A DNA stretch of 64,000 nucleotides. It comes from Alphaproteobacteria bacterium. Lineage in GTDB: Bacteria > Pseudomonadota > Alphaproteobacteria > UBA828. Made by a program: the position numbers and the translations under genes. Location: assembly GCA_965214705.1 (NCBI GenBank), contig OZ243972.1, forward strand, positions 2,752,001 to 2,816,000, given 5' to 3'. Each line of letters starts with the position of its first letter. Position 1 is the stretch's first letter. The notes below the pieces were generated by a model. It made no database searches, was not told the origin of the DNA, and saw only the letters and a program-made list of their open reading frames with translations. Below are positions 1-64,000 of this stretch, one piece after another.

Positions 1-1182
1 GCCGAGATGGCCTCATATCACGGCCCCGGCACCTGCACGTTCTACGGCACGGCGAACTCGAACCAGATGCTGATGGAGTTCATGGGCCTGCACCTGCCGG
101 GCGCGAGCTTCGTCAATCCCGGCACACCGCTGCGCGAGGCGCTCACGCAAGCGGCGGCGCGGCGGGCGTTGGAGATCACCGCGAACGGCAACTCCTACAC
201 GCCCGTTAGCGCCGTGCTCGACGAGCGCGCCTTCGTCAACGGCATGGTTGGCCTGCACGCCACGGGCGGCTCGACCAATCTGACCCTGCACCTCGTCGCG
301 ATGGCCCGTGCCGCCGGCGTGCTGATCGAGTGGGGAGACATGGCGGCGCTTTCCGCCGTCACGCCGCTGATGGCGCGGGTCTATCCCAATGGCCTCGCCG
401 ACGTGAATCACTTCCACGCCGCCGGCGGGCTCGGCTTCATGATCGGCGAGCTGCTGGAGGCCGGGCTGTTACACGACGACGTCCGCACCGTCGCCGGCGA
501 CGGACTGGCGCGCTACACCGAGGAGCCGGCGCTTGGCGACGACGGGCTCGCTTGGCGCGAGGGCACGCGCGCGAGCCTGAACGAGAAGATCCTCCGCCCC
601 GCAGCCGATCCGTTCCAGCGCACCGGAGGGCTCACCGTGTTGACCGGCAACCTCGGCCAGGCGGTGATCAAGACCTCGGCGGTCAAGCCGGAGCACCACG
701 TCATCGAGGCCCCGACCCTCGTGTTCCACGATCAGGAGGAGATCAAAGCCGCGTTCCGCGACGGCGCGCTCGAGCGCGATTTCGTCTGCGTGCTGCGCTT
801 CCAGGGCCCGCAGGCCAACGGCATGCCGGAGCTGCACGCGCTGACGCCGGTCTTGGGTTCCGTGCAGGACAAGGGCTTCCGTGTGGCGCTGGTCACCGAC
901 GGGCGCATGTCCGGCGCTTCGGGCAAGGTACCGGCGGCCATCCACGTCACGCCCGAGGCCGCGGCGGGCGGGGCGATCGCGCGGGTGCGCGATGGCGACG
1001 TGCTCCGGCTCGACGCTGTGGCGGGCCGGCTCGACGTGCTGGGCGATCCGGCGGAATTCGCCGCGCGCGCGCCGGCAAAGGCCGATCTTTCGGCCAACGC
1101 CAGCGGCATCGGGCGCGAGCTCTTCGCCGCCTTCCGCAGCAACGTCGGTCCCGCCGAAGCTGGTGCCGCGGTCGTCGTCTAG
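1..1182 (+). CDS. edd: Phosphogluconate dehydratase (5' end outside window)
   Basis: IlvD/Edd motifs [34 protein letters not shown] and [10 protein letters not shown]; ends with TAG at 1180-1182. Confidence 0.93.
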
Positions 1183-1277
1183 GCGATCGTGAGCCCGCAC
1201 TAGGCTGCTTGGGAAAGGTTTCGCCGCGCCAACACTTGGCCTAGCTTCAGGGCACAGCAGCCGCGCAAGACCACGCC

Positions 1278-1862
1278 GTGCCGGACATCGAAGCGTCGTT
1301 CAGTATCGACCAGCCTGCCAATCGGGTCTGGGATTTCTTCCAGGACGTACCCGAGGTCGTGACCTGCATGCCGGGCACGGAGCTTCTGGGCCAGACCGGC
1401 GAGGCGACCTACCAGGGCAAGGTCACGGTCAAGCTCGGGCCCGTGACGGCCGCTTTCGAAGGCGAGGCCACCATCGCCGAGACGGACCATGAGGCCCGCA
1501 CCGCCAGGATCGAAGCCTCGGGCATCGACCGCCGGGGCGGCAACCGTGCGAAGGCGAGCATTGCCTACCAAATTCAGGAGCAAGACGGCGGATCGTTCGT
1601 CAGGCTCTCGGGCGACATCAAGCTTTCCGGCGCGCTCGCGCAGATTGGCCGCAGCGGGATCGTTCAGGACGTGGCTGACCACCTCACCGCGCAGTTTGCA
1701 GAGCGTCTCCGCAACAAGCTCGCGCGCGACGGCGACGAGGCGGATGACAGTGCGGGTGCCCAAGACCCGCCCCAGGCCATCGCGGGCTCTCAGCTCACGC
1801 GTATCGTCGTGGTGGCGTGGTTCAGACGCCTGGTCGCAGCGCTGCTTGGACGCACCACCTAA
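1278..1862 (+). CDS. coxG: CoxG/SRPBCC family protein
   Basis: VWDFFQDVPEVVTCMPG...GKVTVKLGPVTAAFEG...GALAQIGR pattern with a C-terminal hydrophobic tail. Confidence 0.8.
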   Translation: MPDIEASFSIDQPANRVWDFFQDVPEVVTCMPGTELLGQTGEATYQGKVTVKLGPVTAAFEGEATIAETDHEARTARIEASGIDRRGGNRAKASIAYQIQEQDGGSFVRLSGDIKLSGALAQIGRSGIVQDVADHLTAQFAERLRNKLARDGDEADDSAGAQDPPQAIAGSQLTRIVVVAWFRRLVAALLGRTT

Positions 1863-4255
1863 GAAGTACGCGCCTGCTTGAGCATCCGATGGATCGCGTC
1901 GGGCGTGAGCGGCGCCTCGCGGATCGGCGCAATCCCGAAGGGTTGCAACGCATCTTCCACTGCTGACGCATACACCTGGGCGACCGGGATGGTGCCGGCT
2001 TCGCCGACACCCTTGACGCCGAGCGGGTTGAGCGGCGTCGGCGTCTCCGAGTGCATGATCTCCGCGTTGGGCACTTCGGTCGCGTAGGGCATCAGGAAGT
2101 CCATGAAATTGGCGTTGAGCGGAGTTCCCCCCTCGTCGAACTCGCAGCGCTCGTAGAACGCGCCGCCCACGCCTTGGGCGATCCCGCCCATCACCTGGCC
2201 GTCCACGATCGTCGGGTTGATCATCCGCCCGCAGTCGTGAATGCAGATGTAGCGCTTGACCTCGATCGTGCAGAGTTCGGGATCGACCTCGATCACGGCT
2301 GCGTGGGCGCCGAAGGCCCAGGTCGCATGGGGCGGGCTGTAGTAGTCGGTCGCCTCGATCCCCGGAGTCCTGCCTTCGGCAAGCGGCGGCCCGTCGTGAC
2401 GGCTCGCCGGGGCGAACTGCGTGGCGCTCTTGGAGGGCTCGTTGAAGGCGTAGCGGAGCGGATTGGTTGCGGTCGCGATCTCCGCCAGCGTCGCCCGTCG
2501 GTCGGTTCCCTTCACCCACGCCGCGCCCTCGCGCAGCTCGATATCCGACTGGCTACACTCCATCATGTTGGCTGCCGCCTCGACGATCTGGGCGCGCGCC
2601 TTCACCGCGGCCATATGGATCGCGCTGCCGCTGCACACGGCGGCGCGGCTCGCGAAGGTCGCAACCCCCCATTCGAACGCTCCGGTGTCGCCCTCAACGA
2701 CGATCACGTCCTCGACGCGCGCTCCCGTCTGCTCGGCGGCAATTTGGGCGAAGACCGTCTCGTGACCCTGGCCCTGGTCGGTCAGCCCGGTGTTGACGTA
2801 GACCTTGCCGGTGATCGGGTGAATCTTGATGTGCCCGCCCTCGTAGGGGCCGAGCCCCGTTCCCTCCACGTAGAACCCGAACCCGAGTCCGAGGTATCGC
2901 CCGTCCTCCCGGGCAGTCGCTTGCTCCGCGCGGAAGCCCTCGACATCGATCGTCTGCCTTAACTTCTCGAGCGCCTCCTCGTAGGCCCCGCTGTCGTAGA
3001 TCACCTGCAGACCGTCGGCGAAGATCAGTCCCTTGCGCGGATAGGGAAACTCGTGCCGCCCGATGAAATTACGCCGGCGGACCTCGAAGCGGTCGAGGCC
3101 GAGCTCGTCCGCCAGCTGATCCATGGCGCGCTCGATGGCGTAGCAGGCGTGCGGCCGTCCGCAGCCGCGGTAGGGAGTCACTTGCACCATCGGCAGATAG
3201 ACCGGGCGAAAGGTGACCCGGAAATTAGGGACACGATAGGGGCCCGCGATCGACGTCGAGCTCACGTGGGCAACGGCGATTCCGTAGGGGATGAACGCCC
3301 CAGTGTCGTGCAGGAAGTCGTCCTTGAGGCCGATCACGCGGCCGTCCTTCGTGGCCGCGATTTCGAGGGTGTGGATCTGCGTGCGCTCCTGGGAGGCGCC
3401 GATGAAGTTTTCGACCCTGTCCTCGATGTACTTGACCGGGCGCCCCAGTTCCATCGAGGCCAACGGCACCAGCACCTCGTCGGGGTGGAACATCATGATC
3501 TTCTGGCCGAAGCCGCCGCCTACGTTGGGCGCGATGACGCGTACCTTGTCCTCGTCGATTTGGAACAGGGAGGCCAAGCCGCCACGCACCGATAGCGTCG
3601 CCTGGGTGCCGTCCCAGACCGTGAGCTCGCCGGTCACGGCCTCCCAACGCGCCGCGATGGCGCGGCATTCCAGCGGCGCTGCGGTGCTGCGCTCAAGCCG
3701 GATCTTGACCCGCGTGATGTGCTCGGCTTTCGCGAACGCCGCGTCGGTATCTCCGGTCTCGACGCGGAACCTGCCGGCGGTGTTGTTGGGCACGTCCGGA
3801 TGTATGCGCGGCGCATCGTCCGCGACCGCCTTTTCGAGGTCCATCTCGACCGGCAAGGGGTCGTAATCGATGTCGATCAAGCGGACAGCATCCTCGGCAA
3901 CGTAGCGGTCGACCGCCACCACCATCGCAATGCACTGCCCGACATAGAACACGTCGTCGCGAGCGAGCGGGCGCTGGGTCTTCGGATGGGTGAGGTCGGG
4001 CGCCGGAATCAGCAGGGGAAGCTCGGCATCGAGCGCGCCGATATTGTCGCAGGTGTAGACCTTGACCACACCGTCGAGCGCTTCCGCCGTGCTGATGTCG
4101 ATTGCGCGGATCTTCGCTCTGGCGACCATGCTGCGGGCGAACGCCGCGTGGAGCGCGCTGGGAAGATCGATGTCGTCGATGAAGCTTCCCTCGCCGCGCA
4201 GGAGGGCGGCATCGGCGTTGCGTGCGATTGGTTCGCCAAACTGGCGCGTCGACAC
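1859..4255 (-). CDS. Molybdenum hydroxylase (xanthine dehydrogenase/CoxL family) large subunit 1
   Basis: GGGFGQK, active-site loop PYRGCGR, DQGQGHET, HDCGRMINP and GVKGVGEAGT motifs. Confidence 0.92.
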   Translation of the reverse strand: MSTRQFGEPIARNADAALLRGEGSFIDDIDLPSALHAAFARSMVARAKIRAIDISTAEALDGVVKVYTCDNIGALDAELPLLIPAPDLTHPKTQRPLARDDVFYVGQCIAMVVAVDRYVAEDAVRLIDIDYDPLPVEMDLEKAVADDAPRIHPDVPNNTAGRFRVETGDTDAAFAKAEHITRVKIRLERSTAAPLECRAIAARWEAVTGELTVWDGTQATLSVRGGLASLFQIDEDKVRVIAPNVGGGFGQKIMMFHPDEVLVPLASMELGRPVKYIEDRVENFIGASQERTQIHTLEIAATKDGRVIGLKDDFLHDTGAFIPYGIAVAHVSSTSIAGPYRVPNFRVTFRPVYLPMVQVTPYRGCGRPHACYAIERAMDQLADELGLDRFEVRRRNFIGRHEFPYPRKGLIFADGLQVIYDSGAYEEALEKLRQTIDVEGFRAEQATAREDGRYLGLGFGFYVEGTGLGPYEGGHIKIHPITGKVYVNTGLTDQGQGHETVFAQIAAEQTGARVEDVIVVEGDTGAFEWGVATFASRAAVCSGSAIHMAAVKARAQIVEAAANMMECSQSDIELREGAAWVKGTDRRATLAEIATATNPLRYAFNEPSKSATQFAPASRHDGPPLAEGRTPGIEATDYYSPPHATWAFGAHAAVIEVDPELCTIEVKRYICIHDCGRMINPTIVDGQVMGGIAQGVGGAFYERCEFDEGGTPLNANFMDFLMPYATEVPNAEIMHSETPTPLNPLGVKGVGEAGTIPVAQVYASAVEDALQPFGIAPIREAPLTPDAIHRMLKQARTS

Positions 4256-4274
4256 GTCCGGGGTCTCCGTTTCT

Positions 4275-4811
4275 CTATCGCGAGCCGCGCATCAGTTCCG
4301 CGCTCCGGCGGAAGGCGGCCACGATGTTCTTGTAGCCCGTGCAGCGGCACAGGTTGCCCGAAAGGACCTCGCGAATCGCGTCCTCCGAAAGGTCCGGATC
4401 GGGATTGTCTTCGAGGTAATCCACGATCGACATGACGAAGCCCGGCGTGCAGTAGCCGCATTGCAGCCCGTGGCATTCGCGAAAGGCCTGCTGGACGGGA
4501 TGAAGTGAGCCGTCGGGCGCGGCGACGCTCTCGATCGTGCGAATGTCGGCGCCGTCGGCCTGGACCGCGAAGGCGAGGCAGGACCGCCCGGCCTTTCCGT
4601 CGATGATCACCGTGCAGCAGCCGCAGACCCCATGCTCGCAGCCGACGTGGGTTCCCGTCAGGCGCAGCTCATGGCGGATGAAGTCGCTCAGCAGCATACG
4701 AGGGCTGACCTCGCGCTCGACCCGCTCGCCGTTGACGGTCATCGACACGGCGACACGCGGATCGGAGGACTGGCGGGGCGGCGTCCCGTATCCAGCCGAT
4801 CTCGCCATCAC
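4275..4811 (-). CDS. Molybdenum hydroxylase 2Fe-2S small subunit 1
   Basis: GCEHGVCGCC, QCGYCTPG and NLCRCTGY motifs. Confidence 0.93.
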   Translation of the reverse strand: MMARSAGYGTPPRQSSDPRVAVSMTVNGERVEREVSPRMLLSDFIRHELRLTGTHVGCEHGVCGCCTVIIDGKAGRSCLAFAVQADGADIRTIESVAAPDGSLHPVQQAFRECHGLQCGYCTPGFVMSIVDYLEDNPDPDLSEDAIREVLSGNLCRCTGYKNIVAAFRRSAELMRGSR

Positions 4812-5677
4812 GCTCGCTCCCGCGCGCGCTCGGCGGCCTTCGTGACGGTGCGCCGGACCAATGCCGCGGCAAGGTCCCTGCGGTAGTCCGCGCTGGCCTG
4901 GCGGTCGTCGGCCGCCGTCGCATAGTCGCGCGCCGCTTCGGCGGCTCGTGCAAGGGCCGCCCCCTCCGGCGGGGCGCCCAGCAGCGCGGCCTCGGCCTCG
5001 GCGAGGCGCGTGGGTTTCAAGCCGACCCCGCAGGCGGCGAGACGCACGGCGCTGCAGACGCCGTCCTTCAGTGTCACCAGTGCGCAGACCCCGGCCAACG
5101 CATAGTCGCCGTGGCGGCGCGCGACCTCCTGAAACGCGTAACCGGTGCGGGAAGGAAGGGCCGGTATGCGCACCTCCGTCAGCAGCTCGCCCGCATTCAG
5201 CGCTGTCGTCATGTGAAACAGGAAGAAGTCATCGGCGGCGATGGTCCGTTCGCTCCCGACGCTGCGCGCCACCACCGCGCCGCCCGTCGCCACCAGCATG
5301 CAGGGGAGTTCCGCCGCGGCGTCGGCGTGGGCGATGCTGCCGCCCACCGTGCCGCGATTGCGGATGACGATGTGCGCGACATTGCCCAGGACTTCCGCAA
5401 CCAGAGGGTTCGCTCGTCGGACCTCACTGTCGCGTTCGAGGTCCCGCTGGCGGGTCATCGCGCCCACCCGGATCACGTCGCCTTCGACCGCGTGAGCGCT
5501 GAGCGCACCGATCCTGCGGAGGTCCACCAGCGTCGAGGGCGCGGCGATGCGGAAGTTCATGGTCGGGATCAGGCTCTGTCCGCCCGCCAGCGGACGCGCC
5601 ATCTCGTCGCCCGCCAGAACCTCAAGCGCCTCCTCGACGCTTTGCGGCGCCGCGTACGCGAAGAGCGCAGGCTTCAC
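4808..5677 (-). CDS. Molybdenum hydroxylase FAD-binding medium subunit 1
   Basis: LAGGQSLIP, IRNRGTVGGSIAHAD and ARRHGDYA motifs; GTG start at 5677 overlaps the upstream TGA. Confidence 0.9.
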   Translation of the reverse strand: MKPALFAYAAPQSVEEALEVLAGDEMARPLAGGQSLIPTMNFRIAAPSTLVDLRRIGALSAHAVEGDVIRVGAMTRQRDLERDSEVRRANPLVAEVLGNVAHIVIRNRGTVGGSIAHADAAAELPCMLVATGGAVVARSVGSERTIAADDFFLFHMTTALNAGELLTEVRIPALPSRTGYAFQEVARRHGDYALAGVCALVTLKDGVCSAVRLAACGVGLKPTRLAEAEAALLGAPPEGAALARAAEAARDYATAADDRQASADYRRDLAAALVRRTVTKAAERARERA

Positions 5678-7593
5678 TCTGCGGCCTCCTGGACCGCTTC
5701 GGCGGCGAACCAACCGTCGTCCGGGTCGTCGTGGCCCTCTGGGCGCGCAATTCCCCTGCTGCGCTTCATCTCCTCGAAGTAAGGCCCGCGACTGAACATG
5801 GGGAGTGGTCCACGTTCGGCCCGTATGCGCGCCCGCAAGCGATCGGTCTCCGCCTGGTCCACCGTGTAGCGCCGGCCCTCGCGCCCGAGCACGACCCCGT
5901 AGTCGTCGCGCGCCGCCTGCTCCGAAACCAGGCCGCACTGCACGTCGTAGCACACCATCTCGGGTTCGCGCGCCAGCGGGTCTCCCCAGCCGCCGCCGCC
6001 CGTCGTGCGGATCCTGATGGTCGAGCCGCCGGCGACGGGGACGCGGTCCTCCATGCCGGCGAGCTTGCGCTGTGTGCCGTCCGGCTTGTCGATCTCCAGG
6101 CTGTAAGTGCCGCCGTACTTGCCGCCGTTGACGCCGTAGGTGTTGATCATCGCGCGGTCGGCGTTGGAAAGCGCCTCGCAGTCTTCGAGCGCGCGCACGC
6201 GCTTGTCGTAGCCGAAACCGCCGCGCCGGCAGCCCGCTCCGCCCGAATCCGTGGCGAGGCCCAGGCGTTCGACGATGACGGGGTAGCGGGTCTCAGAGAA
6301 TTCCGCCGGCAGGTTGCGCGAATTCGGCACCACGTGAACCACGTCGCTGCCGTCCGCCCAGGGACGCCCCGGCCCACCGCCGCCGAGCACTTCGCGGAAC
6401 AAGAAGAAATCGAGGCCGATGCGTCCGCCGTGCAGGCCCCAGATTCGGATCGTCTCGTGGTCGGCCGGCATGCGTCCGCCGGTCGCCTTGGCCAGCAGTG
6501 CCGCGAAGATCCCGAGCGAGCGCAGCAGGGGGAAGAAGCGCAGGCCTGTGGCCTTGCCGAAGCTCGGCGTCACCAGCGTTCCCTTGGGCGGGAACTTCAG
6601 CTCGATGACGTCCAGCACGCCTTCGTTCATGTCGATCTCGGCCGCCCGCTCGGGCGTCGCCGCGAGCGAGCGGAGCACCGGCCCCATCCACTTGCGGGCG
6701 AACTTTCCGTCCGCGTAGTCGATGGGCCAGTTGATCGGCCCCTTCGCCTCCTTCGAGGTGCCGGTGAAGTCGAGGACGATCTTGTCGGCGGTCTTGGTCA
6801 TCGTCAGGCGCAGCGTGTGCATCTGCGGCCCCTCGACGCCGTCGTCCTCGATGTAGTCCTCCCAGGAATAGACGCCGTCCCGAATCATGGGGAGCAACTC
6901 GCGGCGAATGGTCTCCGCGCAGTTCTCGATGATGGCGTCGTAGGCGGCCTCCAGCGCCGCCACGCCGTAGCGTTCCGCTAGCGCCACGATGCGCTGGCTG
7001 CCGAGCCGTGCGGCGCCGATTTCGGCATCGAGATCGCCGCGCAGATGCTCCGAAAGGCGCGAGTTGCGCGAAATGATCTTGAAGACCGCCTCGTTGATCT
7101 TCCCACGTTCGTAAATCTTGATGGGCGGCACCACCAACCCTTCCGTCCACATGTCGGTCGCATCGGCCGGCAGGCTGCCGGGGACCGAGCCGCCTACGTC
7201 GTCGTGGTGCCCAAAAACCTGGCTGAACCCGATCAGCCGGTCGCCGTAGAAGATGGGGATGGTCGTGCAGAGATCGGGAATGTGGCCGATCCCGCCGGCG
7301 CTGTTGTAGGGATCGTTCCAGAAAAAGATGTCGCCGGGGTGGATGTCACCCTCGTCGAAGTACTCGAACACCGGCTCGACTAGGGCCGCATAAGACCGCC
7401 CGGTCAGCTTGCGCCCCTTCGCATCGAAGAGCGCGACGCGGTAATCGTGCTGGTCCCGGATCATCGGCGAGCGTGCGGTTCGCTCGACCGCCGCCTCGAT
7501 CTCGAGCTCGGCAGTGCGGATCGTACCGGTAATGACCTCGAGCTCGATCGGGCCGAGCGGCGGTCCTGCGTCCTTGGCCGTGACTGCGCTCAT
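5674..7593 (-). CDS. Hydantoinase B/oxoprolinase family subunit
   Basis: NDPY, GHIPD, HHDDVGG, NLPAEFSETRYP and TTGGGGWGDP motifs. Confidence 0.9.
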   Translation of the reverse strand: MSAVTAKDAGPPLGPIELEVITGTIRTAELEIEAAVERTARSPMIRDQHDYRVALFDAKGRKLTGRSYAALVEPVFEYFDEGDIHPGDIFFWNDPYNSAGGIGHIPDLCTTIPIFYGDRLIGFSQVFGHHDDVGGSVPGSLPADATDMWTEGLVVPPIKIYERGKINEAVFKIISRNSRLSEHLRGDLDAEIGAARLGSQRIVALAERYGVAALEAAYDAIIENCAETIRRELLPMIRDGVYSWEDYIEDDGVEGPQMHTLRLTMTKTADKIVLDFTGTSKEAKGPINWPIDYADGKFARKWMGPVLRSLAATPERAAEIDMNEGVLDVIELKFPPKGTLVTPSFGKATGLRFFPLLRSLGIFAALLAKATGGRMPADHETIRIWGLHGGRIGLDFFLFREVLGGGGPGRPWADGSDVVHVVPNSRNLPAEFSETRYPVIVERLGLATDSGGAGCRRGGFGYDKRVRALEDCEALSNADRAMINTYGVNGGKYGGTYSLEIDKPDGTQRKLAGMEDRVPVAGGSTIRIRTTGGGGWGDPLAREPEMVCYDVQCGLVSEQAARDDYGVVLGREGRRYTVDQAETDRLRARIRAERGPLPMFSRGPYFEEMKRSRGIARPEGHDDPDDGWFAAEAVQEAAE

Positions 7594-9632
7594 GCCACTT
7601 TCTCCAGAATGAGGTTGCCGTAATCATCGTTTCTGAGGGCCCAGCCCTCGGGCACCACGAGGGTCGAGCCGTACTCCTCGATGATACCCGGCCCTCGCGT
7701 GGTAAAGCCGCGGGACAGGCTCTCCCGGCGCCAGATGGGGCAGGATACCCAGCCCCGGCTGCGCCAATAGACATCGCGCACACCGGCCGGACCTGCATCC
7801 TCCGATCCCGGCTCGATCGCGCGCACGGAGGGGCGGTGCATGCGCCCGATCGCCTGCACGCGCAGGCTGACGACCTCGACATCCTGGCTGTCCTCGTAGT
7901 GGAAGCCGAAGGTGTCGTCATGGACCCGGTGAAACGCCGTCCACATGTGCTCGACAGCCTCGCTACCCGAGAGGCCGGCCGGGATCGCGACCAGCACCTC
8001 GTGGCCTTCGCCGACGTAGCGGACGTCGGCGCTCCGTTCGAGCACGATCGCCTCGCGCGCCACGCCCTCGGCCGCGATCTCGTCGCAACCCAGCTTTTCG
8101 AGATCGGCCCACAGCCCTTCAAGCTCATCGACGGTGGCGGTCGACTGCTGGCGCACCAGCGTGCGCACGTAGTCGCGCTTGATGTCGCAGACGTGCAGGC
8201 CGAAGGCGGAAAGGTTGCCCGGATTGGGCGGGGAGACCGCGACCTTGATCCCGAGGAAGTCGGCCACGTCGGCGGCGAAGAGCCCGCCGGCGCCGCCGAA
8301 GGCGATCATCGCGTAGTCGCCGGGGTCGAGGCCGCGCGTCGTTGTCACCTTGCGAATGCCCTGGACCTGGTTGGATGCAGCGATTTCGAGCACGCCGGCG
8401 GCGGCTTCCTCCGCCGAAAGGTCGAGATCGCGACCCAGCGCCTCGAAGGCGTCCCTCGCGGCATCGACATCGAGCTTGAGGCCGCCACCGATCAGCGCAC
8501 CGGGCAGGCGCCCTAGCACGACGCCCGCGTCGGTCACCGTCGGCCCGGTTCCGCCCCGCCGGTAGCAGATCGGGCCAGGATCGGCGCCCGCGCTTTGCGG
8601 TCCGACCTTGAGCGCACCGTAGGGATCGATCCACGCAAGGGAGCCACCGCCCGCGCCGACGGCCACGACATCGAGCATGGGTGTCTTGACCGGGTAGTGC
8701 TCGATGGTGGCGTGCGTCGAGAGTTGCGGCGTGAGCCCGCGCACGAGCGAGACATCGGTGGACGTGCCACCGACATCGAGCGTCAGGATATCGTTGTACC
8801 CGGCGAGGCTCGCCATGTGGGTGGCCCCGAGCACGCCCCCCGCAGGGCCCGAGAGCAGCATCGTCACCGGCTTCTCACCGGCAGCCTCGCTGGAGACGAT
8901 GCCGCCGTTGGACTGCATGATCAGGAAGGGCTTGTCGCCGGACTCTTCGGCGATCCTGTCGCGGGCACGTCCTAGATAGGTCTGGCAGTAGGGCTTCACC
9001 ATCACGTCGATCAGCGTGGTCATCGCACGTTCGTACTCGCGGTATTCCGGCAGGACGACCGACGACAGCGACACGAACGTGTCGGGGAAGTGCTCTTCGA
9101 TGATCGCGCCGACACGTTGTTCATGCGCCGGGTTCGCATAGGAATGGAGCAGACAGACGGCGATGCGCGTGACGCCGAAATCGACGAGATGGTCCACCGC
9201 TTCGATCACGCTCCTCTCGTCGAGAGGCGTCATGACGGAGCCGTCATAGCTCATGCGCTCCGTCACTTCCTGGACCAGATGAAGCGGCACGAGGCGGGGT
9301 GGCTTCACCCAGAAGAAGGAGTTGCCGTAGCCGTCGGGCACGGACTGGCGCGCGATCTCGATGATATGGCGAAAGCCGGCGGTCACGAGCAAACCGAGGC
9401 CTTCGAATCGGTGCTCCAGCACGGCGTTGGTCGCCGTCGTCGTGCCGTGCAGGATTTGACTTAGTTGCGCATCGCTCGTGCCGACGACCTCCTGAATCCC
9501 GTTGATCAGGCCGCGGCTGGGGTCGTCAGGCGTGCTCGGCGTCTTGATGGCAAGCTGCTCGCCCGTTGTCTCATCGATCGCGATGACGTCCGTGAACGTT
9601 CCCCCGGTATCGATGGCGATTCGCAGGCTCAT
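7590..9632 (-). CDS. Hydantoinase A/oxoprolinase family ATP-binding subunit
   Basis: DTGGTFTD, HGTT, REYER, SGPAGG, DVGGTSTD, SAGADPGP and FGGAG motifs. Confidence 0.92.
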   Translation of the reverse strand: MSLRIAIDTGGTFTDVIAIDETTGEQLAIKTPSTPDDPSRGLINGIQEVVGTSDAQLSQILHGTTTATNAVLEHRFEGLGLLVTAGFRHIIEIARQSVPDGYGNSFFWVKPPRLVPLHLVQEVTERMSYDGSVMTPLDERSVIEAVDHLVDFGVTRIAVCLLHSYANPAHEQRVGAIIEEHFPDTFVSLSSVVLPEYREYERAMTTLIDVMVKPYCQTYLGRARDRIAEESGDKPFLIMQSNGGIVSSEAAGEKPVTMLLSGPAGGVLGATHMASLAGYNDILTLDVGGTSTDVSLVRGLTPQLSTHATIEHYPVKTPMLDVVAVGAGGGSLAWIDPYGALKVGPQSAGADPGPICYRRGGTGPTVTDAGVVLGRLPGALIGGGLKLDVDAARDAFEALGRDLDLSAEEAAAGVLEIAASNQVQGIRKVTTTRGLDPGDYAMIAFGGAGGLFAADVADFLGIKVAVSPPNPGNLSAFGLHVCDIKRDYVRTLVRQQSTATVDELEGLWADLEKLGCDEIAAEGVAREAIVLERSADVRYVGEGHEVLVAIPAGLSGSEAVEHMWTAFHRVHDDTFGFHYEDSQDVEVVSLRVQAIGRMHRPSVRAIEPGSEDAGPAGVRDVYWRSRGWVSCPIWRRESLSRGFTTRGPGIIEEYGSTLVVPEGWALRNDDYGNLILEKVA

Positions 9633-9671
9633 GAACTCTCCTGACGCCGGCTGCCCCGGTTGCCGGCGCAG

Positions 9672-12080
9672 CTATCCACCGTTACCGGCGCGGCCAGCCT
9701 CGATCAAGGCGAGAATCATCTCCGGCTTGAGCGGCAGCGTCGTGATCTCGACGCCGAAGGGCGCGAGAGCGTCGCAGATGGCGTTGGCGATCGCGCCGGG
9801 CACGGGCCCCGGCCGGCCCTCGCCCACGGCGCGAACGCCCAAGGGGTGGTCGGGGCAAGGCGTCGGCGAGTGGCCGACCGTCACGGTCGGAACATCCGCC
9901 GCGGAAGCGAGGCGATAATTCTCGAAATCCGCCGTCAACTGCTGGCCGTTCTCGTCGTAGAGGAACTCCTCGAACATGGCGTTGGACATGCCCTGAACCA
10001 CGCCGCCCTGGACTTGACCCTCGACGACGATAGGGTTGATGACCGTGCCCACATCCTCGCAGGTGGCGTAGTCGAGGATCGTGAACTGCCCGGTCTCGAT
10101 ATCGACCTCGACCTTGGCGGCCTGCGCGGTGAAGCAGATCATGGGCTTGGGCGCCTCGAAATAGGCCGTGTGCTCGAGCCCTGGGTCCTCGCCGGGCGGC
10201 AGGTTGATCGAGCCCATGACGATGCGATCCGCCAACGCTGCGAATTCGCGGCGAATGTTGCCGTCCTTTTCGTAAACGACGGCGCCGTCCGTAAAGCTGA
10301 AATCGTCGGGGGTTGCGCCGTCCAGCCCATGATCGTGGATCATGTAGCGCGCCATCTTGGCCTTGAGCGCCGTCGCAGCCTCCGCGATCGCGGCGACGGT
10401 GTAGGACGCCCCGCGCGCGCCGATGGTGCCGGAGCTGAGCGGCGTCGTGCCGGTATCGCCGTGGCGTACGCTCACGTCGTCCGGGTGAATGCCGAAGGCG
10501 TCTGCGGCGACCTGCGCCATCGTGGTCTCGTGGCTCTGGCCCTGCGGTGCGTCGCCCTCGTGGATCGCGACCTTGCCGCGCGGGTCGATTCGCATGGTGA
10601 CGACGCCGTAGCCGGGCTGGTTCTCCAGCGGCACCAGCACGTCCGACGGAATGCCGGAGAACTCGGCACCGCAGGCGAAGCCGACCCCGATGTAGCGCCC
10701 TTCGGCGCGGGCCTCTTCCTGCAGCGTGCGGAAGCCGGTGAGATCGACCTTGTCGATCAGCGTATCCCAGGCCTTCACATAGTTGCCGCTGTCGTGATGC
10801 ACCCCGGTCACGCTGGTGAAGGGAAACTCGCTGACCAGGTTCTTGCGCTTGAGGGCGGCGGTCTCCATGCCGAGCTTCCGCGCCAGCATGTCGAGGCCGC
10901 GTTCCAGCGCGAAGCGCGTCGGCAGCGCCCCGAACGAACGCGATGGGCTGACGCAGGTCTTGTTGGTGACCGCGCAGCGCAGCTTGATGTCGGCGCGCTC
11001 GATGGCATAGGCGTTGGGCAGCATGACCGAGCCGAGCGAGGGCATGACGAAACCCCAATAGACGCCCTGGCGCCCGTCGCCCACGTCGCCGATGCCGCGA
11101 TTGCGGAGCGCGAGGATGCGGCCCTCCCTGTCCGCCGCGATTTCGAGATCGTGAATCTGGTCGCGCTCCTGACTGACCGTCATCAGGTGCTCTTCGCGCG
11201 TCTCGATCCAGCGCACCGGCCGCCCGAGCTTGCGCGCGAGATGACAGACCACGACATGCTCGCGATAGAAGGGCGCCTTGACCCCGAAGCCGCCGCCCTG
11301 GTCACGCGGCGCGACGACCCGAACCTCGGCGGTGGAGAGTTCCAGGAGGTCGGCAAGGGCGAGGCGCTCGATGTGAGGGCGCTGCGTCGTCAGGTGGACG
11401 GTGAGCCCGTCGGTCTCGCTCCAGGTCGCGAGCGCGCCCCTCGTCTCGATCGGGCAGACACCGCAGCGCTGGGTCCGGAAGCGTTGCCTGAACACCGCGT
11501 CGGCCTCGGCGAACAGCGCCTCGACCTCGGCGTCGTTCTTCACGATCTCGTCCGGCTCGAAGCCGCCGGTGTAGCTGGTGCCAAAAATCTCGTTGCTGTC
11601 CCAGTCGTCGTAGACGCGCGGCGCGCCATCGCGGAGCGCGGCCTCGGCGTCGGTAACCACGGGGAGCGGCTCGTAGTCGACCTCCACGGCGGCGGCGGCG
11701 TCTTCGGCGACGTACTTGTCTTCCGCCACGACGGCGGCGAGGGGCTCGCCGTGCCAGTACACCTCGTCCACCGCGAGCGGCCAGTACTGCCGATACTTGG
11801 CGGGGAAGGCGGGGATCAGCACCGGGATCTTCTGGCCCTGTATCTCCTGCGAGAGTTCGGCGCCGGTGATCGCGCCCACCGCGCCCGGCATGGCGAGCGC
11901 CGCGTCGAGACGGATGTCCTTGATCCTGGCGTGCGCGTGGCTGGAGCGGACGAAGCAGAGGTGGAGGCAATCGGACACTCGGACATCGGCCAAGTATTCG
12001 CCGCGCCCGGTGAGCAGGCGCGCGTCCTCGCGCCGCTCCAGCGAGCGGCCGATCCAGCCCGTTTCGACGGCCGCGCTCAC
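9672..12080 (-). CDS. Molybdenum hydroxylase large subunit 2
   Basis: GGGFGVK, loop SPSRSFG, QGQSHET, DVGTVINP and GVRAVGE motifs. Confidence 0.9.
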   Translation of the reverse strand: MSAAVETGWIGRSLERREDARLLTGRGEYLADVRVSDCLHLCFVRSSHAHARIKDIRLDAALAMPGAVGAITGAELSQEIQGQKIPVLIPAFPAKYRQYWPLAVDEVYWHGEPLAAVVAEDKYVAEDAAAAVEVDYEPLPVVTDAEAALRDGAPRVYDDWDSNEIFGTSYTGGFEPDEIVKNDAEVEALFAEADAVFRQRFRTQRCGVCPIETRGALATWSETDGLTVHLTTQRPHIERLALADLLELSTAEVRVVAPRDQGGGFGVKAPFYREHVVVCHLARKLGRPVRWIETREEHLMTVSQERDQIHDLEIAADREGRILALRNRGIGDVGDGRQGVYWGFVMPSLGSVMLPNAYAIERADIKLRCAVTNKTCVSPSRSFGALPTRFALERGLDMLARKLGMETAALKRKNLVSEFPFTSVTGVHHDSGNYVKAWDTLIDKVDLTGFRTLQEEARAEGRYIGVGFACGAEFSGIPSDVLVPLENQPGYGVVTMRIDPRGKVAIHEGDAPQGQSHETTMAQVAADAFGIHPDDVSVRHGDTGTTPLSSGTIGARGASYTVAAIAEAATALKAKMARYMIHDHGLDGATPDDFSFTDGAVVYEKDGNIRREFAALADRIVMGSINLPPGEDPGLEHTAYFEAPKPMICFTAQAAKVEVDIETGQFTILDYATCEDVGTVINPIVVEGQVQGGVVQGMSNAMFEEFLYDENGQQLTADFENYRLASAADVPTVTVGHSPTPCPDHPLGVRAVGEGRPGPVPGAIANAICDALAPFGVEITTLPLKPEMILALIEAGRAGNGG

Positions 12081-12592
12081 GGTGGAGGCTCGGTCTCGGC
12101 CGGCGGCGGGACGGGCTTCAGGCCGTGGCGCGTGGCGGAAGCGGCGAGGATGGCCTCGACGATGTGGCTGTAGCCGGTGCAGCGGCAGAGGTTACCGACC
12201 AGGGCGCGGCGCACCTCCTCTTCGGTCGGGTTGATGTTCTCGTTCAAGAAATCGACCGCGTTCATCAGAATCCCGCTCGTGCAGAATCCGCACTGCAGCG
12301 CGTGATAGCGGCTGAACGCCTGCTTCAAGCGGTGCAGGTTGTCCCGGTTGCCGAGGCCCTCGATCGTGGTGACCTCCTTGCCGTCGGCTTGCACCGCGAG
12401 CTTCATGCAGGACTTGTGAGCGCGTCCTTCAATCTGCACCGTGCATGCGCCGCAGCGCCCTTCGTAGGTGCAACCGATATGCGTACCCGTGAGGCCGCAC
12501 TCGTCGCGGATGAAATCGACGAGAAGGAGGCGGAGCGGCACGGTTCGCGTATAGGGCGTGCCGTTGACGGTGACGGTGATCGTCTTCTCCAC
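12077..12592 (-). CDS. Molybdenum hydroxylase 2Fe-2S small subunit 2
   Basis: GCTYEGRCGAC, QCGFC and NLCRCTGY motifs; GTG start at 12592 after GGAGG. Confidence 0.9.
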   Translation of the reverse strand: MEKTITVTVNGTPYTRTVPLRLLLVDFIRDECGLTGTHIGCTYEGRCGACTVQIEGRAHKSCMKLAVQADGKEVTTIEGLGNRDNLHRLKQAFSRYHALQCGFCTSGILMNAVDFLNENINPTEEEVRRALVGNLCRCTGYSHIVEAILAASATRHGLKPVPPPAETEPPP

Positions 12593-12596
12593 GGCG

Positions 12597-13478
12597 TCAC
12601 CCTCCCGTCGCGCGGGCGTGGGCCTCGGCCAATACATCGCGGCCCAGCGTGCGGATCAGCACTTGGCGATAGTGGGCGCTGGCGAGGTGGTCCGTTTGCG
12701 TCTCGATTGCGTTGGCTGCCGCGCTTGCGGCCTCGGCAAACGCCTCGGGCGTTGCCGGCCGGCCGCACAGAACGTCGCCAACGCCGTCGAATCGCTGGGC
12801 GGTCGGCAGAGTGCCGCCGACGCTGAAGCGGGCATCCGAGCAGATCCCTGCCTCGTCAACCTCGATCAGTGCAGCGATGCCGACGATCGGCAAGCCGTCA
12901 ACGGTCCCGCCGTACTTCTTGTAAGCACTGCCGACGCCGTGAACCTTGGAGGCGGGAAAGTTGATCTCGACCAAAAGCTCGTCGTCGCGAAGTGCGGTCT
13001 CGAGCGGCCCGATCAGAAACTCGTCAATCGGCACGGCTCGTTCGCCGTCGTCCAGCGAGGCAAGAACAAGCGTCGCATCGAGGCAGAGGCAGACGTTCGG
13101 CATGCATGAGGCGACGTAGTTCCAGCACAGGCTGCCGCCAATGGTGCCGGCATTGCGCACCTGGCGGTCTCCCACTGTCGAGGCTGCGTCCCCGATCGCC
13201 TGCAAGGCGCCGTGCAGAGCCGTGGTTACTGCCAGCTCACGGTAGCGGGTGAGGGGGCGCACGGTGACGCCGCGCGGCCCTTTGGCGAGACCGCTGAGCT
13301 CCTCCACTTCGTTCAGGTCGATGAGCGCACGAGGCGTTGCCAGCCGCGCCTTCATCGCCTGCATCAGGCTCATGCCGCCGGCGATGAACATGGCGTCATC
13401 CCCGGCTTCGGCACGGCACTGGAGCGCCCCATCGATGGTTCGCGGCGCGAAATAGGCCTCAATCGGCGCTGGATACAT
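12597..13478 (-). CDS. Molybdenum hydroxylase FAD-binding medium subunit 2
   Basis: MYPAP start; IAGGMSL and VRNAGTIGGSL motifs. Confidence 0.88.
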   Translation of the reverse strand: MYPAPIEAYFAPRTIDGALQCRAEAGDDAMFIAGGMSLMQAMKARLATPRALIDLNEVEELSGLAKGPRGVTVRPLTRYRELAVTTALHGALQAIGDAASTVGDRQVRNAGTIGGSLCWNYVASCMPNVCLCLDATLVLASLDDGERAVPIDEFLIGPLETALRDDELLVEINFPASKVHGVGSAYKKYGGTVDGLPIVGIAALIEVDEAGICSDARFSVGGTLPTAQRFDGVGDVLCGRPATPEAFAEAASAAANAIETQTDHLASAHYRQVLIRTLGRDVLAEAHARATGG

Positions 13479-13596
13479 GATAGCTCCGACACTATGCTGA
13501 ATCCTCGACATATGAAACAGCAAGTACCGCAACCTACTGGACTGGCTATGTAGCCTCCGCGTCAAATGGCAAGAACGTGAGAAAGGGAGTGTATCA

Positions 13597-14685
13597 ATGA
13601 AAATCAAAGCCATCGGAGCCGCCTTCGTTGCTGCGGCTCTTCTCGTGATAACGCATGGCGCTGCCGAAGCGCAGGTAAACATCGAAGGAGAACCGAAAGT
13701 CGCCTTCATTTACTTTAACGTGAAGGACGATGGCGGCTGGGTACAGGCGCAAGAAGAGGCCCGCGTCAGCCTTGAAGCCGATACCGGAATCCATACTGCT
13801 TATACCGAAGGCGTTGAAGAAGTCGCGTCAAAACTCCGCGCCGTTGTCGAGCGCTATATCAGGCGGGATTACAACATCATTGCGGCCTCTGCGTTCGGCT
13901 ATAACGATGCCTTGCTTGAGATCGCGAAGGAAAATCCCAACGTCGCGTTCTTCAATACGCCAGGCACGGTCAGCGCGGATAACCTCGAAGGCTATTACGC
14001 GCGCACGTACGAGAGTCAGTTCCTCTGCGGCATGGTGGCCGGCGCCTTGACCAAGACCAACAAGATCGGCTTCGTCGCTGCCGTCCCGATCTCCGTCACG
14101 ACCTGGAACGTCAACGCCTACGCGCTCGGCGCCCAGCTCATGAACCCCGACGCCGTCGTCAACGTCATCTACACCAATGCCTGGTACGACCCGGTCAAGG
14201 AACGGGCGACCGCGCAGGCGTTGCTGGAGCAGGGAGCCGACTTCCTGGGCCAGCACCAGGATACGCCATCGACGCAGATCGTGGCGCAGGAAGCCGGTGT
14301 CTTGTCCACCGGCTATCACCGGGACATGAGCGAGTATTCGACCGCCACGCAGTGCTCCTCGGTCTGGGTCTGGGCGCGCTACATCACGCCGACCGTCCAG
14401 GCGATCGTCGCCGGCGACTGGAAGAGCAGCGGAATCCGCTTCCTGGGCATCAAGGACGGCGGCACCGATGCCGTCTGCTGCGGTCCCGAAGTGCCGGACG
14501 ATGTCGCGGCCAAGGTGATGGCGACGCGCGACGAAATCGTTAGCGGCGCGCGCCATGTGTTCCAGGGTCCGATCTACGACCAGGACGGCAATCTGGTGGT
14601 CGCGGAAGGTGAGCAACTCGATGACGGCCAGATTTGGGGCATGAACTATCTGGTGCAGGGTGTCGTCGGCGAGCTGCCTCAGTAA
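13597..14685 (+). CDS. BMP family ABC transporter substrate-binding protein (nucleoside/nucleobase type)
   Basis: Signal peptide; KVAFIY, DGGW, NKIGFVAA, WYDP and QHQDTP motifs. Confidence 0.88.
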   Translation: MKIKAIGAAFVAAALLVITHGAAEAQVNIEGEPKVAFIYFNVKDDGGWVQAQEEARVSLEADTGIHTAYTEGVEEVASKLRAVVERYIRRDYNIIAASAFGYNDALLEIAKENPNVAFFNTPGTVSADNLEGYYARTYESQFLCGMVAGALTKTNKIGFVAAVPISVTTWNVNAYALGAQLMNPDAVVNVIYTNAWYDPVKERATAQALLEQGADFLGQHQDTPSTQIVAQEAGVLSTGYHRDMSEYSTATQCSSVWVWARYITPTVQAIVAGDWKSSGIRFLGIKDGGTDAVCCGPEVPDDVAAKVMATRDEIVSGARHVFQGPIYDQDGNLVVAEGEQLDDGQIWGMNYLVQGVVGELPQ

Positions 14686-14789
14686 GCGACCGCGGTAACA
14701 GGAGCGCTCCCTCCGGGCGGAGGCCTCCCGCGCAGTGTCAGCACTGCCGGGAGGCTGTTCCGGCGCGATGGTGTCGACAGGGGCACGGG

Positions 14790-16283
14790 ATGGCTCATGC
14801 CCTGCAGATGACGGACATCGTCAAGTCCTTCGACGGCCGCATGGCGCTCGATCGCGCGGCGTTCTCTGCCGAGTGGGGCGAGGTCCACGGTCTCCTCGGC
14901 GAGAACGGCGCCGGCAAGACCTCGCTGATGAACGTGCTGTGCGGGCTCTACCGGCCCGACGCCGGCCGCATGAGCATCGATGGCGTCGAGCACCGCATCG
15001 AGGGGCCGTCCCATGCGCGCGCGCTCGGCATCGGCATGGTCCACCAGCACTTCAAGCTGGTGCAGCCGTTCACCATCGCCGAGAACGTCATGCTGGCGAA
15101 CAGGCAGACATCGTGGCGAAAGGGTATTGCCGCAGTGTCGGAGGGCATCGCGCGCCTTTCCGATGAGCTTGGCTTCGAGATCGATCCCTCGGCCCGGATT
15201 GATCGCATATCCGTCGCCGAGCAACAGCGGGTCGAGATCATCAAGGTGCTCATGGGAGGGGCGCGCCTTCTGATTCTCGACGAGCCGACCTCGGTATTGA
15301 CCGACGAGGAAGCGGCGCGGCTGCTGCGCACGATCCGGGCGCTCGCCCGCCGCGGCGCCTGCGTCATCCTGATTACGCACAAGCTGCGCGAGGTGTTGGC
15401 CCACGCGGATCGGGTCACGGTCATGCGCAGCGGGCGGACCGTCGCGACGGTCGATGCGAGCTCTACGAGTGCTCCAGACCTCGCCCGCATGATGGTCGGC
15501 GACGCCCCGGTCGACGACACCGAGCCCGGGCAAAGCGGCCCTGTTCGCCTTGAAATCTCCGACCTCACGGCGCGCCGGGACGATGGCGTGAATACCGTTC
15601 GCGGCTTATCGCTGACCGTTCGGAGCGGCCAAATCTACGGCCTCGCGGGTGTCGGCGGTAACGGCCAGACGGAGCTGGCGGAGGTGTTGATGGGCGTTCG
15701 CGCGCCGGAGACGGGGCGTATCGGGCTCGACGGTTCCGACATCACGGCGCACCACCCAAAGCGCCGCCGCGCGCTTGGCATTCGCAACGTGCCGGCGGAC
15801 CGCTCCGCCTACGGTCTCGCCCCAGAGCTTTCGGTCGGCGACAACTATGCGTCGACCCGGCTCGGAAGCGGTGCGTTCGGGACGATGGCCTGGGTCTCTC
15901 GGCGCACGATCGGGGCGCGGGCGAGCGCTGCGCTGGAGGACTTCGAGATTCAGGGCGCGACCGTCGATACCAGCGTGCGCCTGCTCTCCGGTGGCAACGC
16001 GCAAAAGCTCGTGCTCGCGCGGGAACTCCACGGAGAGCCCGCCGTGATTGTGGCCCATTCGCCGACCCATGGCCTCGACGTGCGTGCCTGCGCGGCGGTT
16101 CACGATCATCTGCGCGCGGCGCGCGGTGCCGGTGCCGCCGTGCTCTTGATCAGCGAAGATCTCGACGAGGTTCTCAATCTCTCGGATATCGTCGGCGTCA
16201 TCAACCGCGGCGCCATCGTCGGCGAGCTGGCGCGACCGGCGGACCGCCATCGGGTCGGCGAGTTGATGCTCGGACATGCCTAG
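14790..16283 (+). CDS. ABC transporter ATP-binding protein with two ATPase domains
   Basis: GENGAGKT, MVHQHF, LDEPT and LSGGNAQK motifs. Confidence 0.92.
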   Translation: MAHALQMTDIVKSFDGRMALDRAAFSAEWGEVHGLLGENGAGKTSLMNVLCGLYRPDAGRMSIDGVEHRIEGPSHARALGIGMVHQHFKLVQPFTIAENVMLANRQTSWRKGIAAVSEGIARLSDELGFEIDPSARIDRISVAEQQRVEIIKVLMGGARLLILDEPTSVLTDEEAARLLRTIRALARRGACVILITHKLREVLAHADRVTVMRSGRTVATVDASSTSAPDLARMMVGDAPVDDTEPGQSGPVRLEISDLTARRDDGVNTVRGLSLTVRSGQIYGLAGVGGNGQTELAEVLMGVRAPETGRIGLDGSDITAHHPKRRRALGIRNVPADRSAYGLAPELSVGDNYASTRLGSGAFGTMAWVSRRTIGARASAALEDFEIQGATVDTSVRLLSGGNAQKLVLARELHGEPAVIVAHSPTHGLDVRACAAVHDHLRAARGAGAAVLLISEDLDEVLNLSDIVGVINRGAIVGELARPADRHRVGELMLGHA

Positions 16284-17349
16284 TCGAACACTCGCGATTG
16301 GCCGCATCAGTCTGGAGGTACGTCAGGGCATCGAGTTCTGGCTGCACGGGCTGATCGTGCTGGCATCGATTGCGGTCGGGCTCGGGATTTCCGTTCTCTT
16401 GCTCGTCGTCTCCGGCATCGACGTCTCGAACATTATCGAGGAATTCATCGTCTTCACGTTCTTCGATAGCGCGGGCCTCGCCGACGTATTGCTCGAGTGG
16501 GCGCCGCTAATTCTCGTCGGATTGTCGGCCGCAGTCGCCTTTCGCGTTCAGTTCTGGAATATCGGTATCGAGGGACAATTCGTGTGGGGTGCCATCGGCG
16601 CAACCGTGGTGATGATCTACGACATTGGTCCCAGTTGGATCCAGATCTATCTGATGTTCTTGGGCGGCATTATCGGGGGCATGGCATGGATCGCCGCACC
16701 TGCATTTCTCCGATTGCGCCTGCAAGTCAACGAAATTATCTCGACGTTGCTGCTCAACTACGTTGCCGCCTTATTCGTCCTGAATCAGTTGTTCGGCGCG
16801 TGGCAGGACCCGGCGGCGGTCTATTACAAGACAGCGCAATTTGCTGCTTACCAGCGCTTGCCGCTCATCGGTTGGGGGCAGATTCACGTCGGCCTGTTCA
16901 TCGCCCTGGCCGCGGCTCTCATCGTCTGGCTGATCACCGAGAGGAGCCGTTTCGGCGCCTACATGAAGTTCGTCGGCAGCAATCCCGGCATGGCGTTGGC
17001 GTCCGGGATTCCGGTGACGCTCACCATACTCGCCGCCGTGATGCTCTCGGGCTCGCTGTCGGGTCTTGGAGGGTATCTGGTCGCGTCGGGCCAGGAGTAC
17101 GCGCTGACAATCTACGTCGCCATCGGTTACGGCTTCTCCGGCATCGTCATCGCGTTTCTCTCGCGCAACAACCCGGCGGCGGTCGTCGTCGTGTCGTTCC
17201 TGATGGCCGGACTCTACGTCGGCGGCGAGAGCATCCAGGTCTTCTACGGCTTGCCCGAGGCCCTGATCGGGCTCATCCAGTCGATCATCGTGATCTGCGT
17301 GGTGGGCTCGGAGTTTTTCGTTCGCTACCGCGTACGCTGGATGCGCTAG
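16276..17349 (+). CDS. ABC transporter permease (BMP system)
   Basis: WNIGIEGQ, NEIISTLLLNY and GYGFSGI motifs; multiple TM helices. Confidence 0.9.
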   Translation: MPSRTLAIGRISLEVRQGIEFWLHGLIVLASIAVGLGISVLLLVVSGIDVSNIIEEFIVFTFFDSAGLADVLLEWAPLILVGLSAAVAFRVQFWNIGIEGQFVWGAIGATVVMIYDIGPSWIQIYLMFLGGIIGGMAWIAAPAFLRLRLQVNEIISTLLLNYVAALFVLNQLFGAWQDPAAVYYKTAQFAAYQRLPLIGWGQIHVGLFIALAAALIVWLITERSRFGAYMKFVGSNPGMALASGIPVTLTILAAVMLSGSLSGLGGYLVASGQEYALTIYVAIGYGFSGIVIAFLSRNNPAAVVVVSFLMAGLYVGGESIQVFYGLPEALIGLIQSIIVICVVGSEFFVRYRVRWMR

Positions 17350-17351
17350 GC

Positions 17352-18281
17352 ATGGTCGAGTTCATCGTCAACTGGGTCGCGTTCACGCCGGTCTTCGCCG
17401 TGCCGCTGATGCTGGCGTCCATCGGGCTCATCATCAACGAGCGCGCGGGCGTGATGAATCTCGGTGCCGAGGGGATCATGCTCGTCGGCGCCTTTGCGGG
17501 CGTGGTCGTCTACATCGAGAGCGGCAACATCCTCGCGCTCGGAACCCTCGGGGCCATCGCCGCGGGCCTCGTAGTCTCGGCCCTTTTCGCCTTCATGGTC
17601 GTGACGATGCGCCTGAACCAGGTCGTGGCGGGCATCGCCATCGTCTTCTTCGCCTCCGGTCTCACCGGCCTCATCGGCAATCCCTGGACGGAGCGGGCGG
17701 TCGAAGGCTTCACCAAGGTGGACATGGGGGTCCTCTCGACCATCCCCGTTCTCGGCAAGATCGTGTTCAGTCAGGACCTGATGGTCTATGCGAGCATTCC
17801 CATCGTCTTTTTCGTCTGGCGCTTCCTCCACCGCAGCATTCCCGGAATGAAGCTCCGTGCCGTCGGCGAGAACCCGCAGGCGGCGGATGCTGCCGGCGTC
17901 AGCATCGACCTCATGCGCTTCGGTGCCGTGGTGACGGGAGGCGCGCTGGTCGGGCTCGCGGGCGGTTATCTGGCGCTCGCGGCGTCGAAAATCTGGGTCG
18001 AGGATATGACCCACGGGCGCGGCTGGATCGCCGTCGCTCTGGTCATCTTTGCGCGCTGGCGGCCGGGACGCGCCGTGCTGGGCGCGCTGCTGTTCGGCGG
18101 AATCGAGGCGCTGATCCCGCGCATTCAGGCAGTGGGATTGGCGGTGCCGCAGTACCTGTTGTTGATGATGCCCTATCTGGTGACGCTCGCCGTCCTCACT
18201 TACGTCGGCCTTGTTTCGCGTACCGGCTCGGGCGCGCCGGGCGCGCTCGGCCTGCCTTACGTGCGCGAGGATCGGCGATAA
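17352..18281 (+). CDS. ABC transporter permease (BMP system)
   Basis: ERAGVMNLGAEG, RAVGENP and GRGWIAVALV motifs. Confidence 0.9.
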   Translation: MVEFIVNWVAFTPVFAVPLMLASIGLIINERAGVMNLGAEGIMLVGAFAGVVVYIESGNILALGTLGAIAAGLVVSALFAFMVVTMRLNQVVAGIAIVFFASGLTGLIGNPWTERAVEGFTKVDMGVLSTIPVLGKIVFSQDLMVYASIPIVFFVWRFLHRSIPGMKLRAVGENPQAADAAGVSIDLMRFGAVVTGGALVGLAGGYLALAASKIWVEDMTHGRGWIAVALVIFARWRPGRAVLGALLFGGIEALIPRIQAVGLAVPQYLLLMMPYLVTLAVLTYVGLVSRTGSGAPGALGLPYVREDRR

Positions 18282-18404
18282 GGAGCCGGCAGCCGCGCGG
18301 TCGTCCCCGCGCTCAGCTGAACTGCCTATCCAAACTGGTCTTGCAACTGAGTGCCGCCCCGCCGGCACGATGTTTAGTGCCGACGGGGCTGGGAGAGCTG
18401 CTCC

Positions 18405-19709
18405 TCAAGCGGCGAGGAAGCGGTTCCACTCCTTGATGAAGAGGGTGATGTGGCGCGGCCAGATCATCCAGTAGGCGATGTTGGACTGGCGCCGGAGCTT
18501 GGGCCCGGTGTCGCGCCCGCGGCCCTCGTACCACTTGAGCCACGCGTCCTCGGTCATGTAGTTCCGCGCGGTGTCCGGAGTGGGCGAATAGTAGCCCTGC
18601 TCGGCGTCTGCCGCGCCGCGCCAGCCTTCGAGGCACCAGTCCATGTAGGCCATGGCCACTTCGGGCTGCGGCGCCTCGCTGGAAAGGCACATGCCGTAAT
18701 ACCAGGCGCCGGTGCCCTCCCAGACGTCGACATAATGACAGGGGATGCCGCGCTTCTTCACATCCTCGATCACCGGGTTCCAGCAATCGATGCCCCAGAC
18801 CTCCTCGGAGGCGAGCAGGTTCACCGCCTCGCCGTAGTTGGTCCAGAGCGCGCGGAAGACGCCGTCCTGCTTGGCGCCAATCAGGAAGTCGATGACGTTC
18901 TTGAGCTCGTCCGGCTCGAGATCGCCATAGCCCACCGTGACCGGGTCCATCTTACGGTTCTTCACGAGGTAGCTCGCGCAGCGCGGCGGGCCGATCAGGT
19001 CCTCGTTCTGGATCGAGACCTTGCCCCGCACGTCCACGTCGCGCCACTGGCCCTCGTAGAGTACGCCCAACGTGTCCGGTATGAGCCGGTCCGCCTGGGA
19101 CTCGGCGAACTTGTGCGGGAGGATGCCGAGCGCATCCATGTTGTAGATCTGCGGCAGCATCCCGAACGAAGTGCGGCTGTCGTCCCAATAGACCATCGCG
19201 ACCGGCCAGCCGCTGGTATGGTCGGCGCCGACGTGGGCGGGGTCGGTAAAGAGCGTATCCGCGAACTCCCAGTTGGTGATCTTCTCCGCCGGGATCGGCG
19301 CGATCGTCTCAGCCTCCCGGAGCGCCGGCACACGGAAAGCGTTGGTCTCGATCATCGAGAAGGTCTCGTAGCCGCCGGTGATCCACTTCTGGACCGAATC
19401 CGCGAGGCTCGCGACCTGGCCGGTGACCTGGAGCCCGCCGCTCATCTCCTCGAACTGCTTGAAGAAGCGCTCCTGCGCCGAGACCCCGGTGCCGATGAGC
19501 TGCATCGGCTCGTCCTGGGTGATGCCGGCGACCCGGTCCGAGAAAGCGGCCTCGGCCTCGCCTGCGGCGAGGCCCGCAGCCGCAACCACGGCGGTCGCAC
19601 CCGCCGCCGCCATGAACTCGCGCCGATCCAGCCCGGCCGCTGTTCGCGAGCGTGTCTCGGCGTCGTCGCAGAACTTCTCGTGTCTCTTGTCAAGGTGTCC
19701 GCTGTCCAT
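18405..19709 (-). CDS. Tat-exported PotD/PotF-like substrate-binding protein without adjacent permeases
   Basis: RREFM twin-arginine signal; paralogous to 34280-35638. Confidence 0.75.
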   Translation of the reverse strand: MDSGHLDKRHEKFCDDAETRSRTAAGLDRREFMAAAGATAVVAAAGLAAGEAEAAFSDRVAGITQDEPMQLIGTGVSAQERFFKQFEEMSGGLQVTGQVASLADSVQKWITGGYETFSMIETNAFRVPALREAETIAPIPAEKITNWEFADTLFTDPAHVGADHTSGWPVAMVYWDDSRTSFGMLPQIYNMDALGILPHKFAESQADRLIPDTLGVLYEGQWRDVDVRGKVSIQNEDLIGPPRCASYLVKNRKMDPVTVGYGDLEPDELKNVIDFLIGAKQDGVFRALWTNYGEAVNLLASEEVWGIDCWNPVIEDVKKRGIPCHYVDVWEGTGAWYYGMCLSSEAPQPEVAMAYMDWCLEGWRGAADAEQGYYSPTPDTARNYMTEDAWLKWYEGRGRDTGPKLRRQSNIAYWMIWPRHITLFIKEWNRFLAA

Positions 19710-19772
19710 CTCTGCCTCCCTTTGCCTCCCTGGTGCGGTGGCGCCGCCCGGCCAGTGCCAGGCAGCCGGTGG

Positions 19773-20531
19773 TTACTCGGCTGCGGCCCTTCCGGCCGGA
19801 GCCTCGGTGCTGAATGGATGCAGCATCCCGGTGAAGGATTTCTGCTCCGGGAACCTGTAGGTCTTGTACTTGCTGGTCTTGCGCCCGATCTCGACGATGC
19901 TCTCGGCCATCTTGGTGGCGCACACCACGCCGTCGAGCACCGGAATGCCGAGCTCGGCTTCCAGCCCGTCGGCGAACTCCGCGAAGCCAGCGCAGCCCAG
20001 ACAAATCGCCTCGGCGTCGTCCTCGTCGCGGGCGCGGTAGCATTCCTGCCGCAGCTTCTCGAGCGAGCCCTCGTAGTCCCGTTCCACGTCGAGCACGTAG
20101 ACCGGCGAGGTGCGTACGCTCACCCTGTGGCTCAAACCGTAGCCCGCCACCATGTCCTCAACCGGCACCCGGAAGCGCGGGATGATGGTGACGATCGCCA
20201 CGCGCGCCGCGAGCTGGCACGCCAGGTAGAGCGAGGCTTCGGCGATCCCGATCACCGGCTTGTCGGTCATCTCGCGCGCGGCGTGCAGGCCGGGGTCGCC
20301 GTAGCAGGCGATGATGTAGGCATCGAAGCCCTGCTGGTCGCCCTTGCGGATCTCGTTGAGGATGCCCGGCACGCACAGGTATTCGTCGTAGAAGGATTCG
20401 ATCGAGGCCGGCGCGTAGTCTGGCGTCACTGCCACGACCTCGGTGCCCTCCCGCGCGACCGAGCGGCCGGCCACGGCATCGGCGTCGGTCATGTCCTGCG
20501 ACGAGTTGGGGTTGATGATCATGATCTTCAT
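19773..20531 (-). CDS. Hydantoin/allantoin racemase (Asp/Glu racemase family)
   Basis: INPNSS, IACYGDPG and CLGCAG two-cysteine motifs. Confidence 0.9.
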   Translation of the reverse strand: MKIMIINPNSSQDMTDADAVAGRSVAREGTEVVAVTPDYAPASIESFYDEYLCVPGILNEIRKGDQQGFDAYIIACYGDPGLHAAREMTDKPVIGIAEASLYLACQLAARVAIVTIIPRFRVPVEDMVAGYGLSHRVSVRTSPVYVLDVERDYEGSLEKLRQECYRARDEDDAEAICLGCAGFAEFADGLEAELGIPVLDGVVCATKMAESIVEIGRKTSKYKTYRFPEQKSFTGMLHPFSTEAPAGRAAAE

Positions 20532-20656
20532 GAAGGGTGCCTCCCCATCGAAGCCGGGGCCCTCAGCGGCCCACGCGGCCTAATCCTTGCCGGAAGCGTA
20601 CATCCGCGCCCGCGCCCGAGTCCACAATTGGTCCAACCTCGCCTCCCGGCTCTCGC

Positions 20657-21793
20657 TCAGTAGCCGCACCAGCTACGGGCGAGGATCTCGTAGACCTCCG
20701 CCGCCTGCTCGACATGCGCCACGGGGCAGTACTCGTCGGTCTGGTGCGCCATGTGCATCTCGCCCGGCCCCAGGATCACGGTCGGCGGGCGGCCGTAGGC
20801 CGGCGTCAGCGCCGAGGCGTCGGTGAAGTAGGGCGCGCCGCGCGGCTCGATCGGCTCGCCGAGGACCCGCTCCATCACCGCGTAGATTTCCTGCATCCAC
20901 GGATGGGTGTGCGGAGTATGCACGCCACCGCAGTCGACGACGCGGGCGATCTTGTTCTCGTCGCCCAGATACCCCTCCAGGCCCGAGAAAATCTCCGCGT
21001 GGTTCTGGTCGGGCAGCGTCCTGATATCGATTGTGAACTCGGCGTGGTCCGGCACCGAGTTGAGGTTGAGCCCGCCCTGCATGGTGCCGACATTGAGGGT
21101 CGACCGGCCCAGCAGCTCGTGGGGCATCACGTTGAAATCGAACTCCTCGAGCTTGGTCACCGAGCGCGCCGCCTTGTAGATCGCGTTGTCGCCGTGCTCC
21201 GGCATCGAGCCGTGGGAGGTGATGCCTTCGGTCTCCACCTTGAGCCAGAGCGCCCCCTTGTGGCCGAGGATCGGATAGTTCGAGGTCGGCTCGGCGATGA
21301 CGATGGCGCCGGCCTCGCCCAGCGCGCCGATCTCCGCCAGGTGGTAGGAGCCTTCGCAGCCGGTTTCCTCGCCGGCGCAGATCGCCATCACCATGTCTGC
21401 CGAGCCGCGCTTCGCCTCGGCCGCGAGCTTCAGCGCGACGTGGACAAAAGACGAGATTCCGGCCTTCATGTCCGTGGTGCCGCGGCCAAAGAGCTTGCCG
21501 TCCACGATGTCGGCACCGAAGGGGTCCACCGACCATTCCTTGGCGCCCAGTGGCACCACGTCGATATGCCCACCGAAGCAGAGCGGCTTCTTGTCGTTGC
21601 CGCCTTCGCCCCGCAGCACCGCGACCAGGCTCGTCCGCTCCGGCGCGAACTCGTGGTAGGAGACCTCGATCCCCGCCGCGCTCAGCAGGTCGCCCAGGTA
21701 GTGCGCGCACTCCACCTCGCGACCCGGCGGGTTGCGGGTATCCATGCGGACGATGTCCCTGGTGATCTCCAGGGCGGACGGAATGGACGACAT
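20657..21793 (-). CDS. M20 family amidohydrolase (ArgE/DapE-like)
   Basis: GHIDVVP, GRGTTDMK, GEETG, EPT and AHQTDE motifs. Confidence 0.9.
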   Translation of the reverse strand: MSSIPSALEITRDIVRMDTRNPPGREVECAHYLGDLLSAAGIEVSYHEFAPERTSLVAVLRGEGGNDKKPLCFGGHIDVVPLGAKEWSVDPFGADIVDGKLFGRGTTDMKAGISSFVHVALKLAAEAKRGSADMVMAICAGEETGCEGSYHLAEIGALGEAGAIVIAEPTSNYPILGHKGALWLKVETEGITSHGSMPEHGDNAIYKAARSVTKLEEFDFNVMPHELLGRSTLNVGTMQGGLNLNSVPDHAEFTIDIRTLPDQNHAEIFSGLEGYLGDENKIARVVDCGGVHTPHTHPWMQEIYAVMERVLGEPIEPRGAPYFTDASALTPAYGRPPTVILGPGEMHMAHQTDEYCPVAHVEQAAEVYEILARSWCGY

Positions 21794-21999
21794 GGACTGG
21801 GCTCCTTCTCCCCGGCGGCGGCGGTATGTCGCCAGTATGGCCACGTGGAAGCAGGGGGTCCAGATCGGCCGGGGCGCTAAAGGCGGTGCCTAAGCCGACT
21901 GCCTGGCGCCCATGAACTGACAGGGCCTGTTTGTGCTAGTTTCCGTGCGTTTCGATGAAAGCCCACACGAACGCGGGCCGAGCAAGCGGGAAGCGGACC

Positions 22000-22995
22000 A
22001 TGGCGCGAATCGTACGATTCCACGAGACCGGCGGGCCCGACGTGCTGCGCCTCGACGAGGTGCCGGAGGTCGATCCCGGCCACGGCGAGGTCCGCATCAG
22101 GGTCGAGGCGATCGGCCTCAACCGGGCGGAAGTCATGCTACGCGAGGGCATTTACCATGAGCAGCCCGTCTTCCCCTCCCGCATCGGCTACGAGGCCGCT
22201 GGCGTGGTCGAGGCCGTGGGTGAGGGGGTGACGAGCGTCAAGGAGGGCGACCGTATCGCCACGGTTCCCTCCTTTGCGCTCTCCCAGACCCGGCAGGGCG
22301 TCTATGGCGAGAGCGCCACCGTGCCGGCGGAGATCGCCGAGCCTTACCCCGCAGCGCTTACGCCGGCCCAGGGCGCGTCTCTTTGGATGGCCTACCTCAC
22401 GGCTTACGGCGCGCTGATCCACTACGGCAATCTCGGCCCAGGCGACGCCGCGATCATTACCGCGGCGAGCAGCAGCGTCGGCCTCGCCGCGATCCAGATC
22501 GCCAGGGAACGCGGCGCCACCGTGATCGCGACCACTCGGACCTCCGCCAAGAAGGATGCGCTCCTCGGCCTCGGCGCCGATCACGTCGTGGCGACCGAGG
22601 AGGAGGACCTGCCGGCGCGGACCATGGAGATTACCGGCGATGCCGGTGCCCGCGTGATCTTCGATCCGATTGCTGGGCCACTACTGACCACGCTCTGTGG
22701 TGCCTGCGCACCCTACGGCACGATCTACGAATACGGCGCGCTCTATCCCGGCGAGACCGTCTATCCGCTCATGCCGATGCTGGCGAAGTCGCTCACCATC
22801 ACGGGCTACCAGGTGCTCGACTTCGTGCGCGACGAGGCGCGCTTCGCGGCGGGGCGGGACTACCTCTTCGCCGGCCTCGAAAGCGGCGCGCTGACACCCG
22901 TGATCGACCGCGAATTCCCGCTGGAGCAGATCGCGGACGCGCATCGCTACATGGAATCCAACGCCCAGTGCGGCAAGATCGTCGTCACGGTGTGA
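22000..22995 (+). CDS. MDR family NADPH:quinone oxidoreductase-like protein
   Basis: GGPDVL, GYEAAG, AASSSVGLAAIQ and GKIVV motifs. Confidence 0.88.
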   Translation: MARIVRFHETGGPDVLRLDEVPEVDPGHGEVRIRVEAIGLNRAEVMLREGIYHEQPVFPSRIGYEAAGVVEAVGEGVTSVKEGDRIATVPSFALSQTRQGVYGESATVPAEIAEPYPAALTPAQGASLWMAYLTAYGALIHYGNLGPGDAAIITAASSSVGLAAIQIARERGATVIATTRTSAKKDALLGLGADHVVATEEEDLPARTMEITGDAGARVIFDPIAGPLLTTLCGACAPYGTIYEYGALYPGETVYPLMPMLAKSLTITGYQVLDFVRDEARFAAGRDYLFAGLESGALTPVIDREFPLEQIADAHRYMESNAQCGKIVVTV

Positions 22996-23088
22996 CCGCA
23001 AGCGCATCCCGCGTTGACCGCGCTTCCGTGGCGGTGAGAGACTGTGCGCGCCTGGGGGCGGCGCGAAGCCCCCGCGGAGGACAAGACG

Positions 23089-24849
23089 ATGGCAAGCGCT
23101 ACGAACGGACGCAATGGCGGTGGTTTCGAGACCGACGTGGTGACCCGCGAGATCGTGCGCGGCAAGCTGCTGGCGGTGGCGGACGAGATGGGCGTGGTGC
23201 TCGCGCGCAGCAGCATGAGCCCGGTCATCTACGAGGTGCTCGACTTCGCCTGCGGCTTCTGCGACGCCGACGGCGAGCTCGTGTCCCAGACCAACGGGAT
23301 CACGGTCTTCACCGGGACCTTCTCGATCCAGGTCAACATCATCAAGGAGAAGTTCGGCGACCGCATTCGGCCGGGCGACATCTACATGCTCAACGACCCC
23401 TATCACGGGGGCACCCACTACAACGACGTGGGCGTGGTCAAGCCGGTGTTCGTGGACGGCGAGCTGTTCGCCTTCGCCATCTCGATCTCGCACTGGACCG
23501 ATATCGGCGGCAAGGCGCCCGGCTCTCTGCCGGCGGATGCGACCGAGGTGTTCCAGGAGGGCATCTGCTTCCCCGGCATCCACATTTACAAGGAGGGCGA
23601 GCGCCAGGACGCCATCGTCGAGATGGTGGCGGCCAACGTGCGGCTGCCGAAGATGGCGCTCGGCGACCTCAACGCCGCGCTGGCCTCGGTCCGCATCGCC
23701 GAGAATCGCTGTCTCGAGCTTTGCGGGAAGTACGGCAAGCAGGCGGTCTCCGAGACCTTCCGCCACATCCTGGAGACCAGCGAGCGGGTGAGCCGCGAGG
23801 CCGTCGCCGCGCTGCCGGACGGCACCTACGAGGCCGAGGACTGGATCGACGGCGACGGCATCACCGAGGAGCGCTTCCGCACCAAGGTCGCTGTCACCAT
23901 CGACGGCGACGACATCACCGTCGACTACACGGGCTCCTGCGAGCAGCTCCAGGGGCCGGTCAACTGCTCGCGCTCGGCGCTGGTTTCGGCGGTGAAGACC
24001 GTCTTCAAGGCGATCGTCGATCCCCAGTCACCCTCCAACGAGGGCTGGTTCCGGCCGCTCAAGGTGGAGGCGCCGGACGGCACGGTGTTCACGGCGACCA
24101 AGCCCGCGCCAGTCGGCTGGTACTACGAGGGCACCGGCCAGGCCTCTGAGCTTGCGTGGAAGGCGCTCGCCCCCATCGCGCCCAAGCGGGTCAGCATGGG
24201 CAGCGCCAACAGCCTCTGCGTGACGGTGCTGGGCGGCCACGACCGGGCCAAGGGCGAGCCCTGGGTGATGATCGAGCCGAGCATGGTCGGCTGGGGCGCC
24301 ACCGACGAGCGCGACGGCAACTGCGTGACCAGCGCCATCACCAACGGGGACACCTTCAACTATTCCATTGAGCTTTTGGAGGCGAAGTTCCCGGTGCGGG
24401 TCAACCAGTACGCGCTCAACACGCCGGGCGGCGTTGGCGCCGGCCGCCACCGGGGCGGCTACGGCTCGATCCGCGAGTACGAGATTCTGACCGACGACGC
24501 GGTGCTGTCTGCGAGCTACGGCCGTTCGATCGAGAAGCCGTGGGCGCAGGAGGGCGGCGACGAGGGCTCGTGCAACTACTTCGAGCTCCACGTCGGCAAC
24601 GACGCGCGCCGCGCCGCACGGGCGCCCACCACCATCATGAAACGGGGCGACATCATCCGCATGTTCACCGGCGGGGGCGGCGGCTACGGCGATCCCTTCG
24701 AGCGGCCCGCCGAGGAGGTGCTTGCGGAGGTCCGCGCGGATTACATCTCCGCCGAGCGCGCCCGTGAGGACTACGGCGTCGTTCTCGCGGCGGGTGGCCG
24801 CGCGGTGGACGAGGAAGCGACCGCCAAGCTGCGCGCCGCAGCGGCCTGA
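23089..24849 (+). CDS. Hydantoinase B/oxoprolinase family subunit
   Basis: NDPYHGGTHYND, HWTDIGG, FQEG and GGGGGYGDP motifs. Confidence 0.92.
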   Translation: MASATNGRNGGGFETDVVTREIVRGKLLAVADEMGVVLARSSMSPVIYEVLDFACGFCDADGELVSQTNGITVFTGTFSIQVNIIKEKFGDRIRPGDIYMLNDPYHGGTHYNDVGVVKPVFVDGELFAFAISISHWTDIGGKAPGSLPADATEVFQEGICFPGIHIYKEGERQDAIVEMVAANVRLPKMALGDLNAALASVRIAENRCLELCGKYGKQAVSETFRHILETSERVSREAVAALPDGTYEAEDWIDGDGITEERFRTKVAVTIDGDDITVDYTGSCEQLQGPVNCSRSALVSAVKTVFKAIVDPQSPSNEGWFRPLKVEAPDGTVFTATKPAPVGWYYEGTGQASELAWKALAPIAPKRVSMGSANSLCVTVLGGHDRAKGEPWVMIEPSMVGWGATDERDGNCVTSAITNGDTFNYSIELLEAKFPVRVNQYALNTPGGVGAGRHRGGYGSIREYEILTDDAVLSASYGRSIEKPWAQEGGDEGSCNYFELHVGNDARRAARAPTTIMKRGDIIRMFTGGGGGYGDPFERPAEEVLAEVRADYISAERAREDYGVVLAAGGRAVDEEATAKLRAAAA

Positions 24850-24863
24850 CGCGCGGGTCGATC

Positions 24864-26909
24864 ATGGGCCGGCTCGCGTCCGACATCGGTGGCACCTTCA
24901 CCGATCTGGTCTACTTCGACGATGCGCAAGGCTCGCTGCGCACCGCGAAATCCCTCACCACGCCGGGCGACCTGACGCAGGGCGTGATCGACACCGTCGA
25001 GCTCTCGGGCCTCGCGCCCGGCGAGGTGGACTTCTTCGTCCACGGCGGGACCACGGTCATCAACGCCATCACCGAGCGCAAGGGTGCCCGGACCGCACTG
25101 GTCACCACCGCCGGCTTCCGCGACGTGCTGGAGATTCAGCGCGGCAACCGGCCGGACCTCTACAACCTGCGCTTCGAGAAGGAGCGGCCTTTCGTGCCGC
25201 GGCTGCTCCGCTTCGAGGTGCGCGAGCGGGTCGATGCGGCGGGCACCGTGCTCCGGCCGCTGGAGAAGTCCGACCTCGACCTCGTCGTCGCGCGCTGCCG
25301 GGAGGAGGAGGTCGAGGCAATCGCGATCCAGTTCCTCCACAGCTACGTGGCACCCCGGCACGAGGCCGAGGTAGCGGCCTACTTGCGGGAGCGCCTGCCG
25401 GACGTGAGCATCACCGCCTCCCACGAGATCACCCGCGAGTGGCGCGAGTACGAGCGCGCCAACACGGCGGTCCTCAACGCCTACGTCCAGCCCATCGTGC
25501 AGACCTACTTCGGGCGGCTGGAGGAGGCGCTGGGCGGTGCCGACATCCGCTGCGCCTACGCCGCCATGCAATCCAACGGCGGCACCACCAGCTTCTCCTG
25601 GGCCAAGGAGCACCCGATCACGCTCATGGAATCGGGGCCGGCCGCAGGCTGCAACGGCGCCGCCATCGTCGGCGACCTCTGCGAAGAACCCAGGGTGATC
25701 TACCTCGATATCGGCGGCACCACCGCCAAGTGCACCACCATCGAGGACGGCACGCCCAAGGTGACCACCGAGTACCGGCTGGAATACAGCCGCACCCAGT
25801 TCGGCTATCCGCTGCGCGTGCCCGTGGTGGACATCGTCGAGATCGGGGCCGGCGGCGGCTCCATCGCCTGGTTCGACAAGGCGGGGCTGCTCAAGGTGGG
25901 GCCGGTCTCGGCCGGCGCCGATCCGGGGCCCGCCTGCTACGGCCGGGGCGGCACCGAGCCCACCGTGACCGACGCCAAGCTCATTACCGGGGTCATCAAC
26001 GCCACCAACTTCGCCGGCGGGCAGTTCGACCTCGACGAGGGCAAGGCCCGCGCCGCCATGGAGAAGATCGCGAGCGGCCTCGGCACGGACGTGGTGGAGG
26101 CGGCGGTCGCGGTCATCCGCACGGTCGAAGCCAACATGATCAACGCGCTGAAGCTGGTCTCGATCCAGCGAGGCCACGATCCGCGCGACTTCGCGCTGGT
26201 GGTGGGCGGCGGCGGTGGGCCCATGCACGGCGCGCCGCTCGGCCGTGAGCTCGGCGTGAAGGAGGTCATCGTGCCGCTCTACCCCGGCCTCTTCTCCGCC
26301 TGGGGGATGCTCGCCACCGAGCCCCGGCGCGATTTCATGCAGACCGTGCTGCGCCGCGCCGAGGAAGTGGAGGCGGGCGACGTGCGCTCGGTCTTCGCCG
26401 GTCTCAGGGAGGAGGCGGAGCGCTACTACCAGACTGACGCCCACATGGGGGAAGCGGAGATTGCCTACGAAGGCCGAATCGACCTCCGCTATCTCGGGCA
26501 GGAGCACCCGGTAACCGTGCTCGTGGACATCGAGACCGCCGAGGTCGAGGCGATTCTCGCAGCCTTCCACGATGCGCACGAGAAGACCTACACCTTCCGC
26601 CTCGACGACACGCCGGTCGAGTTCGTGACCTACCGGCTCACCGCGTCCGCCAAGGTGCCGCGGCCGGAGATGACGAAGCTGGCTTCGGACGGCCGCTCGA
26701 TCGAGGCCGCGACGCGGCCCGCGCGCGTGGCCGACTTCGCGGAGGACGGCCGCCACGAGGCTGCGGTCTACGAGCGGGACCGCCTGCCTCCCGGCGCGGA
26801 GCTGACCGGGCCGCTGATCGTGGAGGAGGCCACCGCCACCACGCTCGTTCACCCCGGCCAGACGCTCCGGGTCGACGACTACGGCTTCCTCCGCATCACC
26901 GACGCCTAG
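24864..26909 (+). CDS. Hydantoinase A/oxoprolinase family subunit
   Basis: DIGGTFTD, REYER, ESGPAAG and SAGADPGP motifs. Confidence 0.92.
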   Translation: MGRLASDIGGTFTDLVYFDDAQGSLRTAKSLTTPGDLTQGVIDTVELSGLAPGEVDFFVHGGTTVINAITERKGARTALVTTAGFRDVLEIQRGNRPDLYNLRFEKERPFVPRLLRFEVRERVDAAGTVLRPLEKSDLDLVVARCREEEVEAIAIQFLHSYVAPRHEAEVAAYLRERLPDVSITASHEITREWREYERANTAVLNAYVQPIVQTYFGRLEEALGGADIRCAYAAMQSNGGTTSFSWAKEHPITLMESGPAAGCNGAAIVGDLCEEPRVIYLDIGGTTAKCTTIEDGTPKVTTEYRLEYSRTQFGYPLRVPVVDIVEIGAGGGSIAWFDKAGLLKVGPVSAGADPGPACYGRGGTEPTVTDAKLITGVINATNFAGGQFDLDEGKARAAMEKIASGLGTDVVEAAVAVIRTVEANMINALKLVSIQRGHDPRDFALVVGGGGGPMHGAPLGRELGVKEVIVPLYPGLFSAWGMLATEPRRDFMQTVLRRAEEVEAGDVRSVFAGLREEAERYYQTDAHMGEAEIAYEGRIDLRYLGQEHPVTVLVDIETAEVEAILAAFHDAHEKTYTFRLDDTPVEFVTYRLTASAKVPRPEMTKLASDGRSIEAATRPARVADFAEDGRHEAAVYERDRLPPGAELTGPLIVEEATATTLVHPGQTLRVDDYGFLRITDA

Positions 26910-26934
26910 CGTCCCGCTCTTGAGTAACTTCTCT

Positions 26935-28359
26935 CTAAGCCGTTGACATAGAGGCATTTGTGTTTTTGTTGTCGTCGTCGATCTCGACCAGTTGGAAGCC
27001 GAGCTTCTTGGCCTGTCGACGGAGCGAAGAGAACTTTCGGTCCAGGCGTCGGCTCTCGTAGACCTCCATCCCCTTCTCGGCATATTGCTGGCCGCGGGTC
27101 ACCATCAGGTAGATCAGGCAGGCGAGTTCTCGGGCGGTGGCGACAACGGCTACGCTGGTGTCCATCCGGGCGAGGCGGCTGCGGTGCTTGGCGCCGATGA
27201 AGGTTTGGCTGGTGCGAGCGGTCATGGCCGCCATGCGCAGTGCCTGGCCAACGCGGTTGACCACCTTGGGCCCCCGGCCCGGCAACGGTTTGCCGCCGCT
27301 GATCCTGGTCCCAGGCGCCAGCCCCAGCCAGGAACTGAAGTGCTGTGCGGAGGGAAAGGCGGAGAAGTCAGGACCGATCTCGGCGGCGATCACCAGGGCA
27401 GTGTTGACGCCGACGGTGGGGATTGCGGTGAGATCGACCCCCATCATCTTATGCAGCGCCATAGCCATGGCCTTATCCTGCCCGCGGAGCGCCCTGCCGC
27501 TGCTGCTTGGGGTCTCGTTCGACGCCGTGCCCGATGATCCGACACTGGGAGTGTCCTCGGGCGTACCCTCATCCGTCGGATCGTCCGGCGGGGTCAGGTG
27601 CTCAACCTCCGCCATGATCCGCGCCTCGCAGTCCGCGATCTGCTGCTCCAGAAAGTCGTAGCGCTGCATCGCCTGCTCAAGCGCGAACAGGTGCTCCTCG
27701 CGCCAAGTGCCCTCCAGGCTCGCGGCAATCGTGTCGGCGCTGGCCTTGATCCGCCTGTCGCGAAGCGACGCCAGCCGCCCGGGGTCGCGCTCGCCGGCGA
27801 TGATCGCCCGCAGGATGCGCTCACCCGTCTTCCCCATGATATCGCTGATCACCGAGTCCAGACGCACGTTCATCTGGGTCAGCGCCTTCTGCATATGCAG
27901 CACGCAGCGAGAGCGGTCCTCGATCAACTGCTTCGCCTGGCGCATGAAGGAGCGCAACGGGCAGATCGCGTCGCCCGGCCGGAAGGCGCCGCGCAGAAGG
28001 CCGTAGGACATCAGCTGCCAGATCCACTGGCAGTCCAGCACATCGCTCTTGCGCCCGCCGATCTGCTTCGTCATCCGGGGCGGCACAAGCATCACCTCGA
28101 AGCCGGCTCGATCCAGGACCTCGTAAACCGGGATCCAGTAGACCGAGGTCGACTCCATCGCCACCTTCGTCACACCGCACGACTTCAGCCACTCGGCCAT
28201 CGCATCCAGGTCGCGCGTGAACGCGCCGAACTCCCTCACCGGTTCCTCGGCTCGCTCCGGATCCACCGCCACGAAGTGCCGGTCCTTGCCGATGTCGATC
28301 CCGGCGCAATTCGGGTGCACTACCTTGAGGCGCTGCCTCCTTCTCCGCTTGCGCGCCAT
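26935..28359 (-). CDS. IS110 family recombinase/transposase
   Basis: RuvC-like DEDD residues (GIDIG, MESTS, KSDVLDC); Tnp-domain WLGLAPGTRISGG serine loop; AVVATARELA. Confidence 0.95.
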   Translation of the reverse strand: MARKRRRRQRLKVVHPNCAGIDIGKDRHFVAVDPERAEEPVREFGAFTRDLDAMAEWLKSCGVTKVAMESTSVYWIPVYEVLDRAGFEVMLVPPRMTKQIGGRKSDVLDCQWIWQLMSYGLLRGAFRPGDAICPLRSFMRQAKQLIEDRSRCVLHMQKALTQMNVRLDSVISDIMGKTGERILRAIIAGERDPGRLASLRDRRIKASADTIAASLEGTWREEHLFALEQAMQRYDFLEQQIADCEARIMAEVEHLTPPDDPTDEGTPEDTPSVGSSGTASNETPSSSGRALRGQDKAMAMALHKMMGVDLTAIPTVGVNTALVIAAEIGPDFSAFPSAQHFSSWLGLAPGTRISGGKPLPGRGPKVVNRVGQALRMAAMTARTSQTFIGAKHRSRLARMDTSVAVVATARELACLIYLMVTRGQQYAEKGMEVYESRRLDRKFSSLRRQAKKLGFQLVEIDDDNKNTNASMSTA

Positions 28360-28374
28360 CGAGAGCCCTCCCAA

Positions 28375-28650
28375 ACTCCGTTGACGTTGCGGGTGGGGAG
28401 GAACCGCGGCGAAGTCTCAATCTCTTGAACGAGGTCACGGGCGAACCCGCGCCATCAGTGACAGAAGCCGATCACGGTTCGGGCCAAGCTTCCAAACGGG
28501 TGCCCTCGCACGCCACTGAAGGGACGGCCTCGTCTGCCCTACCCGCTACCACTTCACGCTTCAACCGTCGAAGACTCAACCCCAGTCGAAGACTCTACCC
28601 CCAGTTACTTCAGCGACTGAGCCGCTGCGCCGCAGTGGTGGTGGCTTCTA
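28375..28650 (-). ncRNA. Candidate IS110 bridge RNA
   Basis: Non-coding leader with several hairpins (28436-28451, 28500-28511) and a CTCTTGA heptamer (28422-28428) identical to the element end at 26917-26923. Confidence 0.55.
28567..28603. repeat. Tandem 18-19 bp repeat GTCGAAGACTC(A/T)ACCCC(C)A inside the IS110 leader
   Basis: Two adjacent copies, each containing a GTC-GAA-GAC mini-hairpin. Confidence 0.8.
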
Positions 28651-28651
28651 A

Positions 28652-29853
28652 GGAAGGTCTGATCAAGTCGGGTGTGCCATGATTTTCGTAGGAGTCGCAG
28701 ATTGGATGATCGGGTCATGGCACAGGCGAGCTTTTCGGAACTGGAGCACGACTTGAAGAAGCGCCGGACGCGGCGCGAGCTGTTCCTGGAGAAGATGGAC
28801 AAGCTGGTTCCCTGGGAGCGGCTGGAACGGCGGATCGAGCCGTTCTATCCGAAGGCGGGGCGCGGTCGGCGCCCGTACCCGCTTGCGGTGATGCTGCGCG
28901 TTCACTGCGTGCAGCTGTTCTACAACCTGAGCGATCCGGGGATGGAGGACCTGCTCTACGAGGTGGAGTCGGTGCGGCGTTTCGTGGGGCTGCGGCTGGC
29001 GGAGGCGTTGCCTGACGAGACCACCATCCTGAACTTCCGGCATCTTCTGGAGAAGCACGGCCTGGGCGAGGGTCTGTTCGAGGAGATCAATGCGCACCTG
29101 GCGTCGCGCGGCCATTGGCTGCGCACGGGGACGATCGTTGACGCGAGCATCATCGAGGCGCCGTCGTCGACGAAGAACCGGCGCCGCGCACGGGACCCTG
29201 AGATGCGTCAGACGAGGAAGGGCAAGCAGTGGTATTTCGGGATGAAGGCGCACATCGGGGTGGACGCCGGGTCGGGTCTGGCACACAGCGTGGTGACGAC
29301 GGCGGCCAACGCAAGCGACGTGACGCAGGCGGGAGCGCTGCTGCATGGCGCTGAGACGACGGCGTGGGGCGACGCGGGCTACCAGGGGGTGGAGAAGCGT
29401 CCCGAGCACCGGGATGGCGGTGTCGAGTGGCGTGTGGCGATGAAGCCGGGGCGGCGCCGGCTGCTGGCCGGGGGTGGCGCCGAAGCGGCGGCCGAGACGC
29501 GCAAGGCGTCGGTGCGGGCGAAGGTGGAGCATCCGTTCCTGTACGTGAAGCGGCACTTCGGCTACGCCAAGGTGCGCTACCGGGGCGTGGCGAAGAACAG
29601 GCAGCGCATCGCGTTGCTGCTGGGGTTCTCGAACCTGCTGATCGCCGGCCGCTACGCGACGCAATGACAGGGGAGCAGTCCGCCCGCCGCCGGCGGGACG
29701 ACGGGGAATGCGGCGGATCGACGCGGATATCGCCCGTTCGCTCCGTATCCCGCGACAAAAGCAGCCCCCGGCCTGCCGGCAATATCGTCGAGCTTCAAAT
29801 CCAAGCCCCCTCTCCCCCTCGAAGCCGCCAAGATGGGGTTGTTCAGACTTTCC
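28652..29853 (+). mobile_element. IS5 family (IS5 subgroup) insertion sequence
   Basis: TIRs GGAAGGTCTGATCAA (from 28652) and GGAAAGTCTGAACAA (reverse strand, ending 29853); CTAA target duplication at 28648-28651 and 29854-29857. Confidence 0.95.
28717..29667 (+). CDS. IS5 family transposase
   Basis: PDETTILNFRHLLE, IVDASII, WYFGMKAHIGVD, GDAGYQG and RAKVEHPF motifs. Confidence 0.95.
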   Translation: MAQASFSELEHDLKKRRTRRELFLEKMDKLVPWERLERRIEPFYPKAGRGRRPYPLAVMLRVHCVQLFYNLSDPGMEDLLYEVESVRRFVGLRLAEALPDETTILNFRHLLEKHGLGEGLFEEINAHLASRGHWLRTGTIVDASIIEAPSSTKNRRRARDPEMRQTRKGKQWYFGMKAHIGVDAGSGLAHSVVTTAANASDVTQAGALLHGAETTAWGDAGYQGVEKRPEHRDGGVEWRVAMKPGRRRLLAGGGAEAAAETRKASVRAKVEHPFLYVKRHFGYAKVRYRGVAKNRQRIALLLGFSNLLIAGRYATQ

Positions 29854-29911
29854 CTAAGGGTTACGTGACGTTAGGTAGACCGTGGGGTTTCCCCGCCACC
29901 GCCGCTATTCT

Positions 29912-30010
29912 CGTCATGCCCGGACTTGATCCGGGCATCCAACTATCTCAAGGGTTTCGTCGGAGTGTTGTGTGAACACGTGGATGGCCGGGACAAGCCC
30001 GGCCATGACG
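29912..30010. repeat. Alphaproteobacterial palindromic REP/RPE-like element
   Basis: CGTCATGCCCGGACTTGATCCGGGCATCCA ... TGGATGGCCGGGACAAGCCCGGCCATGACG; inverted arms, each with an internal hairpin. Confidence 0.85.
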
Positions 30011-30066
30011 TGTGGAGGGTGCGGCGCAGATGGATTGAAACCTCTCGAACAGGTTACAAAGCCGGA

Positions 30067-30102
30067 CTATACCGCGTCGGGCCGGCGGGCGAGGGCGACC
30101 GA
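30067..30102 (-). repeat. Displaced duplicate of the 3' end of the groEL-like gene
   Basis: 30067-30099 matches 32588-32620 at 29/33 nt; encodes VALARRPDAV* versus VALARRPDAA*. Confidence 0.8.
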
Positions 30103-31781
30103 GGGTGTGATTCTCGTATGGCGATATGCCAGTCGTGATGGCGCTAAAGGATATGGGCTGGTTCATTTTGGTCAAGCAGCGAGTGCCAGGACTTCGGTTG
30201 GGCTGATGTTGTCGTTAGCTGGTCCGGATCGGGCGTCCATGAGCGCATCCCATGCCCGGTCGAAGAGGCCGGATTTGATCAGGGCGCGGAAGGTCAGAAC
30301 CGCCTGCCCGCCGTCGATCCGCCAGCGCATGCCCGAGCGTTTCAAGCGCTGCGCGACGAGGGTCTTGCAGGCCGCCTCGACCACACCCGAGCCGATGGCG
30401 ATGCCCTCTTCCTTCAGGGCGTGGTAGCGCATCCGATGGCGGTGCTTTCGGAAGAAGGCCAGTTCGCGCTCGATCTCGGCCGGGTCCCCCTTTGCCCTGT
30501 CCAGGAGGTAGCGCAGTGCCCGGATCACCTTGTCGACGCCGCGGGGGTCGTGGCGCAGGATTTCGCGGTGCTTCTCGAACCAGTGGCGCGCCACCGCATG
30601 GTCAGAGGCCACGCGGAGATGCTCGCAAGCGTGCCAGAAGTCGATGACCTCGGTCTCGGGCGAGAGGCTTTCGAGGAAGGTCCAGTTGTCGGCGGCCCCG
30701 TCGGCGACGGCGCCGATCCTGATCTTCGGGCTCACACGGCGGATATGGGCGACCTCGCTTGCAAGTTGCGCTTTCAGCGCGGCCTTGCCGCTCTCGGGCA
30801 TACGGCCGAGATAGAGGGTCTTCAGCCGTTGGCCCTCGGCGTCGTGGAAGGAGACCGTGCCGCAAGAGGCCTCGCGCCAGCACGCCTCGGCACGGCCGTC
30901 CTCGCCGGCCCGCAGCGCCACCATGACGCCGTCAAGGGAGACGGACGCGGTGACCGCATCGGGCGGTATGCCCTGGGTTTCACGGATGCTGGCCAGCGTC
31001 TCCGGGGCGACGCTCTCCCAGTGCTCATGCATGCTCAGGGCCAGGCGCTGCAGCGTGCTCACCGACGGCGTCATTCCGCCCATTTTCGCGAAGAACTCCT
31101 CCGCTTCACGCGGCGTACAGTGGCCCATCATCATCAGCCCGAGCTGCGCCGCCGGCCGCGTCAGGTAGTCGTCGATGAGGCCCAGGCTCTCGTCCACCGG
31201 CACCAGCGACGTGCTGCTCGCGCCGCTGCGATAGCGCGCACGCCGATAGGTCACGGGACCGAGCGTCGTCATGATCGTCTTCGGCGTCGCCGCCACCCGG
31301 ACCCAGCTCTGTCCGTCGCGCTCGATCCGGCTCGCACCGTCGTCGCGGCTCTCGGCGAAGGCCCCAAGGAGCTTGCAACCCAAGCCGTTCATGGCGTCCC
31401 GCAGCCCCGTCTCAACCGTTTCGAACGTCTCGGCAGACGGGTCAGACCCAGCCTGTTCGCGACAGAACTCCACCACCTGGGCGACCGCTTCGGCGACTTC
31501 GGCAGGCAGGCCCAAAAGGTCGATGGACGAGGCGATGAGAGACTGCGACACTGGCATGGGAACGCTCCTGATGTTGGGTCTGATGTTGGGTTGTCGGCGC
31601 GGCATCCTACCGCATCTCGCGGTGCGGAGCGTTCCCACCCACCACTGCTGGATGCCGCCGTTGTGACAAAATCCGGCCCTGCACCGGCCGATTGTCACGA
31701 AAACCCGATTCTGGCTGCCTACGGCCACCCGCCAATCGCGCTAAATCAATGACTTACGATCGCCATGCCAGACCTACACCC
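30103..31781 (-). mobile_element. ISKra4-like (IS256/ISLre2-related) insertion sequence
   Basis: Imperfect 23-bp TIRs GGGTGTGATTCTCGTATGGCGAT / GGGTGTAGGTCTGGCATGGCGAT; 8-bp target duplication GCGACCGA (30095-30102, 31782-31789). Confidence 0.9.
30172..31557 (-). CDS. ISKra4-like DDE transposase
   Basis: VSLDGVM, ADGAADNW, IDFWHACEHL, IGSGVVEAACK and RLKRSGMRW motifs. Confidence 0.88.
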   Translation of the reverse strand: MPVSQSLIASSIDLLGLPAEVAEAVAQVVEFCREQAGSDPSAETFETVETGLRDAMNGLGCKLLGAFAESRDDGASRIERDGQSWVRVAATPKTIMTTLGPVTYRRARYRSGASSTSLVPVDESLGLIDDYLTRPAAQLGLMMMGHCTPREAEEFFAKMGGMTPSVSTLQRLALSMHEHWESVAPETLASIRETQGIPPDAVTASVSLDGVMVALRAGEDGRAEACWREASCGTVSFHDAEGQRLKTLYLGRMPESGKAALKAQLASEVAHIRRVSPKIRIGAVADGAADNWTFLESLSPETEVIDFWHACEHLRVASDHAVARHWFEKHREILRHDPRGVDKVIRALRYLLDRAKGDPAEIERELAFFRKHRHRMRYHALKEEGIAIGSGVVEAACKTLVAQRLKRSGMRWRIDGGQAVLTFRALIKSGLFDRAWDALMDARSGPANDNISPTEVLALAA

Positions 31782-31818
31782 GCGACCGAAGCCCTAACCT
31801 CCAATATGGAGTCTCAAC

Positions 31819-32499
31819 ATGAATGGCAGGCCTTTCTGTTCCCCAATTCAGCACATTTCCACATTGGGAAAGTTTATAAGAAAAGTGATCCTATACCCAA
31901 CAGTGGCAGCGTCATTCGCGCTCGCCTCCGCTGCATATGCTCAGATGAATATCGAGGATTTGGCGCAAGCGGTGGCTTCTGGGGACGTTGAGATTATGTC
32001 GATCACTGGTAATGGAGGTTCGTCGGGACCTGTTTTGGAAGGATACTTGTTCAACAAGAGTTTGGTTTCAAGGAATCTTGATGTTCGATTAGGTACGCCA
32101 CTATTTTTCAAGAACAAAGGCGTCGGCCAAAACATGATAGCAACGCAAATCTACCAGAGAGACTTATCCTACATGTCTGACGGTGAGAATTCCTTCATTA
32201 CTTTGGGGCCCAATGAGCGTCTCTCGATAATGCTCATTGCCTATTGCGTGGACTTCTATAAAGAAAACCCATCGGGAGATGATTCGTTTTCGATCACAGG
32301 TATTCCATCGAACTTGATTGGCATCGCAAGAAAGATATCTGCTTACGAAGGAGCTAATCCAAGCAGGAACGTGACGTTAAGTGCACAACTTGCTCTGTGG
32401 AAGGCTCAAGGCATTAGTCTCAAAGAAATAAGAGAAAGATTCCCATTTGGCCCTGCCGATGAAACGGAGATGCGCGCAATTCTACGTACAAGTGAGTAA
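31819..32499 (+). CDS. Low-GC secreted hypothetical protein with thioester-domain-like YC / QxxxW motifs
   Basis: Signal-like ASFALASAAYA; AYCVDFYKENP and SAQLALW; AT-rich compared with flanks. Confidence 0.6.
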   Translation: MNGRPFCSPIQHISTLGKFIRKVILYPTVAASFALASAAYAQMNIEDLAQAVASGDVEIMSITGNGGSSGPVLEGYLFNKSLVSRNLDVRLGTPLFFKNKGVGQNMIATQIYQRDLSYMSDGENSFITLGPNERLSIMLIAYCVDFYKENPSGDDSFSITGIPSNLIGIARKISAYEGANPSRNVTLSAQLALWKAQGISLKEIRERFPFGPADETEMRAILRTSE

Positions 32500-32587
32500 G
32501 GACGAACATACTGGTGCCAAAAGACAATTTGTACAGACAAGGTAATCGACTGACAGTTGCCGCCTGCGGTGGCACGGGTTATCCACG

Positions 32588-34183
32588 CTAAGCCGCGTCC
32601 GGACGGCGGGCGAGGGCGACAGCGCAGCCCGTGGACAAGAGCTGGCCTGCGGTGACGGAGGCATTGATGAGCGCCGTCGTGGTCACGCGGGTCGCATCGA
32701 TCACGCCCGCTTCCCGATAGGGGCGGAAGGCCCCCCCGCGCGCGTCGAAGCCGATGTCCGCCGGGGCCTCCTTTAGCCTTTCCAGGGCAAGCGCCGGCTC
32801 GCACCCGGCGGCACCCGCGATCCGGCGGAAAGGCTCCTTCAGGGCACGGGCGAAGGCGCGGCGCTCGGGCTCGCCGGTGCCGACCGCGCCGTTCTCGATG
32901 GCGAAGGCCGCGCGCGCGAGCGCCACGCCCCCGCCCGCCACCACGCCGTCCTTCGCGGCGGCCCGGGCGGTGTTCAGCGCGTTCTCGCAGGCCTTGTAGC
33001 GCGCCTTCCATGCGGTCTCGGTGACGCCGCCGACCCGAATGTTGGCGACGCCCGAGACCAGCCGGGCGAGGCGGGCCTCGTACTTGCCCCGGTCGTAACT
33101 CTTCCGCTCGTGCTCGATGGCGTCGCGAATCTGCGCGGCCCGGCGCTCCACCGCCTCCGGCGTGCCGCCGCCGCCGAAGATGGTGGTCGAGACTCCGTCC
33201 ACGATCGCCCGCTTGGCACTGCCGAGAGCCGAGCCATCGACCTTCTCCGGCATCAACCCCGTCTCCTCGCCGACCAGGCGCCCGCCGGTGAGCACGGCGA
33301 CGTCGTCGGTGGCGGCGTGGCGGTAGATGCCGGACTCGGGCCCCTTCACCGCCGCACAGTGCACCGTGCTCTCTCGGTGGTTGGTGAGCATGACGGCGAG
33401 CGCCTGGTCGGAGACGTCCTGAGCCAGCACCAGCAAGCTCCGCTTGGCCTCGCGCGCCGCCTCCAGCGCCGGCAGGAGCTGGGCCGTCTCGGTCAGCTCG
33501 CCCTGGCACATGAGCAGGAAAGGCTGGTCGAGCTTGACCTCCGTCTCGCCCGCCTTGAGCAGGAAGTTGCGCGAGAGCAGACCGTGCTCGAAGGCCATGC
33601 CGCTCATGAAGTCGACCGTCGTATCGACGCCCTGGTGATAGGAGATGTTGACCACGCCCTCGGCGCCGAGCCGCTCCACCGCCTCGGCCACGAGGTCAGC
33701 GATCTCCGCGTCGCCGTCGGCGGCGACGCCGGCGAGCTGCGCCAGCATCGCGCGGCCTGAGACCGGGCCGCTCTGCGGCTCGAGCGCCGCGAGCGCCTCG
33801 CGCGTGAGCGCCTCGAAGTCGCGCCGCACCGAGGGCGGATCGATCCCCGCCGCCACCAGGCGCAAGCCTGCCTCGGCGAAGGCGCCCGCGAGCAGAGCCG
33901 TGGTGGTCGAGCCGTCGCCCACCGCGTCGCGGGTCTTCTTGACACAGGCCTTGAGCAGCTCCGTGCCGAGAGTCGCGAAGCGGTCCTCGTCCTCCAGGTC
34001 CCTGATGGCGGTGAAGCCATCGCGGGTGAGCTCGGGGTAGTCGTCCGCGCGCTCCAGCACGACGCGGCCGCCGTGGGGGCCTAGCGTCAGCCCCGCGAGC
34101 CGCGCGGTGTGCCCAAAACCCGCCATCAACGCCTCGCGGGCGTCCGCGCCGGTCTTTATGTGCTTGGGCCGCTCAAGCGCCAT
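32588..34183 (-). CDS. Divergent chaperonin GroEL/Cpn60 paralogue
   Basis: TLGPHG, TRDG, GDGSTT, RVGGVTE, GVVAGGG and GVIDATRV motifs; no GGM tail and no adjacent groES. Confidence 0.88.
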   Translation of the reverse strand: MALERPKHIKTGADAREALMAGFGHTARLAGLTLGPHGGRVVLERADDYPELTRDGFTAIRDLEDEDRFATLGTELLKACVKKTRDAVGDGSTTTALLAGAFAEAGLRLVAAGIDPPSVRRDFEALTREALAALEPQSGPVSGRAMLAQLAGVAADGDAEIADLVAEAVERLGAEGVVNISYHQGVDTTVDFMSGMAFEHGLLSRNFLLKAGETEVKLDQPFLLMCQGELTETAQLLPALEAAREAKRSLLVLAQDVSDQALAVMLTNHRESTVHCAAVKGPESGIYRHAATDDVAVLTGGRLVGEETGLMPEKVDGSALGSAKRAIVDGVSTTIFGGGGTPEAVERRAAQIRDAIEHERKSYDRGKYEARLARLVSGVANIRVGGVTETAWKARYKACENALNTARAAAKDGVVAGGGVALARAAFAIENGAVGTGEPERRAFARALKEPFRRIAGAAGCEPALALERLKEAPADIGFDARGGAFRPYREAGVIDATRVTTTALINASVTAGQLLSTGCAVALARRPDAA

Positions 34184-34279
34184 GCGCCGATCTTCCGCGC
34201 TACTGAGCAGCGGTCAACGGCAACGGCGCGGCCGGGACGTTTTCCTCGGCCGCGCCGCGCCTTGTCGAACGGGAGCGGA

Positions 34280-35638
34280 TCAGGCCGCGCTGAAGCGGTT
34301 CCACTCCTTGATGTAGCTGGTCACATGCGTGGGCCACACCATCCAGAACGCGATGTTGGACTGACGCCGGGTCTTCGGGCCGGTGTCGCGGTCCTTGCCC
34401 ATGTACCAGCGGCGGTAGTCCTCCACGGTCAGGAAGTTGAGTACCGGGTCCGGACAGGGCGAGTAGTAGCCCTGCGGCGCCACCGCCGAGCCCCACCAGC
34501 CGTCGAGGCACCAGTCCATGTAGGCCATGGCGACCTCGGGCTCCGGCGCTTCGCTGGAGAGGCACATGGTGTGGACCCAGGCGGCCGTGCCCTCGAAGAC
34601 GTCGACGTACCAGCACGGGATGCCGCGCTTCTTCACGTCCTCCACCACCGGGTTCCAGCAGTCCATGCCCCACACCTCCTCGGAGGCGAGCAGGTTCACG
34701 GCCTCGCCGTAGTTGTTCCAGATGAGGCGGAACACGCCGTCGTTCTTGGCGGCGATGAGGTAGTCCACCACGCCTGCCACCTCGTCCGGCTCCATGTCGG
34801 AGTTGCCGACCTTGGGCGGGTCCATGATCCCGTTCTTCCAGAGGAAGCTGTAGGCGCGCGGCGGCCCCATCAGCTCGTCGTTCTGGATCGAGGTCTTGCC
34901 GACCGCGTCCACGTCGCGCCACTTGCCGGTGTAGAGCAGCCCAAGCGAGTCGGGGATCGCGAAGTCCGGCTGAGTCGGCGCGAACTTGTGCGGCAGCACG
35001 CCGAGCGCGTCCATGTTGTAGAACTGGGGCACGCCGTAGAACGAATCCTTGTTCTCGTCCCAGTAGACGATGTTGGACGGCCAGCCGGTCACCTCGTCGG
35101 CGCCGATGTGGCCGGGCTGGGTGTAGAGCGAATCGGCGAACTCCCAGTTGGTGATCTTCTCGGCCGGGATCGGCACAATCACCTCGGCCTCCCGCAGCGC
35201 CGGCTGGCGGTAGGCGTTGGTCTCGACCATCGAGTAGGTCTTGTTGCCGCCGGTGATGAACTTGGTGATCATCTCGCTCAAGCCCGCCACCGTACCGGTC
35301 ACGTCGAGGCCGGTGTCCTCCTTGAACCTGTTGAAGAAGCGCTCCTGCACCGAGACTCCAAGTCCGATGGTCTGCATCGGGTCGTCCTGGGTGATGCCTG
35401 CCACGCGCTCCGCGAGGCCCGCCTTCGCAGTGCCCGTGCCGAGCACGGTGCCGGCCGCGGCCGCGGTCACGCCGGCTGCGGCGAGGAAGGTGCGGCGGTC
35501 GATGCCTCCGCCCTCCTGCTCCTCCGCCTCGGCATCGCGGAAGCGCTTGATCGCCTTCTCCTCCGCTGCCATCGCGGTATGGAGATCCATCCGGTCCGAC
35601 AGATGCTCGTACTTCTTCTCCAGATGTTTGCTGTCCAT
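34280..35638 (-). CDS. Tat-exported PotD/PotF-like substrate-binding protein
   Basis: RRTFL twin-arginine signal; follows the Pot-type permease genes. Confidence 0.8.
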   Translation of the reverse strand: MDSKHLEKKYEHLSDRMDLHTAMAAEEKAIKRFRDAEAEEQEGGGIDRRTFLAAAGVTAAAAGTVLGTGTAKAGLAERVAGITQDDPMQTIGLGVSVQERFFNRFKEDTGLDVTGTVAGLSEMITKFITGGNKTYSMVETNAYRQPALREAEVIVPIPAEKITNWEFADSLYTQPGHIGADEVTGWPSNIVYWDENKDSFYGVPQFYNMDALGVLPHKFAPTQPDFAIPDSLGLLYTGKWRDVDAVGKTSIQNDELMGPPRAYSFLWKNGIMDPPKVGNSDMEPDEVAGVVDYLIAAKNDGVFRLIWNNYGEAVNLLASEEVWGMDCWNPVVEDVKKRGIPCWYVDVFEGTAAWVHTMCLSSEAPEPEVAMAYMDWCLDGWWGSAVAPQGYYSPCPDPVLNFLTVEDYRRWYMGKDRDTGPKTRRQSNIAFWMVWPTHVTSYIKEWNRFSAA

Positions 35639-35705
35639 GGTCTCCTCCCTGTGCAGTCTCCGTTTCCCAATCGCGGCCGGCCCGAAAAGCGACCTGCCGG
35701 CCCGA

Positions 35706-36587
35706 CTAAACCTGGTGCTCCTCCTGCCCTCTGAAGCGGGGCCGGTAACGACTCGCGGTCATCAAGTACCCGAAGATGCCGATCACCGCGAACGAGATCA
35801 ACGTGATGATGACGCCCACCGCGAAGATGCGGGGCGTAATGCGGATCGTGGTCGCGCCCAGCACGTCCAAGGGCAGCGTGTTCTGCGATCCGGCCACCAG
35901 CACGGTGCGGGCGAACTCGTCGAACGAGAGCGTAAAGCCGAAGAGCGCGGACGCCATGATGCCGGGCTTCATGATCGGCAGCGTGATGTGCCAGAACGTG
36001 CGCCAGCTGTTGGCGCCCAGGCACATTGCCGCCTCCTCCGTCGAGCGGTCGAAGCGGTTGAACACCGTCAGCATCACGATGAAGCAGAACGGGAAGGTCC
36101 AGAGGATGTGGACCGGCAGCGTGGTGCCCAGCCAGTGCTTGTCGATGCCGATGCCCTGCCAGAACAGCGCGTGGCCCAGGCCCACGGTGACGCCGGGGAT
36201 CATGATGCCGACTAGGTAGAGGTAGAAGATCGGACCCGCGCCCAGGAAGCGCGCGCGCATCGCCTGCGCCGCCATGGTGGCGAGCACGGTCGAGATGCAC
36301 ATGACGAGCAGCGCGAGCACCAGTGAGCGCAGGCCGGCATTGCCGAAATCGCCCACGTACTCGCCGATGTCGCGCGCTGTGCCCGAGGGGTTGAAGAGCC
36401 GCTCGTACCAGAAAATGCTGGTCCCCTGCATGGGGAAGGTCGGCCCGCCGTCCTCGCCCTGGAAGGAGAGGATCGCCATGACGATGAAGGGCCCGTAGAG
36501 CATCAGCACGAAGAGCACCACGTAGATCGCGAGGACGATCTTGACCCAGCCGAACTTGGCGACGTGATAGCTCGTTGGCTCCGCCAC
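35706..36587 (-). CDS. PotC-like ABC permease
   Basis: EEAAMCLGA and TLSFDEF motifs. Confidence 0.9.
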   Translation of the reverse strand: MAEPTSYHVAKFGWVKIVLAIYVVLFVLMLYGPFIVMAILSFQGEDGGPTFPMQGTSIFWYERLFNPSGTARDIGEYVGDFGNAGLRSLVLALLVMCISTVLATMAAQAMRARFLGAGPIFYLYLVGIMIPGVTVGLGHALFWQGIGIDKHWLGTTLPVHILWTFPFCFIVMLTVFNRFDRSTEEAAMCLGANSWRTFWHITLPIMKPGIMASALFGFTLSFDEFARTVLVAGSQNTLPLDVLGATTIRITPRIFAVGVIITLISFAVIGIFGYLMTASRYRPRFRGQEEHQV

Positions 36588-36590
36588 GGC

Positions 36591-37496
36591 TCAGAGCTCC
36601 CGTCGCAGATTGACGAACTGGAAGATCAGCACGATCACCGGAATCGAGACGAGCACCATGACCACCGCCACGGCCGACGCCGCCGGCCACTGCAGCAGGC
36701 CCTGCTGCTGGATCAGCACGTTGGCCAGCATGGTGGTCTTGCCGCCGCCGATGAACTTCTGAATCGCGAACTCGCCCATCATCACGACGAAGACGAAGAG
36801 GATGCCGGTCGCGAGCCCCGGCTTGGTCAGCGGCACGATGATCCTCCAGAAGGTGGTCCAGGCCGAGGCGCCGAGGTCGCGCGCCGCCTCGATCACCTGG
36901 CGGTCGATCTTGGCCATGGAGAAGTAGATCGGGCCGATCATGAACACCGACCAGATGATCGCCATGGAGAAGACCATGCTGGGTTCGCTGTAGAGCAGGA
37001 TCTCCGCCGGCTCGTCGATGATGCCGATCCCCATCAGGATCTGGTTGATCAGGCCCTTGCGTCCCAGCAGCGGCAGCCACGCCACCATGCGGATCAGCGC
37101 GCTGGTCCAGAACGGCACGATGCAGAGCAGCAGGATGTAGAGCTTGAGCCGCTCGCTCTTCACGAAGAAGCAGACGTAGTAGGCCACCGGATAGCAGAGC
37201 AGCACCATCAGCGGCAGCACGATAATGGCGATCAGGAAGGTGAAGCCCAGGGTCTGCAGGTAGGTCGCGGTGGTGAAGAACTCGATGTAGTTTTCGAGCA
37301 CGAAGCCCGGCTTCATGCCGTAAGCCCAGGGCTTGTAGAAGCTGAAGACCACGACCGAGACCAGCGGGATGCCGCAGAAGAGCGCCATCACGATGGTAGG
37401 CGCCGCCACCAGCATGAGGGCCTGGCGCGCGCGCTTCTTGGTGAGCGTCATCCCGGACGAAAGGGCCGGGACCGGCGTTTGGGTTACGTCCGTCAC
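36591..37496 (-). CDS. PotB-like ABC permease
   Basis: VPFWTSALIR and EAARDLGA motifs. Confidence 0.9.
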   Translation of the reverse strand: MTDVTQTPVPALSSGMTLTKKRARQALMLVAAPTIVMALFCGIPLVSVVVFSFYKPWAYGMKPGFVLENYIEFFTTATYLQTLGFTFLIAIIVLPLMVLLCYPVAYYVCFFVKSERLKLYILLLCIVPFWTSALIRMVAWLPLLGRKGLINQILMGIGIIDEPAEILLYSEPSMVFSMAIIWSVFMIGPIYFSMAKIDRQVIEAARDLGASAWTTFWRIIVPLTKPGLATGILFVFVVMMGEFAIQKFIGGGKTTMLANVLIQQQGLLQWPAASAVAVVMVLVSIPVIVLIFQFVNLRREL

Positions 37497-37556
37497 CTGG
37501 CCTTCGTCCCGCCAGTCATGGCTGCCTGCGCCCCCGTGGCGGTGCGGTCCGCGCGC

Positions 37557-38639
37557 TCACTCGAATACCACCAGCGCATCGTCGGTGTTCCAGCCCACTC
37601 TCACCTTGTCGCCGTGGCCGAGCGCGGTAATCGCCGGCGGCGGCTCGTGCTCGTCGACACGGATCGAATCGCCGCTCGGCAGGTCGACGTTGAACTCGAT
37701 CTGCGAGGTCTCGAAGATGGAGAACGACACTTGGCCCTCCACCGTGTTCTCCGGCGTCTCGCCGTTCAGCAGCAGGTTGGTCAGGCTCGCCCGCACCACC
37801 ACGTGGCAGTCCTTGCGCGCCGGCGCGTCGTCTGCGATGCGCGCGCGGAAGGTGCCGGCCGGTCCGGTGACGGTGGCGACGCCGTTCTCCACGCCGGTGA
37901 TCTCGCCCGCCAGGATATTGTTCTTACCCACGAACTGGGCGACGAACAGGTTCTTGGGGCGGTGGGTCACCTCCTCCGGCGGGCCGATCTGCTCGATCCG
38001 GCCCAGGTTCATAATCACCACCCGGTCGGAAACCGCGAAGGCCTCGGTCTGGGTGTGGGTGACGTGCACGAAAGCGACGCCGAAGTCGGTGTTGAGGCGG
38101 CGCAGCTCGCGCTGCATCCGCAGGCGCAGGTTCGCGTCGAGCGAGCCCAGCGGCTCGTCGAGCAGGAGCACATCCGGCCGCGTGACCAGCGCCCGCGCCA
38201 GGCCGACGCGCTGCTGCTGGCCGCCCGAGAGCTGCTGGATCGCCCGGTCGGCCAGGTCCTCGATATCCACGGCGCGCAGCATCTCCAGCGCGCGCTGGGC
38301 GCGCTCCCTTGACGAGACATTGCGCATGCGCAGGCCGAACTCGACGTTCTGCGCCACCGACATGTGCGGGAATAGCGCGAAGTGCTGGAACACCATGGCG
38401 GTGTTGCGCTCGTGCGGCTCCAGGTGGGTGCAGTCGCGGCCCGCGATCAGGATCTGGCCGTCCGTGGGCTCCTCGAAGCCGGAGATCATGCGCAGCGTGG
38501 TGGTCTTGCCGCAGCCCGACGGGCCGATGAAGGAGATGTACTCACCCTGAGCGATGTGGAGCGTCATCTCGTCGACGGCGAGGATGTCCCTGCCGAAACG
38601 CTTGGTGACGTTGATCAGATCGACGGCAATGTCGCTCAT
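37557..38639 (-). CDS. PotA-like ABC ATP-binding protein
   Basis: GPSGCGKTT, LSGGQQQR, LLDEP and HVTH motifs; C-terminal TOBE-like region. Confidence 0.92.
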   Translation of the reverse strand: MSDIAVDLINVTKRFGRDILAVDEMTLHIAQGEYISFIGPSGCGKTTTLRMISGFEEPTDGQILIAGRDCTHLEPHERNTAMVFQHFALFPHMSVAQNVEFGLRMRNVSSRERAQRALEMLRAVDIEDLADRAIQQLSGGQQQRVGLARALVTRPDVLLLDEPLGSLDANLRLRMQRELRRLNTDFGVAFVHVTHTQTEAFAVSDRVVIMNLGRIEQIGPPEEVTHRPKNLFVAQFVGKNNILAGEITGVENGVATVTGPAGTFRARIADDAPARKDCHVVVRASLTNLLLNGETPENTVEGQVSFSIFETSQIEFNVDLPSGDSIRVDEHEPPPAITALGHGDKVRVGWNTDDALVVFE

Positions 38640-38809
38640 GCCGCTCCCTACCGCTCCCGTGCCCCCGGCCGCCGCGCGACCTCGCCTCGCCAGCCCGACC
38701 ACAAGTTATTGATATTATTATCCTCTGACGCGAGCCAAGGTTAAGTCTAACTGTCGTCGGAGCGCGCCGTCAACTCGACGGCCACGTGGGCGACGTGCGA
38801 GACGATTTG

Positions 38810-39334
38810 TCAGCGGGCGACGGCGTCGCCCTCCAGGTAGCGCGCGGGCCAGCCGATGCCCTGCCATGTCTGAATCTGCACGGGGTCGAGGCGGATCAGC
38901 CAGCGCTTCCAGCTCATCGTGGGCTCCAGGTAGCTCGGGCCGTTCTCACCGTAGTAGCGGATCGACATGGTGCGGGCCACCTCCACCCAGCGGCCGCCCA
39001 CATTCGGCTGCTCGACGATCGCTGCCTCGCACTGGGCGAGGAAGCGTCGCTGCACGCCGGCATCGGAGGCGCGGTCGGCAGCCGAGGATTCGTCGATGGT
39101 CACCGCACAGCGCGGTCTCGCTTCGAGGTAGCGCGCCCAGGCGGAGCGCGCCCGCGGCACAACCCAGAGCGTAGCGCCATCCCACTGATACCAGCAGGGC
39201 ACGACGTAGGGCCAATGGTTGTCGTCGAGACAAGCGACGCGGGCGAGGAACGGCTCATTTAGAAAGCCATCGATCTCGTCCGCGCTCATCTTGCCGATCT
39301 TGCCGCGCCAGCTCTTGCTCTCCTGTGCACTCAT
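38810..39334 (-). CDS. Pyridoxamine 5'-phosphate oxidase-like split-barrel protein
   Basis: MSADEIDGFL...ARVAC...PYVVPCWY pattern. Confidence 0.8.
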   Translation of the reverse strand: MSAQESKSWRGKIGKMSADEIDGFLNEPFLARVACLDDNHWPYVVPCWYQWDGATLWVVPRARSAWARYLEARPRCAVTIDESSAADRASDAGVQRRFLAQCEAAIVEQPNVGGRWVEVARTMSIRYYGENGPSYLEPTMSWKRWLIRLDPVQIQTWQGIGWPARYLEGDAVAR

Positions 39335-39368
39335 CGTCTACCCCTCAACCGCCACAAACGGCGTTGCG

Positions 39369-40400
39369 TCATTGAGTCTCGCCCTTCACATCGGCACCGA
39401 GATGGAACAGGCAGTCGCCCCGCTCGACCCGCCCCGGTATGCGCTTGCAGACGACGAGGCCCGTTGCTTCGAAGTGAGCCTCCGTCGGCGCCCGCCACGG
39501 CGTCTCCGGCGTGTGGATCAGGCCTGCGAGCTGGCCTTTCTCCACCTCGGTCCCAAGCTCGACCACAGGTTCGAACAGGCCGTCCTCGCTGGCGTAGGTG
39601 AAGAAGTCCCACGATTCGGCGGTGAGCAGACGCGTGTCCACCGCAGGCTCCTCGTCGTCCTCCACCGGGCCATGCCAGACGCCAACGTGGCGGAGCACAC
39701 GACGAACGCCCGCCTCGCAAATGCGCAGGCATTCGAGCGTGACCGTGCCGCCGCCGCCCATCTCCGTCGCGAGCACGACCACGCCGCGGCTGATCGCTGC
39801 CCGCATGTTGGTGCCGGTCATGCCTTGCACTGCCGGGAAGAGGAAACCGTAGGGCGCGCCGAAGACCCGGCCGAGCTCGTCGATCTTCTCCTGTATGTCC
39901 GGCGGGTTGGCGGCATCGCGGAGAATCGTGGTGGGCAGGTACATGAGCGAGCTGCCGCCCGAATGGAGGTCGAGCAAGTAGTCCGCGCGCGGGGTGAGCT
40001 CGGTGTCGACGTAGTGGGCGAGCATTTCGGTTAGCCGCCCGTCGTGCTTGCCGGGAAAAACGCGGTTCATGTTCAGCTCGTCCACTGGCGAGGTCCTGAG
40101 CCCTGACTTCGCAGCCGGGTAGTTGGCCATGGGCAGGATGATGATGCGGCCCGTCACATCAGCGGGCTCCAGCGCGCGGATGAGCCTGGTGAGCGTCACC
40201 TGCCCCTCGTACTCGTCGCCGTGCACGCCGGACGTGAGCAGCACAGTCGGCCCCTCGCCGTTCTTGACGCAGACCAACGGCACCGGCAGCCAGCCGTAGG
40301 CCGAGCGGTGGACCGAATGGGGTAGACGGAGATGGTCGCACTGCTTGCCGTCGCGGTCGAAATCGATTTGCGTGCTGAGCCGCGTGCCCGTCTCTTCCAT
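39369..40400 (-). CDS. Succinylglutamate desuccinylase/aspartoacylase family deacylase (DoeB-like)
   Basis: GVHGDEYEG, NMNRVFPG, DLHSGG and TEMGGG motifs. Confidence 0.88.
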   Translation of the reverse strand: MEETGTRLSTQIDFDRDGKQCDHLRLPHSVHRSAYGWLPVPLVCVKNGEGPTVLLTSGVHGDEYEGQVTLTRLIRALEPADVTGRIIILPMANYPAAKSGLRTSPVDELNMNRVFPGKHDGRLTEMLAHYVDTELTPRADYLLDLHSGGSSLMYLPTTILRDAANPPDIQEKIDELGRVFGAPYGFLFPAVQGMTGTNMRAAISRGVVVLATEMGGGGTVTLECLRICEAGVRRVLRHVGVWHGPVEDDEEPAVDTRLLTAESWDFFTYASEDGLFEPVVELGTEVEKGQLAGLIHTPETPWRAPTEAHFEATGLVVCKRIPGRVERGDCLFHLGADVKGETQ

Positions 40401-40543
40401 GGCATCGTTTCCCGAGGGCTGTCTGGTCGCGCCAGTCTGCCCGGCTCCGGGTGGCGGCGGCAATGGCTCTCGATGGCGCGGCGGTTTGACGCAGAGAGCC
40501 GCCGGCGCCAGTCTCCGGCATGAAGCCACACGGGAGGGACGGC

Positions 40544-40867
40544 ATGGCACTCTACGAAATGAGGACCTACACGGTACAGGCCGGCAAGCTCGCCGAGGTG
40601 GTCGCGCTCTATAAGGAGGAAGGCTGGCCGGTGCTGGAGAAGGAGGGCTTCGGTGCCAATCTGGTCGGCTACTTTGTCGCCGACACCGGCACCATCAACC
40701 GGCTGGTGCACATCTGGAAGTTTGATGACGACGCCGCTCGCCGCGCCCATTGGGCCCGGCTCTTCCAGAGCGAGGCGTTCATGCGCTTTGCCGGAAAGGC
40801 CCGCCCGTCGGTGCTGACGCAAGAGGTGGTGCTGCTCAACGAAGCCCCCTTCGGCCCGCATCCATAA
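40544..40867 (+). CDS. NIPSNAP family protein
   Basis: YEMRTYT...GTINRLVHIW pattern. Confidence 0.88.
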   Translation: MALYEMRTYTVQAGKLAEVVALYKEEGWPVLEKEGFGANLVGYFVADTGTINRLVHIWKFDDDAARRAHWARLFQSEAFMRFAGKARPSVLTQEVVLLNEAPFGPHP

Positions 40868-40906
40868 CGTTGCTGCGGCCCGACATCGGGATGGGCAGGG
40901 GGCGGC

Positions 40907-41731
40907 CTACTTCTTCAGCTTCGCGAGGATGGTCTCCACGCGCTCCAGCGCGGCGCGGGCGTTTGCCGCCTCCTCGCGGACGGTTCTGAGCGTCGCCTCG
41001 TCTTCGCTTTCGTCGCCCCTGGCCGGCCTCACCTCGAGGCGCGCGTCGTGCAGGTTGTTGATCACGACCGCGATCACGAGGTTGATCATGATGACCGCTG
41101 CCAGCATCACGAAACTGACGAAGAAGAGCCACGCCATCGGATGGAGCTCCATCGCGACGTACATGATGTCGGTCCAGTCCTCGAGCGTCATCACGCGGAA
41201 GAGCGAGAGCAGCGCGATGCCGAGGTTGCGCCAGTGGGTCGGGTCGTGGTCGCGGAAGAGGTGCACGCCCGCGATCGCATAGACGTAGAAGACCGCAGAC
41301 AGCAGCAGCATCACGTGGCCGAGCCCCGGCAGGGAGCGAATCAGGGTCGAGACGATGACGCGAAGCTGCGGCACCACCGTCGCCACCCGCAGCACCCGGA
41401 GCAACCGCGCGAGCCGTGCTATGAGGGCGAACTCGCCGGCATCTGGCAGGAAGGCGAGAACCAGGATGGCGAAGTCGAAGAGGTTCCAGCCGTCCTTGAA
41501 ATAGCGCTCGAACCGGGGCGCGACGGCGGTGAGCTTGATCGCCGCCTCGACCACGAAGACGGCGAGCGCCACGTGGAAGGCCCATTCGATGGCGTGGCCG
41601 AAGCGTGCGTCGAACCACTGGCTCGTCTCCAGGCCGAGGCCGATCGCGGTGATCAGGATCATCACGATGATCAGCACGTTGAACGCCGGCGCCGCAACAA
41701 TGCGCGCGCACAGCCGCTTCAGTTCGCTCAT
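40907..41731 (-). CDS. Bacterial voltage-gated cation channel (BacNav family)
   Basis: WNLFDF, S4 RLARLLRVLR, filter TLEDWTD, S6 INLVIAVVIN, C-terminal coiled coil. Confidence 0.92.
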   Translation of the reverse strand: MSELKRLCARIVAAPAFNVLIIVMILITAIGLGLETSQWFDARFGHAIEWAFHVALAVFVVEAAIKLTAVAPRFERYFKDGWNLFDFAILVLAFLPDAGEFALIARLARLLRVLRVATVVPQLRVIVSTLIRSLPGLGHVMLLLSAVFYVYAIAGVHLFRDHDPTHWRNLGIALLSLFRVMTLEDWTDIMYVAMELHPMAWLFFVSFVMLAAVIMINLVIAVVINNLHDARLEVRPARGDESEDEATLRTVREEAANARAALERVETILAKLKK

Positions 41732-41769
41732 ATGAGGACGCTCCCGTGATCGCTGCCGGCACGCCCCGA

Positions 41770-41985
41770 TGGAGTTCGGCCGGGAGCGTGTTCAGGTGGC
41801 GCGTCGGACCGCCCCGAAGAGTATGCGCGTCCAGTGCGGCTCTTCGTCGATCCCCGCATTGGCTCGCGAGAGGAGGGGAAAGTCCGGCGGAGCGACATCG
41901 CCGCGTTGCACCACGCTCTTCGGGCGACGCCCAATCGGGCTGGCCGGACGCTAGCGGCGTTCTCGACGTTGTTCAACCTCGGTGA
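41770..41985 (+). pseudogene. Tyrosine integrase fragment (core-binding/SAM-like region)
   Basis: RLFVDPRIG...RSDIAALHHALRATP..A.RTLA.FS.LFNL.E; no start and no catalytic domain. Confidence 0.6.
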
Positions 41986-42096
41986 GAATGGGTGCCTGGG
42001 TTCGGTGCTTCTGGCCTGCGGTTATCGACAGACGGAAGCTCCGGTTAGGCACCGAGGCGCCGAAGCCCTCCTGATAACCACTGGAGCGCTCAAGTA

Positions 42097-42111
42097 ATAA
42101 CCAAAAGTTAT
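42097..42111. promoter_or_regulatory. Putative LysR-type binding site ATAAC-N5-GTTAT (T-N11-A)
   Basis: Perfect dyad in an AT-rich patch; about 70 bp from the LysR start once the IS is removed. Confidence 0.5.
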
Positions 42112-42152
42112 GTATATGTCGTAAAGTAAATCATGCGACAAAATAGACTTAT

Positions 42153-43654
42153 GAGCCACTTGCAAAACTCCCAGGCGCGGTCTGCTTTTCCCGAGAGCCC
42201 GGCGTGAGGACATTGACGGTCGGAACGTAACATGAACTTCGGGACGAGCGGACGTCGCTGGCTGCCGCCGGGGCGCCGATTCGCCGCAAACCGATGCCCA
42301 TGCGGGCGCATTTTGGACCCGCCGTCGCGATGCGGACATGGCTTTTTGCGCCTCCGCGGAGGGAGGCGTGCCGGCGTGACAGCGACGGAGGCGCCGCTCA
42401 GGCCAGGAGGCGCATCAGCTGGTCGACCGTGAGCACCAGGATGCCGAACATCAGGTGGCAATGAACCTTGGCATGGCCGCGCACGCGGACATGGCGGCCC
42501 CCGCAGTTGTCCTTCAGCCCACCGTTGATGCGCTCGATGTTCGAGCGCTCGTTGTAGCGCTCGTCCGCCGGGTGGCGGTGACCGACGCCTCTCTGCGCCC
42601 GGGCCTCGCGCGCCAGCTCCTCCTTGTACTCCTTGTCGCGAGGGTTGACGTCGATGATCGGGACGTGGCCCAGCAGGTAGCTGTGCCAGCCGATCTCGGG
42701 CGCGTCATAGGCTGAGTCCATGAGGTCGTACAGATTGGTGACGCGGTCGGCGGTCATACTCGCCAGCGGGATCGCGGCCTGGCTGTCGTGCAGCGAGGCG
42801 GACGTCAGGATGCAACTGATCGGAATGCCGCCATCGGCGGCGTCGATGTGCAGCTTGTAACCGATCCACGATGTGGTATGGCCCCTGGCGTTGCGCTTGG
42901 TGCCGACGTCGCAGGCTTTCGGCAGGTCGTCGAGCATCTGGGGCAAGCTCATCGTGAGCTGGCGTTTCACGCGGCGCTCCTCCTTGGGCCGCTCCTCGCC
43001 CTTGCGCGGGCGGCCGCGCTTGCGTTTCGGCTTCTCCGCCTTGGGCTTGGGCTGAGGCTTCTCGCGCGCCTCGATCGCCGTCGAGTCGCGCGAGACGTGC
43101 CCGACCAGATGGTCTCCGAGGGTCTGCTTGATCAGCGCCTCATGCACGCGAGCGGGCAACGCACTCTCGGAGAACTCCGCAAACGCCCGCGAAAACGTCG
43201 CCTCGCTCGGGATCTCTGCGGCATAGGTCCAGCCGCAGAGACGGCGTAGCGTCTTGTCGTTCTCAAGGCGCTCGATCAGGGCGCGCGTCGTGGGTACGTC
43301 GAACACCGCCTTGGCGATGAAGGCGCGGGCCAAGGCCGCCCGATCCTCGACCGGCCGACCGGGCAGGCCATGGAAATGGGGAAGGAAGCTCTCGACCCGC
43401 GCAAGCTCAAGCACGGTGACGAAGCGCCGGTACCTCTCGCCGAGCGGCCCGAGCTCCTCCTCAAGCCACGGGAAAAGATCCGCTTGAATGTGATGCCAGA
43501 ATCCGGATAGTGTCTGTCCCAGCGACATGGGGCCGCCCTCTCCGTCGATGTTGTCCGAAACCCGACAGGAACAGAGAGCGGTCCCGATTTCCAGGACAAT
43601 CTGACCGCCACGGCGGCAAAATCCCGCTCAAATGCGGAATTTTGCAAGTGGCTC
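42153..43654 (-). mobile_element. IS1182/IS5-like insertion sequence
   Basis: 19-bp TIRs GAGCCACTTGCAAAA(C/T)TCC; TTAT target duplication at 42149-42152 and 43655-43658. Confidence 0.92.
42398..43528 (-). CDS. DDE transposase (IS1182/IS5-like)
   Basis: PSEATFSR, SRDSTAIE, GYKLH, LMDSAYD and RSNIERING motifs. Confidence 0.92.
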   Translation of the reverse strand: MSLGQTLSGFWHHIQADLFPWLEEELGPLGERYRRFVTVLELARVESFLPHFHGLPGRPVEDRAALARAFIAKAVFDVPTTRALIERLENDKTLRRLCGWTYAAEIPSEATFSRAFAEFSESALPARVHEALIKQTLGDHLVGHVSRDSTAIEAREKPQPKPKAEKPKRKRGRPRKGEERPKEERRVKRQLTMSLPQMLDDLPKACDVGTKRNARGHTTSWIGYKLHIDAADGGIPISCILTSASLHDSQAAIPLASMTADRVTNLYDLMDSAYDAPEIGWHSYLLGHVPIIDVNPRDKEYKEELAREARAQRGVGHRHPADERYNERSNIERINGGLKDNCGGRHVRVRGHAKVHCHLMFGILVLTVDQLMRLLA

Positions 43655-43684
43655 TTATGTTCTGCATTTTGATATTCGATTTTC

Positions 43685-44539
43685 GTGGTCGATTTGGACA
43701 CCAAGCAGCTCCGCTCCTTTCTTTGCCTTGCAATGGATCGGAGTTTCTCGAGGGCGGCCCGGCAAATGGGGTGTTCTCAGGCGACCATGTCAATCCGCAT
43801 CCAAAAGCTGGAGGACGCGCTCGGTATCCGCCTGTTCGAGCGGGGGCCTCACGAGGTGACGTTGACGGCCGAGGGGCGCGATCTGCTGCCCGATTTTCGG
43901 GCGTTCGTCGATGTGCAAGACCGCATGTACGAGCGCACGCAATCGTCGCGAGAAGTCGGCAGCGTCAGGCTCGGCGTCGCCGAGGGCTACGAGGCGGCGC
44001 TGCTGCCGGGTCTGCTCAAGCACATGTGGCAAGACCACGCCGCGGCAGAACTGGAAATTCGGTGCCAGCCGAGTTGGCGCCTGCAGCAGATGATCGAGGC
44101 GCGCACGCTGGATCTGGCGGTCGTGACATTGCCGGAGGAAGCGCCGCCGGCGGTGACGCTTTGCCGGACACCGCTCCACTGGGTGGCAGCCTCCAGGTTC
44201 GAGCTTGCTCCTGCGATGCCGGTACCGATCGCTTGGCACCCGGACACGTGCTTCTTCCGATGCGCTGCTGCCGCGGCGTTCAAGGATCGGGGCGTTCCCC
44301 ATCGCGAGGTCCTGTGCAGTGCCGATTCCCGGATCGTCCGGGCCGCCGTCGAAGCCGGCACCGCCGTCACTATCATGGCCGAAGGGACCGTTCCGGAGAC
44401 GTTGAGAGCGATATCCGATCCCTCGATCCTGCCGCCGCTCGGCACTGCCCCGATCCAGTTGCTGGAGCGGCCGGGCCTGCAGTCCGAGGCGTCGGGGGTG
44501 GTGAAGCGGAAGCTGGTGGACGCCTACCGGGAGGCATGA
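43685..44539 (+). CDS. LysR family transcriptional regulator
   Basis: SFSRAA..M..SQATMS.RI.KLE..LG..LFER helix-turn-helix. Confidence 0.92.
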   Translation: MVDLDTKQLRSFLCLAMDRSFSRAARQMGCSQATMSIRIQKLEDALGIRLFERGPHEVTLTAEGRDLLPDFRAFVDVQDRMYERTQSSREVGSVRLGVAEGYEAALLPGLLKHMWQDHAAAELEIRCQPSWRLQQMIEARTLDLAVVTLPEEAPPAVTLCRTPLHWVAASRFELAPAMPVPIAWHPDTCFFRCAAAAAFKDRGVPHREVLCSADSRIVRAAVEAGTAVTIMAEGTVPETLRAISDPSILPPLGTAPIQLLERPGLQSEASGVVKRKLVDAYREA

Positions 44540-44769
44540 ACGCCCCTCCCTGACTGGCACGCGTCGAGAGACCCCACAGCTTCTTTCGCCACGCGACGAA
44601 GCCGTCACCGGCAATCGCCTTGCCGGCTCTCCAGGAGCGGCGACAGAAATTTCGAGGGCGTGTTCGTAACTGCTTTGGAGACCGATTCCCGTAAAATTCC
44701 AATCGATTCCCAGCCCGAGATCAACAAATGAAAATCGCGCGTAAACGGCTCTTACCTTGTTGATTTTGT

Positions 44770-44845
44770 TGGTACGCCCGCCTGGACTCGAACCAGGGAC
44801 CCTCTGATTAAAAGTCAGATGCTCTACCACCTGAGCTACGGGCGC
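44770..44845 (-). tRNA. tRNA-Lys (anticodon TTT)
   Basis: 76-nt cloverleaf GCGCCCGTAGCTCAGGTGGTAGAGCATCTGACTTTTAATCAGAGGGTCCCTGGTTCGAGTCCAGGCGGGCGTACCA. Confidence 0.97.
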
Positions 44846-44968
44846 GCCGCGGCGCCGAACGATAGGGAGGCACTGCCGGAGGGTCAAGCGGTCGTCCCCA
44901 TCGTGCTCGCTCTCGCCCCGGCCGCGCCCGTTTCGGCACCCGTCCGCGCGCTGTAAAGTATCGCCGCC

Positions 44969-46135
44969 ATGACCGAAGCCAAGACACCGGCCCTGCTGCC
45001 GACCGGCCTGCGCGACCTGCTGCCGCCCGAAGCGGGCGCCGAGGCCGCGCTTGCCGAAGCGCTGCTCGCGCGCTTCGCGGCGCAGGGCTACGAGCGGGTC
45101 AAGCCGCCGCTCGTCGAGTTCGAGGAGAGCATGTTGAGCGGCGCCGGCGTCGGGCTCGCCGACCAGACCTTCCGCCTGATGGACCCGGCTTCGCACCGCA
45201 TGATGGCCGTGCGCAGCGACCTCACGCCGCAGATCGCGCGGATTGCGGCCTCGCGGCTCTCGCGCAGCCCCCGGCCGCTGCGCCTGAGCTACGCCGGCGA
45301 GATCCTGCGCGTGCGCGGCGGCGAGCTGCGCCCCGAGCGCCAGTTCCGCCAAGTCGGCTTCGAGCTCATCGGCATCGGCGCCGGCGCCGCCTGCGATGCT
45401 GAAGTCATCCTGCTGGCTGCCGACGCGCTGCGCGGGCTCGGGCTGGAGGGCGGCCTCTCCGTCGATCTCAACGCGCCGACCCTGGTGGCGTCGCTGCTTG
45501 CCGAGGCGGGGCTCGATGCGCATGACGCCGCCGCGCTCCGCGACGCGCTCGACCGCAAGGACGCGGCGGCGGTCCAGGACGCGGACGGTGCCGTCGCGGG
45601 CTTGCTGGCGCCCCTGATGCGGGCCACCGGCGCGGCCGGGACGGCGCTCGACGCGCTGACGCAGCTCGTGCTGCCCGGCGCGGCGGCCGCGGCGCTGGCC
45701 CAGCTGCTGGAGGTGGCGATGCTGCTGCGCGAGGCGGCCCCCGCGCTCGCGCTCACCGTCGATCCCATCGAGTGGCGCGGCTTCGAATACCACACCGGCA
45801 CGAGCTTCAGCCTGTTCGCGGGCGGCGTGCGCACCGAGCTCGGCCGCGGCGGCCGCTACTCCGTGGGCGACGCCGGTGCGGAGGCGGAGGAGGCCGCCGG
45901 CTGCACGGTCTATGTCGACACGGTGCTCCGGGCCGCACCCGCGCCGCCGGCGCCGCGTCGCGTCTACCTGCCGCATGGCACGCCGCGCGCGGACGGTGCC
46001 GGGCTCCGCGACGAGGGCTGGATTACAATCGCGGGCCTCGCGCCCGAAGCGGACCCAGCCGTCGAGGCCACGCGGCTCGGCTGCAGCCACCTGTGGCGGG
46101 GCGGCGCCGTCCGGTTTCTCGCAGGAGAGGACTAG
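44969..46135 (+). CDS. hisZ: ATP phosphoribosyltransferase regulatory subunit
   Basis: LLPTGLRDLLP, RSDLTPQIARIA, RQFRQVGFE, GFEYHTG and GRGGRY motifs; upstream of purA. Confidence 0.9.
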   Translation: MTEAKTPALLPTGLRDLLPPEAGAEAALAEALLARFAAQGYERVKPPLVEFEESMLSGAGVGLADQTFRLMDPASHRMMAVRSDLTPQIARIAASRLSRSPRPLRLSYAGEILRVRGGELRPERQFRQVGFELIGIGAGAACDAEVILLAADALRGLGLEGGLSVDLNAPTLVASLLAEAGLDAHDAAALRDALDRKDAAAVQDADGAVAGLLAPLMRATGAAGTALDALTQLVLPGAAAAALAQLLEVAMLLREAAPALALTVDPIEWRGFEYHTGTSFSLFAGGVRTELGRGGRYSVGDAGAEAEEAAGCTVYVDTVLRAAPAPPAPRRVYLPHGTPRADGAGLRDEGWITIAGLAPEADPAVEATRLGCSHLWRGGAVRFLAGED

Positions 46136-46138
46136 CCG

Positions 46139-47431
46139 GTGGGCAACGTCGCGGTGGTGGGCTCCCAATGGGGCGACGAGGGCAAGGGCAAGATCGTCGA
46201 CTGGCTCTCCAGCCGGGCCGATGTCGTGGTGCGCTTCCAGGGCGGACACAACGCCGGCCACACGCTGGTGGTGGATGGCGTCCAGTACAAGCTGAGCCTG
46301 CTGCCGTCTGGCGTGGTGCGGGGCGGCAAGCTCTCCGTGATCGGCAACGGGGTGGTGGTCGATCCCTGGGCGCTGCTTGACGAGATCGACACCATGGCGG
46401 GGAAGGGCGTCCACGTGAGCCCGGAGACGCTGACGATCGCCGAGAACGTCTGCCTGATCCTGCCGATCCACCGCGAGCTCGACCAGGCGCGGGAGGAGGC
46501 GCGCGGCGGCGCCAAGCTGGGCACGACCGGGCGCGGCATCGGCCCGGCGTACGAGGACAAGGTCGGCCGCCGCGCCATCCGGCTTTGCGATCTGCGCGAC
46601 GTGAAGACGCTCAGGCCTCGGCTCGGCGAGCTGCTGCTCCATCACAACGCGCTCAGGCGCGGCTTTGGGATGCCGGATGCGGACGCCCTCCAGCTTGAGA
46701 GAGACCTGCTGGAAATCGCGCCTCGCCTGCTGCCCCTCGCGGCACCGGTCTGGCACCGGCTCGACCGCGCCCGGCAGGAGGGCAAGCGCATCCTCTTCGA
46801 GGGCGCGCAGGGGGCGATGCTCGACATCGACCACGGCACCTACCCCTTCGTCACCTCGTCCAACACGCTCGCCGGCCAGGCGGCGGCGGGTGCCGGGGTC
46901 GGGCCCGCGACCATCGGCTACGTGCTCGGCATCACCAAGGCCTATACGACGCGGGTCGGCGGCGGGCCGTTCCCCACCGAGCTCGACGACGAGGTTGGCC
47001 GCACCCTCGGCGAGCGCGGGCGCGAGTTCGGCACCGTGACCGGCCGCCCCCGGCGCTGCGGCTGGTTCGACTCCGTGCTGGTGCGCCAGGCGGTGAAGAT
47101 CGGCGGCATCAAGGGAATCGCACTCACCAAGCTCGACGTGCTCGACGGCATGCCGGAACTGAAGGTGTGCGTCGGCTACCGGCGCAACGGCGAGGTGCTC
47201 GACCACATCCCGGCCGCCACGGCGGATCAGGCCCTGGTGCGTCCGGTCTACGAGAGCTTCGACGGCTGGCAGGAGAGCACGCGGGGCGCGCGCTCCTGGG
47301 CCGATCTGCCGGCGACGGCGGTGAAGTACATCCGCCGGATCGAGGAGCTGATCGAGGCGCCGGTGGCGATGCTGTCCACCAGCCCCGAGCGGGAAGACAC
47401 CATCCTCGTCCACGACCCCTTCGCCGACTGA
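46139..47431 (+). CDS. purA: Adenylosuccinate synthetase
   Basis: [33 protein letters not shown] and [14 protein letters not shown] motifs. Confidence 0.98.
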
Positions 47432-47453
47432 TCCCTCACGATCGTTGCCGGGC

Positions 47454-48437
47454 TCACCCCGGCCCGCTCCACGCCGCGGGATAGGCCGGAGGGCCGGTGG
47501 GCCAGAGCCGGCGCTCCGCGTCCCGCCGTCTCATCTCGACCTCGTGCGCGACCCATCCATCCGGCCCTTCGCGCGGGTGGTCTGCGTCGCGCGCTTTGCG
47601 TGCGCGGCAATCATCCTTCGCCCCGCGCACGCGGTCGGCATCTTGCTCTGCGCGCGGGTGTTCCGCATCCTGCGCTCCGCGCACGTGGCCCGCATCCTGT
47701 GCGTCGGGCTTGTCCAGTTCGTCGTCGCGCGCCCCGCGCGCGCCCATTGCGCCGTTGTGTGCCGCAGTCGCATCCCACTCGTTTTGTGCCTCATCGTCGG
47801 CAGGCGCGTCGGGCGTGGGGCCCGGCGGCGCAGCGTGGGACTCCCCGGCTGGGGCAGCCGCCTCGTCGGGCATCGGCGACGGCCAGTCCCCGCCCCTGGA
47901 AAAGGATTCCTCCTCGGCGACCCGGCGGACGATGGCGACTTTCTCCTCATAGGGGAGATTTCTGCGCCTGGCCGCCTCGCGTTGGGCGGCGGTGTCGGCC
48001 GTTGCCTTCTCGTTCGCGATGCGGAGCTTTTCGGCGGCCTCGATGCGATAGAGCATGAGAGCGAGGCGGGCGAGCTCCTCCGTCGATGCGGGCTCGTCGC
48101 GCCCGCTCAGCTCGGCGATCTTGCGCAGTGCCAGGCCTCGCAGGGCCTCGAGGGCGACGCGCCCGATACGCCCTTCGGCGCCGGGCTCGCGCGCCTGGTC
48201 CCAATCCTCGGCAAAGCTCTCGCTCTCGCTCAGCAGGCCCGTCAGGTCGTCCATGCACCCGGCGTCGCGGTCGGACGGCGCAGGGTCGTCATCCTCCGCG
48301 CCGATGCGAGCTGCGATCTCGTCGGTGGAGGCGCCGTCGTCGAACGCCGCCAAGATGCAGTCCAGGATGGCGGGATGTCCGCCCGGCGCGCTCCCGCCCA
48401 ACGCGCTTGTGGTGGCCTGCATGCTTTCGCTCTGCAT
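47454..48437 (-). CDS. Hypothetical protein with a Mu gp27/DUF3486-like core and a repetitive C-terminus
   Basis: HTH-like ASTDEIAARI; EGRIGRVALEALRGLA; ELARLALMLYRIE; start uncertain. Confidence 0.45.
   Translation of the reverse strand: MQSESMQATTSALGGSAPGGHPAILDCILAAFDDGASTDEIAARIGAEDDDPAPSDRDAGCMDDLTGLLSESESFAEDWDQAREPGAEGRIGRVALEALRGLALRKIAELSGRDEPASTEELARLALMLYRIEAAEKLRIANEKATADTAAQREAARRRNLPYEEKVAIVRRVAEEESFSRGGDWPSPMPDEAAAPAGESHAAPPGPTPDAPADDEAQNEWDATAAHNGAMGARGARDDELDKPDAQDAGHVRGAQDAEHPRAEQDADRVRGAKDDCRARKARDADHPREGPDGWVAHEVEMRRRDAERRLWPTGPPAYPAAWSGPG
47575..47740 (-). repeat. Degenerate 27-bp (9-aa) tandem repeat
   Basis: AQDAGHVRG / AQDAEHPRA / EQDADRVRG / AKDDCRARK / ARDADHPRE. 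Confidence 0.75.
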
Positions 48438-48515
48438 GCCGCGAGTCTGCCGCGCCCGGTGGGCGCCGTGCACCGCACCATGGTCCGGTGAGTCTTGGCG
48501 GCAACGGACGAGGCG

Positions 48516-48676
48516 TTTGCCATGTATCGTGCCGGGCTGCGAAGCAGCCCGGAGCGCGCGCCCGGCGCCTGAGGGAAATGAAAGAGTCAGCCCGGACGGC
48601 GCGATAGCGCCGCGCGGAAACAGACAGAGCATTTGCCAAGTGTGGAGCCAGGCTGCGGAGCAGCCTGGAGCGCGCG
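48516..48676. repeat. Two 45-bp direct repeats, each with a 9-bp hairpin
   Basis: 48516-48560 and 48632-48676, 38/45 identical; stems CCGGGCTGC-GAA-GCAGCCCGG and CCAGGCTGC-GGA-GCAGCCTGG. Confidence 0.85.
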
Positions 48677-48893
48677 ATCGCGCGCCGCGCCGAAGGCGCG
48701 GAGACTAACGAGTGATTGTATCGTTAGGCATGTTCGAAAGGACATAAGGTGACATTTGGTGGTATATTGCAATGGTTTAGGAGAACACTGCGAAGCATTT
48801 CACCTTTTCGAGGCGACATGAGATGCCTTTCGGTTCCTTTCGCGTGTTGGGCTATGTGTTGACAGATGGCTGCCTCCATGATCCAATGACGCC

Positions 48894-50180
48894 ATGAACA
48901 CCAAGCCGGGAAAACGCGTCGCCAAGACCAAGATTACCATCACCAAGCGTGCCGTCGATGCCCTCAAGCCTGGCGACAAGCCCTGGATCGCGTGGGATGA
49001 CAGGCTCACTGGCTTCGGCGTCAGGGTGCACCCCACCGGCGCCAAGTCATTCATCGTCAACTACCGTGCGGGTGACGGCGGCAGGAAGGCGCCGAACAAG
49101 CAGGTCGTGCTCGGCCGATATGGCAAGATCGCGCCCGGTCAGGCCAGGCGCCTGGCCCAGACCACCCTCGGCAAAGTAGCCAGCGGCGAGGACCCGGCTG
49201 AGGAACGTGCGCAGGCGCGAGGGATGCCGACCCTGGCGGATGCGCTCAAGGACTACCTGGGTGCCAATCCCAACCGCTCCGAGAGCACCAACAAGCTCTA
49301 CCGCTACGAGGCCGAGCGCTATCTCGGTGACTGGCTCAGCCGCCCACTCGATTCCATCACGCGGCGCGAGGTGGAGGCCCGCTTCAACCGTATTACCGTG
49401 GACCACGGCTGGTCACCGGCCAACCACGCGATGTCTCTGCTGCGTTCCGTCTACCGCCGTCCCTGCGTCGATCTCGAAGGTCTGCGCAACCCGGTCGACC
49501 TCTGGCTTGTCGCAGGCGGGAAGTTCCATCGCAAGACGCGACGCAAGATCTCCACGCCCGCCGAGGTGCTGCCCTGTTGGCGAACCGGCATCGAGGCCGA
49601 GGTCAAGATGCCGGCCATGAGTGACGCGCTGTGGTTCGGGCTTTACACCGGCATGCGGCTGAGAGAAGTCCTGACACTGCGCTGGGAGCGAGTAGACATG
49701 GCGTCGCTCACCTTCCGCGTCGAGCAGACCAAGACCCGGGTCCCTCTTGAGCTTCCGATCACCCGACAACTGGAACTCATCCTCGAAAGGCGTCGGGCGG
49801 CGAGGGCGGCGGTGCCGGGCACCGTGCGGGACTGGGTGTTCCCCTCTCCGGCCAGCAAGTCCGGGCATGTCGAGGATCCGCACTATCTCTACCCGCGCAT
49901 CACGAAGACGGGCGGTGCGAAGTTCTGGTTCCATGCGTTCCGCAACTGCTTCATCACGGTGGCCGAACGGGACTTGATGCTTCCCTCGCCGTTGACCAAG
50001 CGCCTTGTGAACCACGCCAGACCCAACGACGTGACGGAGGGCTATGCTGCGGACTGGACGATCGCCCAGCTCCGAGAGCCGGCTCAAAGGGTTGCCGATC
50101 GGATTGAGGCGCTGATGGGCACCGCGCCGGAGGTCACCGCCGAACAGGATGATATTCAGGTCGGCGCCGGGTCTGGCTGA
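48894..50180 (+). CDS. Tyrosine recombinase/integrase with an arm-binding N-terminal domain
   Basis: WDDRLTGFGVRV arm domain; catalytic TGMR, K, HAFR, NH and TEGY all present. Confidence 0.92.
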   Translation: MNTKPGKRVAKTKITITKRAVDALKPGDKPWIAWDDRLTGFGVRVHPTGAKSFIVNYRAGDGGRKAPNKQVVLGRYGKIAPGQARRLAQTTLGKVASGEDPAEERAQARGMPTLADALKDYLGANPNRSESTNKLYRYEAERYLGDWLSRPLDSITRREVEARFNRITVDHGWSPANHAMSLLRSVYRRPCVDLEGLRNPVDLWLVAGGKFHRKTRRKISTPAEVLPCWRTGIEAEVKMPAMSDALWFGLYTGMRLREVLTLRWERVDMASLTFRVEQTKTRVPLELPITRQLELILERRRAARAAVPGTVRDWVFPSPASKSGHVEDPHYLYPRITKTGGAKFWFHAFRNCFITVAERDLMLPSPLTKRLVNHARPNDVTEGYAADWTIAQLREPAQRVADRIEALMGTAPEVTAEQDDIQVGAGSG

Positions 50181-50309
50181 GACGAGGCACGGCGACGGTT
50201 TCGACCGAGAAGCGTTGACCGAGAGAGGCAAGCATCACGAGAGGGCCGGAGGCATTTCGCATCGGGTTGCGGCGTTCGGGCGGCAATGACGGCCTGGCGA
50301 GGACGAACG

Positions 50310-51305
50310 ATGACAGTCGAACTCGATCTGCGCGAAGACACTGCCATCTTCCGTTACCCATCGGGATACGACCGGATCGTCAATGAGCTGGACGGTCTAC
50401 TGGACCGGCGGGACAGAGGAGAGCTCGCGGATGCCGGATACGTGAGCGGACTGGAGGATCTCGTTGCGCGCCACCCCTGGTTCATCGATGGCCACGCACA
50501 CCTGGGAAGCGCACTTTACCGGCAGGGCGAGACCGAAAGTGCGCTGGATGCCTGCATGCGGGGCTATTCGCTGGGCACGGAACTACTGACGCCGGACATG
50601 CAGGAGCTTGTCGAATGGAGCCACCTGGAGAACCGTCCGTTTCTGCGCGCGGCCCACGGCGCCGCTCTCTGTCATTTGCGGCTGGGCGGGCGGGAGGAAG
50701 CCATATCTGTCATGGAGCGGATCCTGCTGTGGAACCCCGACGACAATCAGGGCATCCGCTTTCTGATCGGCTCGGAATACTTGCGTACGGGCCAGGAGGG
50801 CCGTGCCGAGACGTTCTTCGAGACGGAGGCGCCGGGCTATCCTCCGTACTGGTACGAGAAGGCGCTTCTGTTTCTGCGCCAGGACAGGCATGTGGCGGCG
50901 GCGACCAGCCTGCGCCGCGGGTTCGTGGAGAACGGCTACATCGCGGAGATTCTTTGCGGGAACCCTGACCCTCGCCCGATCGGGATCTGGCACGGGTGGG
51001 CCTTTGCCGAGCCGGAACTGGCGAAGGAGTATGCGGATTCGTATGGCGGCCTGTGGCACGAGACTGCGCACGCGATTTCCTTTCTGCGCTGGCTGCACAT
51101 GCATCCCGTGATCATGTCCGAGCGCGCTGCCATCCTTGAGCTGAGCGAGCGTCTTCTCTGGGAGTTCGATGTCGAGCGGCGCGAGTCGATTTCGCGGATG
51201 CAGGATGAAGCATTGGCGCTGATCGACGACGAGCTGTCGGAGGAGATTGTGATCGATCGCGCCGACAGACGCGGGAGTGCGGTCTCTCCCTGGCTTTTTT
51301 CGTGA
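50310..51305 (+). CDS. TPR-containing hypothetical protein
   Basis: IDGHAHLG, ENRPFLRA and NPDDNQGIRF helical-repeat pattern. Confidence 0.7.
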   Translation: MTVELDLREDTAIFRYPSGYDRIVNELDGLLDRRDRGELADAGYVSGLEDLVARHPWFIDGHAHLGSALYRQGETESALDACMRGYSLGTELLTPDMQELVEWSHLENRPFLRAAHGAALCHLRLGGREEAISVMERILLWNPDDNQGIRFLIGSEYLRTGQEGRAETFFETEAPGYPPYWYEKALLFLRQDRHVAAATSLRRGFVENGYIAEILCGNPDPRPIGIWHGWAFAEPELAKEYADSYGGLWHETAHAISFLRWLHMHPVIMSERAAILELSERLLWEFDVERRESISRMQDEALALIDDELSEEIVIDRADRRGSAVSPWLFS

Positions 51306-51384
51306 GGTTCCGGCAGACCGCGAGCCTGGGGCCGGCCGAGACAGGACGGGTTCGAGGCACGGCAGCGTCCCGCCGACCGTCAGC

Positions 51385-51580
51385 AGTGCGGTTCGATTAT
51401 TCCGGTCGGGGAGGTCGCGAGCGAACTGCTTGAACCGGAAGCGGAGCGCAGCGAGACGGTCTTGGCGTTCTCACTATCGGTCGGCTCCTGCGCGACCGCA
51501 GACAGCCGTCACGAACACGCGCCAGCGGGGTCTCGAACGGTGTCGCAGCTTCCGAGGGAATCGCGGTCATCAATGTTGAG
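51385..51580 (+). pseudogene. Possible decayed C-terminus of a tyrosine integrase
   Basis: DGLGVLTIGRLL ... PQT ... AASEGIA spread over shifted frames; weak resemblance only. Confidence 0.25.
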
Positions 51581-51917
51581 ACACTACCGATTGCGGAACA
51601 CGTTCTCGACACGAGCGTGGCCGCCCGGCAGATGGAAGATTTCGCTCCGCGTTACACGGGCGTCCCGCCCCTTTCCTCGCGACGACCGGACGGCGCACAT
51701 TCGCGAGGGGCGACAGCTCGCCGGCCTTGGCGCCGGCGCACCGGCGTGTTATCGGACCGCCCCGCCACAGGATCGGAGACCCGTACATGGCGACTTCCCA
51801 ACCCCGCATGTTGTCAAGCGCGCCTTGTTGACCCGCCGCAATGCTGCAAGATCAAGGAATTGCCGCGCCGAGCGGCACCGAACCTACGCGCCGAGCAACA
51901 GGTGACGGGAGGCGGCA

Positions 51918-53177
51918 GTGGATAACCTGGAAAGACTCGATTCTCTTCTTGGAGAATTCGACGAGTTGGGTCGGCATTCTGTGGGCTATCCCTGCAATCT
52001 GGATTTCGATTTCACAGCACTTCTGCCCTTCATGCAATACGCTCTCAACAACGTGGGCGACCCTTTCCACGACAGCAACTACCAAAGCAACACCCACCGG
52101 ATAGAGCGCGAGGTCATCGGCATTTTCGCCGATTTGATGCACATTTCGCGCGAACAGGTGTGGGGTTACGTCACGTCGGGCGGCACCGAGGGCAACATGT
52201 ATGGCCTGTACCTGGGGCGGGAGCTCTATCCGGACGGCGTGGTCTATTTCTCCCAGGATACCCACTACAGCGTGGTCAAGATCATGAGCGTGCTGAAGGT
52301 GCGCAACATCATGATAAGGAGCCAGGACAACGGGGAAATCGATTACGGCGACCTCCACGAGACGATTCGCATCAACCGGGACGTGCCCGCAATCGTGATG
52401 GCGAACATCGGCACGACGATGAAGGGCGCGATAGACGACGTGGGCAAGATCCGTGACATCCTGGACGACCTCGCGGTGACCAGGTCCTACTTGCACGCGG
52501 ATGCTGCCCTGAGCGGCATGATATTGCCGTTCGTGGAGGATCCGCAGCCCTACGGGTTCGATGCCGGGTTCGACAGCGTTGCGATCAGCGGACACAAGAT
52601 GGTCGGCTCGCCTCTGCCCTGCGGTGTCGCGCTGACCCGGCGCGAGTACGTCTCGCGCATCGCGCGCGCGGTCGAATACGTGGGCGTCTTGGACACCACG
52701 CTCACAGGCTCACGCAACGCGCTGACGCCGCTGATGATGTGGTACGCGTTCGAGCAGAAGGGGGTGGAGGGCTTCAGGCGCATCGTGAACAGGTACCTTC
52801 AGATTGCGGAATACGCGGTCACGCGCTTCAACGACGGCGGCATTCCCGCATGGCGCAACAGGAACTCGGTCACCGTCGTGTTTCCCAGGCCGCCGGCGGA
52901 TGTCGTGCGCAAGTGGCAGCTCGCGCCCTGCGAGGACATCGCGCACCTCATCGCGATGCCGCACATAACGCGCGAGACCATCGACGCCGTGGTGAACGAC
53001 TGCATGCGTGGAGCAACGGCACCAAAGGACGAAACGGGGACAACCGCACGACCAGGATCGTCGTCATCGCCAACAACGAGGCGGGCGTCATCGCCGACAT
53101 CGCCGGAGCCTTGGCCGAGCGCGACATCAATATCGAGACCATCAGTGCAGAGGCACTCGGGGAGAAGGGCGCGATAA
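51918..53177 (+). CDS. hdcA: PLP-dependent histidine decarboxylase-like protein; natural stop probably lost at 53049
   Basis: GYP, NNVGD, WGYVTSGGTEGN, HYSVVK, HADAALSG, SGHKM (PLP lysine) and GSRN motifs. Confidence 0.85.
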   Translation: MDNLERLDSLLGEFDELGRHSVGYPCNLDFDFTALLPFMQYALNNVGDPFHDSNYQSNTHRIEREVIGIFADLMHISREQVWGYVTSGGTEGNMYGLYLGRELYPDGVVYFSQDTHYSVVKIMSVLKVRNIMIRSQDNGEIDYGDLHETIRINRDVPAIVMANIGTTMKGAIDDVGKIRDILDDLAVTRSYLHADAALSGMILPFVEDPQPYGFDAGFDSVAISGHKMVGSPLPCGVALTRREYVSRIARAVEYVGVLDTTLTGSRNALTPLMMWYAFEQKGVEGFRRIVNRYLQIAEYAVTRFNDGGIPAWRNRNSVTVVFPRPPADVVRKWQLAPCEDIAHLIAMPHITRETIDAVVNDCMRGATAPKDETGTTARPGSSSSPTTRRASSPTSPEPWPSATSISRPSVQRHSGRRAR

Positions 53178-53440
53178 CGCTCACCGCGGACGATCACGAC
53201 GGCGCCCTGCGTGCGCTGACGGATGCGGGATTCAAGACAGTATCCGACGAATCGCTGGTCCTGAGACTGCGCGACGAACCAGGCGCGCTGGCCAAGCTGG
53301 CGGAGAAGTTCAAACAGGCCGGCGTGAACATCCGGAGCCTGCACATACTGGATCGCCGTAATGGCTACGCCACGGTCGCCATATCCGCCGACGATCGCGC
53401 CAAGGCGGAGTCGCTGGTGGAGCCGAAGACGGCGGTGTAG
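53048..53440 (+). CDS. Tandem ACT-domain protein starting at ACG (mutated ATG or alternative start)
   Basis: NEAGVIADIAGALAERDINIETI and DEPGALAKLAEKFKQAGVNIRSL ACT repeats; GGGGA RBS upstream. Confidence 0.75.
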   Translation, partial: TTRIVVIANNEAGVIADIAGALAERDINIETISAEALGEKGAITLTADDHDGALRALTDAGFKTVSDESLVLRLRDEPGALAKLAEKFKQAGVNIRSLHILDRRNGYATVAISADDRAKAESLVEPKTAV

Positions 53441-53497
53441 GAGGGAAGAGACGGGACGCAAGCTCTGTGGCGGCGAAGGCGTTCCGGTCGGCTCCCG

Positions 53498-54709
53498 CTA
53501 CTCCCGGCACTCCCTGATCCATCCGTTCTCGAACACCAGGCCGTCGCAGCCGCAAAAGCGGGCGATGCGGGCGAGTTCGCGCCCGATGCGCTCCAGCCGC
53601 CCCTTGCCGAGGCGCACGCCGCGCTCGGGCCAGAGCGCCCGCACGCAGAGGCGGCCCTCGCGTCGGCGCATGTCGATACGCCCGACCAGTCGGTCGCCCT
53701 CCAGCAGCGGGAAGACGTAGTAGCCGTATTCGCGCTTCTTTTCCGGCACGTAGATCTCGATGCGATAGCGGAAGCCGAACAGCCATTCGGCGCGCTTTCG
53801 GTCGCGCAGCAGCGGGTCGAAGGGGCTGAGCACACGCACCCCGCCGGGCGGCTCCGGCGCCCGTTCGGCCTGATCGAATATGTCGGGACGCGCGAACAGG
53901 TGGCGGAACTCACCGGGGCGCGCGCCTTCCACCGCCACCTCGACCAGTTCACCGACGTCGCGGGCGGCGCACCAGGACCGCACCTCGTCGAGAGAGGCCG
54001 TGTTCCAAAAGGCCGCGATCTCTCGGGCGGACGCGAAGCCGAGCCGGTCGAGCGCGCTCGCGCATGCCCAGTCCAGTGTTTCCCGATCGTCCGGTACGGC
54101 AGCGCGGGCTGGGGCCGGGATCACGCGTTCGGCCAGGTCGAAGGCCTTCTGGAAGCCTTCGCGCCGGTCGATGGCGAGCGCGCCGGTACGCCAGAGGAAT
54201 TCCAGCGCCGTCTTCGACGGATGCCAGTCCCACCAGGCGGATGCGTTACGCCGTCGGCTGCCACCGAGCTCGCGTGCCATGACGGGCCCTCCCTCGCGGA
54301 TGCGCTCCAGCACCTCGTCGAACCGCTCCTCGAACTCTGCCCCGCGCCACTTTCGCCAGCGCGCACGCAGCATCTCAGCGTCGCGGCGGAACCGCAGCCG
54401 CCAGTAGGGATAGAACGACATGGGGATGACCGACGCATCGTGGGTCCAATGCTCGAACAGCGTGCGCCGCCGTTCCAGCAGATCGTCGAGCTGTCGCGGC
54501 CGGTAGCTTCTGCGCCGGGAGGCCAGGATCATGTGGTGGGCACGTTCGACCGTGGCGATGCTGTCGATCTGGACGAAGCCCAGCCGCTCGATCAGCCCTG
54601 TGAGGTCTTCTCCCTGCGCCGCGCGCCCGAGGCCGTGCCGGTCCAGGAACAGTTTTCTGGCAGCCCGGTTGGAGAGGTACGACAGCGGCTCGCCGGCACT
54701 GCCTCTCAT
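53498..54709 (-). CDS. ycaQ: YcaQ/AlkZ-like (HTH_42) DNA crosslink repair glycosylase
   Basis: LGFVQIDSI (QxD), FEHWTHDAS, LSPFDPL and REYGYYVFP motifs. Confidence 0.85.
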   Translation of the reverse strand: MRGSAGEPLSYLSNRAARKLFLDRHGLGRAAQGEDLTGLIERLGFVQIDSIATVERAHHMILASRRRSYRPRQLDDLLERRRTLFEHWTHDASVIPMSFYPYWRLRFRRDAEMLRARWRKWRGAEFEERFDEVLERIREGGPVMARELGGSRRRNASAWWDWHPSKTALEFLWRTGALAIDRREGFQKAFDLAERVIPAPARAAVPDDRETLDWACASALDRLGFASAREIAAFWNTASLDEVRSWCAARDVGELVEVAVEGARPGEFRHLFARPDIFDQAERAPEPPGGVRVLSPFDPLLRDRKRAEWLFGFRYRIEIYVPEKKREYGYYVFPLLEGDRLVGRIDMRRREGRLCVRALWPERGVRLGKGRLERIGRELARIARFCGCDGLVFENGWIRECRE

Positions 54710-54753
54710 AACAACCTCGCCCCGATCTGCCCGAACCCACGGCAATTCACCGT

Positions 54754-54866
54754 AACCGCTTATGCACAATGCTCCGGTGAAACGCACATGTAGCGTCTGG
54801 CGAGCCTGGAACAGTCGACATTGGTGGCAGCATCGTGTGCCACCGGAGCCAAGTGCATAAGCGGTT
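54754..54866. mobile_element. MITE-like element of about 113 bp
   Basis: 26-bp inverted termini AACCGCTTATGCACAATGCTCCGGTG (23/26 match), flanked by a CACCGT direct repeat (54748-54753, 54867-54872). Confidence 0.75.
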
Positions 54867-55005
54867 CACCGTATTCCCGTCGATGCCAGCAGCTTGCCGG
54901 GCCGGTCGCAAAGCCTGCCGACTTCCTTGCTCGGTTATGCATGCGCCGATTCCGTCCGGCGCTGTCGATCTTCGAGGCGTCTGCTATATAACCGGCACCC
55001 CGTGC

Positions 55006-55035
55006 GGCGCGTCAGTCTGGGGCGCGTCAGTCTGG
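55006..55035. repeat. Perfect 15-bp tandem duplication GGCGCGTCAGTCTGG x2
   Basis: Read directly from the sequence. Confidence 0.85.
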
Positions 55036-55134
55036 AAGCGTCCGGCGATCCGCCGCAAAGCCGCGACCGCCGCTCGCTGCCCCTGGACCGACCCGCGTTT
55101 GGCCGGCGCGGCCGGTCTGGCTGGCAACCCCGCA

Positions 55135-55323
55135 CTATTTTCTGATGAAGCCGACATAGACATAGAGCGCGGCCAACGCCACGCTCACGCCGATGCCGAG
55201 ATTGCCCCAGAGGGGGGCAACCTGGAGACCCAGGAACAAGGCGACCGAGAACACGATGTAGAGGCCGGCGATGGCGGCGACATGGGCAAGGATTTTCAGC
55301 GCCCTCCGGCCCGCCGGGGTCAT
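55135..55323 (-). CDS. Small two-TM membrane protein
   Basis: 62 aa with two hydrophobic helices. Confidence 0.55.
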   Translation of the reverse strand: MTPAGRRALKILAHVAAIAGLYIVFSVALFLGLQVAPLWGNLGIGVSVALAALYVYVGFIRK

Positions 55324-55367
55324 GGGCCGCCCGAGTCCCGAACCGGCGCGCCTGGTTCAACGGCGCC

Positions 55368-55850
55368 GTCCGGGTTCGTATGCATCGGTTCGTCGATCCG
55401 GCCGGCGATCCTCCGGGCATGGATACGGCACCGCTCTACGGCCCGGTCGGCGGTGCAGCCTTCGGTCGGGTCGCAGGGCCTGGCGCGATTGACCGGCCGC
55501 CCGGCCGGCGATCCGGACAGCGTCAGGTCGCGCCGGGCGACGCCGATGAAGCAGCTGCGCGTGGCGCGGAACCGGAACCCGGGGCCGCCGGCGAGCGCGG
55601 TCGGGGCGTAGAGATGCTGCGGGTTGTGGATTTGGCCCGAACTGCCGGTTTCGGAGGCGAACGCCCAGGGCCGGGCGCGTTCCGGCATTCCTCCGGCCGC
55701 CGCCCGGCGGCCTTCCGGCACGGCGACCCGTTGCCGGGTCAGCCGAAGCTCCTGCGGCTTGCCGGCCCTGGCCGCCTCGACCCGGAAGGCCGGTGCAGCC
55801 ATGCCGACGCGCCACCGCACGGGGTCAGCACCTTCTCGCGGCGCATGCCG
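55368..55850 (-). pseudogene. Decayed paralogue of the 48894 integrase catalytic domain
   Basis: GMRREKVLT / RWRVGMAAPAFRVE..GKPQELRLTRQ...HLY...GFRFRATRSCFIGVARRDL...VNRARPCDPTEGC aligns colinearly with the intact copy; catalytic H, H and Y are lost. Confidence 0.85.
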
Positions 55851-55960
55851 GCATCTCGACCGCAGGCCCTGCCGCTCTGCTCGCACTCGCCGCCATGGCG
55901 GGTTCCGTGAGGTGCGTCGGGGTTCTCCTGGCCGCGCGCGGCGGCACAGCATCGGCAGGC

Positions 55961-57256
55961 TCAGCCGAACATGTCCCCGGTAATGGCGGCGTACCAGCCG
56001 AGCGATTCCTCGTAGGTCGCCTTGCGCAGCTCCGCGCTTTCCCCGGTCCGGGAAATGAAGCCGTCGGTCTTGGCGATCTTCTCGTCGGTCGCCTCGTAGG
56101 AGGCGCCGACCTTCACGCCGTCGTCGGTGGCGATAAGCGACCAGCAGGTGTTGGAGTAGCGCGGCGGGAACACCGTGGAACCGGTGAGCGCGCCTCGCAC
56201 CGCCATGGCGCAGGCCTTCGCCTGGCTGTTCGCCGAGAAGCCCGACTTCGGCATGTCGCCCTGCAGCGCGGCGTCGCCCAGCACGTGGATATTGGCGTCC
56301 GCCCGGCTCTGCATGGTGTGCGGCACGATCGGCGCCCAGCCCGACTCGTCTGTGATGCCCGCGACCGCGGCGATGCGCCCGGCCTGCTGCGCGGGGATGA
56401 CATTGCAGACATCCACCTTCAGCGCCTCGCCGTCCACCACCACCTCCATGGTGTCGGGCCGCACCTCGACCCGGTCGCCGCCGAAGTCCGGGCCGACGCT
56501 CTCGATCAAGCCGGGGTAGTGGCGCAGCCAGCCTTCTTCGAACAGCCTTTGCTTCGAGAACTTGTCCTTGGGTTCGACGATCAGGATCTTCGCCGTCGGA
56601 TTGGACTGTTTGAGAACGTGGGCCACCATCGAGATCCGCTCGTAGGGCCCCGGCGGGCAGCGGAAGGGGTTCGGCGGCGCGACCATGCAATAGACGCCGC
56701 CTTGCGGCATGGCGTCGATCTGCGCCTTGAGGAGCTGGGTCTGCGAGCCGGCCTTGTAGGCGTGCGGCATTCGGTTCTGCTGCGACAGGTCCCAGCCGGG
56801 AACGGAGCCGTCGCGGAAGTCGATGCCCGGCGAGAGGATGAGGCGGTCGTAGGCGAGGCTGCCCCCGCCCGCGAGCCCCACGCTGCGCGCGTTGCGGTCG
56901 ACGGAGACCGCCCAGTCGTGCACCACGTTGATCCCGTGATTTGCGGCCAGCGCCCCGTAGCTGTGGCCGATCGACGCGTAATCGCGGAAGCCGCCGATAT
57001 AGAGGTTCGAGAAGAAGCAGGTGTAGTAGGCGCGGCTTGGCTCCACGAGCGTCACGTCGATGGCGCCATCCGAATCCTTGGCGATGTAGTGAGCGGCCGT
57101 CGCACCGCCCGCGCCGCCGCCCACGACCACCACGCGTGGGCGGCCCTGCGCGAGCACCGTGGGCGCCGACAGCGCCGATACCGCCGTTGTCGCCGCTGCT
57201 GCGGATGCAAGGAAGTGGCGCCGGTTCAAGCCGTTCTTTCCATTCGGTTTGCTCAT
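55961..57256 (-). CDS. fccB: Flavocytochrome c sulfide dehydrogenase flavoprotein
   Basis: Tat signal NRRHFL; GGGAGG, TCFFSN, CPPGPYER, PKSGFSANSQ and NTCWS motifs. Confidence 0.92.
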   Translation of the reverse strand: MSKPNGKNGLNRRHFLASAAAATTAVSALSAPTVLAQGRPRVVVVGGGAGGATAAHYIAKDSDGAIDVTLVEPSRAYYTCFFSNLYIGGFRDYASIGHSYGALAANHGINVVHDWAVSVDRNARSVGLAGGGSLAYDRLILSPGIDFRDGSVPGWDLSQQNRMPHAYKAGSQTQLLKAQIDAMPQGGVYCMVAPPNPFRCPPGPYERISMVAHVLKQSNPTAKILIVEPKDKFSKQRLFEEGWLRHYPGLIESVGPDFGGDRVEVRPDTMEVVVDGEALKVDVCNVIPAQQAGRIAAVAGITDESGWAPIVPHTMQSRADANIHVLGDAALQGDMPKSGFSANSQAKACAMAVRGALTGSTVFPPRYSNTCWSLIATDDGVKVGASYEATDEKIAKTDGFISRTGESAELRKATYEESLGWYAAITGDMFG

Positions 57257-57273
57257 GACGTATTTCCCCTGAC

Positions 57274-57699
57274 TCACCGATCGTCTTCCGCCCTGTGGGA
57301 AAATGCAGCGAGGACGGCGATCTCCTCGTCCGAGAGGCGCCTGGCCACGAGCTGCATGACGGGATGGACCCTCTTTCCGCGCTCGTCGGCGTGCGAGGCT
57401 ATCACGAAGTCATCGAGCGGCCATCCGGTTATCGAGGGGATGCGTTCGGCGGCTCCGTCGGCCTGGTGGCAGCGCTTGCATTGGCCGAAGAGTGCCTTGC
57501 CGTGCCCGGCGTCGGCACTCCATGCGCCGGCGGCCGGGAGAACTGCCGGCAACGCTACGGCAAGTAGTCCGGACGCCACATATGCCGCAAGGCCGGCCGT
57601 CCGGAGCCGGCGTCGCCCGGCAATCCGGGGCTTCATCGTGAACGGGACGCCCGCTGCCAGCGACCTCGGCAGCGTCACGCGCGGTTCGGGTTCCGCCAT
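57274..57699 (-). CDS. Monoheme cytochrome c (FccA/c553-like), possibly degenerate
   Basis: CKRCH heme motif; HPVMQ..A.RLSDEEI; start uncertain. Confidence 0.7.
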   Translation of the reverse strand: MAEPEPRVTLPRSLAAGVPFTMKPRIAGRRRLRTAGLAAYVASGLLAVALPAVLPAAGAWSADAGHGKALFGQCKRCHQADGAAERIPSITGWPLDDFVIASHADERGKRVHPVMQLVARRLSDEEIAVLAAFSHRAEDDR

Positions 57700-57936
57700 G
57701 ATCCGCTTCTTACTCGCAACCGCCGGCCGTCACCGCAATCGTTCGGGAGACCTCGCAAAATGTGCCGTCCGCCATCGCCGCCACCGCAAACACGTTTCGG
57801 CTCCCGGCCAGCCGGAGGCGGATCGTGGCCGCGGGTGGCGCCAACCCTCCGAGAGCGAAGACGGCGACACCGGAATTATTGAGGTGCCGTCGGTGAATCG
57901 GTCAGCGCAGGGGCGGCGCACCCGCGCTCGCCAGCA

Positions 57937-60450
57937 TCACGGACCGATCGACAGGGTGGCGTTCACAAACAGCGTGCGCCCCATGACGGAATCGAGCCGC
58001 AACAGCGGGTCGTTCGGGCTCGCGGGGTTGGTGGGCGGGCCGCGGTCGCCGACGTTGAGGACGCCGCCCGCGAGGTTCAGCCGCTCGATCCCGAACGCGC
58101 CGCGCCAGAGAAGCGCGAGGTCGTGCCCCTGCCACCCCTCCCAGCGGCCGGTCCCGGCCGCGTTCCAGTGACCCGAGACCGCGTGGAGCGTCCAGCTCGC
58201 GGTCACGCCGCCCCGGCTCGCATGCAGCGACGCATGGACGCGGTCGCGCGGATAGTCGCCCGGCTGCTCCTCGCCGGCCACCCGGGTCTCGTAGCGGGTC
58301 GTGCGCAAACCGCGGATGTCGAGTTCCAGATCCGCCCAGTCGGTCTCCTAGGCGGCGCCCGCCCGCACTTCGATGCCCGCGAGCTCGGTCTCCCCGCTGT
58401 TGTAACGCGGGCTCACGATCCTGACGATGCGCCCGCCCTCGCGCACGACCTCCGCGCCCGGCGGCAGGTTCCCCGCCGCGTCCAGATCGACGATGGACTG
58501 CGCCTACAACTGCGCGGGCTCGTCGGAGAGCTCGATCGCGAACCAGTCCACGCCGAACGAGAATGCGCCGAGGCTCGCCGTGGCGCCGGCGCTGACGCTC
58601 TCCGCCTTGTCCGGCTTCAAGTCCGGGTTTCCGACGCTCGCGCGCGTCACCTGTCTTGGCGTGCAGTCCGCCTGTCCGGTATCGCAAACGTAGGGATGGT
58701 CCAGCGTTTCGAGCGCATGCAGGGCACGCAGGCCGGGTGGGCTCCCGCCCCTGTTCCAGGACGCGCGGAGCGAGAAGGCGTCGTTCAGCCGGTAGCGGTT
58801 CGCGACCCGCCAGGAGACCGTTTCGCCGACATCAGCATAGTCGTCGTGGCGCGCGCCTAGGGCGAGGTCCCAGCCGGCGAGCAGCGGGGCGGTCGCCCCC
58901 GCCAGCGCCGACCGGCGGCGGCGCTCGCCGGCCGCCGAATTGCCGGCGCTCCCGAGCACGCCGGCCGCTTCGTGGAAGCGGTTCCCGGAGTCCCGGTAGT
59001 CGTAAATGTCCCGCCAGTCCTCGTCCGCGACCTCGATGCCGGCCGTCCACCGGACGTCGCCGCCGGGCAGCGCGAACGCCGCGCCCTCCAGCGCGCCACG
59101 CGCCGTCCTGTGGTCCGTCACCCGATCGCGGGTCAGCCGGAGCCCGGTCTCGCGGATCGCTTCCAGATGGGACGAGGCCGTGGAGAGCGGGTTCTCGATG
59201 TCGTAGCCGCCGTTCTCGATGGCCGTGCGGATCGCGCTCCCGCTCACGAAGGTGCCGCCTCTCTCGACGGCCTCGTGCCGGTAGTACCGCAGGTGCGCGT
59301 CGTAGCCGAGACCGCCGCCGAGCCGGCCCCGGAGGCCGAGCGTGAGGTCGTATTCCTCCAGGTCCTCCCGCCAGTCCCGGTTGCCGTGGCCGACGAAGCG
59401 GTGGAACGCGGCGATCGTATCCGGGATATCGTCCGGGGAGACACCGAGATCGCCGGCCAGTTGGCGCTTGAGAGCATTCGACGGTGTGAAGTCGAATTCG
59501 CCCGCCGAGGGGGCGTAGCGGAACGCGGTCTCCGCCTGCGCGGCCCGTGCGTCCAGATACAGGTCCGCGTCGCCGCCGAGCGGGTGGTCGGCGTTGAGAA
59601 ACAGGCTCTCGCGTGTGCGGCGGTCGTAGCCGTCGTGCCACTTGGCGTCGGCATAGGCGAAGCCGCAGCCCGTGCCGGCGACACCGAAGGGGTCGGTAAG
59701 AACACCCGCATAGACGCTCCGGTCGCAGTCGCCGATGCTGCCCGCACGCGAGGAAGTCTCACCCGCAGGGACAAGGAAGGCGGTATTGCCGCCGACCGAG
59801 ACGCCCTGCGTATCGACGAAGGAGCCGCCCGGCGTCCACTCCGCGCGGCTGTAGTCGCGGTCCGCGTCGCGGACCTCCCGGCGCCCGATGCGGTCCGCGC
59901 CGACGGTCAGACGGCCGCGCCCGAGCGCGCCGCCCCACACCGCGCTCGCATGGTCGGAATCGCCGCCCGCCTGTCCGGGACGGGCCAGGCCCGCCCGGAC
60001 CTCCGCGCCCTCGTGACCGCGCCGGAGCACGATGTTGACCACCCCGGCGATGGCGTGCCCGCCATGCCGGGCGGCGCCCTCGTCCAGGATCTCGATGCGT
60101 TCGACGGCCGAGACGGGGAGCGTGTCGAGATCGAGAGTCGAGTCCGATATGCGGCGCCCGTTGACGAGGACCGCGGCGCGGCCGGTCCCCAGCACGAGCG
60201 GCCGGTGCAGGCCGAAGCTGTTGTAGACCGCCCGGCTCAGCAGCAGCTCCCGGACATTGGCCAGGCCCGACATCTCGATATCCGTCCGGTCGATCACGGC
60301 CACGGGGCGCGGCGCCTCCACCGCGATGCCGCTCTCCGGCGGTCTCGCCTCGTCTTGCGCCACCCCATGCACCGGCGCAACGGCGACGATGGCCATCATG
60401 GCCGGCCCCAGGGCCGCCCCCGCGCAGAACCCGGCAAGCTTGCGGATCAT
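57937..60450 (-). pseudogene. TonB-dependent receptor interrupted by two in-frame TAG codons
   Basis: Plug AVERIEIL...AIAGVVNIVL, GNPDLKP and C-terminal GRTLFVNATL; TAG at 58504-58506 and 58348-58350 in the same frame. Confidence 0.85.
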
Positions 60451-60773
60451 CGGAAACACCCTCCTGCCCTGGCGCCCGTATCGGAGATGTTTCACCGAAC
60501 GCCCGCGCTTGCAAGTCGGACGACGGCGCCAACCGTTTGCCCGGCCATCTCGGCAATTGTACGGAACCTGCCGCCGCCGGAAAATCGAGCCGGCACGGTC
60601 AGGATCGCGTTCGCCACCTCACGCAGATCGGCCGATTAGAGACTCGACCCCTTCTGGCGCAGCCCGGATCCCGGGCGCGCTCCGTCGGGGAAGACGGCAC
60701 CGCCGGCGGCCTGTTCGCCGACCCCGCCCGTGAGGAGTCGTTCTCCCACGCCGAACGGCAGAGGGGCTCGCGG

Positions 60774-60947
60774 TCACAGATCGAGCGCCGTCACTGTCCC
60801 GGCGCGGGACTGGATGAAGGCGAGGCGGGATTCGGGGCGACGGCCCATCAGTTCCTCGACGCGGCGGGCCGTGGCCGTGCCTGCGTCCTCGGCGACCTCG
60901 ACGCGCAGCAGCGTGCGCCGCGCGGGGTCCATGGTGGTTTCCTTGAC
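60774..60947 (-). pseudogene. parE: Isolated 3' fragment of DNA topoisomerase IV subunit B (ParE/GyrB C-terminus)
   Basis: KETTMDPARRTLLRVEV...VEELMGRRPESRLAFIQ..A....LDL*. Confidence 0.8.
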
Positions 60948-61378
60948 CCGGCCACGCGGCCGTTCATGAGTCGCTCCGGCAAGAGCGTCCCCGCCCCGGC
61001 CGACGCCTGCCCTGCACGAAGCACGAGAACCCGTCTTGCACACGCTCCACTATCTTCGCCAGCATCCCCGGCGCAGCGGCGGAAGCTATAGAGAACGGCC
61101 CGGCCGGACACAAGGCACCGCCCCTCTCGCGCCGCAGGCCCGAGCCTCGCTGGCTGCGGGCCGGTCCGTCTCCGGCCCGAGCCGCGCCGATGGCCGATCG
61201 GCGGGGCTCTCCCGTCGATGCCGGGTAGCCTGGCCGCACCACCGCGACCGCCGCCCGAAATCACGAGCGGCGGCATGCCGGATCTTCCTCCGCTGCGACG
61301 GTCCCCGCCGTGTCGCCGCGCCTTGCCTTTTCCGATAACCTTCCCCGGAGGACGATCCACGCGCCGGAGGCGGGGAGC

Positions 61379-61771
61379 ATGAACGAGGATGCACGCCAGG
61401 CGACCTTGTCGATCCTGGCCAGGCTGATGGCCCTGACGTGCGTCCGCAATACAAGGCTCGAGGACATCCACGCCGGCATCGTTCCGGTCAGCCACACCGG
61501 GGACTACTCGGACGTGGCGGTCGTGGACGCCGACGGACGGCGCATTCCGTGGCCGCGCGTGTCCCATTTCGACGACGACGCGATGCGCGATCTCATGCGG
61601 GAGGTGGCCGACCGCCTCTACACGTTCCATGCGAAGATCGACGATCCGCGCTTCCAGGCCATGCCGGGGCTGTGGGAGTCCGCCGCCCGGGCATGGGACG
61701 AGCCGAAGCCGGACGCCGGCTTCATGGCGGCAATCGGCGCCCGCGGGGATGAGGACGGCGATGAAGCCTGA
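61379..61771 (+). CDS. Hypothetical protein
   Basis: GGGGAG RBS; globular 130-aa sequence CVRNTRLEDIHAG...WDEP. Confidence 0.65.
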   Translation: MNEDARQATLSILARLMALTCVRNTRLEDIHAGIVPVSHTGDYSDVAVVDADGRRIPWPRVSHFDDDAMRDLMREVADRLYTFHAKIDDPRFQAMPGLWESAARAWDEPKPDAGFMAAIGARGDEDGDEA

Positions 61772-61931
61772 GCGCCGCCCGCCGAACGTCCTGCCGCGCA
61801 GGCAGTCCCGGAGGGACGGGCCGGCATTCTCCCTGCTCCGCGTCCTTGCGCCCCGCGAAGGTCGCCGCCTTCTTCCGGCCCACCTGCCCCGGCCGCCTGC
61901 CCCGCTGTGACCCCGGTGCAAGGAATGCTCC

Positions 61932-62459
61932 GTGAAGCCGCTCGCCGCCTTCGCCCTTGTGCTCGCCTTCGCGGCGCCGGCCGGTGCCGGCGGCGACCCT
62001 GGCATCCTTGAGCGCGCGTCGGTCGATGCCGCCGGGCGGGGCGACCTCCGCGCTGTCGAAGACCTGCTTGCCGCAGGCGCGGACCCGAACGCCACGATGG
62101 ACGGATATCCCGTCCTTCAGGAAGCCGTCCAGGCTGGCAATGCCGGTATCGTCGAAGCCCTGCTTGCCGCAGGCGCCGACGTGAACGGGTTCGGCGAATG
62201 GGTTCCCGGGTGCTGTCAGGAACTGGACACCGCTCTGCACCAGGCTGTGCGATGGTGGCCCGTCTGTCTCGACCGCGGCCCCGGCGATTGCTCCGAACGC
62301 CGCACCGAGGTCGTTCGCGTCCTGCTTGCCGCCGGTGCCGATGTGGATGCGCGGGACGGGATACTCGGCGCCACCCCCCTGAAGATGGCCGCCCGGCGAG
62401 GCATCGCCGAGGTCATGGAGATCCTCGTCCGTGCCGGCGCGGGCCCGAACGCGCGATGA
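61932..62459 (+). CDS. Secreted ankyrin-repeat protein
   Basis: Signal peptide; LLAAGADPN / LLAAGADVN / TALHQAV / TPLKMAA ankyrin repeats. Confidence 0.88.
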   Translation: MKPLAAFALVLAFAAPAGAGGDPGILERASVDAAGRGDLRAVEDLLAAGADPNATMDGYPVLQEAVQAGNAGIVEALLAAGADVNGFGEWVPGCCQELDTALHQAVRWWPVCLDRGPGDCSERRTEVVRVLLAAGADVDARDGILGATPLKMAARRGIAEVMEILVRAGAGPNAR

Positions 62460-62536
62460 AAGCGGCGCGACCCATCCCCGGCGACCATGACAACGGCAGC
62501 GTATCTTCGACACTCGCACAGGGAAGGAGAACAGAT

Positions 62537-63565
62537 ATGAGCTTCAGGAGCATTGCCGGCGCCCTCACGCTGGCCGGAGCGTTGGCGGCGACGGGCGCGA
62601 TGCCGGTCCAGGCGGCGACCCTCGACGACGTGAAGGCCGCCGGCGAGATCAAGTGCGGCATCAACCACGGCGTCGTCGGCTTCGCCTTCACCGACGACGC
62701 GGGCAGGTGGACCGGCTTCGACGTCGCCTACTGCCGGGCGCTGGCAGCGGCGGTGCTGGGCGATGCGGACAAGGTCTCGTTCGTCAACCTGACCGGGAAG
62801 ACCCGCTTCCCGGCGCTGGCCTCGGGCGAGGTCGACATCCTCTCGCGCAACACCACCTGGACTATTTCGCGCGATGTCGACCTCGGCTTCACCTTCATAG
62901 GCGTCAACTACTACGACGGCCAGGGCTTCCTCGGCCGCACGTCGCTCGGCGTGAGCAGCGCCACCGAGCTCGACGGCGCCTCGATCTGCATCCAGACCGG
63001 CACCACCACGGAGCTCAACCTCGCGGACTTCTTCCGCGTCAACGGCATCGCCTACGAGCCGGTGCCGATCGAGACCAACGCGGAAGCCCGCGCTGCCTAT
63101 GAGGCGGATCGCTGCGACATCTACACGACGGACGCCTCGGGTCTGGCCGCGACCAGGGCGAGTTTCGAGAACCCCGACGATCACATGGTGTTCCCCGAGA
63201 TCATCTCGAAGGAACCGCTGGCACCGCTGGTTCGTCAGGGCGACGACCGGTGGGCGGACATCGCGCGCTGGGTGCTGAACGCCCTGATCTCGGCGGAGGA
63301 GCTGGGCGTGACCCGGGCGAATGTGGCCGAGATGGCGAAGGGGACCGATCATCCGGAGATCAACCGGATGTTGGGGACGGAGGGTTCGCTGGGCGAGATG
63401 CTCGGCCTCGACGCCGCGTGGGCGGTGCGCGCGATCGCGGCGGAAGGCAACTACGGGGAGATCTTCGAGCGCTTCATCGGCCCCGACACGGCGATCGGCC
63501 TGCCGCGGGGTCTGAACGCGCTCTACCGGGACGGCGGCATCCTCTATTCGCCCCCGTTCCGATAG
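62537..63565 (+). CDS. aapJ: General L-amino acid ABC transporter substrate-binding protein
   Basis: GFDVAYCRALAAA, LSRNTTWT, GTTTELNL, IISKEPL, GNYGEIF and YSPPFR motifs. Confidence 0.92.
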   Translation: MSFRSIAGALTLAGALAATGAMPVQAATLDDVKAAGEIKCGINHGVVGFAFTDDAGRWTGFDVAYCRALAAAVLGDADKVSFVNLTGKTRFPALASGEVDILSRNTTWTISRDVDLGFTFIGVNYYDGQGFLGRTSLGVSSATELDGASICIQTGTTTELNLADFFRVNGIAYEPVPIETNAEARAAYEADRCDIYTTDASGLAATRASFENPDDHMVFPEIISKEPLAPLVRQGDDRWADIARWVLNALISAEELGVTRANVAEMAKGTDHPEINRMLGTEGSLGEMLGLDAAWAVRAIAAEGNYGEIFERFIGPDTAIGLPRGLNALYRDGGILYSPPFR

Positions 63566-63630
63566 AAGCGGCGACCTTGCCGGCCAAGAGCGCTCCGCTG
63601 CCATGACGCGCATAGCCTGGCCCGCCGGCA

Positions 63631-64000
63631 ATCTGCGACGTCGGCACGCGCCTCGAGGACGCGGTGTGAATCGTGGCGCTCCATGCCCGCCTCGTCCGCC
63701 GGCTCTCGCGCCAGGACCGCGGCGGGGCACTGCCGCCCGAGCCGCCGCCCGAGATCGTCGCGGAGGAGCTCTGGATCGCCCAGCGCTACGGCGTGCTCGC
63801 CTTCTTCAGCGAGCATGACCCCGGCATCGGGCAGGTGGACATCGACGACCATGTATCGGAACTGGTGGAGGAGCCTGCGGCCGATCAATGAGCGCGCGCT
63901 CGGCGGCGAGGCCGAGGTGCGCCATGCGCTCACCATCATCCGGGAGGGGACCGGCGCGGACCGCCAGGCCGACCTCTACCGCCTGCGCTGCTTGGAGGGG
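63631..64000 (+). pseudogene. C-terminal remnant of a YbdK/GCS2 carboxylate-amine ligase
   Basis: ICDVGTRLEDAV* ... WIAQRYGV ... IIREGTGADRQ with an internal stop and a frameshift; N-terminal part absent. Confidence 0.75.

Follow-up and report, generated by a model that had tools for sequence, protein, structure and literature searches.

Guide-like segments that covary with target flank and right end in the 5' leader of an IS110-family insertion sequence, a probable bridge RNA

Does the non-coding leader of a divergent IS110-family element encode an RNA that guides its recombinase, and if so, which stretches of DNA does that RNA read? Bridge recombinases are under development as programmable genome-editing tools, and what is known of their mechanism has been learned almost entirely from IS621 and elements close to it; the recombinase considered here is very distant from IS621. 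It lies in a window of 64,000 nucleotides from an Alphaproteobacteria bacterium (contig OZ243972.1, positions 2,752,001 to 2,816,000), and all coordinates below are positions in this window. A preliminary description of the locus, made from the sequence alone, had proposed a candidate bridge RNA in the leader of the recombinase gene. Our comparison of copies and relatives leads us to conclude that this is very probably an IS110-family insertion sequence (IS), active now or until recently, with a 5' leader that gives rise by transcription to a bridge (seek) RNA guiding its DEDD/Ser recombinase. Its clade, in which we count 22 target guides and 7 donor guides, constitutes a natural reprogramming series. 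The features of the element are collected in Table 1.

Table 1. Features of the element and of its predicted RNA, in window coordinates
Feature	Position	Strand	Description
Whole IS110-family element	26917..28646	minus	Both AG core copies included; 1728 bp counting one core
Left junction, window copy	28645..28651	minus	Flank TTAGA 28651-28647 + core AG 28646-28645
Right end	26917..26923	minus	Coding strand TCAAG + core AG (26918-26917); donor-guide partner
Recombinase gene	26935..28359	minus	474 aa from ATG; RuvC-like DEDD + Tnp domain with serine
Leader	28360-28644	minus	285 nt
Bridge RNA core, predicted	28389..28546	minus	Outer helix 28546-28537/28398-28389 encloses target and donor modules; RNAalifold
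Loop 1 5' strand, candidate right-flank guide	28516..28525	minus	G + variable hexamer UCCCUU (28524-28519) + CAG
Loop 1 inner hairpin	28497..28515	minus	UGG-C-GUGC GAGG GCAC CCG
Target guide, loop 1 3' strand	28489..28496	minus	UUUGGAAG; positions 2-8 = left flank (5 nt) + core AG
Donor-module enclosing helix	28401..28480	minus	GAACCGU 28480-28474 with GCGGUUC 28407-28401
Module 2 hairpin	28430..28457	minus	UGAUGG CGCGGG UUCG CCCGUG ACCUCG
Donor guide, module 2 3' strand	28422..28429	minus	UUCAAGAG; positions 2-8 identical to right end + AG
Inverted repeat, left arm	28604..28608	minus	GUAAC, leader +37..+41
Inverted repeat, right arm	26924..26928	minus	GTTAC on coding strand; reverse complement of leader +37..+41

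A ten-copy element with sharp ends and an AG core

The recombinase is intact, as the preliminary description had held: it matches PF01548 (DEDD_Tnp_IS110, E=4.4e-23) and PF02371 (Transposase_20, E=3.1e-12), scores 280 bits against a cut-off of 140 with the NF033542 model 'IS110 family RNA-guided transposase', and carries D22, E69, D106, D109 and S354, which are invariant in an alignment of seven proteins and whose catalytic roles we take over from the published accounts of IS621 (PMC11208160; PMC11208158). The acidic PPDDPTDEG... insert that had been pointed out is also present, at about residues 258-298, and the same alignment makes it a variable linker. Non-coding DNA amounts to 285 nt upstream of the gene, close to the 290 nt first estimated, and 18 nt downstream. 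Recombinases of this clade are ~440-475 aa long and occur in Alpha- and Gammaproteobacteria and in metagenome-assembled genomes of several other phyla. Plasmid-borne relatives are annotated with generic 'IS110 family transposase' labels only, and two of them (L119 and L120) are distant, at 43-49% identity, and have different leaders.

The genome holds ten copies of this 1.73-kb element, 99.8-100% identical and with identical, sharp ends. From the host's standpoint it is a recently expanded IS whose copies interrupt or adjoin other genes and IS elements. Alignment of the ten copies places the right end at 26917, exactly where it had been drawn before, and the left end at 28644, followed by the AG core at 28645-28646; the earlier left boundary at 28650 was 4-6 nt too far out. 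AG is present at both junctions in all ten copies. The 5' flank reads [C/G]TT[G/A]GA-AG throughout, and the 3' flank is variable. In relatives, tandem arrays show the junction RE-AG-LE (right end, core, left end) and single copies show flank-AG-LE, and since these two kinds of junction have only AG in common, the core is 2 nt long. The window copy happens to be inserted 5-6 bp beyond the end of an IS5-family element.

No long terminal inverted repeat was found among the 25 longest inverted pairs, and when the terminal 60 nt were compared, the best match had 7 identities, a value equalled by 111 of 300 shuffles. The preliminary description had proposed collecting copies and empty sites; the copies fixed the ends, and no bridging empty site came to light, for when one copy with its flanks (L007) was compared with 31 genomes, pieces of the flanks matched and none spanned the insertion point. 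Four sequencing runs likewise yielded neither a circle junction nor an empty site in the parts they covered, uncovered parts being uninformative, and the read joints that they contained inside the ORF were short-sided and derived from other organisms. The RE-AG-LE arrangement is thus known here solely as chromosomal tandem junctions in relatives.

A structured leader whose segments covary with flank and end

To characterize the leader, we compared about 30 related leader types and folded 32 leaders jointly with RNAalifold. The resulting structure pairs 87.8% of cells, whereas sliding the partners never left more than 45.6% paired, and none of 500 shuffles reached the observed score; 18 pairs changed on both sides, many of the compensatory cells not being independent events because they stem from a single alpha/gamma split. 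Helices 2, 3, 4, 6 and 7 are 97-100% paired, and the outer helix is weak (64% of cells). Helix 4, which encloses the donor module, is 99.6% paired with changes on both sides in 5 of 7 pairs, and helix 7, the module 2 hairpin, is 98.6% paired with such changes in 6 of 11; helix 3, the inner hairpin of loop 1, is 100% paired yet almost invariant. Both hairpin modules are as the preliminary description had written them, with hairpin 28515-28497 followed by UUUGGAAG and hairpin 28457-28430 followed by UUCAAGAG. Module 1 forms a genuine internal loop with a GGCC/GGCC closing helix; in the consensus of module 2 the 5' side retains about one base, which brings the donor guide nearer to a one-sided bulge.

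The structure evidence is taken from this comparison because the leader folded alone does no better than shuffled sequence (z=+1.40; 94 of 100 shuffles at least as stable). A scan of 26000-30000 against Rfam 15 at E up to 10 returned four weak matches, none of them in the leader, and a scan for sigma-70-like promoters found no site in the leader and none at a tandem junction. An RNA library yielded one contig of 783 nt that aligns to 27869-28586 at ~94% identity and extends beyond its aligned part; at that identity its source is a related element, and DNA carry-over is possible.

Which DNA would the two modules read? For the target guide, we set the left end by MAFFT column alone and then compared guide positions 2-8 with flank plus AG. 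Of 37 rows from relatives, 30 matched 7/7 and 33 reached 6/7 or better, and among 22 distinct target guides 16 matched their own flank perfectly. Cognate pairs averaged 6.18 identities of 7 against 3.40 for non-cognate pairs, 29 of 462 of which reached at least 6. Within the genome, nine of ten copies are flanked by TTGGA+AG, a 7/7 match to the guide, and the TTAGA+AG flank of the window copy gives a G.T wobble; it appears that only the 7-nt half-site TTGGAAG is used here. Nature has also provided experiments of its own: some copies (L034 in G008; L070/L085 in G004) have landed precisely after the AG that ends the guide-coding stretch of another copy.

For the donor guide, the element end was again set by alignment alone. 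The guide matched the right end 7/7 in 54 of 63 rows, each of seven guide variants faced a matching end variant, and the AG of the guide was invariant in all 32 leaders. The heptamer CTCTTGA at 26917-26923, which had been read as the element end, is indeed that end, and its leader counterpart covaries with it across relatives. Guide/DNA covariation among homologous leaders, set beforehand as the test of the bridge-RNA proposal, is therefore observed in both cases, for this donor heptamer as well as for the target segment that parallels it.

The other two arms had not shown a clean match by eye, and the comparison bears this out: the third is visible at clade level only, and the fourth was not found. 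At family level the variable hexamer of loop 1 (5' strand) shows complementarity to the 3' flank beginning at +1, and at offset 0 only; it forms 1.87 contiguous pairs against 0.77 +/- 0.22, and none of 5000 permutations did as well; RT+2 and alignment column 45 are complementary in 16 of 25 rows. In this genome, the predicted right-arm target AAGGGA is missing at all ten insertion sites, and the numbers of contiguous right-arm pairs (3, 0, 0, 0, 1, 0, 0, 0, 2 and 2) are not above those at 342 genomic TTGGAAG sites. The flank motif CGTCCC at 26910-26915, previously matched to the leader, does recur there at 28526-28521, but this holds for one copy in ten and is one base off the register of the clade.

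For the left end, column-by-position scans of the 205-nt core and of whole leaders revealed no leader column covarying with positions +1 to +5, and inspection by eye of the 3' tail and of the 5' side of module 2 yielded no guide either. We did find a subterminal inverted repeat of 5 nt (7 nt in one subfamily), with four covarying variants and a 5/5 match in 20 of 24 rows. The repeat is asymmetric, its left arm lying 36 nt from the nearer end and its right arm 7 nt, and in the predicted fold of the 5' leader its GUAAC arm is unpaired and immediately 3' of a predicted hairpin.

Proposed mechanism and alternative explanations

We infer from these patterns that the RNA is produced, that it binds the recombinase, and that the two carry out recombination much as follows. 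Module 1 would bind the target and module 2 the donor, a circular RE-AG-LE molecule that would be joined to the target by recombination at the common AG, giving the insertion product flank-AG-LE...RE-AG-flank. In the frame of the RNA, this would be the geometry of IS621 with a CT core and the body of the element inverted, so that the right end would be read here by the strand which in IS621 serves the left end.

The leader copies of flank and end might instead act as DNA, as sites inside the element for recombinase binding or synapsis that evolve together with its ends, like the subterminal repeats of other transposons. Identity between leader and end is by itself equally compatible with RNA guiding and with a repeat acting as DNA; the covarying 5-nt repeat shared by leader +37..+41 and the right end indicates that DNA-level or protein-read repeats may exist; and the one RNA-library contig comes from a related element and may be DNA carry-over. 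However, compensatory changes in the helices that frame the loop strands holding these segments bespeak selection on an RNA fold. The target-matching segment, for its part, varies with the flank, and since the flank lies outside the element, this variation is beyond what a DNA-level repeat of the element's own ends could account for. Published experiments have moreover established RNA guidance within the IS110 family for IS621, ISEc21, ISEc11 and ISPpu10, and we consider purely DNA-level sites quite unlikely.

The leader could also be a translational-control 5' UTR and nothing else, with the flank and end matches surviving as relics of self-insertion or gene conversion. The 5' UTR of ISPpu9 is reported to fold and to inhibit translation (PMC12288879), a Shine-Dalgarno sequence lies about 17 nt past the 3' strand of the outer helix in our element, and self-insertions into leaders do happen. 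Relics, however, would not stay in register in every lineage, and here 22 target guides match their own flanks and seven donor guides their own ends; regulation and guiding could in any case coexist, and an exclusively regulatory leader strikes us as very improbable. That the heptamer matches are due to chance is scarcely credible: one 7-mer match in 290 nt would not be rare for a lone element, but the cognate mean of 6.18/7 against 3.40, the 16 perfect guides among 22 and the 54 of 63 donor rows speak against coincidence. A leader transcribed into a guide RNA remains our preferred explanation.

A more far-reaching proposal, which we regard as doubtful and put forward tentatively, is that the element represents a distinct class of bridge RNA, combining the geometry of IS621 with a backwards element, a sufficient 7-nt half-site and a covarying motif in place of a fourth arm. 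Such a class would take in the clade of ~440-475-aa recombinases, probably including ISPpu9. Its ribonucleoprotein would keep the RNA-DNA geometry of IS621, its 3'-strand (RDG-type) guide would read the recombinase-distal right end, a half-site of 5 nt plus core would be enough for natural insertion, and the 5-nt covarying motif of 5' leader and right end would stand in place of a fourth guide arm. If half-site sufficiency is true, the guide-coding DNA would itself be a target. More generally, the natural guide series, the distant recombinase, the reversed layout and the apparent dependence on a short half-site bear on how much four-arm recognition is required and on off-target (half-match) insertion.

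Comparison with known systems

As described in PMC11208160 and PMC11208158, IS621 shares with our element a DEDD+Ser recombinase preceded by a non-coding RNA gene, separate target- and donor-reading modules, a 2-nt core within the guides, a gap of 2-3 nt separating the closing helix from the core complement, the place of the handshake bases in IS621, and tolerance of G.T wobbles. The proteins are nonetheless remote (phmmer E=6.5e-10, in two short stretches with both domains aligned; 474 versus 328 aa), and the core of the window element is AG in the element frame, whereas that of IS621 is CT. Each module here carries its 7-8-nt bottom-strand guide on the 3' strand, in contrast to the 5' strand described for IS621, an opposite orientation that the preliminary description had already noted. 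Only by turning the element round with respect to the RNA does one recover the IS621 guide layout; unlike IS621, the window element has its body inverted in the RNA's frame and lacks a detectable left-end guide or junction promoter.

ISPpu9 of Pseudomonas putida KT2440 (PMC12288879) is by its features the closest characterised relative and, judging from its published description, presumably a homologue. It too is reported as an IS110-group element without terminal inverted repeats that recombines at an invariant AG found at both boundaries, and it has a long structured 5' UTR presumed to hold the bridge RNA; its target is a REP sequence, unlike TTGGA-AG here, and we found no map of its guide segments in that report. 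In the parts of the literature available to us we found no guide map for an AG-core element, and the guide layout is possibly undescribed; this type of leader may already be present in the ortholog tables or covariance models of Durrant 2024 or of 10.64898/2026.10.21.760802.

Pseudomonas relatives of our recombinase (54-58% identity) have the same leader architecture and REP-like sites at AG. Their site GT[AG]GG-AG|CGGG, split after AG, is the reverse complement of the target published for ISPpu10, ...CCCG-CT-CCTAC (10.64898/2026.03.19.712850). The Pseudomonas relatives share their REP dinucleotide with ISPpu10, and the RNA-target pairing described there becomes equivalent after reverse complementation. 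As reported, ISPpu10 follows the logic of IS621 (CT core, junction promoter), and the orientation at the shared site is therefore opposite.

The seekRNAs of the IS1111 elements ISEc11, ISPa11 and ISKpn4, as presented in PMC11187229, offer the remaining comparison. Their non-coding region lies downstream of the recombinase, unlike the upstream leader here, and their inverted repeats are longer (11-13 bp in PMC11187229; 7-17 bp in PMC11208160) than the asymmetric one of the window element. The element nevertheless shares with them the placement of the top-strand complement 5' of the bottom-strand complement, and its subterminal inverted repeat of 5-7 bp may be a short form of theirs.

Ends, core and protein of the element

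The source genome (G000; 7.9 Mb in 3 contigs) carries ten copies of the element at 99.8-100% identity. In coding orientation all ten start as ...[C/G]TT[G/A]GAAG|CCACCACC and end as ...GTTACTCAAGAG|, followed by unrelated sequence. Head-to-tail arrays in two genomes of the same genus, G004 and G005, have the junction ...CTCAAG-AG-CCTCCACC, whereas in single copies from that subfamily the junction is TGTTGTTA-AG-CCTCCACC; AG is the sole sequence common to both junctions, and the element therefore has the limits listed in the table, both AG copies included. By these junctions, the preliminary description had one end right and ran 4-6 nt too far at the other.

Coordinates of features in and around the window's copy
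Feature	Position	Strand	Basis or detail
Hydantoinase/oxoprolinase gene	24864-26909		three Pfam domains
IS110-family element with both AG copies	26917-28646	minus	array and single-copy junctions
Partner of the 5-nt motif, right end -12..-8	26924-26928		
Recombinase ORF, 474 aa	26935-28359	minus	both IS110 domains found
Leader, 285 nt	28360-28644		upstream of recombinase
18-nt tandem duplication in 5' leader	~28584-28601		GGGGTAGAGTCTTCGACT adjoining GGGGTTGAGTCTTCGAC
5-nt motif, leader +37..+41	28604-28608		
Left end proper	starts 28644	minus	junction comparison with same-genus relatives
IS5-family element	28648-29667 and beyond		
IS5-family transposase	28717-29667		DDE_Tnp_1 and DUF772

At L025, L027, L028, L038 and further G004 loci (L067-L084), two to four related elements stand head-to-tail, with one AG between each right and left end; such arrays could arise from donor-donor recombination. 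One of the ten copies, L010 (G000:C3:1872739-1874606), has a 136-bp tandem duplication in its leader (window 28491-28626) that joins guide-AG-C to left-end position ~+23, which would be compatible with recombination of one AG site with another and, equally, with slippage at GCT microhomology. Partial copies of related subfamilies lie at G000:C2:567088-567453 (90% identity) and G000:C3:1733818-1734679 (81%), the latter with another target guide, CTGTTAAG, which elements of G012 and G005 also carry.

NCBIfam names the ORF 'IS110 family RNA-guided transposase' (280 bits; cut-off 140), and D22, E69, D106, D109 and S354 are invariant between the window's protein and six relatives. The acidic insert remarked on earlier is present and aligns as a proline-rich, variable linker (~residues 258-298), shorter in some relatives. 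Plasmid-borne recombinases 43-49% identical are found in Citrobacter koseri (L119) and Paraburkholderia (L120); both leaders are unlike the window's in sequence, and the L120 element ends in ...CTTGAGAG, as in the window's clade.

The window's copy is an intergenic insertion, with the hydantoinase/oxoprolinase gene ending 7 nt before it. On its other side it adjoins an IS5-family element whose end sequence has ~20 further occurrences in the genome; the IS110 copy lies 5-6 bp outside the GGAAGG terminus, and its insertion site looks like the IS5-family element's CTAA or TAA target duplication. Parts of the window are present in several sequencing runs labelled sponge metagenome (X8, X10-X12, X14, X15 and X17; shares 0.07-0.47), at most a hint of habitat.

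Putative guides, predicted leader structure and covariation

We compared the element with relatives from 20 same-genus genomes besides the source and with 78 loci in other species (54-94% protein identity; Alpha- and Gammaproteobacteria, plus MAGs labelled Binatia, Dehalococcoidia and Thermodesulfobacteriota). All share one leader architecture, containing the two hairpin modules that the preliminary description had recognized. To avoid circularity, the left end of each relative was taken from the MAFFT column that holds the left end of the window's copy, not from the guide. Positions 2-8 of the eight nucleotides after the first hairpin, the target guide, equal the flank plus AG throughout in 30 of 37 rows and at six or more of the seven positions in 33, which leaves four poor rows: L061, L063, L095 (one-column alignment shift) and L098. 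Among 22 distinct target guides, 16 match at 7/7 and 19 at 6/7 or better, against a mean of 3.4 for non-cognate pairs (29/462 reach 6).

The donor guide, tested at the right end by the same kind of design, matches at 7/7 in 54 of 63 rows and at six or more in 59, and the covariation of this heptamer with element ends across homologues, the decisive check proposed for the bridge RNA, is thus borne out. Seven variants each occur with a matching end (UUCAAGAG, UUCGAGAG, UUCGGGAG, UAUGAGAG, UAUGAAAG, UAUAAGAG and GAUGAGAG). The misses comprise three rows of one subfamily with G opposite A, which would be a G.T wobble, two with a single mismatch, and four alignment failures or truncated contigs.

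An RNAalifold consensus from 32 distinct leaders places module 1 as an internal loop around an inner hairpin, closed by a 4-bp helix (GGCC/GGCC); its 5' strand consists of G, a hypervariable hexamer and CA-N, and its 3' strand of the 8-nt target guide and three nucleotides. Module 2 is predicted to lie inside a 7-bp helix, with the donor guide as its 3' strand. On the alignment 87.8% of cells are paired, against at most 45.6% with partners slid, and helices 2, 3, 4, 6 and 7 are 97-100% paired; these pair counts give no support to the outer helix (64%) or a manually added 3-bp helix (45%). Eighteen pairs changed on both sides, although many of the compensatory cells go back to a single alpha/gamma split, and 0/500 shuffles reached the observed covariation score. 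Folded alone, the window's leader has no unusual stability (z = +1.40). The 18-nt leader duplication is confined to the window's subfamily and absent from all others.

Further putative arms and a probable half-site mode of insertion

From +1 onwards, the 3' flank is complementary to the hypervariable hexamer, and the C after the hexamer lies opposite the core G. After removal of tandem junctions and duplicates, 75 insertion records left 51 insertions with 24 hexamer types, in which cognate pairs averaged 3.39 of 6 against 2.46 for non-cognate ones, with the excess at offset 0 only. By family, contiguous runs averaged 1.87 against 0.77 +/- 0.22 (reached in 0/5000 permutations), and an independent column scan found RT+2 complementary to the hexamer's fifth base in 16/25. 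The window's own family does not show this pairing: hexamer UCCCUU predicts AAGGGA, and its ten flanks give runs of 3, 0, 0, 0, 1, 0, 0, 0, 2 and 2, no better than the genome's 342 TTGGAAG sites, with the full right arm at 0/342. The CGTCCC match to the flank reported earlier is real, but limited to this copy and shifted by one base from the register; ~2% of random 14-mers contain a 6-nt run (~2.7% for runs of 6 or longer).

Leader column scans found no column that covaries with left-end positions +1 to +5, which vary freely (CCACC, CCTCC, CTTCC, TAACC, CGTTC...). The 5-nt motif in the leader is the reverse complement of its right-end partner, with four covarying variants across the clade (GTAAC/GTTAC, CAAAC/GTTTG, GGAAC/GTTCC and GAAAC/GTTTC) and a 5/5 match in 20 of 24 rows; the other four are, in our judgement, due to faulty alignment or end assignment. 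Possibly the protein recognises the pair as a short subterminal inverted repeat; alternatively, the motif may serve as one more guide.

Insertion would proceed by a half-site mode, which natural events fit. The ten own insertions have only TTGGA-AG in common, and at L034 (G008) and at L070 with L085 (G004) the insertion point lies within another copy's guide-coding DNA, immediately behind the AG of its guide. A stretch of 7-8 nt identical to the guide is thus a sufficient target, and the element's own guide gene is itself a target. The single AG of the tandem arrays fits this mode as well. Half-match recombination in vitro is described for IS621 in a 2026 preprint. As for expression, one RNA library yielded a 783-nt contig (~94% identity) that belongs to a related element and covers its leader and the 5' part of its gene, and a second gave short contigs over the gene with depth over 28320-28521; since such contigs show neither strand, ends nor level, and RNA libraries may contain DNA, they point only weakly to leader expression.

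Comparison with known bridge and seek RNAs

That IS110/IS1111 elements encode bridge or seek RNAs has been clear since 2024, and such RNAs were later mined at scale, so the kind of system described here is already known; many mined structures are said to 'visibly deviate' from IS621. The passages returned by a full-text literature search held no description of the inverted layout, half-site usage or 5-nt motif for this clade. The IS621 recombinase of solved structure is only remotely like the window's protein (E = 6.5e-10 over two short stretches). In the present element the long bottom-strand-pairing guide occupies the 3' strand, with AG as core, whereas in IS621 it lies on the 5' strand and CT is the core (PMC11208160). 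Pseudomonas relatives insert at GT[AG]GG-AG|CGGG, which on the other strand reads as the target published for ISPpu10, ...CCCG-CT-CCTAC (10.64898/2026.03.19.712850); their 3' strand (C)GUAGGAG corresponds to the right-target guide that an IS621-type RNA would need at that site, and their 5' strand UAGCCCG+C to its left-target guide. The RNA-target geometry is thus conserved, with a CT core in the RNA's frame, while the element body is inverted, and the earlier reading of an orientation opposite to IS621 is therefore right. A right-donor-type strand would so read the recombinase-distal end.

The same reversed guide order is reported for IS1111-family seekRNAs (Siddiquee et al., PMC11187229). 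Those RNAs, unlike the one predicted here, are encoded downstream of the recombinase, and their elements have subterminal repeats of 11-13 bp, which the window's element does not have. The sites of the Pseudomonas relatives bring this order and that of IS621 into agreement. The text available for ISPpu9 (PMC12288879) shows no mapping of guides; it describes an IS110-group element that lacks inverted repeats and uses an invariant AG for recombination. Its 5' UTR is long and has a strong native promoter; a junction promoter is absent. Likened by these features and not by sequence homology, ISPpu9 appears to be the nearest characterised element.
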